This document shows positions 1 to 40,334 of a DNA stretch of 40,334 bases, piece by piece. Each line of letters begins with the position of its first letter. The stretch's first letter is position 1. The stretch lies in IMG/VR virus record IMGVR_UViG_3300032218_003137, positions 1 to 40,334 of that record, one strand, 5' to 3'. The notes beneath the pieces are model-generated. The model worked only from the letters and a program-made list of their open reading frames with translations. It was not told the origin of the DNA and searched no databases. The position numbers were made by a program, and so were the translations under genes. This stretch comes from a virus (taxonomy: Duplodnaviria > Caudoviricetes).

Positions 1-2
1 CC

Positions 3-239
3 CGAAGCGCCGAGCAAGAAGCGCCGCTGACGCAGCACGTCGGCGGCCTCTGCTTTGCCGTGATGATGCTCTCCGACGGCTATCAGCTCGGCGTGTCGGT
101 CGGCACGAAGGGCGACCGCGACGTCCGATGGTTCCGCCTCGCCGACGACGCGATGCGCGCCGAGGTGTGGCGAATGATGGGTCAACACGTTGAGGTCTGG
201 GCGCGCGGCGGCGTTGTCCATCGCGTCGAGATGCCGTGA
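3..239 (+). CDS. hypothetical protein, possibly 5'-truncated by the window edge (alternative starts at 60/63)
   Basis: Frame is open from position 3 to TGA 237-239 (...MMLSDGYQLGVSVGTKGDRDVRWFRLADDAMRAEVW...EMP*). GTGA overlap with the next gene. Confidence 0.55.
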   Translation, partial: RSAEQEAPLTQHVGGLCFAVMMLSDGYQLGVSVGTKGDRDVRWFRLADDAMRAEVWRMMGQHVEVWARGGVVHRVEMP

Positions 240-463
240 GCGACTGTCCCGTCAAGGTTGACCGCCCGTGTGCGTTTGCCGGCTGTGCCGTCACCGTGAC
301 GAACCGTCTCGGCTTCTGTTCCTCGCACTACTCGGTCGCGCATCCCTGCTCGTTCGATGCCTCGTGCCCGCATCGCTGCGCAGCGCACAGTCGCACCCGT
401 CTCTGTCAGGAGCACGCCTGGTACGCAGGCAAGGTGCGCGAAGCGCACGGCGGTGCGGAGTAG
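236..463 (+). CDS. small Cys/His-rich protein with two CCCH-type zinc-binding repeats
   Basis: PCAFAGC...FCSSH and PCSFDASC...LCQEH. GTG start is coupled to the upstream stop. Confidence 0.6.
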   Translation: MSDCPVKVDRPCAFAGCAVTVTNRLGFCSSHYSVAHPCSFDASCPHRCAAHSRTRLCQEHAWYAGKVREAHGGAE

Positions 464-513
464 GGACTCGACCGACGGGCCGCGCTTTTCTCCGCGCCCG
501 CGAGGAGTCTCCG

Positions 514-1059
514 ATGCAGATGGATTGCCCAAAATGCTGGGGGAAGCACAAGACGTGTCCGCGCTGCAAAGGCGCAGGAAAGGTGGAGGACAAGCAGTTG
601 TCCCCTCACTTCAAGTTGTCGGAGATGCTCGACTCCCCGACCGCTCGGTCAAAGGGCATCGACAACGACCCGACGCCCGAGATTCTCGCGAACCTCGAAT
701 CGCTCTGCGTCAACGCGCTGGAACCCATCCGCGCACTCATCGGGCCGATGCATATCAACTCGGGCTACCGCTCCGATGCACTGAACGCTGCGATCCCCGG
801 CTCCTCAAAGACCTCGGCACACAGCCACGGCATGGCGGCCGACATCAAGCCGTTGAAGGTGTCGCGCAAGGCCATGTGCGACGCCGTGATCGCGTCAGCC
901 ATCAAGCTCGACCAAGTCATCTGTGAGCCGACGTGGGTGCACATCGGTCACCGCTACCCGCCGAACAAGGCGCAACGCGGACAGCACCTCTCAATGTTCC
1001 GCGTCGGTGGCGCATCGAAGTACGAGCAGTACGACACCCACGATCCTCGCATCGCCTGA
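514..1059 (+). CDS. peptidase M15A-family endolysin with an N-terminal CxxCxG zinc finger
   Basis: GAGGAG RBS at 502-507 and ATG 514. Motifs LSPHFKLSEM, INSGYRS, SAHSHGMAADI and WVHIG are typical of M15 Zn peptidases. N-terminus CPKCWG...CPRCKGAG. Confidence 0.85.
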   Translation: MQMDCPKCWGKHKTCPRCKGAGKVEDKQLSPHFKLSEMLDSPTARSKGIDNDPTPEILANLESLCVNALEPIRALIGPMHINSGYRSDALNAAIPGSSKTSAHSHGMAADIKPLKVSRKAMCDAVIASAIKLDQVICEPTWVHIGHRYPPNKAQRGQHLSMFRVGGASKYEQYDTHDPRIA

Positions 1060-1087
1060 CCACCTTCGGCGGTCGCACCTTGAGGCC

Positions 1088-1125
1088 GACGGCCGGTTCC
1101 GCGAGGGGCCGGCCGTCTCTCTGTT
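1088..1125 (+). terminator. putative intrinsic terminator after the endolysin gene
   Basis: GACGGCCGGTTCC-GCGA-GGGGCCGGCCGTC stem with a GNRA loop, followed by TCTCTGTT. Confidence 0.55.
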
Positions 1126-1145
1126 GACGCTGCGTCGATTTTTTC

Positions 1146-1174
1146 TTGCCTCTCCGCGTGACCTGTCGCAAAGT
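1146..1174 (+). promoter_or_regulatory. possible sigma70-type promoter
   Basis: TTGCCT-N17-CAAAGT, preceded by a T-tract, about 40 nt upstream of the 1216 gene. Confidence 0.35.
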
Positions 1175-1215
1175 CCACTCACCCCGGCACTGACGCCTGG
1201 GCACGGAGAAGACAG

Positions 1216-1449
1216 ATGCTCATCGACGCCCCCAAGAATCTCCCCTCCCGCAAGCTGCTCCCGCTCGCGACGACCGTTGAACTGGTCTACGCCGAGACGC
1301 CGACTTGGCTGATTGCTGTCGGCCTTGCCCTCGGCCTCGCGCTGCTCGCCGTCGTGAGCTGCACCCAGCAGCGTGGGCTCGACGACTACCAGCAGTGCGT
1401 CCTCGACCACGGATCGTCTGACGCTCGCTGCGTCGCGATGAACAAGTAG
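1216..1449 (+). CDS. small membrane protein or possible lipoprotein
   Basis: GGAG RBS. Hydrophobic stretch WLIAVGLALGLALLAVVSC ending in a lipobox-like VVSC, then a Cys pair. Confidence 0.65.
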   Translation: MLIDAPKNLPSRKLLPLATTVELVYAETPTWLIAVGLALGLALLAVVSCTQQRGLDDYQQCVLDHGSSDARCVAMNK

Positions 1450-1462
1450 GAGGAGGCCGACA

Positions 1463-1792
1463 ATGTCCAAGACGAACCTCGGCCAAGTGCTTCTCGCAGC
1501 CATCCACCTCCGCCTCGACAAGACCTCGCCCGACCTGATCGCTCTGACGCCGCCATGGGCCGCGCTGGGCGACCTCGAACGCGAGGCGTGGTCCTACGCT
1601 GCTGAGCAGATCGCCGCCGGCAACGGCCTTGCCGTGCGAGAGCGCGCCGCCGAGCTCCTCGAGGAGTACGCCGCCCGTGCGACGAAGCACGGCTCCGACG
1701 AGTGGCTATTGTTCGGCGAGGCGACCGAGGAGATGCGCGCCTTGCGCATCCCCGGGGCTGACGAGCCGATGTCCGACCCGTCCGTCCACTGA
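1463..1792 (+). CDS. hypothetical protein
   Basis: Strong AGGAGGAGG RBS; 109 aa with normal composition. Confidence 0.75.
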   Translation: MSKTNLGQVLLAAIHLRLDKTSPDLIALTPPWAALGDLEREAWSYAAEQIAAGNGLAVRERAAELLEEYAARATKHGSDEWLLFGEATEEMRALRIPGADEPMSDPSVH

Positions 1793-1796
1793 CACC

Positions 1797-1826
1797 GCCC
1801 GCAAGGGCACAGCCGCCCGAAAGGGC
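1797..1826 (+). repeat. tandem pair of GNRA-tetraloop hairpins with an 18-nt period
   Basis: GCCC-GCAA-GGGC (1797-1808) and GCCC-GAAA-GGGC (1815-1826) in an intergenic gap. Confidence 0.7.
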
Positions 1827-1838
1827 AACGAGAACACC

Positions 1839-2078
1839 ATGTCCGAGACTGAGAAGACTGAGAAGACTGAGAAAACTGAGCAGACCGAGCAGGCCGCAGC
1901 CGAGGCCGTTCACCCCGAGGTCGCTCGCGTGCAGGGCATCATCGCGCAGGCCGTGCAGGCGTTGACGCAGGTGCAGGGGCTCCTCTACGAGCTCCCGAAG
2001 GTCGTCGCCGGGAACATTGCCCTCGCGACGGAACTTGAGAAGCTGCGGCTCGACGTTGTGAAGGACGTGCAGTCGTGA
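1839..2078 (+). CDS. hypothetical helical protein with N-terminal TEK/TEQ repeats
   Basis: ATG 1839, 79 aa, MSETEKTEKTEKTEQTEQAAAE... Confidence 0.7.
   Translation: MSETEKTEKTEKTEQTEQAAAEAVHPEVARVQGIIAQAVQALTQVQGLLYELPKVVAGNIALATELEKLRLDVVKDVQS
1848..1892 (+). repeat. 9-nt coding tandem repeat, 5 copies
   Basis: actgagaag x2, actgagaaa, actgagcag, accgagcag. Confidence 0.85.
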
Positions 2079-2132
2079 CCGAGTCGTCCGACCGCCCGTG
2101 GGCGTTGCGCGACTGGTGGGCGGGCTCCCGTC

Positions 2133-2390
2133 GTGAGTGACCGCTACTGTGACAAGTGTCACCGTCCGGTCCACCTTGCTGTGCACGCTTTTACCGGCGC
2201 GCGCGTACCCATCGTCTGCTCGGCGTCGTACCTGCCTTCGGCGCCGGGCGAGTGGGCAATCTGGACGACGCCCGACCAGCCGCGAGTCGACTACACAGCG
2301 CCGCGCCTGCTGCTGGGCAATGTGCGACTGAAGCCAGACGCGCACTCTTGGCGTGGCGACGTCCACGAATGCTACGGAGGAGAGCGATGA
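2133..2390 (+). CDS. hypothetical protein, possible zinc binder
   Basis: GTG start; CDKC near the N-terminus and HEC near the C-terminus; ATGA coupling to the next gene. Confidence 0.6.
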   Translation: MSDRYCDKCHRPVHLAVHAFTGARVPIVCSASYLPSAPGEWAIWTTPDQPRVDYTAPRLLLGNVRLKPDAHSWRGDVHECYGGER

Positions 2391-2575
2391 GCCGTACCAC
2401 GACCTACTGGCGAGACGATGCCGTCGCGTACGTCACGCAGCATGAGCAGCAGACGCCTGACGATGAGGACGATGTCCAGCACGACGAGGCGCTTCTTCGC
2501 GCTGTGATCCGCGCCATTCGGCGGTCACCGAAGTTGCACGCCGAACTCGTGGTTGCGCTAGAACACAAGGTCTGA
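2387..2575 (+). CDS. hypothetical protein
   Basis: GGAGGAG RBS and ATGA overlap; 62 aa, MSRTTTYWRDDAVAY... Confidence 0.65.
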   Translation: MSRTTTYWRDDAVAYVTQHEQQTPDDEDDVQHDEALLRAVIRAIRRSPKLHAELVVALEHKV

Positions 2576-2619
2576 CGGTCGTCCCCCCGCGACTGTCAGT
2601 AGAGAGTCCCAGCTCTCCG

Positions 2620-2658
2620 AGCGAGCCCGCCGACCATTCGGCGGGCTCGCTTGTTTCT
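2620..2658. terminator. intrinsic terminator between convergent transcription units
   Basis: Perfect 14-bp stem AGCGAGCCCGCCGA-CCAT-TCGGCGGGCTCGCT followed by TGTTTCT on the plus strand. Confidence 0.75.
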
Positions 2659-2662
2659 CCGC

Positions 2663-3766
2663 TCAGATTCGCACCGGCATGATGACGGACAGCGTCTTCG
2701 CCGACGCGACCGTCTCGCCGTGCGGCAGGACGAGGATGGGTTCCTCCCGCGACACGAGCCGCAGGTCGACCGACGCGCCGCCGATGGCCTTGACGCTCTC
2801 GCGCAGGTAGTTCGGATTGAGGCCGATGTCGCTCTCCGTGTCGGCGCCGACGACTGCCGCGTCGTGCGTGACGACGAGCTCGCCGAGGTCGGCGTCTGCT
2901 GCCGTCAGGGTCACCGACTGCCCGGCCATCGTGGCCTTGACGCGCAGCGACCCGCCGCCGATAGCCCTCGCCTGTTCTGTCGTCTCGACGAGGAGGCCGC
3001 TCTCGACTGTGACCGTCTGCCCCTCGCCGACCGCCTCGACGACGCTGCGCCAGTCGGGGCTCTGTCCGTCGATGAGACGCATGACGAGCGCCTGCGAGTC
3101 GTCAGCGTAGTGGATGGCGTTCGCCTCGAATGCAAACCGGCCTTCCGCCTTCGCGCAGGCTCGCAGCAGCTTGGCCGAGTCAGCCGAGACGATGACGTGT
3201 GCGTCCTCGTCAAGCGTGAGACCGACAGGCCACGCCGTGCGCGTCATCGCAAGCCGATGCCCGTCCGTCGCCATGAGCGCGAGCCGGTCGCCGTCGCGGG
3301 AGAGGCTGACGCCGCAGAGGGTGTACCGCGTCTGATCCTGACCGACCGCGTGCGCGACGCGCTCGAAGGCCGACGAGAGCTTGTCCCACTGCGGCGACAG
3401 GTCGTCGGCTTTGCACGGCACCGAGATGGCTGCGCTGTCCGCGTCGATGACCGGAACGCCGAAGCGAGCTGCGCCGCTCGATACCGACAGCCGGCGGCCG
3501 AGCGACGGGCAGTCCAGCGTCGTCGCCTCGCCGTGCAGCGCCCCGACGACCGCCGCGAGATGCCGCAACGACACGACGGCCTGCAGCGTCGAGATGCCAC
3601 CCGAGACGCCGAGCCGCCGCTCGTACCAGTCGCCGACCACATTGACGCTCACGCGCAGCGTGTCGCCGTGGCCCTCAAGGCGCACCTGAGTCGTTCCATC
3701 CGTCCGCCCCACGCGCAGCCCGAGGGCGAGCGCCTCCTGTAGTTCCTCTGTGCGTACCTTCGTCAT
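2663..3766 (-). CDS. dnaN: DNA polymerase III beta subunit (sliding clamp) homologue
   Basis: 367 aa. Motifs QTRYTLCGV, MATDGHRLA, RLIDGQSPDWRSVV, LNPNYL and C-terminal VIMPVRI are hallmarks of beta clamps. Confidence 0.9.
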   Translation of the reverse strand: MTKVRTEELQEALALGLRVGRTDGTTQVRLEGHGDTLRVSVNVVGDWYERRLGVSGGISTLQAVVSLRHLAAVVGALHGEATTLDCPSLGRRLSVSSGAARFGVPVIDADSAAISVPCKADDLSPQWDKLSSAFERVAHAVGQDQTRYTLCGVSLSRDGDRLALMATDGHRLAMTRTAWPVGLTLDEDAHVIVSADSAKLLRACAKAEGRFAFEANAIHYADDSQALVMRLIDGQSPDWRSVVEAVGEGQTVTVESGLLVETTEQARAIGGGSLRVKATMAGQSVTLTAADADLGELVVTHDAAVVGADTESDIGLNPNYLRESVKAIGGASVDLRLVSREEPILVLPHGETVASAKTLSVIMPVRI

Positions 3767-5133
3767 TCGCCTTCTCCCAGGTGCTCCACGCGCACCTCGT
3801 AACCCTCGGCCTGGTATGCGAGGCGTCGAGCGCGCGCGTGCGCCTCAAGCCACCGCTGGCCTCGGTCGTTGAGCTCCCACACCGTGCAGGAGGTCTTGCC
3901 TTCTGCCTTTCGCAGTCCGCGCCCGACGCGCTGAATGGCTGCGATGGTCGACTGTCCGCCGGCCGCGATGACAACGCTTCGCAGCGCCGGGATGTCGACG
4001 CCCTCTTGAAAGATCACGGAGCAGACGAGGACGTCGATGCGCCCCTCGACGAGCTGCTCGATGGCGGCCTCTCGCTGCTCCGTCGTGTGCGCCCCGTGAA
4101 CGTAGGCTGCTCGGAGGCCGACGCGGGCGAAGGCCCGCATGAGCACCTGCCCGTGCTCGACCGCCTGTACAAAGACAAGCGCAGGCTTCTCAGAGCGCCG
4201 CACGGCCTCGACGACGAGCGCGTTACGCCTCGCCGAGTGGACGACGAGTCGGTCGTAGACCGTCGGCCACGTCGCGTCGTCGAGCTCGTCCTGCCAGCAG
4301 TCGGCCATGATTATGGTCGGCCTCGCGAGCACCTCGCGCTCGACGAGCACCTCCGGGCGCATCCGGTAGATGACCGGGCCGGTCGCGCCGACGACGAGGC
4401 TCGACTTGCGGTCACCTCGGGCGAGCGGCGTGCCGCTCAGGCCGATGCGGTAGCGCGCGTTCGTCGCCGCGCCGAAGATGGCTGTGGCGGTCGTGCTCGC
4501 GACGGCGTGGCACTCGTCCGCGATGACGCCGTCGACCGACTCAAGCAGCGCACGCGCCTCGGCGTCGCCGTTCGCCAACCTCGCCGCGAGCGTCTGGAAG
4601 GTGGCGACCGTGAACCGTCGAGGGCGCCAGCCCGACTCGCCGACCTTGCCAGCGGTCTCGCCCGTGAACTTGCGGAAGCTCTCGGCCGTCTGATTGAGCA
4701 GGCTCAGCCGGTGGACGAGGAACAGCCACCGTGACTGCGGGAACGAGGCGACGATGCTCGAGGCGCAGGCCGTTTTGCCGGCGGCTGTTGGAAGCCAGAG
4801 GATGCCCCGCTCGCGAGCGCAAACGGCCTCCAGTGCCGCCCGCTGATAGTCGCGCAGCCAAGACACGTTGACGCTCTCGTCGCGCGCAGGCGATGCCGGG
4901 CGGAGGTCGAGGACGTCGAGCGTGCGGAGTTCCTTCGACGCGCGCGACTGGACGATGGGCAGGAAGCCGCTCGGAAACTCTTGCGCAACCTCGTCGAGCA
5001 AGCACATCGGCCGCTCGACGCCGGTCGCACCGACCGTCCGAAACGTGAGGAGCTGTCGCAACCAGTCGCGCTCGTAGTCGTCCGCTCGGACGATGCGGCA
5101 CGAGACGTTGCGGAACTCGACCTGCACGCGCAC
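3763..5133 (-). CDS. superfamily 2 DExH helicase (UvsW/XPB/RadD-like)
   Basis: Q motif LRDYQ, Walker A LPTAAGKT, DECH, GLSGTP, EGVDIP, QRVGRGLR. Confidence 0.92.
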   Translation of the reverse strand: MRVQVEFRNVSCRIVRADDYERDWLRQLLTFRTVGATGVERPMCLLDEVAQEFPSGFLPIVQSRASKELRTLDVLDLRPASPARDESVNVSWLRDYQRAALEAVCARERGILWLPTAAGKTACASSIVASFPQSRWLFLVHRLSLLNQTAESFRKFTGETAGKVGESGWRPRRFTVATFQTLAARLANGDAEARALLESVDGVIADECHAVASTTATAIFGAATNARYRIGLSGTPLARGDRKSSLVVGATGPVIYRMRPEVLVEREVLARPTIIMADCWQDELDDATWPTVYDRLVVHSARRNALVVEAVRRSEKPALVFVQAVEHGQVLMRAFARVGLRAAYVHGAHTTEQREAAIEQLVEGRIDVLVCSVIFQEGVDIPALRSVVIAAGGQSTIAAIQRVGRGLRKAEGKTSCTVWELNDRGQRWLEAHARARRLAYQAEGYEVRVEHLGEGE

Positions 5134-5208
5134 CCCTGTCGGAAGACGCGCAAGGTACGCGAAACGCTACCGCGTGACAACGGCAACGCACGGTGCGAAG
5201 GTGCACAC

Positions 5209-5706
5209 ATGGGCGGACGAGCGAGCAGGACGAAGGGTCACGGCTTCGAGCGCGAGGTCGCTGCGTGGCTTCGCGAGACGGTCGGCATCGAAGCCAAGCG
5301 CGGCCTCTCGCAGCCTAGAGGCGGGACCGCCGAGGAGCCCGACGTCTTGACTCCCGGCGGGTGGCCGCTCTGGCTCGAGTTGAAGCGCGGAAAGAAGACC
5401 GACTCGCGCGCCGCGCTGCGTCAGGCTCGCAACGCCATTGCAAGCTCGGGCGCCGACTGCTGGCCTGTCGCCATCTGCCGCGACGACCAGGAGGACGCCA
5501 CTGCGATGATGCCGCTCGAGCTCCTCGGCCTGCTGCTGCTGCTCTGGGACCGTCGCTCGCCAAAGGACGTGGGCTACCAAGTCACCACGAAGAAGCCGGC
5601 CGCCAAGGCCGCTGCGCCGAAGCCGCCGAGGGCCGCGCGCCGGTCGAAGCCCTCGACCCAGACCGCACTAGCAATCATCGACCCTCCGACGACGCCGAGA
5701 GAGTAG
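5209..5706 (+). CDS. Holliday junction resolvase (Hjc-like PD-(D/E)xK nuclease)
   Basis: ATG 5209; SRTKGHGFEREVA, EPDV and LELKR catalytic pattern. Confidence 0.85.
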   Translation: MGGRASRTKGHGFEREVAAWLRETVGIEAKRGLSQPRGGTAEEPDVLTPGGWPLWLELKRGKKTDSRAALRQARNAIASSGADCWPVAICRDDQEDATAMMPLELLGLLLLLWDRRSPKDVGYQVTTKKPAAKAAAPKPPRAARRSKPSTQTALAIIDPPTTPRE

Positions 5707-6011
5707 CCGACGCGCTGCCACGTTGGATCAGGCGGAGGCGGGACCGCACGCAGGTCCGCGCGACAGACGTCAAGAATGTGTCGAATCTCGGTCTTGTCGA
5801 CCTGCGCCGCGTCGAGCCGTGCGACGAGCGCGACGTTCTTCGCTCGCGCGTCGAGTACCGCGTCGGTCAGAGTCTTGAGCCCGGCCTCGGAGCACGTCAC
5901 CGAGCCGTCTGCGTTACGTCGGCAGGGCTTCTCGTCAGCCCTCGCCGACAGGCTTGTCAGCACCAGCAGACAGGCCGTCGATAAGGTCGTTCGCCACGTC
6001 GACAGTGTCAC
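5574..6011 (-). CDS. exported coiled-coil protein with two C-terminal hydrophobic helices; sits in the outer-spanin position
   Basis: AGGAG RBS then GTG 6011 inside the upstream gene. Signal peptide ending ARA, coiled coil, PPPPDP, then two Gly/Ala-rich hydrophobic segments. Confidence 0.6.
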   Translation of the reverse strand: MTLSTWRTTLSTACLLVLTSLSARADEKPCRRNADGSVTCSEAGLKTLTDAVLDARAKNVALVARLDAAQVDKTEIRHILDVCRADLRAVPPPPDPTWQRVGYSLGVVGGSMIASAVWVEGFDRRAALGGFGAAALAAGFFVVTW

Positions 6012-6240
6012 GGGCCTTCTCCTGCTCGGCCTGCGCCTGAGCCTTCGCCGCAACTGCCTCGGCAACCTTCGCGCGCAGTTCCGCGCCCACGTCGTGCGCC
6101 TTGACCGCTTCGTTGAGCTTGATTGTCGCCTTCTCGGCGCTCGACTTGCGAGCGAACGACGACATCGCCGCCCACAGCGCGCCGAGCATGCCGACGACGC
6201 CCGCGAGAAGAAACCAGCCGAAGTCCTTGGCCGACTTCAC
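5935..6240 (-). CDS. inner-membrane spanin-like protein (N-terminal TM helix plus coiled coil)
   Basis: GTGA coupling at 6237-6240. FGWFLLAGVVGMLGALWAAM followed by an Ala/Lys/Glu helix. Confidence 0.6.
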   Translation of the reverse strand: MKSAKDFGWFLLAGVVGMLGALWAAMSSFARKSSAEKATIKLNEAVKAHDVGAELRAKVAEAVAAKAQAQAEQEKARDTVDVANDLIDGLSAGADKPVGEG

Positions 6241-6449
6241 TTGCCACCTCGCACGAGCTTGACCGCCTGCACTGCCTTGTCGCCGTTCAGCGCAACGGCA
6301 TTGATGGCGGCCGCAAACGTCAGAATCCACGGCGCCACCGACGCGCCCTCGGCCTGCGCGTTGCGGATGCGCTGGTTCAGCACCGAGGCCGCGAGCGAGG
6401 CGACAGGGACGACGATGCCGACGAGATTGATGATTCCGTCGAGGCTCAT
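6237..6449 (-). CDS. putative holin
   Basis: 70 aa, two hydrophobic segments and a basic C-terminus, directly upstream of the spanin-like genes. Confidence 0.55.
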   Translation of the reverse strand: MSLDGIINLVGIVVPVASLAASVLNQRIRNAQAEGASVAPWILTFAAAINAVALNGDKAVQAVKLVRGGK

Positions 6450-7225
6450 GACTTGCCCTTTTTGGGCGCGCTCGGCGCCTTCTGGAGTGCCTTGAGTGCC
6501 TTTTCGACCTTGCCAACCCGCTTCTCGACGTCGTCGCCGCCGACCGCTACAGAGCCCTGCTGCTCCACCTTGCCGGCGATCTCTTCGACGCGGGAGGCGA
6601 GGCTCGACGCCTGCGACTCAACCGAGGCGACCTTGAACGCTAGTTCGTCGCGCGCGACCTTGCAGTCGACGTGCTGGCTTGCCGCCTGATCGAGCTTCTT
6701 CTCTTCGATTTCCGCCTGCTTGGCCTCGCGCTCGCGCTTGGCCTCCATCCAGCCAGGACCAAACTTCCACGCGATGGCGCCGGCCGTGACGATGAGGGCC
6801 AGAAGAACGGTGATGAGGCTCGCGCTGCCATCCTTCGGCATGAGCGCCATGATGTCGGGCGGCGCGTCGTGAGGGACGCTGACGGTCGCCGTCGTCACGA
6901 CGGGCGCGGGCATTTGCGGGCCGACCTCTGGCTGCTTGACCTCGTCCATGTGCTTCTCCTTCGTCGCGTGTCGCACAGACCAATGCTTGCGATGCGCGGC
7001 CTTCCATTCGGGCGTGTCGCGGTGCTGACACCTGTAGTCGACGCCGTCGACGTATACCTCGTGGCCGTACTCGTCAACGAGACGCTCCTGCGCCACCCAA
7101 CCCCGCAGCCCATCGGGCAACGCGCAAGGCGGAGCGTCGAGACGAAGGTCCGACAGCCTGGCGTAGCCGTGCTCGTCGAGCGGCCACGCGCAAGGCGCCA
7201 GCGTGGTGGCGTCAGTAGATGACAT
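6446..7225 (-). CDS. single-TM coiled-coil membrane protein with a strong internal in-frame start at 6949
   Basis: ATG 7225 overlaps the upstream gene end. A second ATG at 6949 has an AAGGAG RBS. TM segment LITVLLALIVTAGAIAW, then a coiled coil. Confidence 0.65.
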   Translation of the reverse strand: MSSTDATTLAPCAWPLDEHGYARLSDLRLDAPPCALPDGLRGWVAQERLVDEYGHEVYVDGVDYRCQHRDTPEWKAAHRKHWSVRHATKEKHMDEVKQPEVGPQMPAPVVTTATVSVPHDAPPDIMALMPKDGSASLITVLLALIVTAGAIAWKFGPGWMEAKREREAKQAEIEEKKLDQAASQHVDCKVARDELAFKVASVESQASSLASRVEEIAGKVEQQGSVAVGGDDVEKRVGKVEKALKALQKAPSAPKKGKS

Positions 7226-7502
7226 CCTCAAGAGTCACGTCGACGAGAACAGTCTCGGGCGTGATTGAGCCGGGATCTCGACACAGCCACACGACCTGCG
7301 TCGGCGTGCCGAACGACATACCAGCGAGGCGCGACGAGTCGATACTCGAGGCGTCGACGACGCCGTCGAGAGACACCCTCACGATGGCTGACGGATGCCG
7401 CGAAACGACCGACGACGAACGAGCAAGAAACGGAATCTGGACCTGAGCCTGCGTCGGGTATGCGGTCACGTCAGAGATGTCGATGGTGAAGTTGCGGATC
7501 AT
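7212..7502 (-). CDS. hypothetical beta-rich protein
   Basis: TAATG coupling to the upstream gene; 96 aa. Confidence 0.65.
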   Translation of the reverse strand: MIRNFTIDISDVTAYPTQAQVQIPFLARSSSVVSRHPSAIVRVSLDGVVDASSIDSSRLAGMSFGTPTQVVWLCRDPGSITPETVLVDVTLEDVIY

Positions 7503-7717
7503 TAGTGCGCCTCCGTGCGGGCTTTGAGAACTTCGACCTCGGTGCGCAAGCCAGCGACCTCGCGTCGAAGCTGCGCCTGATCGTCACGCAGCTCATGCAA
7601 CACCTTGCCGAGCGTATCCACCGCAAAGGACAGCTTGTTGATCTCTGAGGCGACCTTCCACAAGCCGCCGAGGATACTCAAACCAACCGGGACTGCTGCG
7701 ATGATCCACTCGGGCAC
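7502..7717 (-). CDS. small TM plus coiled-coil protein (holin-like or lysis accessory)
   Basis: AGGAG RBS and GTG 7717. WIIAAVPVGLSILGGLW followed by a heptad-repeat helix; 71 aa. Confidence 0.65.
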   Translation of the reverse strand: MPEWIIAAVPVGLSILGGLWKVASEINKLSFAVDTLGKVLHELRDDQAQLRREVAGLRTEVEVLKARTEAH

Positions 7718-7738
7718 GGTGCGATCTCCTGTTGTCGC

Positions 7739-7770
7739 GTCTGCTCGCTTCCTACCGCAAGCGAGCAGAC
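7739..7770. promoter_or_regulatory. 12-bp hairpin between the fibre and lysis modules
   Basis: GTCTGCTCGCTT-N8-AAGCGAGCAGAC with no U-tract on the coding strand. Confidence 0.5.
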
Positions 7771-7782
7771 ACGAGTGACTGA

Positions 7783-8073
7783 CTAGGCGTCCACCCAACC
7801 GGCAAAGTCGGGCTGCGCCTTGAGCCAGAGATACGCAGACTCGATCGGCGTCGCGGCCGCCGGCAGGTCGCTCGTCGGGGCGTTGTAGACGCGGCCGACG
7901 ACCGGCACGGCCTGCGCCTGACGCGCCAAAGCATCGGCGTGGATCTCGACCTTGATGAACGAGACCGCGTTGGCGACGTTCTCGCTGGTCACCGAGAGGA
8001 CGCGAGCGTAGGCGGCGAGGAAGTCAAAGTAGACGTCGTTCTTCGAGGGGATGCAGTTTCCGACGAGGGCCAT
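7783..8073 (-). CDS. small tail-fibre-associated protein (possible fibre chaperone)
   Basis: AGGAG RBS and ATG 8073. The C-terminal AYLWLKAQPDFAGWVDA resembles small proteins that follow fibre genes in many phages. Confidence 0.65.
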   Translation of the reverse strand: MALVGNCIPSKNDVYFDFLAAYARVLSVTSENVANAVSFIKVEIHADALARQAQAVPVVGRVYNAPTSDLPAAATPIESAYLWLKAQPDFAGWVDA

Positions 8074-8086
8074 GAGGTATCTCCTG

Positions 8087-10705
8087 TTACGCGGCGAACT
8101 TGAGGATGGCTCGCGACCCGGAGCCGTTCGTTCCGAGGCGCAGCGTGGTGAACTGAGACTGCACGGTGCTTTCGAGCGTCGCGGTCGCGTTGACCTGCAC
8201 GGTGCCGGTGCTGGTCGCGGTGGCGTTCGTGACCTTGGCTGTGCCGCCCTCGACCGTAAAGCCGCCCGTGTGCGAGTTGGCGACTGAGAAGACGACCGTG
8301 CCGGTTCCGCCGTTGTTGACGGTGACGTCGCTGACGTTCGCAGTGAGCTGACGCTGCTGATTGAGCGTCGCGCTCGAAAGGGCTGTGAACTGAAGCGGCG
8401 TACCCGAGACCGTCGGTGCGATGGTCGTGTAGAGGCTCGTCCCGAGCGTAAAGGTTCCGGCGTCGACTTGGATGCGCGTCGGCGAGGCGAGCGACTGCAC
8501 GGGCGGAGTGATGGCTCCGCTCCAGACGTTCGTCCCGCTGACCGAGCGCAGCGCGCCGTCGGTGTTCGGACCAGGGCCAGTGATGGTCGCATTCTTCGTG
8601 CTCGGAATCGTCGCGGTGCCGTCTACCTCAACGGCAGCACCGCTCGACACCGTCCATCCGGTCGTCGTTCCGACAGCGCCAAGACCGGCGGCGTTCGCCA
8701 CGCGGAAGTACCCGGCGGTGACAGCGCCCGTCGTCGCAAGCGATGCGTTCGTTCCAACAAGCGATAGACGACTCCTGCTCCCGCCGACTGGCGAGCCGCC
8801 GACGGAGAGCGTCGTGCCTGCCGTCGTGGTGGTCCAGTTGCCGGGGAATGTGAGCTTGGCGGTCTTGCCGTTGAGGAAGCTGATCGTACGCGCCGCGCTC
8901 AGCGTCGTGTTGCCCGCGCTTAGAGTCAGGTCGCCCGATCCGCCCCAAGTAAAATTGGCGTTCAGCGCGTTCGCGCCCGTCTGTGCGAGCGTCGCACCAG
9001 TCGTCGAATCAAGCGTTCCGGTAGAGGCTGCCGTAAACGTAGAACTCGTCGAGCCGGCCGAGTTGTTGCTGTTGAGCGTCAGGCTGCCAGCGGTCCAGTT
9101 GACAGCCGTGACTCCCGTGGCGTTGTTGCCCGAAAGAACAAGCGTGCCGGCACCTGACTTTGTAAGCGTTCCTGTCGTTCCGTTGAAGTCAAAGCCCAGA
9201 GAGAGCGTGCTTGCCGCGACGTTCCACGATCCTGGGGCGGCAGACCACGACGAGCCGCTAGGCCCAAGGGTTAAACTGTTGGAGCCGGTAAACGTGACGG
9301 CTGTGCCGCCCGTGCGCGTGTAGGATGTATGGCTGACAACAAGATTGGATACGGAGCTATCCAGCGTTGTCGTCGCAGTACCGTAGGTGACTGCCCCACC
9401 GGGCGACACACCGTAAGTCAACAACACCGCGTCGATGTTTCCCGTCCAGCCGGAAACGTCGAGCGTAGAATCCAACCACAAGATTGAGTACGTGGTTCCC
9501 GCTGCATACCCTTGCAAGTTCCAACTGCCAGAGAATGCTCCCGAAAACTTGGCCGTACCAAAGGGACTAGAGGTCGTGCAGGCTACCTTGACATAGTTTC
9601 CGGCAGTTCCCTCAATGGTTCCCGTAAAATTTGCAATGGCTGATGCGTTTCCCGCAACCTCAATCGCCCAATTCTTGCCAGCCGCAAGACCGCCGCTGGT
9701 GGCCTCGCCGTCGAACTTGTAGTTTCGCGCCACCGTTACGGTTGTGGATGCGGGAAAATTGACCGATGCGGTTGACTCGACGAATACCTTGTTGGCAGCG
9801 TTTCCGAGGCCCGCCTCAGACGCGCCGGGAACGTACGAACCGAGAGCACCCGCACCCGTGGTCACGTTGACGCTGCGGATGCGAACGTACTTGCCACTTC
9901 CGACCGTAAAGTCAGTGGTCGCGTTGTTGAACGACGCCGTCGATGCCGCAGACGTAAAGTTGAAGATGACGTCGCCAGTTGACGATCCCGTCACCTTGGC
10001 AGCAAAGCTCGCGGCAAGACCGAACGACAGCGCGACATTGTCACCCGAGAGGGTGATGGTCTTGCCCGCAGCAAACGCTACTGTGGAGTGCATGGCAGCG
10101 AGCTGCGAGGCCGAACCCGTTCCCGCCACCGCGAACGCGGTCTGGTTGGGAATGGCCGTGAACGCGATGGCCGCGCCGCTGTTCACGGTTACGGTGTTCG
10201 ATGCGCTTCCGAAAGACCCGATGTTGTTTGCGTTCGTGAGACCTGCGCTCGCGACGAATCCACCGCCAGAGCCGCCCCAAGTGTTTGCCGCCGATAGCGC
10301 CAAGGTTCCGATGCCGGTCTTCGTGAGCACCCGCGTAGTCGAAACGCTTGAGATGACGCTGGTTGACGTGAGAGTTCGACCGGACCCGATATTCCACGAC
10401 TGATCGGCGCCAAGACTGATCTGAACAGGAGAATTAAATGTGAGATTCTGCGTTGCGCTTGAGAGGTCGATGCCAGACGCGCCAATCGTTAAGGCTGCGT
10501 TCGTAGTGCTGATTTGTACAGAGCCACCGGGATTTGTGACAGAGAAACCAAGGAACGAAAGTGCCGCGCCCAAGTTGACGTTGGTCACTGTCGTGACCGT
10601 GCTGTCGTACTGGGCAACGTCTGTTGCTGTGGGAAGAACGCCGCCAACCCAAGACCCAGGAGCGTTGAGAGCCGTGGAGTTGTTGGCCTTCAGAATTGTT
10701 GCCAT
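8087..10705 (-). CDS. beta-helix protein with autotransporter-associated beta-strand (PATR) repeats; putative adhesin or receptor-binding protein
   Basis: LTKTGIGTLALSAANTWGG, LTKSGAGTLVLSGNN and GTGTVVFSVANSHTGGFTVEGGT repeats. Rich in T/S/G/A/N. No signal peptide or C-terminal beta-barrel is evident. Confidence 0.8.
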   Translation of the reverse strand: MATILKANNSTALNAPGSWVGGVLPTATDVAQYDSTVTTVTNVNLGAALSFLGFSVTNPGGSVQISTTNAALTIGASGIDLSSATQNLTFNSPVQISLGADQSWNIGSGRTLTSTSVISSVSTTRVLTKTGIGTLALSAANTWGGSGGGFVASAGLTNANNIGSFGSASNTVTVNSGAAIAFTAIPNQTAFAVAGTGSASQLAAMHSTVAFAAGKTITLSGDNVALSFGLAASFAAKVTGSSTGDVIFNFTSAASTASFNNATTDFTVGSGKYVRIRSVNVTTGAGALGSYVPGASEAGLGNAANKVFVESTASVNFPASTTVTVARNYKFDGEATSGGLAAGKNWAIEVAGNASAIANFTGTIEGTAGNYVKVACTTSSPFGTAKFSGAFSGSWNLQGYAAGTTYSILWLDSTLDVSGWTGNIDAVLLTYGVSPGGAVTYGTATTTLDSSVSNLVVSHTSYTRTGGTAVTFTGSNSLTLGPSGSSWSAAPGSWNVAASTLSLGFDFNGTTGTLTKSGAGTLVLSGNNATGVTAVNWTAGSLTLNSNNSAGSTSSTFTAASTGTLDSTTGATLAQTGANALNANFTWGGSGDLTLSAGNTTLSAARTISFLNGKTAKLTFPGNWTTTTAGTTLSVGGSPVGGSRSRLSLVGTNASLATTGAVTAGYFRVANAAGLGAVGTTTGWTVSSGAAVEVDGTATIPSTKNATITGPGPNTDGALRSVSGTNVWSGAITPPVQSLASPTRIQVDAGTFTLGTSLYTTIAPTVSGTPLQFTALSSATLNQQRQLTANVSDVTVNNGGTGTVVFSVANSHTGGFTVEGGTAKVTNATATSTGTVQVNATATLESTVQSQFTTLRLGTNGSGSRAILKFAA

Positions 10706-10718
10706 CGAGGACTCCTTG

Positions 10719-11030
10719 CTACGCCAGCGTCACGGTGATGCGGGTGTTCGTGGTGTCGTCCGTCAGCGCAGTCGCGGTGCGACCCGTGCCGGTCGTGACG
10801 ACGTTGACGAGCGCGTCAAGACACGCCTGTCCGCTCGCGTACCCCGAGCCGCTGCCGGCGTAGTCGAAAGTCGTGTAGTCGATGAGGCTGTAGACGCCCG
10901 CCGCCCAGGTGACGGTCGTGTCGAGCGTGAACGTCGCGAGACCGGGGAACACAAGCGTTCCCACGGTCTTCTGCTGCGTCGTGTCGACGTTGACCGCGCC
11001 CTTCCATCGATGCACACAAACGACGCCCAT
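10719..11030 (-). CDS. small beta protein resembling the cap domain of PATR passengers
   Basis: GGAGG RBS; 103 aa; GTLVFPGLATFTL...GVYSLIDY...TATALTDDTTNTRITVTLA. Confidence 0.7.
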   Translation of the reverse strand: MGVVCVHRWKGAVNVDTTQQKTVGTLVFPGLATFTLDTTVTWAAGVYSLIDYTTFDYAGSGSGYASGQACLDALVNVVTTGTGRTATALTDDTTNTRITVTLA

Positions 11031-11042
11031 GCGGCCTCCGGC

Positions 11043-14000
11043 TTAGAGCGTCCCGTAGAATGTCCAGTACGGGTTCGAGATGGTGCTCGGCCCGCTGGTG
11101 ATCTTCGCGAAGAGAAGGTCGCCTTGCGCGACCGTGTTGTTCGTCACGCTGCCGATGACGCCGGTCGCGCTCGCCGTATAAGTGATGGTGAAGACCTGCG
11201 TCCCAGTGGTGTTCTTGTAGACCGTGATGACGCAAGTGCCCGACGGACCCGTCACTGCGCCCGCGAGATGGTTTGCCGCAGTCGCTGAGAGCGTGAAGGC
11301 GCGCGTCGCCTTGAAGTGCCAGATCTCGTCGCCGTTCGCGAGCGTGCCAGCCGCCTCACCCGAGACGTCGTACGGAGCTCCGCTTGAGTTGGCGACAGCC
11401 GTTGTCACGAAGGCAGTCGTCGCAATCTGCGTCGTGTTCGTTCCCGCCGAGGCCGTAACCGACGCAGGCGTGCCAGTGAACGTCGGCGAGGCGAGAGGAG
11501 CGTAGGTGCCAGAGAGGCCCGAGATATCGGATGCCGGGATAGTCGACGAGGCCGTCAGCGCGGGCGTTCCTGAGCCCTTGACGTAGCCGGTTAGGGTCGT
11601 CGCGCCCGTGCCACCATTCGCTACCCCGAGCGTGCCCGTGAGAGCAATCGCAGGGGTCGAGGAACCGTCGGTCGTCGTGAGCGAGAGACCGGAGAGCGTC
11701 GTCGAACTCGAGACGCTCGTCACGGTCCCGCTCGTCGCGGGAGCAGACCACTGCGGCACGCCAGCAACAACCGTCAGTACGTTCCCTGACGAGCCAATAC
11801 CGCGCTTCGCGAGCGTGGTTGTTGCCGATGCGTACAGAATGTCACCGACCGCATACGAGGTCAGATTTGTACCACCGTTTGCCACCGCCAACTTGTTGGT
11901 GGAGACCCAGCCCAAAGCCCCACCGTTCCAGACAGCGATGTCACCGCTTGCACTTCCGACAAGCTGGCCGATGCTCGTTCCCAGTCCGACCAGAATAGCG
12001 CCGTTGGTTGGCAGGGTCGATGCACCCGTGCCGCCGTTGGCGACCGGCAGAACGCCCGACACATCGGCCGTCAGACTGACCGAGTTGCCGCCCGAGAGGA
12101 CGCCGGCCGCGCTGTTCTTGACGACGCCGGCGACGCTGAAGTTCGAGAGCGTGAGGCCCGCGAACGTCGGCGAGGCCGAGGTCGCGACCGACTGCCCGAT
12201 AGAGACCGTCACCGCGCCCGTGCTTGCCGAGACGCTGACGCCCGTTCCGGCCGCGAGCGAGGTGACCGCGTTCGAGGACAGGTCGGACACCTGTGACGAC
12301 GTGATGCTGATCGTGTTCTCGGTCAGCGCGCTGACGCGACCCTGCGCGTCAGTCGAGAGCGTCACCGTCTTTGATGCGCTGCCGTACCCGGTTCGAGCTG
12401 TACCCACATTGGGGAGTGAGAGCGACACGCTGCCGACGCTGGCCGAAACGGTGATCTGCCCCGATGTGCCGGTGAGTGACGTCACGGCATTCGACGAGAG
12501 CGCCGCGCTCGTCCAGGCGGAGCCGCTCCACTTGACGTAGTCGTCCGCAAGAGTGCCCGCGAGAGCGGTCGGCGACGACGCACCGTTGCCGAGATACAGG
12601 TTGCCGAGCGTGAGCGTGCTCAGGCCCGTTCCGCCGTTCGCAACCGCAACAGTGCCAGACAGGTCGCCCGCCGAGATGGTCGAACTTGAGACGAGCTTCT
12701 TCGACCCGTCCGTCTTGACGTACTGGCTCGCCGTCAGGCCGCTGTCCGTGATGTCGCCGAAGGTGACGCTGCTCCCCGTGCCAACCGCCTGACCAATAGC
12801 GATGCTGATGGCCCCCGAGGAGCTCGAGACCGTGACGCCGGTCCCGCTGCCGATAGTCGCCGCCGAGGGGCTGTTCGAGGTCGTTCCGACGAGCACCTGT
12901 CCCGCCGCGAGCGACACCGAGTCAATCGCGCTCGTGCCGTTGCCGAGAAGCACCTGGTGAATCGGCAGAGTCGCCGCACCCGTGCCGCCGTTGGCAACGG
13001 GCAGCGTGCCCGTGACGTCCGAGGACGCGAGGTCGGCAGGCGAGGCGGGCGACTGGAAGACGCCGTTGATGACGTGAACGAGGCCCGTACCAGCAACCGA
13101 AGGCAACGTCGTATGGACGTGCGAAGGCGCGTCGGCCTGAAAGTACAGCATGACCGTGCGTGTGGGGTTGACCGCCTTCTGCGCCCAAATTTCAATGTAG
13201 ATGCGGTCAGTTGAAAGGATGGTGGCCTGCGCCATCGTCACGCTGAGAATGTACTGCGCTCGCGTGGCGAGGTCGTACAGGTACACAAGGTCCGAACGCC
13301 CCAGTTCAAGATAGCTGCTATCCGAGTTGCGATAACGATACACACGGCATTGGATGCTCGTCTGGCTTGCGCTCTGGCTGCTCGGCGCACTTGCCCAGAT
13401 GTTAAAGTCCCAAAGACCGGCGGGGATATCCGTTACGGAGGGATCGGTTGCCGCCGACACAAAGCCGCAAATAAGGCTCGGCGTTCCGTTGACGAGGTCT
13501 GCCGACGTCAGCGGCGTTGCGTTTGCAACGTGCGAACGACCGAGCAGCGACGTAGCGACCGGAGTCTGCGGCAAGCCAGTCGTCGGGCTGATCCCCGTCG
13601 TCGTGCCGTAGTCAAAGTAGTAAGTGATGCCGCCGCCGCCCGAGCCTCCGGTCGGGATGACGCCGGGCGTCCAGTTCGTTCCGTCGTACTGAAGCACCTG
13701 TCCCGAGGCGGGAGCGGTTGCGGCCACGGGTACCGTCTGAAGACCTTTGACGGTCAGCGCGCCAGTCGAGGCGAGCGTGGCGTCTTGCGAGACGGTCTGA
13801 AGCGCGAGAGCGCCGCCGCCCGTCGCGCCGACAAGCAACTCACCGGCAGTCACGCCCGAGGCGTCGATGCCCGTGCCGCCGCGAACGAGAGAGACCTGTC
13901 CGCTCGTCAACTGGGACGCGGCAATCGCGATGTCCTGATCCGACAGGCTCGTCGTGCGCCCGTAGGTGTCGACCGTGACCGTCGCACTCTTGGACGCGCT

Positions 14001-14714
14001 GCCCTTCGTCGCCGCCGTCACGACGCCCGAGGCGAGCGCGATGGTGTTGTTGTCGCCAAGCGTTCCGCCACCCGTGACTGAGATGCCGGTTCCCGCGCTG
14101 ATGGTCGTCGCCTTCAAGGCCTTGGCGGCGAGGGCCGTGTCAAGGCCATCGACCTGCGAAGTAGCGATGGCAATGCTCGTCGAGGTGGCCGACGTGACCC
14201 GGCCATAGGCGTCCGTGTGGATTACCGGCACGCTCGACGCGGAGCCGTAGTCGCCCGAGGTGCCAGCCGTCGCGAGGCCGAGCGTCAGGTTGCCAGAGAG
14301 AGCGCCGCCGCCCGTGAGCTGACCGCTCGTCGTATTGACCTGCGTGGTCGTCGGCACCTTGCCCGAGAGAGCCGTAACGAGGCCATCAACCTGTGACTGC
14401 GTGATGGCGATGTCCTGCTGAGTCGCTGACGACACACGGCCTTGAGCGTCCGTCGAGAGCGTCACCGTCTTCGACGCACTGCCATACCCAGTGACCGGCG
14501 TGCCGACGTTCGGCATTGAGATAGTGCCGGAGACGGTGATGGTCCCGCCGTCAAGACCTGTACCCGCCGTGATGCTGGTGACCGTGCCGGAGCCGCCGCC
14601 ACCGCCGCCAGCCTGCGCGAGCCACTCGCTTCCGTTCCAGGTCAGAACGTCGCCAGCGTTTGAGCCGGAAAGGCCGACGAGGTTGCCAGCGTCGAGCAGA
14701 ATCACGGGCTTCAT
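11043..14714 (-). CDS. long tail fibre protein
   Basis: ATG 14714, 1223 aa. Five VANGGT repeats plus one LVRGGTG variant, repeated YGSAS...DAQGRV/DAYGRV units, and the APLASPTFTGTP...NTTQIATTAFV fibre motif. Confidence 0.85.
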   Translation of the reverse strand: MKPVILLDAGNLVGLSGSNAGDVLTWNGSEWLAQAGGGGGGSGTVTSITAGTGLDGGTITVSGTISMPNVGTPVTGYGSASKTVTLSTDAQGRVSSATQQDIAITQSQVDGLVTALSGKVPTTTQVNTTSGQLTGGGALSGNLTLGLATAGTSGDYGSASSVPVIHTDAYGRVTSATSTSIAIATSQVDGLDTALAAKALKATTISAGTGISVTGGGTLGDNNTIALASGVVTAATKGSASKSATVTVDTYGRTTSLSDQDIAIAASQLTSGQVSLVRGGTGIDASGVTAGELLVGATGGGALALQTVSQDATLASTGALTVKGLQTVPVAATAPASGQVLQYDGTNWTPGVIPTGGSGGGGITYYFDYGTTTGISPTTGLPQTPVATSLLGRSHVANATPLTSADLVNGTPSLICGFVSAATDPSVTDIPAGLWDFNIWASAPSSQSASQTSIQCRVYRYRNSDSSYLELGRSDLVYLYDLATRAQYILSVTMAQATILSTDRIYIEIWAQKAVNPTRTVMLYFQADAPSHVHTTLPSVAGTGLVHVINGVFQSPASPADLASSDVTGTLPVANGGTGAATLPIHQVLLGNGTSAIDSVSLAAGQVLVGTTSNSPSAATIGSGTGVTVSSSSGAISIAIGQAVGTGSSVTFGDITDSGLTASQYVKTDGSKKLVSSSTISAGDLSGTVAVANGGTGLSTLTLGNLYLGNGASSPTALAGTLADDYVKWSGSAWTSAALSSNAVTSLTGTSGQITVSASVGSVSLSLPNVGTARTGYGSASKTVTLSTDAQGRVSALTENTISITSSQVSDLSSNAVTSLAAGTGVSVSASTGAVTVSIGQSVATSASPTFAGLTLSNFSVAGVVKNSAAGVLSGGNSVSLTADVSGVLPVANGGTGASTLPTNGAILVGLGTSIGQLVGSASGDIAVWNGGALGWVSTNKLAVANGGTNLTSYAVGDILYASATTTLAKRGIGSSGNVLTVVAGVPQWSAPATSGTVTSVSSSTTLSGLSLTTTDGSSTPAIALTGTLGVANGGTGATTLTGYVKGSGTPALTASSTIPASDISGLSGTYAPLASPTFTGTPASVTASAGTNTTQIATTAFVTTAVANSSGAPYDVSGEAAGTLANGDEIWHFKATRAFTLSATAANHLAGAVTGPSGTCVITVYKNTTGTQVFTITYTASATGVIGSVTNNTVAQGDLLFAKITSGPSTISNPYWTFYGTL

Positions 14715-14764
14715 GCGGTATCCCTTCACAGGACAAAGTCGTCTCACCCGTTCCTAGCAACGCG

Positions 14765-14803
14765 AAAGGGCCGCCCGATGCCCCGAAGGACAGCGGACGG
14801 CCC
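14765..14803 (-). terminator. hairpin with UUCG loop; weak terminator or processing site
   Basis: Minus strand reads GGGCCGTCCGCTGTCC-TTCG-GGGCATCGGGCGGCCC-TTT. Confidence 0.5.
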
Positions 14804-14820
14804 ATGCCTTGCGTCGTCGA

Positions 14821-16926
14821 CTAGATGTCGGCGATGTACTGCGGCAGGTAGATGATCGGGTAGTTCGAGCCGCTCGCGGCGCCCACGACCTTGCCCACCT
14901 TGATGATACGACCCGAGGTCGGGACGACGCTGGTCGCCTCACCAGCGGTGGCCGAGACGTAGAGCACGTCGCCGATAGCCGCCGACCCGCTGACCACGAC
15001 GGAGACCTTCGCACCAACGACCGAGGCCACCTTCTTGTCAGCCGCCGAGCCGCCGCCGTTCGCCTCAAGCGAGACGCAGTCGAGCTCCTGCTGCATCGCC
15101 GAGCTGATCTTCTGGGCAATGCCAGAGGAGTCGATGTAGCAGAGTTCGAACTGTCCCACGCCAGCCGCCAACGACTGCACGAAGCCGACGCTGTCGCCCA
15201 ACATGATCTGCGACTTGGCCTCAATGATGCCTGCCGCGTCGAGGATCACGTCGCCGCTGCTCGCCGTCTTGAGCGAGAGGCTCGCCCCGTCCACCTCGAA
15301 CTTGGACGCCTTGTTCGCGTTGAGTTCGATTGACGCGCTGCCCGAGGTGGGCTTGCTGATGACGAGGTCGCTGCCGTTCGCGAGCAGGATGGTCGAGCCG
15401 CCGTCGTACGCGAGCTGGAGGCTCTGCTCGACGTGCGTCAGGCTGCTGTAGCCGGTCGCGAAGTCGGCCTCGGTAGCCGCCGCCGCGTAGGCGTAGCACC
15501 ACTCACCGACCGGAATGGCACCCATCGCGCTGTAGAGCGCGCCATTCGACACCGCAAGGACCGCGAGGTCGATCTTGACGATGCTCGCCGACTCGCCGGT
15601 CGAGGTCGTGACCTGGTTGCGGCAGAACGGCAGATAGGACGGAACCGAGTGCAGGCCGATGCTCTTGAGCGTCAGCAGGGTGCCGGTAGAGGCGTAGACG
15701 ACGTAGAGACCGTCGTTCGTGCCGGCCGCCGTTCCGCTCACCTGGATGATGTCGCCAAGCGAGAGGGCCGACCCGCCGCTGATGACGGCAGTGGCGTCAG
15801 ACACCGCCGCAACGGCCGCCGTGAACGCCGTGGCGCTGACGATCGAGAAGCCCGTCGCCTTCTTGATGTTGACGTTGAGGCCGCCGGCTAGAGCCGCCGT
15901 GCCGACGTTGCCGGCCGCGAGATTGAGGAAGGCGTTGCTGACGGTCGAGTTGACCGACCCGCCCGAGGTGATGGTTCCGGTGACCGTCAGCGACCCGCCG
16001 ATGGTCACGTCGTTCTGGAACGCCACCGGGTTGCCGTTGAGGAGCGCGACATTGCTCGACAGGGCGCTGTCGGCGACCTTGCCGGGCGTGCTGATGGTGT
16101 CGAGCTTGTCGTCGCTGATCCCGCCAGCGAGCATCGCGTTCGTGACGACGCCCGTGCCGATGGACAAGGCGATGCCCGAGACCGGACCCGACCCGTCGAT
16201 ATCGAAGTTGCCCGAGACGTCGCCGCCCGAAAACGCAACATTGATCGACGAGGCCCACTGCGAGGACGTCGAGGCGTTGCCGTTGAGCGCGGCGCTGATG
16301 GTGCCGGCCGAGAAGTTGCCGCTCGCGTCGCGCGAGACAATGGCGCTCGCCGTGTTGAGGTCGGTGGCGGTCGTCGCGCTGTTGTCGACCTTCCCCGCAG
16401 CCGAGATGGTCTGCAGGTAGGTGTCGGCGATGGCGTCGGCCTGCCAGGTGCCGAAGCTCAGCGTCCCGACGCCCGTGATGCCCGTGTACGACCCGCTGAT
16501 TCGAGCCGAGTCCACAATGCCCGAGGCGAGGTGCGCCGCGTCAAGGCCCGTGACGAGCGAGCCGTCGATGGCCGGGAGCGCGCCAACGAGGTTGTCGGCC
16601 GTCAGGCTGGTCAGCGCCGAGGCGTCGAGCGCAGGGAGGGCGCCAACGAGCGAGGCGCTCGAGAGCACCGTCAGGGCGGAGCCGTCGATGGCGGGCAGAG
16701 CGCCCGACAGCGCCGACGAGGACAGCACAGTCAGCGCAGAACCGTCGATGGCAGGCAGCGCCCCGACGAGGTTGCCTGACGTGAGGCTCGTCAGAGCGGA
16801 CCCGTCGCCGATGAAGGCGTCAGCAGTGAAGCTGCCACCGATGGAGAGGTTGTCGGCAGAGCTGATCTTGACCAGCTTGCCATTGACGAAGACCATGAGC
16901 TGATTCGTGTACGTCGTTCCGGCCAT
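14821..16926 (-). CDS. fibre-like structural protein with GALPAIDGSALT repeats and a C-terminal cement-like domain
   Basis: 701 aa; 20-aa tandem repeats; NTASAIVSRDASGNFSAGTISAALNGNA fibre motif; C-terminal GDVLYVSATAG...VGKVV. Confidence 0.8.
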   Translation of the reverse strand: MAGTTYTNQLMVFVNGKLVKISSADNLSIGGSFTADAFIGDGSALTSLTSGNLVGALPAIDGSALTVLSSSALSGALPAIDGSALTVLSSASLVGALPALDASALTSLTADNLVGALPAIDGSLVTGLDAAHLASGIVDSARISGSYTGITGVGTLSFGTWQADAIADTYLQTISAAGKVDNSATTATDLNTASAIVSRDASGNFSAGTISAALNGNASTSSQWASSINVAFSGGDVSGNFDIDGSGPVSGIALSIGTGVVTNAMLAGGISDDKLDTISTPGKVADSALSSNVALLNGNPVAFQNDVTIGGSLTVTGTITSGGSVNSTVSNAFLNLAAGNVGTAALAGGLNVNIKKATGFSIVSATAFTAAVAAVSDATAVISGGSALSLGDIIQVSGTAAGTNDGLYVVYASTGTLLTLKSIGLHSVPSYLPFCRNQVTTSTGESASIVKIDLAVLAVSNGALYSAMGAIPVGEWCYAYAAAATEADFATGYSSLTHVEQSLQLAYDGGSTILLANGSDLVISKPTSGSASIELNANKASKFEVDGASLSLKTASSGDVILDAAGIIEAKSQIMLGDSVGFVQSLAAGVGQFELCYIDSSGIAQKISSAMQQELDCVSLEANGGGSAADKKVASVVGAKVSVVVSGSAAIGDVLYVSATAGEATSVVPTSGRIIKVGKVVGAASGSNYPIIYLPQYIADI
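16560..16812 (-). repeat. 60-nt (20-aa) coding tandem repeat, about 4 copies
   Basis: Periodic gccgtcgatg-like starts at 16561, 16621, 16681, 16741 and 16801. Confidence 0.85.
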
Positions 16927-16973
16927 GAGGATTCCCTTTCACGCTGCCGGAAACCGCCGGCACGGGCTTGTGG

Positions 16974-17525
16974 TTAGGAGTTCTTGACCGCGTCGCTCAG
17001 AGACAGCGAGAGGCTCGTCGCGCTGATGGCACGTCCGATGTACTGCGTGACGTATCCAGACGAGGATGGCGGAGTGGCGGTGAGCCCGCCCCCGACCGCA
17101 ACGTAGAGGTCAGCATCGACCGCGAGGCCGCTGTAGTAGACGCCCGCGCCCGCGAAGCGGACGAGGTTGGTTCCCGTGCCGTCGTAGACGCCGATGGCCG
17201 GCATCTTGGTCTGGTCGCCAGCATCCGCCCTGACGAGCACGCCGCCCTGCACCGCGACCGGCGAGCCTGCAGGGATTCCCGCATACGGTCCGCCAATGGC
17301 CGGCACCGTACCAGGCACGCCGCCACCTGCGACGATTGCCGGAGCCCACTGCGACCCGTTCCAGACAAGCGCCTCGCCAGCACTTGGAGCTGTCGACGCG
17401 ACCGGACGCTGCTGCAACTTGGCGACTGTCGGTGACGGATAACTCCCTGAGAGGTCGCCGCCGGCAGGGCCGGTCGGAGAACCGCCGCCGCCACTGCCGC
17501 CGCCGAGTGGGATGAAAACAGCCAT
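16974..17525 (-). CDS. short fibre or adaptor protein with a cement-like domain
   Basis: AGGDLSGSYPSP...LVWNGSQWAP motif; C-terminal half is paralogous to the 17934 gene. Confidence 0.75.
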   Translation of the reverse strand: MAVFIPLGGGSGGGGSPTGPAGGDLSGSYPSPTVAKLQQRPVASTAPSAGEALVWNGSQWAPAIVAGGGVPGTVPAIGGPYAGIPAGSPVAVQGGVLVRADAGDQTKMPAIGVYDGTGTNLVRFAGAGVYYSGLAVDADLYVAVGGGLTATPPSSSGYVTQYIGRAISATSLSLSLSDAVKNS

Positions 17526-17540
17526 GGATGCCTCGTTGCG

Positions 17541-17921
17541 TCAGTAGCGCGGAAGGATGAGGAGCTCGACGGCGCTGTCGTTCGGGGCGGTGAACTGCTT
17601 CCCGCCCTGCTCGACGACCCATTCGCAGGCGTAGGTGTTCGGTACGTCGGTATCGCCGTTTACCCACGCATACGAGACGATGCCCTTCGGCGCGTCTTCG
17701 ATGGTCGCGACCGCCTCAAAGACCATTTCGGGAGCCTGACACCCGCAGCCAGCAGGCCACCACCGGAAGGTGACGACCGCATCAGTCAGGTCTGCAGCTC
17801 CGAAAGTCGACACGATCTGCACACGAATGACGGGCAGCGTGTCGCCAGCCTTGAGCACGAAGCGCGGCGACGAATACCCCGTCTGGAGCGATGCCTTGAT
17901 TGGTGTCGTGAGGGTAGCCAT
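17541..17921 (-). CDS. BppU N-terminal-like baseplate/fibre adaptor
   Basis: LKAGDTLP...DLTDAVVTF...KGIVSYAWVNGDTDVPNTYACEW...FTAPND pattern; GAGGGG RBS. Confidence 0.75.
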   Translation of the reverse strand: MATLTTPIKASLQTGYSSPRFVLKAGDTLPVIRVQIVSTFGAADLTDAVVTFRWWPAGCGCQAPEMVFEAVATIEDAPKGIVSYAWVNGDTDVPNTYACEWVVEQGGKQFTAPNDSAVELLILPRY

Positions 17922-17933
17922 CGCCCCTCGTTC

Positions 17934-18722
17934 CTATGCCAAGCGCACCGAAACGCCGGGTTCCACAAAGACGTTCGTCGTCCCAATGCTCTTACCGAGA
18001 CGCTGCACCGTCTGCCCCGAGACCGAGGGTGCCGTGCCCGTGAGGCCGCCTCCGACAGCGACGAAGACCGGCGCGTCGAGCGGGAGTCCGACAAGTCCCT
18101 CCGCCACGCCGTCGGTGCGGACCGAGTTGGTCGTCGCTCCCGTGTAGAGGCCAACCGCAGGCATGGCTGCAGGGTTGCCCGCGTCGGCTACGATGAGCAC
18201 GATACCGTCGAGGATAGCGACCGGCGTGCCAGCGGGAATCGCAGGATACGGACCGCCCGGCGCAGGCACCGTCCCGCGAACTGCTGACGGTGTCGGCGTC
18301 GGACCGGGACCGGGCGAGACGCCGCCGTAGGTTGCGGGCGTGACATAGAGCGGCGACGTCGGAATGACCGCCTCTAGCGAGCCATCAAGCCGCTGAAGCA
18401 CGACGTCGTAACAGTAGCCGGTCGTTCGCCAGGACGCGGTCTGCGCGGGCGAGAGCGAAAACTCAACAAGGTTCGGCCCAAGCTCCGGTAGCACGACGCC
18501 AGCAACAGAGAGCAGCGACGACAGGTCGCGAGGCGACCGCTTTACGGTCAGCGTCAGCCCCGCACTCGAGAGGTCGACCGCCGCGCCCTGCTGATCCACG
18601 ACCGTCAGGAGCACGCGGTTCGTCATCGCCGCGAGGATTGGGAGTCCCTGCCTTGCGTCTGGCGGCACGCGAAGACTCGGCCGACCACCCGAACGAACAA
18701 CGCCTGTGAGCTGGATCAGCAT
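17934..18722 (-). CDS. adaptor protein: BppU-like domain, Pro linker, cement-like domain
   Basis: AVDLSSAGLTLTVK...LSPAQTASW...YCYDVVL, then PGPGPTPTP, then a domain paralogous to the 16974 gene. Confidence 0.75.
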   Translation of the reverse strand: MLIQLTGVVRSGGRPSLRVPPDARQGLPILAAMTNRVLLTVVDQQGAAVDLSSAGLTLTVKRSPRDLSSLLSVAGVVLPELGPNLVEFSLSPAQTASWRTTGYCYDVVLQRLDGSLEAVIPTSPLYVTPATYGGVSPGPGPTPTPSAVRGTVPAPGGPYPAIPAGTPVAILDGIVLIVADAGNPAAMPAVGLYTGATTNSVRTDGVAEGLVGLPLDAPVFVAVGGGLTGTAPSVSGQTVQRLGKSIGTTNVFVEPGVSVRLA

Positions 18723-18730
18723 CGAGAACC

Positions 18731-20866
18731 TCAGTTGTTGACAAAGGCAACTTCGACCCAGACCGTGCCGGTGAAGACCAGCGTCAGTGCGTCGTACTGC
18801 CCGAGGACATGAGAGGCTGCCGAGAGTTGCAATGCACTCGTCGCGTCGTCGCTAGAGTCTCGGAACGTCGTCGTTCCCGCGCCGGTTTGAATGATGGTGA
18901 CGCGCGTCCCCGTCGTGATGCTGCTTGTCTGCACTTCGGGATTGCCGCCGTTGAGGTCGATGGCCCCCGCGTTGGTCAGCAGGATGGTCGGTGCGTTGAC
19001 AGGTAGCGTCGTGGCCGCCACGGCCGCACGAGAGTCAGTCATCTCGACGTTTCGGCCGTAGGTCTTGACGTCCTGACCGCTGCGACCGATAGCGACCGAG
19101 GCAGCGTTGTTCCTGCCGAGAGACACGGCGCCTGCCGTCGCCGAGCCGGTTGCGGCCCCCGCGTCGACCGTCGCGCCGCCCGAGGTCGCGCCCGACGCCG
19201 ACGCCTCTCCTCCCACGACTGACGCAAGGCCGCCGCCGTGAGACACGCTAGACCCACCCTGCATCATTGAGGGGCCGCCCGCGCCGCCAGTGCCGGATCC
19301 TCCTCGAATATCGAGCGCTCCTGCGCCGCCTCCTGAGCCATCTCCGCTCACGATGAGTATTGCGCCTCCGACAACGCCATTCCCGGCTTGAAGCGTTGCG
19401 TTTCCGCCTGCGCCACTCGCTGCGCCACCAGATATGGTGACGTTTCCGCCGGTTCCCGCGTTTGCCTGACCGGCAGTCACCTCAATCGCACCACCGTCAT
19501 CGCCAGCTCCGCCGAGCACGGTGACCATGCCGCCGGTCGTTCCGACCGCGCCATCAGCGATGACCCTCGAACCGTTGGCGTCCGCCGAGCCGCCGCCGTT
19601 GAGTTGCGCCGAGCCGCCGGCCGTACCGCCGTCGCCGCCGTATGAATAGGCGTTGCCTCCGGCGCCGATGCTGACGGTCCCGCCCACGAGCTTGGCGTCA
19701 CCTCCAGCACCCGAGCCGCCGTTCTGTGCCGCGTTGATGGCAAGGCCTGGCGCCTTGAGGGTGCTGGTGACAGAGTCCACGTCAAACGAAGTGACAGCCC
19801 CGATAGTGCCCTGTACGGGAATGCTACTGCCAAGCGTCGGCGCGAGGCCGTTTGGATTCGGGTAGGTGGAGCTGCCATTGTACCCGAGCACGCCGCCCGC
19901 CGCGCCCGTCGGAGCAGCACCGTTCGTTGTCGGCGCCCAGTCGGTGCCGCTCCATCCGAGCACCTGCCCCGAACTTGGAGCGGTCGCTGAGACGGCGCGA
20001 CCCTGCAGGCCGATGACCATCGGGTCAGGGAACATGCCCGAGAGGTCGCCTCCCGCTGTCGCGTCGAACTCTGTCGGTGCCGGTCCGACCATGATGTCGT
20101 AGGTGCTCGCGCCTACCGCGCACACGGTGCCGATCTGCCGCTTGATGGTGCCGGGCGTCAGCGCGAGGCCCGCCGCGTCGGAGATGTAGACCGGGTCGCC
20201 GACGCTTGGCGCGGAGCCAAACGGGACGCCCTGATAGAGACCCGTCGTCTGCACCGTGATGACGTCGTTGGCCGCGATGCTGCCGCCGTCCACACTGCCC
20301 GCGACGACACCGAAGACGCCCTGCACCTCGGCCGCGACGTCAGCGTGGGCCTTCGACCAACTCGCGACGACGCGCTCGCCTGGCAGCCCCGCCGCGAGCG
20401 TGTAGACGTCGCCTGCGTAGACCACGTTGCCGACGACCATCGACTCGGCCGCAACGCCCGGCAGGACGCCCGCCTCGGTGAACTGCGTCACCCGACGAAG
20501 GATCGCGTCAACAGGGTTTGCCCAGCCGTCGTTCGCGCTGTTCTCGACCGTCTCGCCGATGGCCGGAACGCGATCACCCGTCTCGAGTTCGCGCACCGCC
20601 GCGATGAGCTGCTGGCTCGACTCGGTCGGCAGGCCGTCATCGACCGTCAGGAGCAGGAGGTACGAGCCCTCCTTCGATGCGACGAACGAGGCGCCGCGCT
20701 GCGTCGGCGTGACGAGCGCGTCCGTCGGCCCCGCCGGCTGCGAGACGATGGCCCACTGGTAGGTGGTCGCCGCGTCGACGCTGTAGAGCGAGACCGTCGA
20801 GCCCAGCGTGATGTTGTCGTCGGAGACGCCGCCGGTTCCGCTGTTGATCGAGATGATGGCTGCCAT
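18731..20866 (-). CDS. multidomain fibre protein (PKD/Ig-like, cement-like and glycine-rich regions)
   Basis: AAGGAG RBS and ATG 20866. YQWAIVSQPAG...EGSYLLLLTVDDG (PKD-like), AGGDLSG motif, and many GG-x3-hydrophobic-x-GG repeats. Confidence 0.8.
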   Translation of the reverse strand: MAAIISINSGTGGVSDDNITLGSTVSLYSVDAATTYQWAIVSQPAGPTDALVTPTQRGASFVASKEGSYLLLLTVDDGLPTESSQQLIAAVRELETGDRVPAIGETVENSANDGWANPVDAILRRVTQFTEAGVLPGVAAESMVVGNVVYAGDVYTLAAGLPGERVVASWSKAHADVAAEVQGVFGVVAGSVDGGSIAANDVITVQTTGLYQGVPFGSAPSVGDPVYISDAAGLALTPGTIKRQIGTVCAVGASTYDIMVGPAPTEFDATAGGDLSGMFPDPMVIGLQGRAVSATAPSSGQVLGWSGTDWAPTTNGAAPTGAAGGVLGYNGSSTYPNPNGLAPTLGSSIPVQGTIGAVTSFDVDSVTSTLKAPGLAINAAQNGGSGAGGDAKLVGGTVSIGAGGNAYSYGGDGGTAGGSAQLNGGGSADANGSRVIADGAVGTTGGMVTVLGGAGDDGGAIEVTAGQANAGTGGNVTISGGAASGAGGNATLQAGNGVVGGAILIVSGDGSGGGAGALDIRGGSGTGGAGGPSMMQGGSSVSHGGGLASVVGGEASASGATSGGATVDAGAATGSATAGAVSLGRNNAASVAIGRSGQDVKTYGRNVEMTDSRAAVAATTLPVNAPTILLTNAGAIDLNGGNPEVQTSSITTGTRVTIIQTGAGTTTFRDSSDDATSALQLSAASHVLGQYDALTLVFTGTVWVEVAFVNN

Positions 20867-20876
20867 GGGCGTCTCC

Positions 20877-22052
20877 TTAGAAAGCCTGAGCGAAGAGCGA
20901 GAGGCGCACAGTCGGCGGCACGATGAAGTTGTCAATTTCCGTCGCACTGATGTCGATACCCGCGTAGCCACCACCCTGATATGCCTTGCCCGCCATGACG
21001 ATAAACTTTGCCACCGTCGGGCCGATGAGTGCGTCGAAGGTGCCCGCTGCCTCAAAGATGGGGAGAGCCGAGGCGCGCGTCACCGTCGACCGGCTCTTGA
21101 CGCCGCACGTCAACGCGATCTGCAAGTCGGTGATGGTGGCGGTCTCGACAATCGCCAGCCCTGCCGCGTTCAAGCGAAACACCGAGGGGCTGACCGAGCC
21201 GGAGGAGACGTAAACCTCAAAATACTTGTAGCCCGAAGACGGAGGCGTCTCGTAGACGGAGCGCACCACTGCATGCACACCGTTGTTGCCGAAGTCGAAG
21301 CCTTGCACGGTCGAGCCATCAAGCCGAGCGTCAAACTCGAGCGTCATCGCTCGGCCGCCGTGCGGAATCAGCACGAACCGGCGGTCCTCGATGTCCGAAT
21401 TTGAGAGATTGCCGGAGCCCGTGGGAACGTAGATGCGGCCGATCTCAAGGTAGCCCGACGGCACTGAAGGAGCGGTCGGCGTTCCGCCGGTCGCGGTGCC
21501 GGTCACGACCATGACGAAGTCTGGCAAGGAAAGTGCGTTCTCAGTGAACTGCGTGGGCTTCTGCTGAAACGAGAAAGTGCTCGACGTCGGATTGAGGAGT
21601 CCGATGCTTTGCTCAGCCGTTGGGGAATCAGGCGCTTTGACGCACACGATGTCGATGCGAGACAGACCGGCCGCAAGGTCGGCAATCTCAAGGTAGAGAC
21701 CTGCCGCGTCTGGGTCGCTCGGCTGGCAGACGATAGGAGCGTACGAACCCGCGTTGACGCCCGCGATGCCGTTGATGTCGTCCTCGTCGTATGCAGTTGC
21801 CGCGTTGATGAAGCCAAGCCCCTTCTGAACGACGACCTCGCGTGATGTTGTGCTCGCGAAGCACCGGAAGCTGTTGCCGATGAAGCCAGTGGCGAAGGTC
21901 GGGTTCCCGCCTGGCGACGCAGAGTAGACCGCGCCAGCGAGATACGCCTGCGTGACCGAGTCGTAGAAGGCTTGCAGGTTAAGGTCGCTTGACAGCGGCC
22001 GCTGTAGCGGATTCGTGATGCGACGCTGGAAGGGCGGAGTGATCGTGGGCAT
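20877..22052 (-). CDS. tail fibre attachment / minor tail protein
   Basis: TGATG coupling. SRIDIVCV...PTAPSVPSGYLEIGRIYVP...DIEDRR motif of fibre-anchoring proteins. Follows the baseplate genes. Confidence 0.7.
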   Translation of the reverse strand: MPTITPPFQRRITNPLQRPLSSDLNLQAFYDSVTQAYLAGAVYSASPGGNPTFATGFIGNSFRCFASTTSREVVVQKGLGFINAATAYDEDDINGIAGVNAGSYAPIVCQPSDPDAAGLYLEIADLAAGLSRIDIVCVKAPDSPTAEQSIGLLNPTSSTFSFQQKPTQFTENALSLPDFVMVVTGTATGGTPTAPSVPSGYLEIGRIYVPTGSGNLSNSDIEDRRFVLIPHGGRAMTLEFDARLDGSTVQGFDFGNNGVHAVVRSVYETPPSSGYKYFEVYVSSGSVSPSVFRLNAAGLAIVETATITDLQIALTCGVKSRSTVTRASALPIFEAAGTFDALIGPTVAKFIVMAGKAYQGGGYAGIDISATEIDNFIVPPTVRLSLFAQAF

Positions 22053-23062
22053 CAAGTGTTCTCCCAGAGGACGAAAGGGGCGACGCCGGCGGCCTTGATG
22101 GCCGCAAGCTGGTCGGTGAAGCTGCCGTAGGTCGAGTTCGCGATGGAACCGGAGTTGTTGGCGAGCGACACGACAAACGCCTGCAGGTAGTTGCGGGGAA
22201 GGTAGCGATTCCGCGAGGGCGGATACGGGCGCGGGTCGTCGTACACGAAGACGACTGGGTCCGAGTCCATCGGCATGTCGTACCCCGTCTGGAAGTCAAC
22301 CGCCCAAAGGTCATGGTACTCAAACGACTGCACGAAGCCAGCCGGTTGCGGCCCGAAGATGCGCGTCAGCATCCGCTGAATGGCGCCCGGCGTAATGGTG
22401 TCGGGCAACGTGCGGCAGCGGAGCCGGAACGCCTCGTCGCTCTCACCGAGGTACTGTGTCAGGCCACGGTCGTTGCCGAGCAGTTCGAGGAACGGAGAGA
22501 CGCCGTTGTCGGTGCTGCCGTCGGCATCGACCGTGATGGTCGTGTCTGAGAAGGGCGGGTCTTGCGTCAGCGAGCCGACGGACCACGTCGTCGTCACCGG
22601 CACCGTCGTCACGCCCGCGACGACCGCCGTGTTGAGCCAGTAGGCGGCGACCGACGAGACGACCGGCACCGAGACGGACAGGTCAGTCGCGCCGAAGGTG
22701 ACGTCCTCGCTCGTGAAGTAGATGCGGCCGCTCGTCGCGACGACCGACGAGCCCGCCTTGACCGTAAAAACGCCGAGCACGCCCGTCGAGGTCGAGGCGC
22801 GGGTGAGCGTTACCGTCGCGGTCGACAGCTCGCCCGAGGGCGCCGTCAGGAAGAACAACCCGCACCCGAGCCGCTCGGCGGCCGCGCTGACGCGGGAGAG
22901 AGCCTGCGACGCCGCGAGGATGACCTCCCAGCCGGGAGCGCCCGGAGCTCCCGTGCCGGGCGGCTCCATCGGGTCGAGGTACTCGGGCGGCAGGAACCGG
23001 CGAAGCACCTCAACGAGCTGCTCCGGCGTGTCGGCGTTGATGGGGCAGGGGATAAGCGACAT
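22052..23062 (-). CDS. baseplate wedge protein (gpI/Mu gp48 position) with a J-like internal domain
   Basis: LRRFLPP; LELLGNDRGL...GESDEAFRLR; directly downstream of baseplate J. Confidence 0.7.
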   Translation of the reverse strand: MSLIPCPINADTPEQLVEVLRRFLPPEYLDPMEPPGTGAPGAPGWEVILAASQALSRVSAAAERLGCGLFFLTAPSGELSTATVTLTRASTSTGVLGVFTVKAGSSVVATSGRIYFTSEDVTFGATDLSVSVPVVSSVAAYWLNTAVVAGVTTVPVTTTWSVGSLTQDPPFSDTTITVDADGSTDNGVSPFLELLGNDRGLTQYLGESDEAFRLRCRTLPDTITPGAIQRMLTRIFGPQPAGFVQSFEYHDLWAVDFQTGYDMPMDSDPVVFVYDDPRPYPPSRNRYLPRNYLQAFVVSLANNSGSIANSTYGSFTDQLAAIKAAGVAPFVLWENT

Positions 23063-23065
23063 CGA

Positions 23066-24205
23066 CTAGCTCGCCACGACGAGCTGAAGGTTCGTGCGGA
23101 TGACCTGCAGAGGCGTCGGAACAACCGTTGCAACCGGCAGTTGCACCGTGTCGGTCGACTGATACAAGCCGTTCACGTTTGCCAGTGCCGCCTCAAGCGA
23201 AGCCACCGTGAGTTCAGCACCAGGCGCAAGCCTGTTGATGACCTGCACACACGCGGCCCGCGCCTCAAGCGAGACGGTCTGCGTGTCAAAGCCTGCCTTC
23301 ACACGCAAGAGCAACGTCACCGGCTGAAGGACAACCTGCGCCACGACCGTCGCGACGTAGATTCCAGCCGCTCGAGCTTGGTCGACCGCAAGAGCTACCC
23401 GTTCGGCGAGCTGCTGCGACTGGTGCTGGTAGGTCGCCACGGGAGAGGTCAGGACCGCGAGTGCGTCCGTGTACTGGTCAGTCACCGCGAGCGAGACGTA
23501 GCCGGTCTGCTGCCCGTAGGCATCCACGTCCTCAAAGGCCGCCGCGTACCGCACGCCGGGGACGCCTCGAGCCGCCTGCTCGATGGCAGCGAGGGTGCCG
23601 CGCTGAACCGTCGTGAAGAACCGTCGCGCCCTCTCGCGGAGCTCGGAGTCCGTCTCAGGGTCGGCAGCGCCCGCCGTCGCGAGGGCGTTCGTCACCGCGA
23701 GGTCGGCCACCGCGCCGGGGACCGGCGAAAGGAGCGTGTTGATCTCGCCGATGCCAGCCTGCTGTGTCGTGCCAGCGAGGACCGAGCGCACGGGGACGTC
23801 GACCGGCCCGTGGCTGCCGAGGAAGAATGTCGCCGGCTGAGTCGTCTCAAACTGCGTCCCGTCGGCCGTGACGAGCTTCGTCTGGACCGGAATCGCGAAG
23901 GTCGAGGCCGCGCCGGTCGCCGAGGTGAACTGAACGGTCCCGAGCGCAGCCGCCGCCGGCTTGCGGACGAGGCCGTACCTGTCGAAGACCAGCCGGTCGA
24001 GGTTCAGTCCCGTCGCCGTGTCGAGGAACGACGCCGCAGCGACGTAGGAGACCTGCTGCGCCACCTCGTCGCCGACTGCTGCGATGCTCGCCACGAGCGC
24101 GTTGGCGTCCGAGCCGGGACGGTCAACGGCCGTGAGGCGCGGGTTCGCGAGCAACAGTTGGTTGCGGGCGATGGAGAACAGGTCGGCGTAGGTAGGACGG
24201 TCCAC
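23066..24205 (-). CDS. baseplate J / Mu gp47-like wedge protein
   Basis: FLDTATGLNLDRL...YGLVRKPA, VTNALATAGAADPETDSELRERA, VPGV. Confidence 0.9.
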   Translation of the reverse strand: MDRPTYADLFSIARNQLLLANPRLTAVDRPGSDANALVASIAAVGDEVAQQVSYVAAASFLDTATGLNLDRLVFDRYGLVRKPAAAALGTVQFTSATGAASTFAIPVQTKLVTADGTQFETTQPATFFLGSHGPVDVPVRSVLAGTTQQAGIGEINTLLSPVPGAVADLAVTNALATAGAADPETDSELRERARRFFTTVQRGTLAAIEQAARGVPGVRYAAAFEDVDAYGQQTGYVSLAVTDQYTDALAVLTSPVATYQHQSQQLAERVALAVDQARAAGIYVATVVAQVVLQPVTLLLRVKAGFDTQTVSLEARAACVQVINRLAPGAELTVASLEAALANVNGLYQSTDTVQLPVATVVPTPLQVIRTNLQLVVAS

Positions 24206-24215
24206 AGGTCACCTC

Positions 24216-25043
24216 TTATGCCGCCGCGACCACGCGAGTCGCGACGCTGACGGTCGTGCCGGTGCGCAGCCGCGCCTGCACCTGGACCATGACAATGCCG
24301 TCGCCTTGCAGCGACACGCGCACGCTGACGTCGACAACCTCGGGCTCTCGGAGGACTGCGTTCTTGATCGTGTCGCGGATAACGGGGAGTTGGCTCGGCG
24401 AGACGAGCCCCTTGACCGGCAGGTTGAGGCCGTAGTCGGGCAGCCAGGTGAAGCCGCCGAGCGGGATGGTCAGCCGCCGGATGATGAGCTTGCGGACCGT
24501 CTCCTCGACGGTGCCGAGCTGGTAGTCGCCGTCGCTGCCGACTTGCAGCGTGCCTGAGACCTGGTTGTCGAGTACCTGCGGCTGGATGTTGCGAAGGTCG
24601 CCCGTGGTGCCGGGCTGCGCAACGAGCTGCGGCGCCTGCGCGCACCCGTCGAACGAGATGGAGACGTCGGGCTGCACCGCGCCGACAGGGTTTCGCAGGC
24701 CGACCGTCGAGACTGTGAGAGTGTCCGTCGCCGGCCCGAGCGGGAACAGTGTGATGAGCCGGTAGGTCGTCGCGTTGACGTACTCGACCGAGGCCACGAC
24801 GCGGTCGCTGGTTCCGGTGATGACGCCTGCTGCGTTGCGGACCGGCCCGACGACGAGCCACGACGCGGGGTTGAGCGCGTCGCCCGGGTACTGCGGCCCA
24901 AGGTGTTGCGGCTCGTAGTTGAGCTCGACGAGCACGATGCGGTCGCCCGCCGCGAAGGCCCGCACGAAGTCGATGACGCCGACGGTGAGACCGCCGAAGG
25001 GCGACGTCCCCCACGCCTGGTAGCCGTAGCCGGAGACCGTCAT
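24216..25043 (-). CDS. baseplate wedge / sheath initiator (gp25/gpW-like) with an N-terminal extension
   Basis: C-terminal RRLTIPLGGFTWLPDYGLNL...VLREPEV; extra N-terminal beta-rich domain. Confidence 0.8.
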   Translation of the reverse strand: MTVSGYGYQAWGTSPFGGLTVGVIDFVRAFAAGDRIVLVELNYEPQHLGPQYPGDALNPASWLVVGPVRNAAGVITGTSDRVVASVEYVNATTYRLITLFPLGPATDTLTVSTVGLRNPVGAVQPDVSISFDGCAQAPQLVAQPGTTGDLRNIQPQVLDNQVSGTLQVGSDGDYQLGTVEETVRKLIIRRLTIPLGGFTWLPDYGLNLPVKGLVSPSQLPVIRDTIKNAVLREPEVVDVSVRVSLQGDGIVMVQVQARLRTGTTVSVATRVVAAA

Positions 25044-25741
25044 TCGCTCACCACCTTGTCGGATGCCATGTTGATCTTGCCGGCGAGGGCGATGGTTCCC
25101 GCACCGACGCCCGAAACGGCGCCAGACAGTGTCACCGTGCTGGTTGAGACCGCGCCACTCGGCGACGTATAGGTCGCCGTGATGATGCAGCCAGAGCCCG
25201 GCGGCGCGGTTGGCGCGGCCGTGAAAGCCAGCGTTCCGTCCGCCGTCGTGTCGTTGAGTCGCGCCACGCCCCTCGTCGCCGCCTCGCCGCCGAGCTTCAC
25301 CTTGCCGTCCACCGCCGTGACGACGACGTCGCCGCCGCCCTGCACCGTGAGCCGCAGCGACTTGTCGGCCTCGACGACCAGCACCACGTCCTCGGGCGTC
25401 GCCTCGAGCCCTGCCGGCGGAACATCAGCCGGCGACCAGAGCCGCTGCGTGATGACAAGCCCCTGCGCGGGGTCGCCGCCGGGAGCCGAGACGAGCACCT
25501 CGTCGTCGACCTTGACCGGCGCGTAGAAGCCAAAGCCCGAGCCTGCGTAGGCCGCCCCGAGCCGCGCCGTCTCGCGTCGCTTGGACGGCATCAGCAGGAC
25601 ATCGCAGAAGACGCCCGCCGCCTCGTCGATGACGACCGACTGCACGATTGCCAGCGAGCACCACGAACGCGGGTCGATACCCGGCCGCGTCATCGCCTTC
25701 GAGAGCATGTTGAAGTCGAGGCCGCTGGCTGCTCGTCGCAT
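25040..25741 (-). CDS. baseplate central spike (gpV-like)
   Basis: YAGSGFGFYAPVKVDDEVLVSAPGGDP OB-fold motif; VKLGG...VARLND. Confidence 0.85.
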   Translation of the reverse strand: MRRAASGLDFNMLSKAMTRPGIDPRSWCSLAIVQSVVIDEAAGVFCDVLLMPSKRRETARLGAAYAGSGFGFYAPVKVDDEVLVSAPGGDPAQGLVITQRLWSPADVPPAGLEATPEDVVLVVEADKSLRLTVQGGGDVVVTAVDGKVKLGGEAATRGVARLNDTTADGTLAFTAAPTAPPGSGCIITATYTSPSGAVSTSTVTLSGAVSGVGAGTIALAGKINMASDKVVSE

Positions 25742-25750
25742 GGTAGCCTC

Positions 25751-27535
25751 CTACCCCGCGCTCGGCACTTCGACGGCCTGCAGCGCCGTCGGCACGTTGC
25801 CGGTCGTGTTTGTCGTCGGAAGGCTCGTCGTCACCGACACGCCCGCCTTGCCGCTAGTCGCCTCGACGTAGTTCTCAAAGTCGCAGGTAATCTTGACGCC
25901 CGTCGTCACGCTGTAGTCGAACTTGACGTGCTTCGCTCGAAAGATGGGCGCGAGAGCGGGAACGCCTCGGTCAAACGACTGCACGATGGCTCGCGCCATG
26001 CGCTCGGGGAAACCACGGTTCATCATCTCGCGGATGCGCTGCGCTCCCGCTGTCGTCGCGTCCTGCTGCAACGGCGAGACGGCCGGTGCCTGTCCCGTCG
26101 AGAGGCGCTCGTCCACCTGGATGCGGACAGCATCGCCAGGGCGCAGCTTGAGAAGGTCGGCCTCAAGGTCTGGTCGCCCGTAGGTCGCGAGGTTCGCCGT
26201 CTCAAAGGCGCCCGACATCTCGCCGCGATGGACCTCCTCGTAGATGGCCTGCGCCACCTCAAGGAGCTGCTTGCGGTCTTTGATGCCGGTGACGGGCACG
26301 CGCAGGACGTCTGAGTAGGCCACCGTGCCGCTCGGCGAGATTTGGCCCGCCTGCACCTCAACGACCTCTCCGGCCGTGAATGACAGCCGATTCGTCCTGA
26401 GCAGCGCCTTCTTTGCCTTCTTGGTCTTCGCGTTGTCGTCGGGGTTGCCCGTGTCGAGCACTCGAATGCCGGGCGGGTAGGTCACCTCAATCAGCCGACC
26501 ATTGCCGCGCTCGGGGCTGTCGATATTGATGGACGTCACCATGACAGCGGCACCCTTCCTGCCGTTCGACCCTTGGAACTTGCGGTTCATCTCAAGACTG
26601 AGGACGTCGCGCCCGTAGATCATCCCTCGGATGGTGCCGATCTGCGACCAGTACGATCGCGCCCGCCGAAGCAGGAGCTTGTTTCCCGAGAAGTACGGCA
26701 GCACGCCGCAGAGGAAGCAGTAGTTGGTGATGAGGTCCCAGAACGAGACCTCTTCGCCGGTCTTCGGCGTGCCCTTGCTCTCCTTGCCGCTGGCGCCAAG
26801 GCGAACCCGCGTCGAGCCGTCGGACGAATACGGGCTCGGCGGAACACCGAAGTAGCCCTCCCCCGGCACCTTCCATTCGTCGGGGAAGTACCAGAGCGAC
26901 AGTGTGGACGCGAAGGGGTGCTTGTCCATGATCTGTCGGATCACGTTCTGGATGGGCTTGCGAAGGTCTAGCTGTGTGAACAGCGCGGCCGGCGCGGGCG
27001 AGTCGAGGAGCACGCCTCGGAGGTCGCGCCCCTCGAGCGTCACGCGGCTCATCTGCCCATCGTGCCGTACCCGCACTTCGTCGACGATGCCAACGACGAC
27101 CAGGTTGTCGTCGGTGAGCGAGACGAGCGCCGGATTGTTTGAGAGGCTGTAGCCCTGCCCACCGATGCCCTGCGCGGACTTGTCGGCGGAGACGCCGCCC
27201 ATGTAGACGTCGCACGCGATGGCCTTGAACATGCGCGGGTCGACAGGGAAGTCCCTATAGAGAAACTCCAGAGAGAAACGACCGGCCTCGCGAGGCGAAG
27301 GCACCTCTACGCTTGCCGAGATAGGTCGAATCACAATCGACTCAGTCAGGCCGTCATTGTTCGTGCCCGTGAGCGCCGACGAGTTGCCCGCCTGCTGCAC
27401 GACGGCGCGGGGCTGTTCCAGCGACGACGTGCCGGTAGGGTCCGTCCCGCGAAGATACGCCTTGTCGAAGCGGACATTGAGCCGCACGAGGCACGACGGG
27501 CGGTAGACCGGCGGACGAGGCGTCAAGCCGCTCAT
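25751..27535 (-). CDS. baseplate hub (gpD/Mu gp44-like)
   Basis: GIVDEV...VTLEGRDLRGVLLD and LRPGDAVRI motifs; located between the LysM protein and the spike. Confidence 0.8.
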   Translation of the reverse strand: MSGLTPRPPVYRPSCLVRLNVRFDKAYLRGTDPTGTSSLEQPRAVVQQAGNSSALTGTNNDGLTESIVIRPISASVEVPSPREAGRFSLEFLYRDFPVDPRMFKAIACDVYMGGVSADKSAQGIGGQGYSLSNNPALVSLTDDNLVVVGIVDEVRVRHDGQMSRVTLEGRDLRGVLLDSPAPAALFTQLDLRKPIQNVIRQIMDKHPFASTLSLWYFPDEWKVPGEGYFGVPPSPYSSDGSTRVRLGASGKESKGTPKTGEEVSFWDLITNYCFLCGVLPYFSGNKLLLRRARSYWSQIGTIRGMIYGRDVLSLEMNRKFQGSNGRKGAAVMVTSINIDSPERGNGRLIEVTYPPGIRVLDTGNPDDNAKTKKAKKALLRTNRLSFTAGEVVEVQAGQISPSGTVAYSDVLRVPVTGIKDRKQLLEVAQAIYEEVHRGEMSGAFETANLATYGRPDLEADLLKLRPGDAVRIQVDERLSTGQAPAVSPLQQDATTAGAQRIREMMNRGFPERMARAIVQSFDRGVPALAPIFRAKHVKFDYSVTTGVKITCDFENYVEATSGKAGVSVTTSLPTTNTTGNVPTALQAVEVPSAG

Positions 27536-28671
27536 GCGGCCCTCGGCTGCTGCGTCGGCGGAACATTGACCTGCTGTCCAGCTACGAGCAGCGAGGACGA
27601 GAGACCGTTGTACTCAGCGAGGCGAATCCATGCCGCCGGGTCACCGTAGTAGAGCGTCGCAACGCGCCGCAGGTCGTCCCCCTCCGAGGCGACATAGATC
27701 CAGTCGGGAGCCGGTGTGTCGACCGTCTGTGCCTGCTTGGCCCATTCGGTCGTTTGCTGTGCGAGTCCTCGCAGCGTGTTGCTCGTCTGCGAGAACTGCG
27801 TGTCGGCGACAAGCTGCGACGCAAAGGTGTTTCCGCCCGTCGCGTACAAAGCGGACTGCGAGTAGCCGAACTTGATGGCCGATTCATTGCTGGCAAGAGA
27901 GTCAGCGATGATCGTGTACGAGCGCGACAGACCAGAGAGAAGGCCCGTCGCCTGCGACACGGCGCCCGCGCCAAGCTGAGCTGCGGTCGCAACGTTTTGC
28001 GAGAGGTTCACGAGCGCCTGCGTCGCGTTGGCGATCTGACCGAGCGCGAGGCTGATAGCCGTGCCGAAGTCCTGCGTGACGGAGTTTACGGTCGCCACCG
28101 CTGAGTTGAGCGTGTTGAGAGCCGTCTGTGTCGTCTGGTATGCGCCCGAGTCGACGAGCCTCGTCGTGAGCCGGTTCGCGAAGTCGGTGTAGTTCTGCCC
28201 GACAGGAAGGACCGACGTGATGGGCGTCTGCACGCGCCCTGTCCAGGTAAACTCAATCTCAAACTCGCAGTCGTGCTCGGTGTGCCACGACTGCGAGAGC
28301 CGCGTGATGAAGCCGATGCGCGTGACCGTCTGCCAAGTGACTTGCACCTCGTACCCGAGGCGTCGGAACGAGTCGGCGGCCTCGATGAGCTCGGCGGCCG
28401 AGTTGACGTCGTTCCCGTCCAACTGTGCCGGAGCCGTGCCGACGTCGACCGCCTGCAGGAAGCGGTCCTTCCAGAAGCCCTTGATGGTCGTCTTCTCCTC
28501 GTGCGGACCGAGCGCCTGCGCCGTCGCGTTCGGGAAGCCCGGATACCAGACGACCTCGAGCTCCTGCGTGCCCTCGAGAGTGATCGGGCGGTACGGCAGC
28601 GCGCGGCCCGTCAAGACGAGGCGAGCGGGTGTCGTGCGGTCGAGCGTCGTGATGGAAAATTGCGGCAGCAT
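27532..28671 (-). CDS. tail tube initiator with a C-terminal LysM/gpX-like domain
   Basis: YVASEGDDLRRVATLYYGDPAAWIRLAEYNGL...LVAGQQVNVP; follows the tape measure gene. Confidence 0.8.
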   Translation of the reverse strand: MLPQFSITTLDRTTPARLVLTGRALPYRPITLEGTQELEVVWYPGFPNATAQALGPHEEKTTIKGFWKDRFLQAVDVGTAPAQLDGNDVNSAAELIEAADSFRRLGYEVQVTWQTVTRIGFITRLSQSWHTEHDCEFEIEFTWTGRVQTPITSVLPVGQNYTDFANRLTTRLVDSGAYQTTQTALNTLNSAVATVNSVTQDFGTAISLALGQIANATQALVNLSQNVATAAQLGAGAVSQATGLLSGLSRSYTIIADSLASNESAIKFGYSQSALYATGGNTFASQLVADTQFSQTSNTLRGLAQQTTEWAKQAQTVDTPAPDWIYVASEGDDLRRVATLYYGDPAAWIRLAEYNGLSSSLLVAGQQVNVPPTQQPRAA

Positions 28672-30240
28672 TTACGCCCCCGTTCCGGCGGCTGCGAAGC
28701 CGGACTGTCCCGGATAGAGCGCCGTAGAGCCGATCTGCTCGACGAACGCAGCCGCGATGCGGTCGGGGTCGTAGCCCTCGGCGAACGCCTGCTTGATGTC
28801 GAAGCGCGCGTTCTCAATGATGACGTCTGCCTTCTTGGGGCCGCCGGGAAGTTGTGGCACGGTGGTCGGCAACTTGTCGGCCAGTTCGATTCCGTATTGA
28901 CGCGCAAACTCAATAAAGCCTTCTCGCTTAGCCCCCTTGAAGCTAGGGAAATCCTCGCCAAGCATCGTGACCAGTTGTTTTCCGATGTTCTGTGGGATAA
29001 TTTTCACCCCAAACGCATCTCGCGCCGCAAATTTCATTCCAAGGTTTGGAGCAAAGGCTTGCGCCTGCCTCTCAAAATTAAGCCGCCACGAATGCGCTGC
29101 TGCCGCCGCCTTGCTTTCCTTGGTTTCTGCTGCCCCGCTCGGCACCCCTGATGGCTCCATCAGTTTCATCGCACCGTATGACAACGCCGCCGCAGCCACG
29201 CCGACAAGAAGGCTCAGTCCTCCGCTTGCCGCAGCCTCGGCTGCAGCAGCCTCGGTTGCTGATGCCGTAATAGCCTTGAACGCCCCAACGATAGCATACA
29301 GACCCGAGGTAATCTCTGTTGCAACGACTCCAATCTTAAAGGCCGCCCACAGCTCAAGCAGATTCTTTACAACCCTTACGATTGTCTCAAAGTTATCAAT
29401 CACCACCTTAAGAGCGTTAACAACCGTCGTGGCGATACTGCTACCTATATCAACTACTGACTTTTCGTTTTTTGTGAAATAGTCATTCATCTTGGCGAGC
29501 TGGTCTAGCATCGCGTCGAAGATTGGACCGCCAGCGAGTCGCGCAATCTTAACGATGTGCGCCTCGGCCTCGCCCATCTTGGCAGACATCGTGTCGCCAA
29601 CCCGGCCGAGCATTCCCGAGTACCCCTCAAGCGACTTGTCGATGGCGGCCATACGGGCCGCTGCCGTCATGTTGTTGAACTCCTCGGCCGTCTTTCCGAT
29701 GAGAGGCTTGAGCGTGCGCCACATTCGGACGTGCTGACCAGCCACGCCGGTCAGCATGAACGAGAGGTCGCTGCCGGCCTGTTGGGCATCGACCATGTTG
29801 GCTGTCGCGACGGCGGTGTAGCGCGAAGTGAAGTCGGCAATCTTGTCGAGGTCGGTCACGCCGGCAGAGATGGCCGCCGGAAGTCCCTGCTTGAAGACCT
29901 CGACGTAGTCCTCTGTCGTGCCGGGCAGCTTGGCAGCCATCCTGTCGATGTTGCCTAGTGCCCTGACGGCCGCCTTCTCGGCGAGCTCAATATTGGGCGC
30001 GAGATTGAACGCGGAGATGGCACCAGCGATGGCGAGCGACGTGTCCTCGTACTTTGTGCCGAGGTCAACGACCTTCTTGCCGGCATAAAGCATCGCGCCG
30101 CCCACCGCCACCGCTGCCGCAGCAGCAGCCATCGCGGCGCTCTTGATGCCTTCCATGTTGCCGGCGATGGCCTTGCCGGGACCGCTCGCCTGGTCCGACA
30201 CCTTGAACAGCAGCTCGACGATGTTCTGTACGGTCGCCAT
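28672..30240 (-). CDS. tape measure protein
   Basis: 522 aa, Ala-rich and helical; N-terminal LLFKVSDQASGP; located after the chaperones. Confidence 0.85.
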   Translation of the reverse strand: MATVQNIVELLFKVSDQASGPGKAIAGNMEGIKSAAMAAAAAAVAVGGAMLYAGKKVVDLGTKYEDTSLAIAGAISAFNLAPNIELAEKAAVRALGNIDRMAAKLPGTTEDYVEVFKQGLPAAISAGVTDLDKIADFTSRYTAVATANMVDAQQAGSDLSFMLTGVAGQHVRMWRTLKPLIGKTAEEFNNMTAAARMAAIDKSLEGYSGMLGRVGDTMSAKMGEAEAHIVKIARLAGGPIFDAMLDQLAKMNDYFTKNEKSVVDIGSSIATTVVNALKVVIDNFETIVRVVKNLLELWAAFKIGVVATEITSGLYAIVGAFKAITASATEAAAAEAAASGGLSLLVGVAAAALSYGAMKLMEPSGVPSGAAETKESKAAAAAHSWRLNFERQAQAFAPNLGMKFAARDAFGVKIIPQNIGKQLVTMLGEDFPSFKGAKREGFIEFARQYGIELADKLPTTVPQLPGGPKKADVIIENARFDIKQAFAEGYDPDRIAAAFVEQIGSTALYPGQSGFAAAGTGA

Positions 30241-30494
30241 CAGCCACCCGCCATTGCCCGCTCGTGGAGCGGGTCTGCCTCGCGCTCAATCAACTTCTGA
30301 AGCGCGCGCGAGAATTGAGTCAGTTCAGCCAGCGGCATGGCGAGCAGGTCGCCAATCGACTGGTGTCCGTACCGCCCACAGAAGGCGACCAGTTCCCATA
30401 TCGACTCGACCCGCTCGCGCACCGGCACCTGAGCATAGGCGGTGACGAACCCTGCGAGGCTTACACCGCTTCGACGGCCTCGCTCGCGAGAAAA
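30240..30494 (-). CDS. tail assembly chaperone extension (gpE'/gpT-like), probably reached by a -1 frameshift
   Basis: The -1 frame reads ...ESIWELVAFCGRYGHQSIGDLLAMPLAEL... and has TGATG coupling to the tape measure gene. It has no good start or RBS of its own. Confidence 0.6.
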   Translation of the reverse strand, partial: FSRERGRRSGVSLAGFVTAYAQVPVRERVESIWELVAFCGRYGHQSIGDLLAMPLAELTQFSRALQKLIEREADPLHERAMAGG

Positions 30495-30823
30495 GACTCG
30501 ACGTCCTCGCTCTCGGGAGCGTGCAACTTGCTGTACGCCTGCAGGACCAGCGAGCGGAGCTTGGGATGCAGCTTGTGCCACGCCTGCTCCTTCTCGTTGT
30601 TGGTCACCGACAGCGCCTTGCCGTTGATGCTGTGCAGCGCCGCCTTCGCGAGCTCGCTGCCAAGACGCATCGCGTCGGTGCCGCCTGCGCGCTTGGCCGC
30701 CGCGAGTTCCTCGGCTGCCGTGAGGTGAACGAGCGTCACGCTCGAGACCTCGGCCTCGACCGCGAGCTTGGCGGGGATCTGGTAGGTGTAGACAGGTCGT
30801 GAGTTGTCGGTTCCCGGAATCAT
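30461..30823 (-). CDS. tail assembly chaperone (gpE/gpG-like)
   Basis: GGGAG RBS; 120 aa; between the tube and tape measure genes. Confidence 0.75.
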   Translation of the reverse strand: MIPGTDNSRPVYTYQIPAKLAVEAEVSSVTLVHLTAAEELAAAKRAGGTDAMRLGSELAKAALHSINGKALSVTNNEKEQAWHKLHPKLRSLVLQAYSKLHAPESEDVESFLASEAVEAV

Positions 30824-30879
30824 GCGCGTCTCCCTGACGGATGGTTGTTACCCCTGGTCTTGCGCTTCCTCGGTCGGTC

Positions 30880-31311
30880 TTACAGGAACTTGCCTTCCGC
30901 CGCCTCATAGGGCAGCGAGTAGGTGACGTAGTCCGAACGGCCCGAGACGTTCACCGGGACGTTGGAGAAGAAGATGTCGTTCACGAGCAGCCGCTTGACC
31001 TGCCCGTTCGGGAGGTTGATCGTCGACTGGACGTTGAACTGCGTGCCCTTCACGCGCGACTGCGACCGCTGCACGATGGCGTTGATGAAGTCGAAGGGCG
31101 CGTTGTTTTCGATGTGGAACTCAATCTTGCCCGAGATGCCCTTGAACATGTCGTCGCGGCGGTCAGTGAACTCGCCGAGGTAGCCCTCCTTCATGACGTC
31201 CATCTGGAACTCGACGTCGAAGGACTTCACATCGGTCAGTTCGGCGACGATCTTGCCGTTCTGGACGACCTGCACGCTGACTTCCTGACCTCTGACGCGA
31301 TAGCTGGGCAT
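30880..31311 (-). CDS. tail tube protein
   Basis: 143 aa, beta-rich; GGAGG RBS; position after the sheath gene. Confidence 0.8.
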   Translation of the reverse strand: MPSYRVRGQEVSVQVVQNGKIVAELTDVKSFDVEFQMDVMKEGYLGEFTDRRDDMFKGISGKIEFHIENNAPFDFINAIVQRSQSRVKGTQFNVQSTINLPNGQVKRLLVNDIFFSNVPVNVSGRSDYVTYSLPYEAAEGKFL

Positions 31312-31322
31312 GGGAACCTCCG

Positions 31323-31388
31323 AAAAGACGAAAGGCGCACGGCCCCTCGTCGGGTCACCGTGCGCCCTATTCCACCCTCGTCGGGTGG
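31323..31388 (-). terminator. twin hairpins with identical GACGA loops; the second is terminator-like
   Basis: CCACCC-GACGA-GGGTGG, then GGCGCACGG..CCC-GACGA-GGG..CCGTGCGCC-TTTCGTCTTTT. Confidence 0.55.
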
Positions 31389-31395
31389 CGCGGCG

Positions 31396-32229
31396 TCATC
31401 TGATCTCTAGCACTCGCGGCCCCTCGGGCCATCTAATCGGCATACCGGCCTGTTCTGGCGTGCGAGCATACTTTCTTGCGTTGCAGTGGCGACAGGCCGG
31501 AACCACGTTTTGCGCGTCATGCGCGCCGCCACGGGAGATGGGGATGACGTGGTCCTGCGTCAACCGCTCGCACTCGATTCCGCAATACGCACAGCGATTG
31601 GCAAACCAAGCGATGATCGACTTCCATTGCGCGCGAGTAAGCGTGGCGCCGTTGCCGATGAGTCGTGCCTTGCGCTTATGATATGCGTTCTTGGCCGCCG
31701 ATGGGTCTCGCCGATGACGCTCTCGCACAGCTGCTCGAAATTTCTCCGGGTCGGCGCCGCGCTTGGCTCGTTCCTTCGCGAGCCGCTCTTCTCTGTTCTT
31801 GTAGTAATACTCAGACGATCTCTGTCTGGAGGCCTCTCGCTGCTCAAGCGTCAATACGCGAGGCGGACGCTTTCTCCCTACCGCCTTTGCTTTTGCCTGC
31901 CATTTTTGAGCGAGTCGACGTCTGTGTTCGATTGGTCGCTCTCTCATGTATTTGGCATCGCAAGCGCGACATGACGCGTTTCTGTACATCGCGCCCTGTC
32001 GCTCTCGCATCCGAAACTCGGATGCATCTTTTCTTGCGTGGCATTTGCTGCATGTCTTGGCTTCAAGCATTCGGCTCGGCGACTTCTTCACGTCCAATAC
32101 ATAGGCTCGTGACTTTACCGCCTCTGCGCTTCGACTCTCAAACAGAGACGCGACCATCCGCGCACCCCCTTTCGGGTAATGCTCGCGGATGATCGCGTCC
32201 TCTGTCTCGGTCCACTTGGGCGGCTTCAT
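31396..32229 (-). CDS. free-standing HNH endonuclease with Myb-like and zinc-ribbon N-terminal domains (alternative start 32259)
   Basis: KWTETEDAIIREHYP; KTCSKC...CRAC; CAYCG...LTQDHVIPISRGGAHDAQNVVPACRHCNARK. Visibly more AT-rich than its flanks. Confidence 0.9.
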   Translation of the reverse strand: MKPPKWTETEDAIIREHYPKGGARMVASLFESRSAEAVKSRAYVLDVKKSPSRMLEAKTCSKCHARKDASEFRMRERQGAMYRNASCRACDAKYMRERPIEHRRRLAQKWQAKAKAVGRKRPPRVLTLEQREASRQRSSEYYYKNREERLAKERAKRGADPEKFRAAVRERHRRDPSAAKNAYHKRKARLIGNGATLTRAQWKSIIAWFANRCAYCGIECERLTQDHVIPISRGGAHDAQNVVPACRHCNARKYARTPEQAGMPIRWPEGPRVLEIR

Positions 32230-32258
32230 GCCGCCAGTCTGGCACACGCCACCGCCCA

Positions 32259-34259
32259 TTAGGCGACAGTAACGACTACGTCCTGGCCAATGTTCGCCGA
32301 CAAGACGATCTGGTCCATCTCAGAGAGCAGACGAACCGCGACGCCGAGGACGTAGATGCCTTCCGCCTCGAGCTCCGGCGTGTTGCCGCCGGTCGGGTCG
32401 ACCGTGTAGCCGGCAATGCGCTGCAGGTTCGGGGTTGCCTTCGCGAGAAGCTGCGCGAGGAAGCCGTCCGTCTGCGTGATGAGCGCCGTCTTGATGTTCT
32501 CGGAGAGAAGCTGCTTGACGTACAGGTTGTACTGCCGCGCGAGGCTGTCCTGTATGAAGTCGGCCATGCGGCGACGCGAGATGCGCGTGCGGCCCGAGGT
32601 CAGGCTCGTCGTGATACCCGACTGGAAGACCGGCCCGCTTGAGCGGTCGATGCGGATGCCGCAGATGCCGAAGGACTTCATGACCTCGTAGTCGGCCCGC
32701 GTCAGGACCGGCGCGCCGCGCTGCTGCCCGAGCACCGTCGAGAGCGCCGACTGCGTGACGTCGGTCAGCTCGCCGGGGTTGCGCTCCGGCTGGATGAGCG
32801 AGAGCACGCTGCACAGGTGGCCGGCGGCGGTCAGGTCAAGCACGCCGTCGGTCGTCGTGCCGCCCGTCGCGGTCGCGATGCTGATGCCCACCGCGTCGGC
32901 GTTGTACTGACGCACGCCGGTCCAGGTGTAGATGACGCGGTCCGAGCGGCCGGCGGCGTCAGGCGAGGCCACGCCGAAGGTCTGATCGGTCGTCGCGCCC
33001 GAACTCGAGGAGGTGGCCGCGCCAAGCGTCTGGCAGGCAAGGCCCGGCGCCACGACGGCGACCATGCCGAGGCCAGCCTGCGAGCGGTTGGTGACGAGCT
33101 GCCGCAGGTTGTAGGCGTTGAGCCGCGCGGCGCGCGAGCACATGACGATGTTGACCGCGTTCGCGGGATCGGTGTCGCTCTCGAGCGCGGAGAGCACCTC
33201 TCCGTACTTGACAAGCAACTCGGTGCTGTTCGCCGCGTTCGGCGCCTGCACGGCGGCCGTGTAGGTCAGGCCGTTGCCCGAGCCGGGCTGCGTGCAGAGG
33301 GCGAGGCCAGAGAGCGGCTGCCACGAGGTCGCGGTGCCAGCAGCGGCCGGCACGGCGGGCGTCAGGACGACGTCGTTCGAGACATCCTCAGCGATAGGGC
33401 GAGCGGGGACGCTGAACTGCGCCAGCGATGAGAACAAGCCCGCGCCGGAGTCCGCAGTCGCGGCGACGTGGATGCGCCACGGCATCGCTGTGTCGCTCGT
33501 CCACGCAAAACTGGTCCCATCGAGCTTTCCGACGACGAGCTGCGTCTCCGAGACGACCTGCCGCACGCGATAGGTGCCGGCATCGGCGTCCGTGCCGAGC
33601 ACACCGATGACGATGATGCTGCCGACCGAGACACCGTTCGTGACGAATGCGCCGCCCGCACTATTGAAAAGCTGACCGCCCGAGGAGCCGCCCGCGACTG
33701 CGACGCCGTCGATGCCCGAGGCGTACGCGCCGACCGACGAGAAGACAACCGCGCCAGCCGACTTCGTCTTGTCGCCCGCCGTGTTCGACTGGAACAGCGT
33801 ACCAGCCTGCACCGTCGCGCCGACCATCGGAACGACCGGCGAGGGGTTGGTCGCCGAGGCGTTCGTCGGCAGGTCGCGCACGAGGCGGACGGCCTTCGAC
33901 GAGGCGATGTTGATGGGCGCCACGACGAGGCCGGCGAACCGCTTGCCGCGAATGTCAGCGAGGCCGTTGCCACACGCGCCGCCGAACTGGCCGAGCGTGC
34001 TGTCGAACGGGCCGACCTTGGAGACGAGGTCCGCGTCGCTGGTCACGAAGACGGGGTTCGGAGCCGAGGTGACGTTGCCGCCTTCGACCTTCACCGCGTA
34101 CGACACGTCAGCAAACTCGGCAACGATGCCGACGACGCCCGTGCCCGTGCCCTGGATCTGGGCGGGTCCGACTCCGTCGATAATGACGACGCCTTCGATG
34201 GTCTGAATCTGCTGCACGGACGGGAACGACCCGAACCGCTGGATGAATCCTGCGCCCAT
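32259..34259 (-). CDS. contractile tail sheath protein
   Basis: 666 aa. N-terminal EGVVIID...IQGTGTGVVGIVAEF; C-terminal RRRMADFIQDSL...IAGYTVD...NTPELEAEGIYVLGVAVR. Confidence 0.9.
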   Translation of the reverse strand: MGAGFIQRFGSFPSVQQIQTIEGVVIIDGVGPAQIQGTGTGVVGIVAEFADVSYAVKVEGGNVTSAPNPVFVTSDADLVSKVGPFDSTLGQFGGACGNGLADIRGKRFAGLVVAPINIASSKAVRLVRDLPTNASATNPSPVVPMVGATVQAGTLFQSNTAGDKTKSAGAVVFSSVGAYASGIDGVAVAGGSSGGQLFNSAGGAFVTNGVSVGSIIVIGVLGTDADAGTYRVRQVVSETQLVVGKLDGTSFAWTSDTAMPWRIHVAATADSGAGLFSSLAQFSVPARPIAEDVSNDVVLTPAVPAAAGTATSWQPLSGLALCTQPGSGNGLTYTAAVQAPNAANSTELLVKYGEVLSALESDTDPANAVNIVMCSRAARLNAYNLRQLVTNRSQAGLGMVAVVAPGLACQTLGAATSSSSGATTDQTFGVASPDAAGRSDRVIYTWTGVRQYNADAVGISIATATGGTTTDGVLDLTAAGHLCSVLSLIQPERNPGELTDVTQSALSTVLGQQRGAPVLTRADYEVMKSFGICGIRIDRSSGPVFQSGITTSLTSGRTRISRRRMADFIQDSLARQYNLYVKQLLSENIKTALITQTDGFLAQLLAKATPNLQRIAGYTVDPTGGNTPELEAEGIYVLGVAVRLLSEMDQIVLSANIGQDVVVTVA

Positions 34260-34283
34260 AGTGAGACTCCTTCGCCGCCGATC

Positions 34284-34991
34284 CTATTGCGGGGCGGTAA
34301 CGTCGAGTGAGAAGCGCGGACGAGCCACTGGCATCGCCGCGAACCGATAGACGGGGACACGCCCCGAGACGACCATCGACGCGCGCCGGTAGCGGCGAGT
34401 GGCCGACTCCTCGCTGTCGACGTACTGCACGCTCTGGAGCTCGTAGCCTGCCCGAGCGCCAAAGTAGAACGGAAGATCAAGCCGGAGTCCGTACATCCAG
34501 TCGGTCGGCGAGAGTGCGTGTTCCATGCCGGCGACGAGGGCCATGCGGGATCGGTTCTCTGTCGCCCAGACGTCGATGACCATATCGAGGACGAACTCGC
34601 TCGTCGCGATGAGCGCGTTCCCCTCGCTGGTCTGCTCTCGGTCGACAGGCTCACCCGGCGTCAGACGCGACGCCTCATAGTTGCCAGGCGTATCGCTAGA
34701 GACGAGCGCCGACGGGAAGGCCGCCTGCACCTCGGGGTCGGCGTAACTCTCAAAGACGCGGTTGCCGAACGCGAGGATGCGACCCGCACCGCCGTCGAAC
34801 TCGAGGCCGCGCAGGTACATCGCAAGGCCGCGCGTCAGCGCCGTGCGCGCGTCGGTCTCGTGGCGGTTCGTCAGCTTCGGCGGGACGTTGTTCCGCAGGA
34901 CCGGCGTCACGTCTGATCCCGCATAGAACAGCGGACCCGGCGCGTTCATCACTGGACTGAGCGGCGGCTGGTTCGGAGGACACGAGGACAT
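34284..34991 (-). CDS. tail terminator / completion protein
   Basis: Immediately before the sheath gene; AFPSALV and IDVWAT motifs. Confidence 0.65.
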   Translation of the reverse strand: MSSCPPNQPPLSPVMNAPGPLFYAGSDVTPVLRNNVPPKLTNRHETDARTALTRGLAMYLRGLEFDGGAGRILAFGNRVFESYADPEVQAAFPSALVSSDTPGNYEASRLTPGEPVDREQTSEGNALIATSEFVLDMVIDVWATENRSRMALVAGMEHALSPTDWMYGLRLDLPFYFGARAGYELQSVQYVDSEESATRRYRRASMVVSGRVPVYRFAAMPVARPRFSLDVTAPQ

Positions 34992-35566
34992 CAGCTACCC
35001 CCGCTGGGCAACGCAGGCGGTGCGGCCTTGGCGCGGGCTCGCATAACTTTGCGCATGCCCTTGCGCAGCGACTTGGCGACCTCTTCGGCGCCATCCTTGG
35101 CGAGTTGTCCGAGGACGTCGCGCACGACGTAGCGCCCCTTGATGCCCTTGCGCTTGATGGACCAGGCGATAGGACGTGCCGCCTTCTTGGCCTCGTCGGC
35201 GGTCATCCCGAGCTTGCTAATGCACCACATGTAGATGGGCTGGGCTTCAAGCGGGACGTCGCGAACCCAAGGCATCTTGCGGCCAGCGCGGCGTCCCAGC
35301 TCGATGACGCCCGAATATGGCGCGGTGTTGAAGACGCGAACCGATGCCGATGCGTTACCTAGGCGCATGGCTGTTCCATGCGTCCAGCCTGCTCGGTACA
35401 CAAAGGTATTAACCACGCCCTTGCGGTCACCCTCGCTCACCAGCGTGGCCTCTGCACGAACAGCCGCCGCCGTAAGCCCCGCCAGCAGCGACGGCCCAAA
35501 CGACTCGCCAAGCTCCCGCATGTACTTTGGCAAGTCACGAATCGGTATCTTGACTGTCTCGGCCAT
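34991..35566 (-). CDS. neck / tail completion protein (HK97 gp10-like)
   Basis: Basic protein; VFNTAPYSGVIELGRRAG...IKRKGIKGRY. Confidence 0.75.
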   Translation of the reverse strand: MAETVKIPIRDLPKYMRELGESFGPSLLAGLTAAAVRAEATLVSEGDRKGVVNTFVYRAGWTHGTAMRLGNASASVRVFNTAPYSGVIELGRRAGRKMPWVRDVPLEAQPIYMWCISKLGMTADEAKKAARPIAWSIKRKGIKGRYVVRDVLGQLAKDGAEEVAKSLRKGMRKVMRARAKAAPPALPSGGS

Positions 35567-36105
35567 CAGTACCGCTCCGGCGGCCGGTCCTCGACCTGAC
35601 GCTCAAGAGACAGCTTCCATTCGGCCGTGTCGGAGTAGAACGCGGGACCGGCGCGAAGGTAGAAGCGACGCCGCACGCCGTCGCCGTCGGCGGTCGGGTA
35701 GCGCACCTCGTAGAAGACCTGCTCGTTCGGTCCCGGCGCGGTTCCATCGATGCCGAAGCCGCGCAAGAAGTCTTCGGAGTAGCGGCCCGAGATCTCGGAC
35801 AGGGTCACGTTGCCCTGTTCGATCTGGCCAACGCTTTCCGTCGCCTGCGTGATGCCGTCGAGACCCGACATCATCGGCGTCGGCGTGAGCTGGTGCTCCT
35901 CGACGACGTACTCGACGCCCTCGCCACGGAAGCCGCCCGTCCACGCGGTTCGCACGATGCGCACCTCGTACGTTCTCAGGCCCATCCGCACACCGAGCGC
36001 GCGCGCCGAGTCGGCGAGCGGGATCATCTTCCGCGCGAACGACTTCTCGATCTCCGCGTAGGTGAGCGGAGCGTACGGGTTGGGCTTTGAGAAGCAGGAG
36101 GACAT
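35566..36105 (-). CDS. head closure protein (putative)
   Basis: Gene order (adaptor, closure, neck, terminator); TGATG coupling. Confidence 0.6.
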   Translation of the reverse strand: MSSCFSKPNPYAPLTYAEIEKSFARKMIPLADSARALGVRMGLRTYEVRIVRTAWTGGFRGEGVEYVVEEHQLTPTPMMSGLDGITQATESVGQIEQGNVTLSEISGRYSEDFLRGFGIDGTAPGPNEQVFYEVRYPTADGDGVRRRFYLRAGPAFYSDTAEWKLSLERQVEDRPPERY

Positions 36106-36108
36106 CGG

Positions 36109-36537
36109 CTAGTGCATCTGCCGCATGCGGAGGTTTCCCGCGTACGGCCCGAGGTTGACGGTCTGATCGGTCATGTACCGGACGGACAGCGGGTACGGCG
36201 GCACGCCAAGGACGTCCGCAAGACGGCGACCGAAGCGAACGTAGAGCTTCTCGAGCGCATCCTGCTCGTCAGCGCGCATCTTGAGGTTGCCCACCGAGGC
36301 GGCCTGCATGCGGTCGGCGCTCTGCCCGAGCTGGCACTCGATGGCCTCGCACTGACAGATGAGCTGCCGCACGATGGCGACCGCCTGCGGGAGCAGGGCG
36401 TCCATCGCAGGTTCGAGGAGGAACGAAAGCTGGCGCGGCGCGGGCGAGAGTTCCATCAGCGCGGTGAGTCGGGAGACGTTCGGGTAGCCGAGGATCTGCC
36501 GAATCTGGGCCTTCTCGTTGTCGGTGAGCAGTGACAC
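36109..36537 (-). CDS. head-tail adaptor (putative)
   Basis: Helical, 142 aa; LTDNEKAQIRQILGYP and ASVGNLKM; GGAGG RBS with GTG start. Confidence 0.65.
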   Translation of the reverse strand: MSLLTDNEKAQIRQILGYPNVSRLTALMELSPAPRQLSFLLEPAMDALLPQAVAIVRQLICQCEAIECQLGQSADRMQAASVGNLKMRADEQDALEKLYVRFGRRLADVLGVPPYPLSVRYMTDQTVNLGPYAGNLRMRQMH

Positions 36538-36539
36538 GG

Positions 36540-36839
36540 CTACACCTCCTCGAGCGGAATCCGGTGCAGCTTCAGCGCCGCGATGTGCTGCGCTCCGACC
36601 ACGGACTCGTCAATGATGGTCCCTACCGCAAGCCACTGCGACGCACCGTACTGATTGAAGAACACGCCCCGCGTCACGCGGTAGAGGCCGCTGCGCGGCT
36701 TGTCGACGACGACCTGGGCGGGCGCCACAACGGGCGCAACCTCGACAACAGGCGCGGCCTCGACGGCCTCTGCCTCGTCGACGACGACGACGAGCTCCGG
36801 CTGCGCCTGCGTGAGCGGATACTTCCTCGGGCGACCCAT
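36540..36839 (-). CDS. small head-region protein with an N-terminal AT-hook-like motif
   Basis: GAGG RBS and ATG 36839. MGRPRKYP, then a V/E/A/P-rich linker and a small domain. Confidence 0.7.
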   Translation of the reverse strand: MGRPRKYPLTQAQPELVVVVDEAEAVEAAPVVEVAPVVAPAQVVVDKPRSGLYRVTRGVFFNQYGASQWLAVGTIIDESVVGAQHIAALKLHRIPLEEV

Positions 36840-36849
36840 GCGAGACCTC

Positions 36850-37274
36850 AAAAAAAAGACGCGGCGCAGAGTGTGTGTCGCGGGAGCGAACCAACCATTG
36901 ACGGAGGTTGTCCCCGATGCTCCCACGACGCTTCTGCGCCGCACGTCATGTGAGGTGCCAGCAAAGCTGGCGACCCTCGACGCCCGACGGCCGAAGCCGT
37001 CGTGTCAAGTTGACGGGCGGTTCCATGCGGCAAAAGCCGCAGGGTTTGCCCGGTTGCCGGCGCGGACCGAAGCCCCGCCGGTAGGTGGTCCTCATCCGAG
37101 GACCACAGTGCGAGGTGTTTGCTAGTCCACACCCGGTGGACATCACCTCGGTTGCGACTCACGACTGCTGCCGCTGTCGTGTGGCGCTCCGCTTGGAGCT
37201 GCCGAGTCGCGACCTTGCTGGGCCTCCGTCCGCCGACTGCAACGCGACGGAGGCCCGAACCATGGCAGCGTAGC
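36850..37274 (-). ncRNA. candidate highly structured non-coding RNA downstream of the major capsid gene, ending in a U8 terminator
   Basis: About nine consecutive stem-loops, two with cUUCGg loops. G-U pairs form only on the minus strand. No credible ORF overlaps it. Confidence 0.65.
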
Positions 37275-38696
37275 CTACTTGTGCTCGACGGTCAGCATGC
37301 GCTTGTAGCGCGACTTGTCGCCGACGGTCGAGTCGGTGCGGACAACGAAGTCGCCGACGTAGCGCCAGCTCGTCGAGACGAGGTCCTGCAGGCGGTTCAG
37401 CGGGGCGCGCATGATCAGCGTCACCTTGTCGCTGTTGACCTCGATGCCGTTGTTCGTGATGGCCGGCGTCGCGAGCTTGCCCGTCAGGCCAGCGTCGGTG
37501 ATGTACTGACCGACGTCCTGGTAGTACTCGTTCAGGCCGCCCTGACCGCTGAACAGCACGCGGTGGATCTCGGTGTTCGCGGCGTTCCAGATCTCGCCGG
37601 CGAACGGGTCGGCCTCGGTGAAGATCTCCGTCGCGTTGCTGTCGCCAGCACCGATGACGGTCTCCTTGACCGGGCACTCGGTGTTGCGGAAGAACGTGAC
37701 GCCAAGCATCTGGCCGATGGCGAACTGCCGGTACATGTAATAGTCCGGCAAGCTGGTGTTGAGGCGCTGGAACTCGGTCGACTCGTAGATCTCGGCCTCG
37801 GAAATGGGGTCGAGGTGCGAGTGGAACGAGCCGTCCGCGTACTCGGGCACGTTCTGCTGGCGGAAGCGAGCGACCGCCGAACGGATCTGCGTCATCGAGA
37901 AGATCGCGTCAACGGAGTCGACCGTCGAGTTGATCCCCTGGCCGCCGTTCGACGCGGCGCGGATGACGATGCTGCGGTCGTACGAGAGCACCGCGTTGCG
38001 GTCGGCGACGTTGCCCGAGAGAGCGGTGCCGAGCACGAGCGAGCCCGGTCCGATCTCGTCACCAGCGGTCGTCGGGACGTAGCCCACGACGGTGTTGGCG
38101 ACGAGCGAGCCACCGATGTTGATGACGATGGGCAGCGGGTTGCCCGAGGTCACCGGAGCGAAGCGGACCGGCGAGCCAGCGGGCAGGTCGGGGCGGCGCG
38201 CGCTCGTGAAGCCGTTGAGGCGCAGCACCGGCAGGATGGACGCGCCCGAGGACGCTCCGCCGTCGCACACCGTCTGGCCGTCGAGGGCGGAGTTGTACAT
38301 CTTGTTGCGGGCGAGACGGTTGACCGTCTTCGCGGCCGCAAGGCCGAGCTGCTGGGCGTTGCGCACGAACAGGTCAGCGATGGCGTTCACGCTGGTCGGG
38401 ATGTTCGTGTCGATGGAGCCGGAGTAGCTCTGGAGCTGAGCAATCCACTGCTCGTTCGAGTACGTCGACGGGGTCGGGTCGACGTTCGCCTGCTGCGGCT
38501 TGAGGTTGATATCCAGCAGGCCGGCGCCCGTGAAGTACATGCTGTCGCCGAGGTTCGCCGTCCAAGCCTTCTGCTCGGCGTCGCCACGGAACAGCATGCG
38601 GGGGAAGAGGGAGTCGTGGAAGGCGCGCTCGAGCAAGCCCTCCTGCACGAGAGCGCGGACCTGGCCGCTCTGGGCAATGACGCTGAAATCAGCCAT
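37275..38696 (-). CDS. major capsid protein
   Basis: 473 aa following a scaffold gene. QLGLAAAKTVNRLARN spine helix; IGQMLGVTFFRN; IMRAPLNRLQDLVSTSWRYVGDF. Confidence 0.85.
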   Translation of the reverse strand: MADFSVIAQSGQVRALVQEGLLERAFHDSLFPRMLFRGDAEQKAWTANLGDSMYFTGAGLLDINLKPQQANVDPTPSTYSNEQWIAQLQSYSGSIDTNIPTSVNAIADLFVRNAQQLGLAAAKTVNRLARNKMYNSALDGQTVCDGGASSGASILPVLRLNGFTSARRPDLPAGSPVRFAPVTSGNPLPIVINIGGSLVANTVVGYVPTTAGDEIGPGSLVLGTALSGNVADRNAVLSYDRSIVIRAASNGGQGINSTVDSVDAIFSMTQIRSAVARFRQQNVPEYADGSFHSHLDPISEAEIYESTEFQRLNTSLPDYYMYRQFAIGQMLGVTFFRNTECPVKETVIGAGDSNATEIFTEADPFAGEIWNAANTEIHRVLFSGQGGLNEYYQDVGQYITDAGLTGKLATPAITNNGIEVNSDKVTLIMRAPLNRLQDLVSTSWRYVGDFVVRTDSTVGDKSRYKRMLTVEHK

Positions 38697-38779
38697 GTGT
38701 CACCTGAGTCTGTGCGGAAGAGAAAAGTCTCGGAGATTCCGCGAGCCACCCGAGACGAAGCTGTCTCCCGCGAGCCCTA

Positions 38780-39643
38780 TTACCCGCGAGAATACTGAAT
38801 GCCGAGCTGCGCGAGACGCGCCTTGAGTTGCTCGGGTGACGCCTTGCGGGCGTCGAACTGCTCGGCCTGCGCGATGGTGGATGCTGCCTGACCCGGCGCG
38901 GCCGGTCGTGCTTGCGGTCCCTCGCCGCCCGTGCCGGTCGTCGCGGCGACGCGCGACTCGCCAAACAGGAACGGCTTGTTGGTACGAAGGGACTTGAGGA
39001 ACTCTTCGGTGGAGTACGCGGCGAGCTCGGGGTCCGTCTCGAGCTTCGACTGGATGTCCCGTCGCATGAGCGAAAGGGCGTAGTCGACCTCTTCACGAAC
39101 GCCAGCGCGGAGCAGCACTTCCTTCATCTCGCTCTCTGCCTGGTACTCCTCGAGCTGCTGCCGGTAGCGGCGCGCCTCACGGCTGGCCTTCTCCGACTCC
39201 TTGCGGGCACGTTCGAGTTCCTTCGCGATGCGCAGCGCCTCGGTCCCGACGGCGTCCTTCGACCCGCCGACGGCCTTGGCCTGCTGCTGGACCTGCGCCT
39301 GCCTCTGCGCGGGCCTCGTCTCGACGACCTCGTCCGACGCGCCGGAGCGCGACGTCTCGAGCGCCTTGAACATCGCGTCAACGCTGTCGAAGCCGAAAGC
39401 CTTCGCCTTCTGCTCGACCTCGCTGAGTGCGCCCTTCCTGCCCTTCTCGGCTGCCTCGGCCTTCAGCTTCGCGAAGGCGCTGGTGGGCAGCGAGATGGTC
39501 TTGCCCTGCGTCTGCGCCTCGGCCGCGCTCGTCGTCGTCGCGACAGCGTCGCCCGAGACGAAGTTGCCGGGAACAACGGGTTGAGCGGTCGCCACAATGG
39601 CGTCGCCGGCCTGTACAGGGGTGCTGCTGGTGTTTTCCGACAT
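38780..39643 (-). CDS. capsid scaffolding protein
   Basis: Charged coiled coil; LRTNKPFLFG followed by a Gly/Pro/Ala tail; directly before the capsid gene. Confidence 0.8.
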   Translation of the reverse strand: MSENTSSTPVQAGDAIVATAQPVVPGNFVSGDAVATTTSAAEAQTQGKTISLPTSAFAKLKAEAAEKGRKGALSEVEQKAKAFGFDSVDAMFKALETSRSGASDEVVETRPAQRQAQVQQQAKAVGGSKDAVGTEALRIAKELERARKESEKASREARRYRQQLEEYQAESEMKEVLLRAGVREEVDYALSLMRRDIQSKLETDPELAAYSTEEFLKSLRTNKPFLFGESRVAATTGTGGEGPQARPAAPGQAASTIAQAEQFDARKASPEQLKARLAQLGIQYSRG

Positions 39644-39798
39644 GGTGCCTTGTCCGCGTAGTTACCGCCCGCGTATGGCGTGGCGGCACGCTGTCGAGAG
39701 GGTTGTGTCTCCCGGTAGAAGATGGGGCTCGACGAGCGGGAGACGTACCCGCCGAGCCCCTATCGGTCAGTGAGGGGGGCACCGACCGAATGCTGAGA

Positions 39799-40188
39799 CT
39801 AGAAGCCGAATGCCTCGTCCTTGAGGGCGGCGGCAGCGGCGGCGTAGGTCACGACGCACTCGGTCACGGCCGAGGCGAACTCGAGCGAGAGGCCGTCGTC
39901 GGCCAGCAGGCAGACGCCGATCTCGCTGCCCACGTCGACGGCAATGCCGCCCGAGTCGACGACGAGGTACGCGCCGAGCGAGCCGCCAGCGGTCACGCGC
40001 ACGCACACGCCCGCCGGCGCGAACGCCGCCTTGCTGAGCAGCACGGTCGTGGAGCTGGCCTGCGTGATGGTCTCGACCTGCTTGTACAGCATCGAGCCGA
40101 GGTCGACCTTGCGAAGGGCGTCGGAGATGAAGCCGGGGTTCGCCTGGGTGAGGCCAAGCTCGAGGGTCTGGGGAACGGTGGTCGTCAT
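39799..40188 (-). CDS. head-module structural protein (possible decoration protein)
   Basis: 129 aa, beta-rich, upstream of the scaffold gene. Confidence 0.55.
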   Translation of the reverse strand: MTTTVPQTLELGLTQANPGFISDALRKVDLGSMLYKQVETITQASSTTVLLSKAAFAPAGVCVRVTAGGSLGAYLVVDSGGIAVDVGSEIGVCLLADDGLSLEFASAVTECVVTYAAAAAALKDEAFGF

Positions 40189-40199
40189 TGCAGTAGTCC

Positions 40200-40334
40200 C
40201 TATCGTTGCGCGCCGACCGTGAATCGGACGGACGCGGAAGTGGTGGCTGAGAGATTCGTGATCGACAGCGTTCCGCTCAGCACGTTGCTGTCGAGGATGA
40301 GCACAAGGGTCGTGCCGCGAGCGTCGAGGACGCC
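40200..40334 (-). CDS. partial hypothetical structural protein (5' end outside the window)
   Basis: Open frame GVLDARGTTLVLILDSNVLSGTLSITNLSATTSASVRFTVGAQR*, with TAG at 40200-40202. Confidence 0.6.
   Translation of the reverse strand, partial: GVLDARGTTLVLILDSNVLSGTLSITNLSATTSASVRFTVGAQR

What the first reader, a model, noticed from the sequence alone, without database searches (positions are those of the whole stretch)
36850..37274. ~430-nt densely folded RNA behind the major capsid gene: candidate new phage ncRNA
Seen: in a module where most genes touch or overlap, about 435 nt are left non-coding and are almost entirely paired. In minus-strand order: GGGCCTCCGTC/GACGGAGGCCC; a three-way junction closed by GCGACTC/GAGTCGC; CGAGGTG..GTCCAC/GTGGAC..CACCTCG; GTGGTCCTC-GGAT-GAGGACCAC; CCGGCGGGGC-TTCG-GTCCGCGCCGG; TGCGGC-TTTT-GCCGCA inside CGGGC/GCCCG; CGACGGC-TTCG-GCCGTCG; GCCAGC-TTT-GCTGGC; and an ~85-nt bulged rod GCGGCGCAGA...TCTGCGCCGC followed by T8. 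The cUUCGg loops and several G-U pairs work only on the minus strand, which argues for selection on RNA rather than DNA structure. GCAA recurs in several linkers. I do not recognise group I/II intron, tRNA, tmRNA, RNase P or hammerhead cores. Inference: an abundant late RNA co-transcribed with the capsid gene. It could be a packaging/prohead RNA, a protein sponge against host defence, or an attenuation platform setting the capsid-to-neck ratio.
Basis: partly seen in the sequence, partly recalled or inferred. Interest (0 to 1): 0.85.

Follow-up and report, generated by a model that had tools for sequence, protein, structure and literature searches.

The report
Capsid-linked knotted RNA with nuclease partner
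Behind the capsid gene of a family of uncultured tailed phages lies a conserved, knotted, uncatalogued RNA that is kept or lost together with a small nuclease-fold gene, so the two likely work as an RNA-protein unit, predicted to act in building or filling the phage head.

Summary
Confirmed and extended. The 435-nt gap after the major capsid gene of this uncultured myovirus encodes a real structured RNA on the capsid strand (z -7.5; no Rfam match; cUUCGg hairpins 60 sense against 0 antisense in 48 lineages). The RNA is widespread on the capsid tree and was repeatedly reduced to a plain terminator, so it is not an essential phi29-type pRNA. New here: a small HNH-fold gene 4-10 kb upstream is present in 33 of 36 RNA carriers (27 of 27 with H1) and 0 of 17 RNA-less phages (6 independent pairs, p about 0.03); a neighbouring phosphatase gene tracks less well. 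Best reading: RNA scaffold of an HNH ribonucleoprotein of the head module (0.42); binding is untested and shared gene loss is a live alternative.

The parts
37275..38696 (-). Major capsid protein gene (473 aa); the RNA begins about 18 nt after its stop codon
   Evidence: PHROG 1357 major head protein, E 2e-9
36850..37274 (-). Whole structured RNA region
   Evidence: 11 compensatory changes among 6 close relatives
37220..37256 (-). First hairpin after the stop codon; a hairpin stands here in most relatives, sequence not conserved
37154..37210 (-). Three-way junction, variable 5' region, clade-specific
   Evidence: one compensatory pair, 78/87
37111..37150 (-). Hairpin H0 with a 7-nt 3' bulge; a similar bulged hairpin recurs in many lineages
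   Evidence: read by eye, not counted formally; two compensatory pairs
37057..37106 (-). Two hairpins in the place where many relatives carry a GGUC-loop hairpin; the window's own copies are divergent
37013..37053 (-). Core hairpin H1: outer helix, internal loop AAA/AACC, two C-G pairs, C-U mismatch, inner stem-loop; invariant GCAA and GC; candidate binding site of the HNH-fold protein
36957..37002 (-). Two side arms of the 3' domain, variable in number and sequence
36861..36942 (-). Long rod (median 21.5 bp in 38 lineages)
36892..36916 (-). H-type pseudoknot at the rod tip: stem 1 36916-36913 with 36905-36902, stem 2 36910-36906 with 36896-36892
36850..36862 (-). 3' strand of the closing helix and U8 tail (terminator-like end); the canonical 5' partner at 37006-37002 has one mismatch in this clade
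36540..36839 (-). Small gene after the RNA (99 aa: basic start, low-complexity linker, 54-aa folded C-terminal domain); present with or without the RNA; family not identified

Best explanation
The 425 bases behind the capsid gene fold into a conserved, covarying RNA that is kept or lost together with a small HNH-fold gene of the head module, and it likely serves as the RNA scaffold of a complex with that protein, predicted to act during head assembly or DNA packaging. Steps. (1) Shown: the fold (core hairpin H1, closing helix, rod, tip pseudoknot), its strand, and one copy of H1 per genome. (2) Inferred: it is made as the 3' part of the capsid transcript, so it appears late and in step with capsid protein; the closing helix and pyrimidine tail give its 3' end by termination or processing. 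(3) Inferred: it can be cut free of the capsid message, because tRNA genes or a homing-type nuclease gene sit between capsid gene and RNA core in some relatives. (4) Inferred from co-occurrence only: the 130-150 aa HNH-fold protein binds the RNA, most likely at the invariant internal loop of H1, which was never seen without the protein gene. (5) Predicted by analogy with packaging-linked HNH proteins: the RNA holds the nuclease in check or positions it at the packaging step; AACC and GGUC loops may join copies. (6) Shown as a pattern: when the module is lost, a plain GC-rich hairpin with a U run stands in its place, so the terminator role of the 3' end is separable from the rest.
For: Structure: H1 93.8% of 438 cells paired, 97 cells changed on both sides, 0 of 500 shuffles, slid controls 33-41%; with selection by sequence alone an inner stem of 4 bp or more in 21 of 22 capsid-linked matches against 6 of 81 others. 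Pseudoknot stem 1 pairs with its own loop in 37 of 38 lineages against 52% across lineages; in the 12 non-GGG lineages 11 of 12 against 4-11%; rod-plus-knot score of 70 or more in 49 of 54 H1 loci against 12 of 108 shuffles. One H1 per record in 5 of 5 carriers, none in 5 of 5 RNA-less records. Partner: 2 of 207 protein clusters were in all 5 RNA-carrying and none of 3 RNA-less records; on wider test the HNH-fold gene was in 14 of 18 carriers and 0 of 8 RNA-less records; in loci fetched afterwards 0 of 7 new RNA-less phages had it within about 10 kb and both new full-length carriers did. Final table 33 of 36 against 0 of 17, H1 carriers 27 of 27; 6 independent pairs, 5.7 the same way, 0.0 the other way, sign test median p 0.031, range 0.031-0.063 (p 0.016 without L529). 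The three carriers without the gene (L023, L520, L529) all lack H1; L044 and the L008/L010 clade have an eroded H1 and an eroded or truncated protein. HNH family matches. Inserted tRNAs in L038, L039, L075, inserted HNH genes in L148, L229, L529. Packaging-linked HNH precedent: PMC12967558 (abstract), PMC3592412 (search listing).
Against: No binding was tested; all partner evidence is presence and absence in fragmentary records, with states partly set by eye. The head module is generally leaner in RNA-less phages: the HAD phosphatase gene also follows the RNA (28 of 32 against 4 of 15; pairs 3.4 against 0.4, p 0.25) and smaller clusters are carrier-only, so shared streamlining may explain part or all of it. 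Five of the 36 carrier rows came through a scan anchored on the HNH gene, which inflates that column. Two RNA-less rows have only 6-7 kb of upstream DNA whereas the gene lies 3.7-10 kb upstream; a carrier with 5.6 kb and no hit (L079) was left out as uncovered. L048 and L546 lack H1 but keep an intact protein. The gene is 4-10 kb from the RNA, unlike known RNA-nuclease pairs. In the window's own clade the Asn of the HNH motif is Thr, so nuclease activity is not assured, and the window's contig ends before the gene (it is 4.4 kb upstream in L401, 98% identical capsid). Expression evidence is weak.
Confidence: 0.42

Rival explanations
1. It is a stand-alone large RNA of the GOLLD/ROOL sort that assembles with itself or soaks up a host factor, and the HNH gene is lost with it only because some lineages shed several accessory head-module genes.
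For: Conserved 3' region with variable 5' region, embedded tRNAs and dispensability are described for GOLLD/ROOL (PMC12286853, passages) and seen here. A GGUC loop that could pair with the H1 AACC occurs in 26 of 39 AACC lineages against 3 of 10 others and 9 of 49 downstream controls. HAD gene and other small genes are also depleted in RNA-less phages.
Against: The HNH gene follows the RNA more tightly than HAD (0 of 17 against 4 of 15 in RNA-less phages) and erodes where H1 erodes. No compensatory change supports the loop-loop pair, and the window's clade lacks the GGUC loop.
Confidence: 0.27
2. It is a cis element of the capsid message: an elaborate terminator, attenuator or 3' stabiliser that sets how much transcription runs on into the neck and tail genes.
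For: Always between the capsid gene and the same small gene; H1 not found elsewhere in viral contigs or in the records searched. Reduction series ends in plain GC-rich hairpins with U runs (19 short gaps). The window has U8 directly after the helix.
Against: Strict U tract in only 9 of 30 lineages, often displaced by a short AC-start tail (11 of 30). Extra hairpins can separate the RNA from the ribosome site and site accessibility is the same with and without the RNA (0.46 against 0.47). I saw no conserved alternative pairing (by eye). One hairpin does this job in sister phages. It does not explain the HNH pattern.
Confidence: 0.2
3. It is an essential prohead RNA of the phi29 type that rings the portal and drives the packaging ATPase.
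For: Position in the head module; AACC in an internal loop and a GGU-bearing loop recall the pRNA CE-loop and D-loop pair (PMC2241910, passages).
Against: pRNA is essential, whereas this RNA changes state at least 8 times on the tree of 89 rows; the two closest records encode a Terminase_6N large subunit (2 of 5 searched); the motifs are only 3-4 letters.
Confidence: 0.05
4. It is a ribozyme, riboswitch or tRNA-like decoy that is processed out of the late transcript.
For: A pseudoknot, an invariant internal loop, a G-start closing helix followed by AC(C/U) in 11 of 30 lineages, and a near-constant rod length.
Against: The pseudoknot's letters covary freely, so it holds no conserved catalytic or ligand pocket; H1 and the knot are lost separately; no Rfam or ARAGORN match; no T-loop.
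Confidence: 0.06

Closest known systems
GOLLD and ROOL RNAs (Rfam; PMC5737381 and PMC12286853, passages read)
   Same: Large, multi-junction phage RNA of unknown function, pseudoknotted, dispensable, conserved 3' and variable 5' part, tRNA genes sometimes inside.
   Different: No Rfam match; shorter (about 150-650 nt against about 580 and over 800 nt); fixed behind the capsid gene, not in tRNA islands; one pseudoknot shown; tracks with a phage protein gene, whereas ROOL has no known protein partner.
phi29 prohead RNA (PMC2241910, passages read)
   Same: Phage RNA linked to the head module; AACC loop and a GGU loop that could join copies.
   Different: Repeatedly lost; terminase-type phage; 2-3 times longer; no compensatory support for the loop pair.
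HEARO / omega-RNA with IscB (PMC13565253, passages read)
   Same: Structured RNA associated with an HNH-domain protein.
   Different: Partner is a 130-150 aa HNH-only protein without RuvC, 4-10 kb away, single copy, in a fixed head-module position; no variable guide segment or transposon ends seen; no Rfam HEARO match.
Packaging-linked HNH endonucleases (Skunavirus HrdP, PMC12967558 abstract; HK97 gp74 type, PMC3592412 search listing)
   Same: Small zinc-binding HNH protein encoded among head and packaging genes.
   Different: Lies downstream of the portal gene, not beside the terminase; has an extra N-terminal helical part and a basic insert; is dispensable together with an RNA; no RNA partner is mentioned in what I read.
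Type III antitoxin pseudoknots and their phage mimics (ToxI, PMC3475682 search listing)
   Same: H-type pseudoknot RNA that could restrain a nuclease.
   Different: Single knot closed inside a long rod, not tandem repeats with free tails; no ToxN-type gene tested or seen.
Intrinsic terminators after major capsid genes (general knowledge, recalled)
   Same: The 3' helix plus U run, and the plain hairpin of RNA-less sister phages.
   Different: 300-500 further nucleotides with conserved tertiary features.

Membership tests
GOLLD / ROOL | Match to the Rfam covariance model | tested here: not met
   window; 10 relatives: only a tRNA
GOLLD / ROOL | Location near tRNA islands | tested here: not met
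   tRNA in the gap in 3 of 122 regions; none in the window
GOLLD / ROOL | RNA-only homo-oligomeric cage | not testable with these tools
   needs mass photometry or cryo-EM
phi29 pRNA | Essential for packaging, present in all family members | tested here: not met
   at least 8 state changes among 89 rows; H1 absent from 5 of 5 RNA-less records, one complete
   co-occurrence 26 of 39 against 3 of 10, no compensatory change
phi29 pRNA | phi29-type ATPase motor without terminase | tested here: not met
   Terminase_6N over cut-off in the two closest records, 2 of 5 searched
HEARO / omega-RNA-IscB | RNA adjacent to a RuvC-HNH protein in a transposon | tested here: not met
   partner 130-150 aa, HNH families only, 3.7-10 kb away
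HEARO / omega-RNA-IscB | RNA-guided cleavage | not testable with these tools
   needs a cleavage assay
HNH endonuclease fold (partner protein) | Zinc-binding cysteines with His, Asn, His motif | tested here: met
   Pfam HNH 28.6 bits over cut-off 21.4 for one of 2 members scanned; strict pattern in 31 of 48 sequences, Asn replaced in the window's clade; fold search gave only weak HNH matches, none at E 0.001
Intrinsic terminator | GC-rich stem directly followed by a U tract | tested here: inconclusive
   window has U8 but a long-loop stem, missed by the scanner; strict tract in 9 of 30 lineages
tRNA / tmRNA / RNase P / SRP / known ribozymes and riboswitches | Match to ARAGORN or Rfam models | tested here: not met
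Candidate RNAs of Fremin et al. 2023 | Listed among the 8,495 IMG/VR candidates | tested here: inconclusive
   no motif or sample id in 3 of 6 held supplement files; the other three and three larger files could not be read

The most novel reading that the evidence does not exclude
A new kind of phage ribonucleoprotein: the tail end of the capsid message folds into a 400-nt scaffold that loads a small HNH nuclease encoded kilobases away and brings it, held in check, to the packaging step, an optional RNA-based arm of a terminase-type motor that has been lost at least six times.
Probability: 0.35. Interest if true: 0.92.

Novelty: new variant of a known kind. Interest (0 to 1): 0.78.

Why it matters
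Large structured phage RNAs (GOLLD, ROOL) have solved structures but no function, and ROOL has no known partner. This family comes with natural knock-outs, a reduction series down to one hairpin, and a named candidate partner, so its job can be tested with two purified parts. If the link holds, RNA would have a role in head assembly or packaging outside the phi29 family, and a minimal HNH protein would have a large RNA cofactor unrelated to CRISPR or OMEGA systems. As shown so far it is a new family within the loose class of large ornate phage RNAs; the ribonucleoprotein reading would be categorically new.

Tried and rejected
Rfam at gathering and loose thresholds: nothing. Cultured phages: no DNA match over 32 bases, nearest capsid 31% in Streptomyces phage Kromp, whose gap after the capsid gene is under 60 nt. 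A generic pseudoknot search did not separate real from shuffled sequence and was replaced by rod-anchored and cross-pairing tests; stem 2 and the knot position were chosen with stem 1 in the score, so one search is not wholly free of circularity, and L098 was dropped there. G-U against A-C and GNRA counts gave no strand signal. Promoter scan: none in the window; hits in three related gaps lie inside hairpins; a promoter-like stretch in L199 is by eye only. Closing helix: own 30 of 38 against 63% across lineages, a weak contrast because the sequence is conserved. Host: not found; the one bacterial-genome locus is a 17.8 kb contig in an Acidimicrobiaceae bin and clamp and cluster look-ups named no host. 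H1 model in 100 other genomes of that phylum: no match, 66 candidates scored in each listed genome. Small downstream protein: no Pfam family, no fold match (best Z 3.7); a lambda FI-like role is recalled, not tested. Its DPLEAAK-type motif is in 22 of 24 RNA-less and 19 of 72 carrier rows but fails the tree-aware test (p 0.25). HAD gene as partner: rejected, kept in 4 of 15 RNA-less phages. Resemblances of the knot to plant-virus tRNA-like ends and to 16S helix 18 are recalled and untested. A control of the RNA library on a silent stretch of the contig is missing, so DNA carry-over in that library is not excluded. No complex prediction was run. Ten literature searches showed no description of this RNA in their listings.

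Full report
Setting. The window is a whole 40,334-base viral contig of about 65% G+C with a contractile-tail module on the minus strand: scaffold, major capsid protein (37275-38696), neck, sheath, tape measure and baseplate genes. The capsid protein has at least 652 relatives in metagenomes, mostly 54-60% identical, and only distant cultured ones (31%). Near-complete related records are 85-94 kb; the sequencing runs that hold the stretch are mostly freshwater and sediment samples. The host is unknown.

Observation. The plus strand folds as well (z -9.6) and G-U counts are neutral (46 against 41), so the strand rests on cUUCGg hairpins: 60 on the capsid strand and 0 on the other in 48 lineages. 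Among six close relatives there are 11 compensatory changes, 4 one-sided changes that keep the pair and 14 breaks, most of these in marginal pairs at the very start; single-base indels rule out a conserved frame. No Rfam, tRNA or tmRNA match.

Family and anatomy. From 184 capsid-downstream regions, 122 were distinct; 54 carried a core hairpin by pattern and fold, falling into 39 lineages; 37 were aligned, two with long inserts being left out. Core hairpin H1: 93.8% of cells paired, 97 changed on both sides, 0 of 500 shuffles (the rows were chosen partly by fold, and shuffles ignore kinship). The model finds one sense-strand copy per locus and per record. Downstream, a closing helix that starts mostly 8-14 nt after H1 encloses side arms and a rod of median 21.5 bp whose tip is an H-type pseudoknot. 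Stem 1 pairs with its own loop in 37 of 38 lineages against 52% across lineages, and compensatory changes occur even inside close clades, including the window's. Upstream, a bulged hairpin and a GGUC-loop hairpin recur; the rest varies freely.

Evolution. On the capsid tree the RNA is spread across the main clade and is repeatedly replaced by a gap of about 80 nt (at least 8 changes among 89 rows) holding a plain GC-rich hairpin with a U run. Intermediate forms keep only rod and knot (L144, L184, L073) or lose only H1 (L048, L050, L044). H1 has not moved elsewhere in 5 of 5 RNA-less records. tRNA genes lie inside the gap in 3 of 122 regions and homing-type HNH genes between capsid gene and RNA in L148, L229 and L529.

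Expression. One RNA library holds near-identical contigs at 37050-37196, 37439-37707 and 38301-38515, at depth 3-6, and nothing comparable elsewhere in the 7.3 kb laid. This is compatible with transcription of capsid gene and RNA but does not show it, nor a level or ends; a silent-stretch control is missing.

Partner search. Six-frame proteins of 5 carrier and 3 RNA-less records gave 207 shared clusters, of which two were in all carriers and no RNA-less record: a HAD phosphatase and a 130-150 aa HNH-fold protein. In 26 records the HAD gene was in 3 of 8 RNA-less ones, the HNH-fold gene in 0 of 8, and in 14 of 18 carriers; of the four misses two are short of upstream DNA, one is an outer-clade phage of unclear RNA state and one has a reduced RNA. 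The gene lies 3.7-10 kb before the capsid gene, between the probable portal gene and a probable minor head gene (these two names are inferred from size and position). Loci fetched afterwards served as a fresh test: 0 of 7 new RNA-less phages had it, 2 of 2 full carriers did, and two carriers without H1 did not. Final table: 33 of 36 carriers, 27 of 27 with H1, 6 of 9 without H1, 0 of 17 RNA-less; six independent pairs agree (median p 0.031), whereas HAD gives p 0.25. Left out: L557 (RNA state unknown), L118 (degenerate rod, no gene in 6.8 kb), L079 and all loci with under 6 kb upstream and no hit. Biases: five carrier rows came through the HNH-anchored scan; two RNA-less rows have only 6-7 kb upstream; states were partly set by eye; RNA-less phages have a leaner head module in general. 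Where H1 is eroded the protein is often eroded too (L044, L008/L010), but L048 and L546 keep it without H1. The window's contig ends before the gene; its closest relative has it, with Thr for the motif's Asn. The predicted model has mean pLDDT 67 and weak HNH-type matches only.

Mechanism. I commit to an RNA scaffold for the HNH-fold protein, made with the capsid message and ended by its own terminator-like helix (0.42). Shown: fold, strand, position, losses, co-occurrence. Inferred: transcription, release, binding at H1. Predicted by analogy: a role at packaging, since a small HNH protein beside packaging genes is needed for virion formation in Skunavirus (PMC12967558, abstract). Rivals: stand-alone GOLLD/ROOL-like RNA with coincidental co-loss (0.27), cis terminator or attenuator (0.2), ribozyme, riboswitch or tRNA-like decoy (0.06), essential pRNA (0.05).

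Comparison with what is known. It behaves like GOLLD and ROOL in several respects (PMC12286853 and PMC5737381, passages) but matches neither model. The AACC and GGU loops echo phi29 pRNA (PMC2241910, passages), yet essentiality and motor type fail. HEARO/omega-RNA pairs with a RuvC-HNH protein in a transposon (PMC13565253, passages), unlike this. Ten searches of the held library showed no description in their listings; the large viral candidate set of PMC10690425 (passages) could be searched in only 3 of 6 held supplements, so parts of the RNA may be listed there.

Earlier notes of this scan. A look-alike on another genome (e1-5855416) and two word matches describe what seems to be the same family, two marked as partly fallen on re-test; I saw only their short texts. 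My terminator count agrees with a non-universal terminator. Two look-ups for an HNH partner of this RNA found no note holding all the words; the near misses concern other RNAs beside HNH genes, several judged there to be passengers, a caution that applies here, although this gene is distant, single and co-lost rather than adjacent.

Verdict. Real, new RNA family with well-supported structure and a specific, testable partner hypothesis. Interest 0.78.

Noticed in passing
window 39644-39790, minus strand: Structured leader before the scaffold gene (z -6.5) with a likely H-type pseudoknot whose first stem shows compensatory changes in close relatives; candidate translational operator of the scaffold-capsid genes.
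   Followed up: partly
L038 and L039 (about 115-205 nt after the capsid stop), L075 (86-160 nt after): tRNA-Tyr or tRNA-Met genes embedded in the 5' part of the RNA region.
   Followed up: partly
L148, L229, L529, L557, directly after the capsid stop: Homing-type HNH genes inserted between capsid gene and RNA, distinct from the partner family; L557 seems to hold two.
   Followed up: partly
window 36540-36839 and relatives: The small downstream protein keeps a DPLEAAK-type motif in 22 of 24 RNA-less rows but only 19 of 72 carriers; direction consistent, not significant on the tree.
   Followed up: partly
head module of relatives, for example L401 2-8 kb before the capsid gene: A run of small unknown genes between the probable portal gene and the scaffold gene (HAD phosphatase, a cysteine-bearing 150-aa protein, several 60-180 aa acidic proteins), thinner in RNA-less phages.
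   Followed up: partly
L199, about 230-400 nt after the capsid stop: A weakly structured spacer and a promoter-like sequence before the RNA, suggesting its own transcription unit in this phage (by eye).
   Followed up: no
window 31396-32259, minus strand: Free-standing 287-aa HNH endonuclease gene between the tail sheath and the next tail gene; not in the partner cluster.
   Followed up: no
window 7730-7785: Strong hairpin after a tail-region gene accounts for the lowest folding z of the contig; probably an ordinary terminator or stabiliser.
   Followed up: no
window 36976-37002, minus strand: The side arm with the UUCG loop could alternatively form a second pseudoknot; one relative has a change that improves its second stem. 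Clade-specific.
   Followed up: no
window 2663-3766 and 268-1059: Phage-encoded DNA polymerase III beta clamp and a peptidase M15 endolysin on the opposite strand.
   Followed up: no
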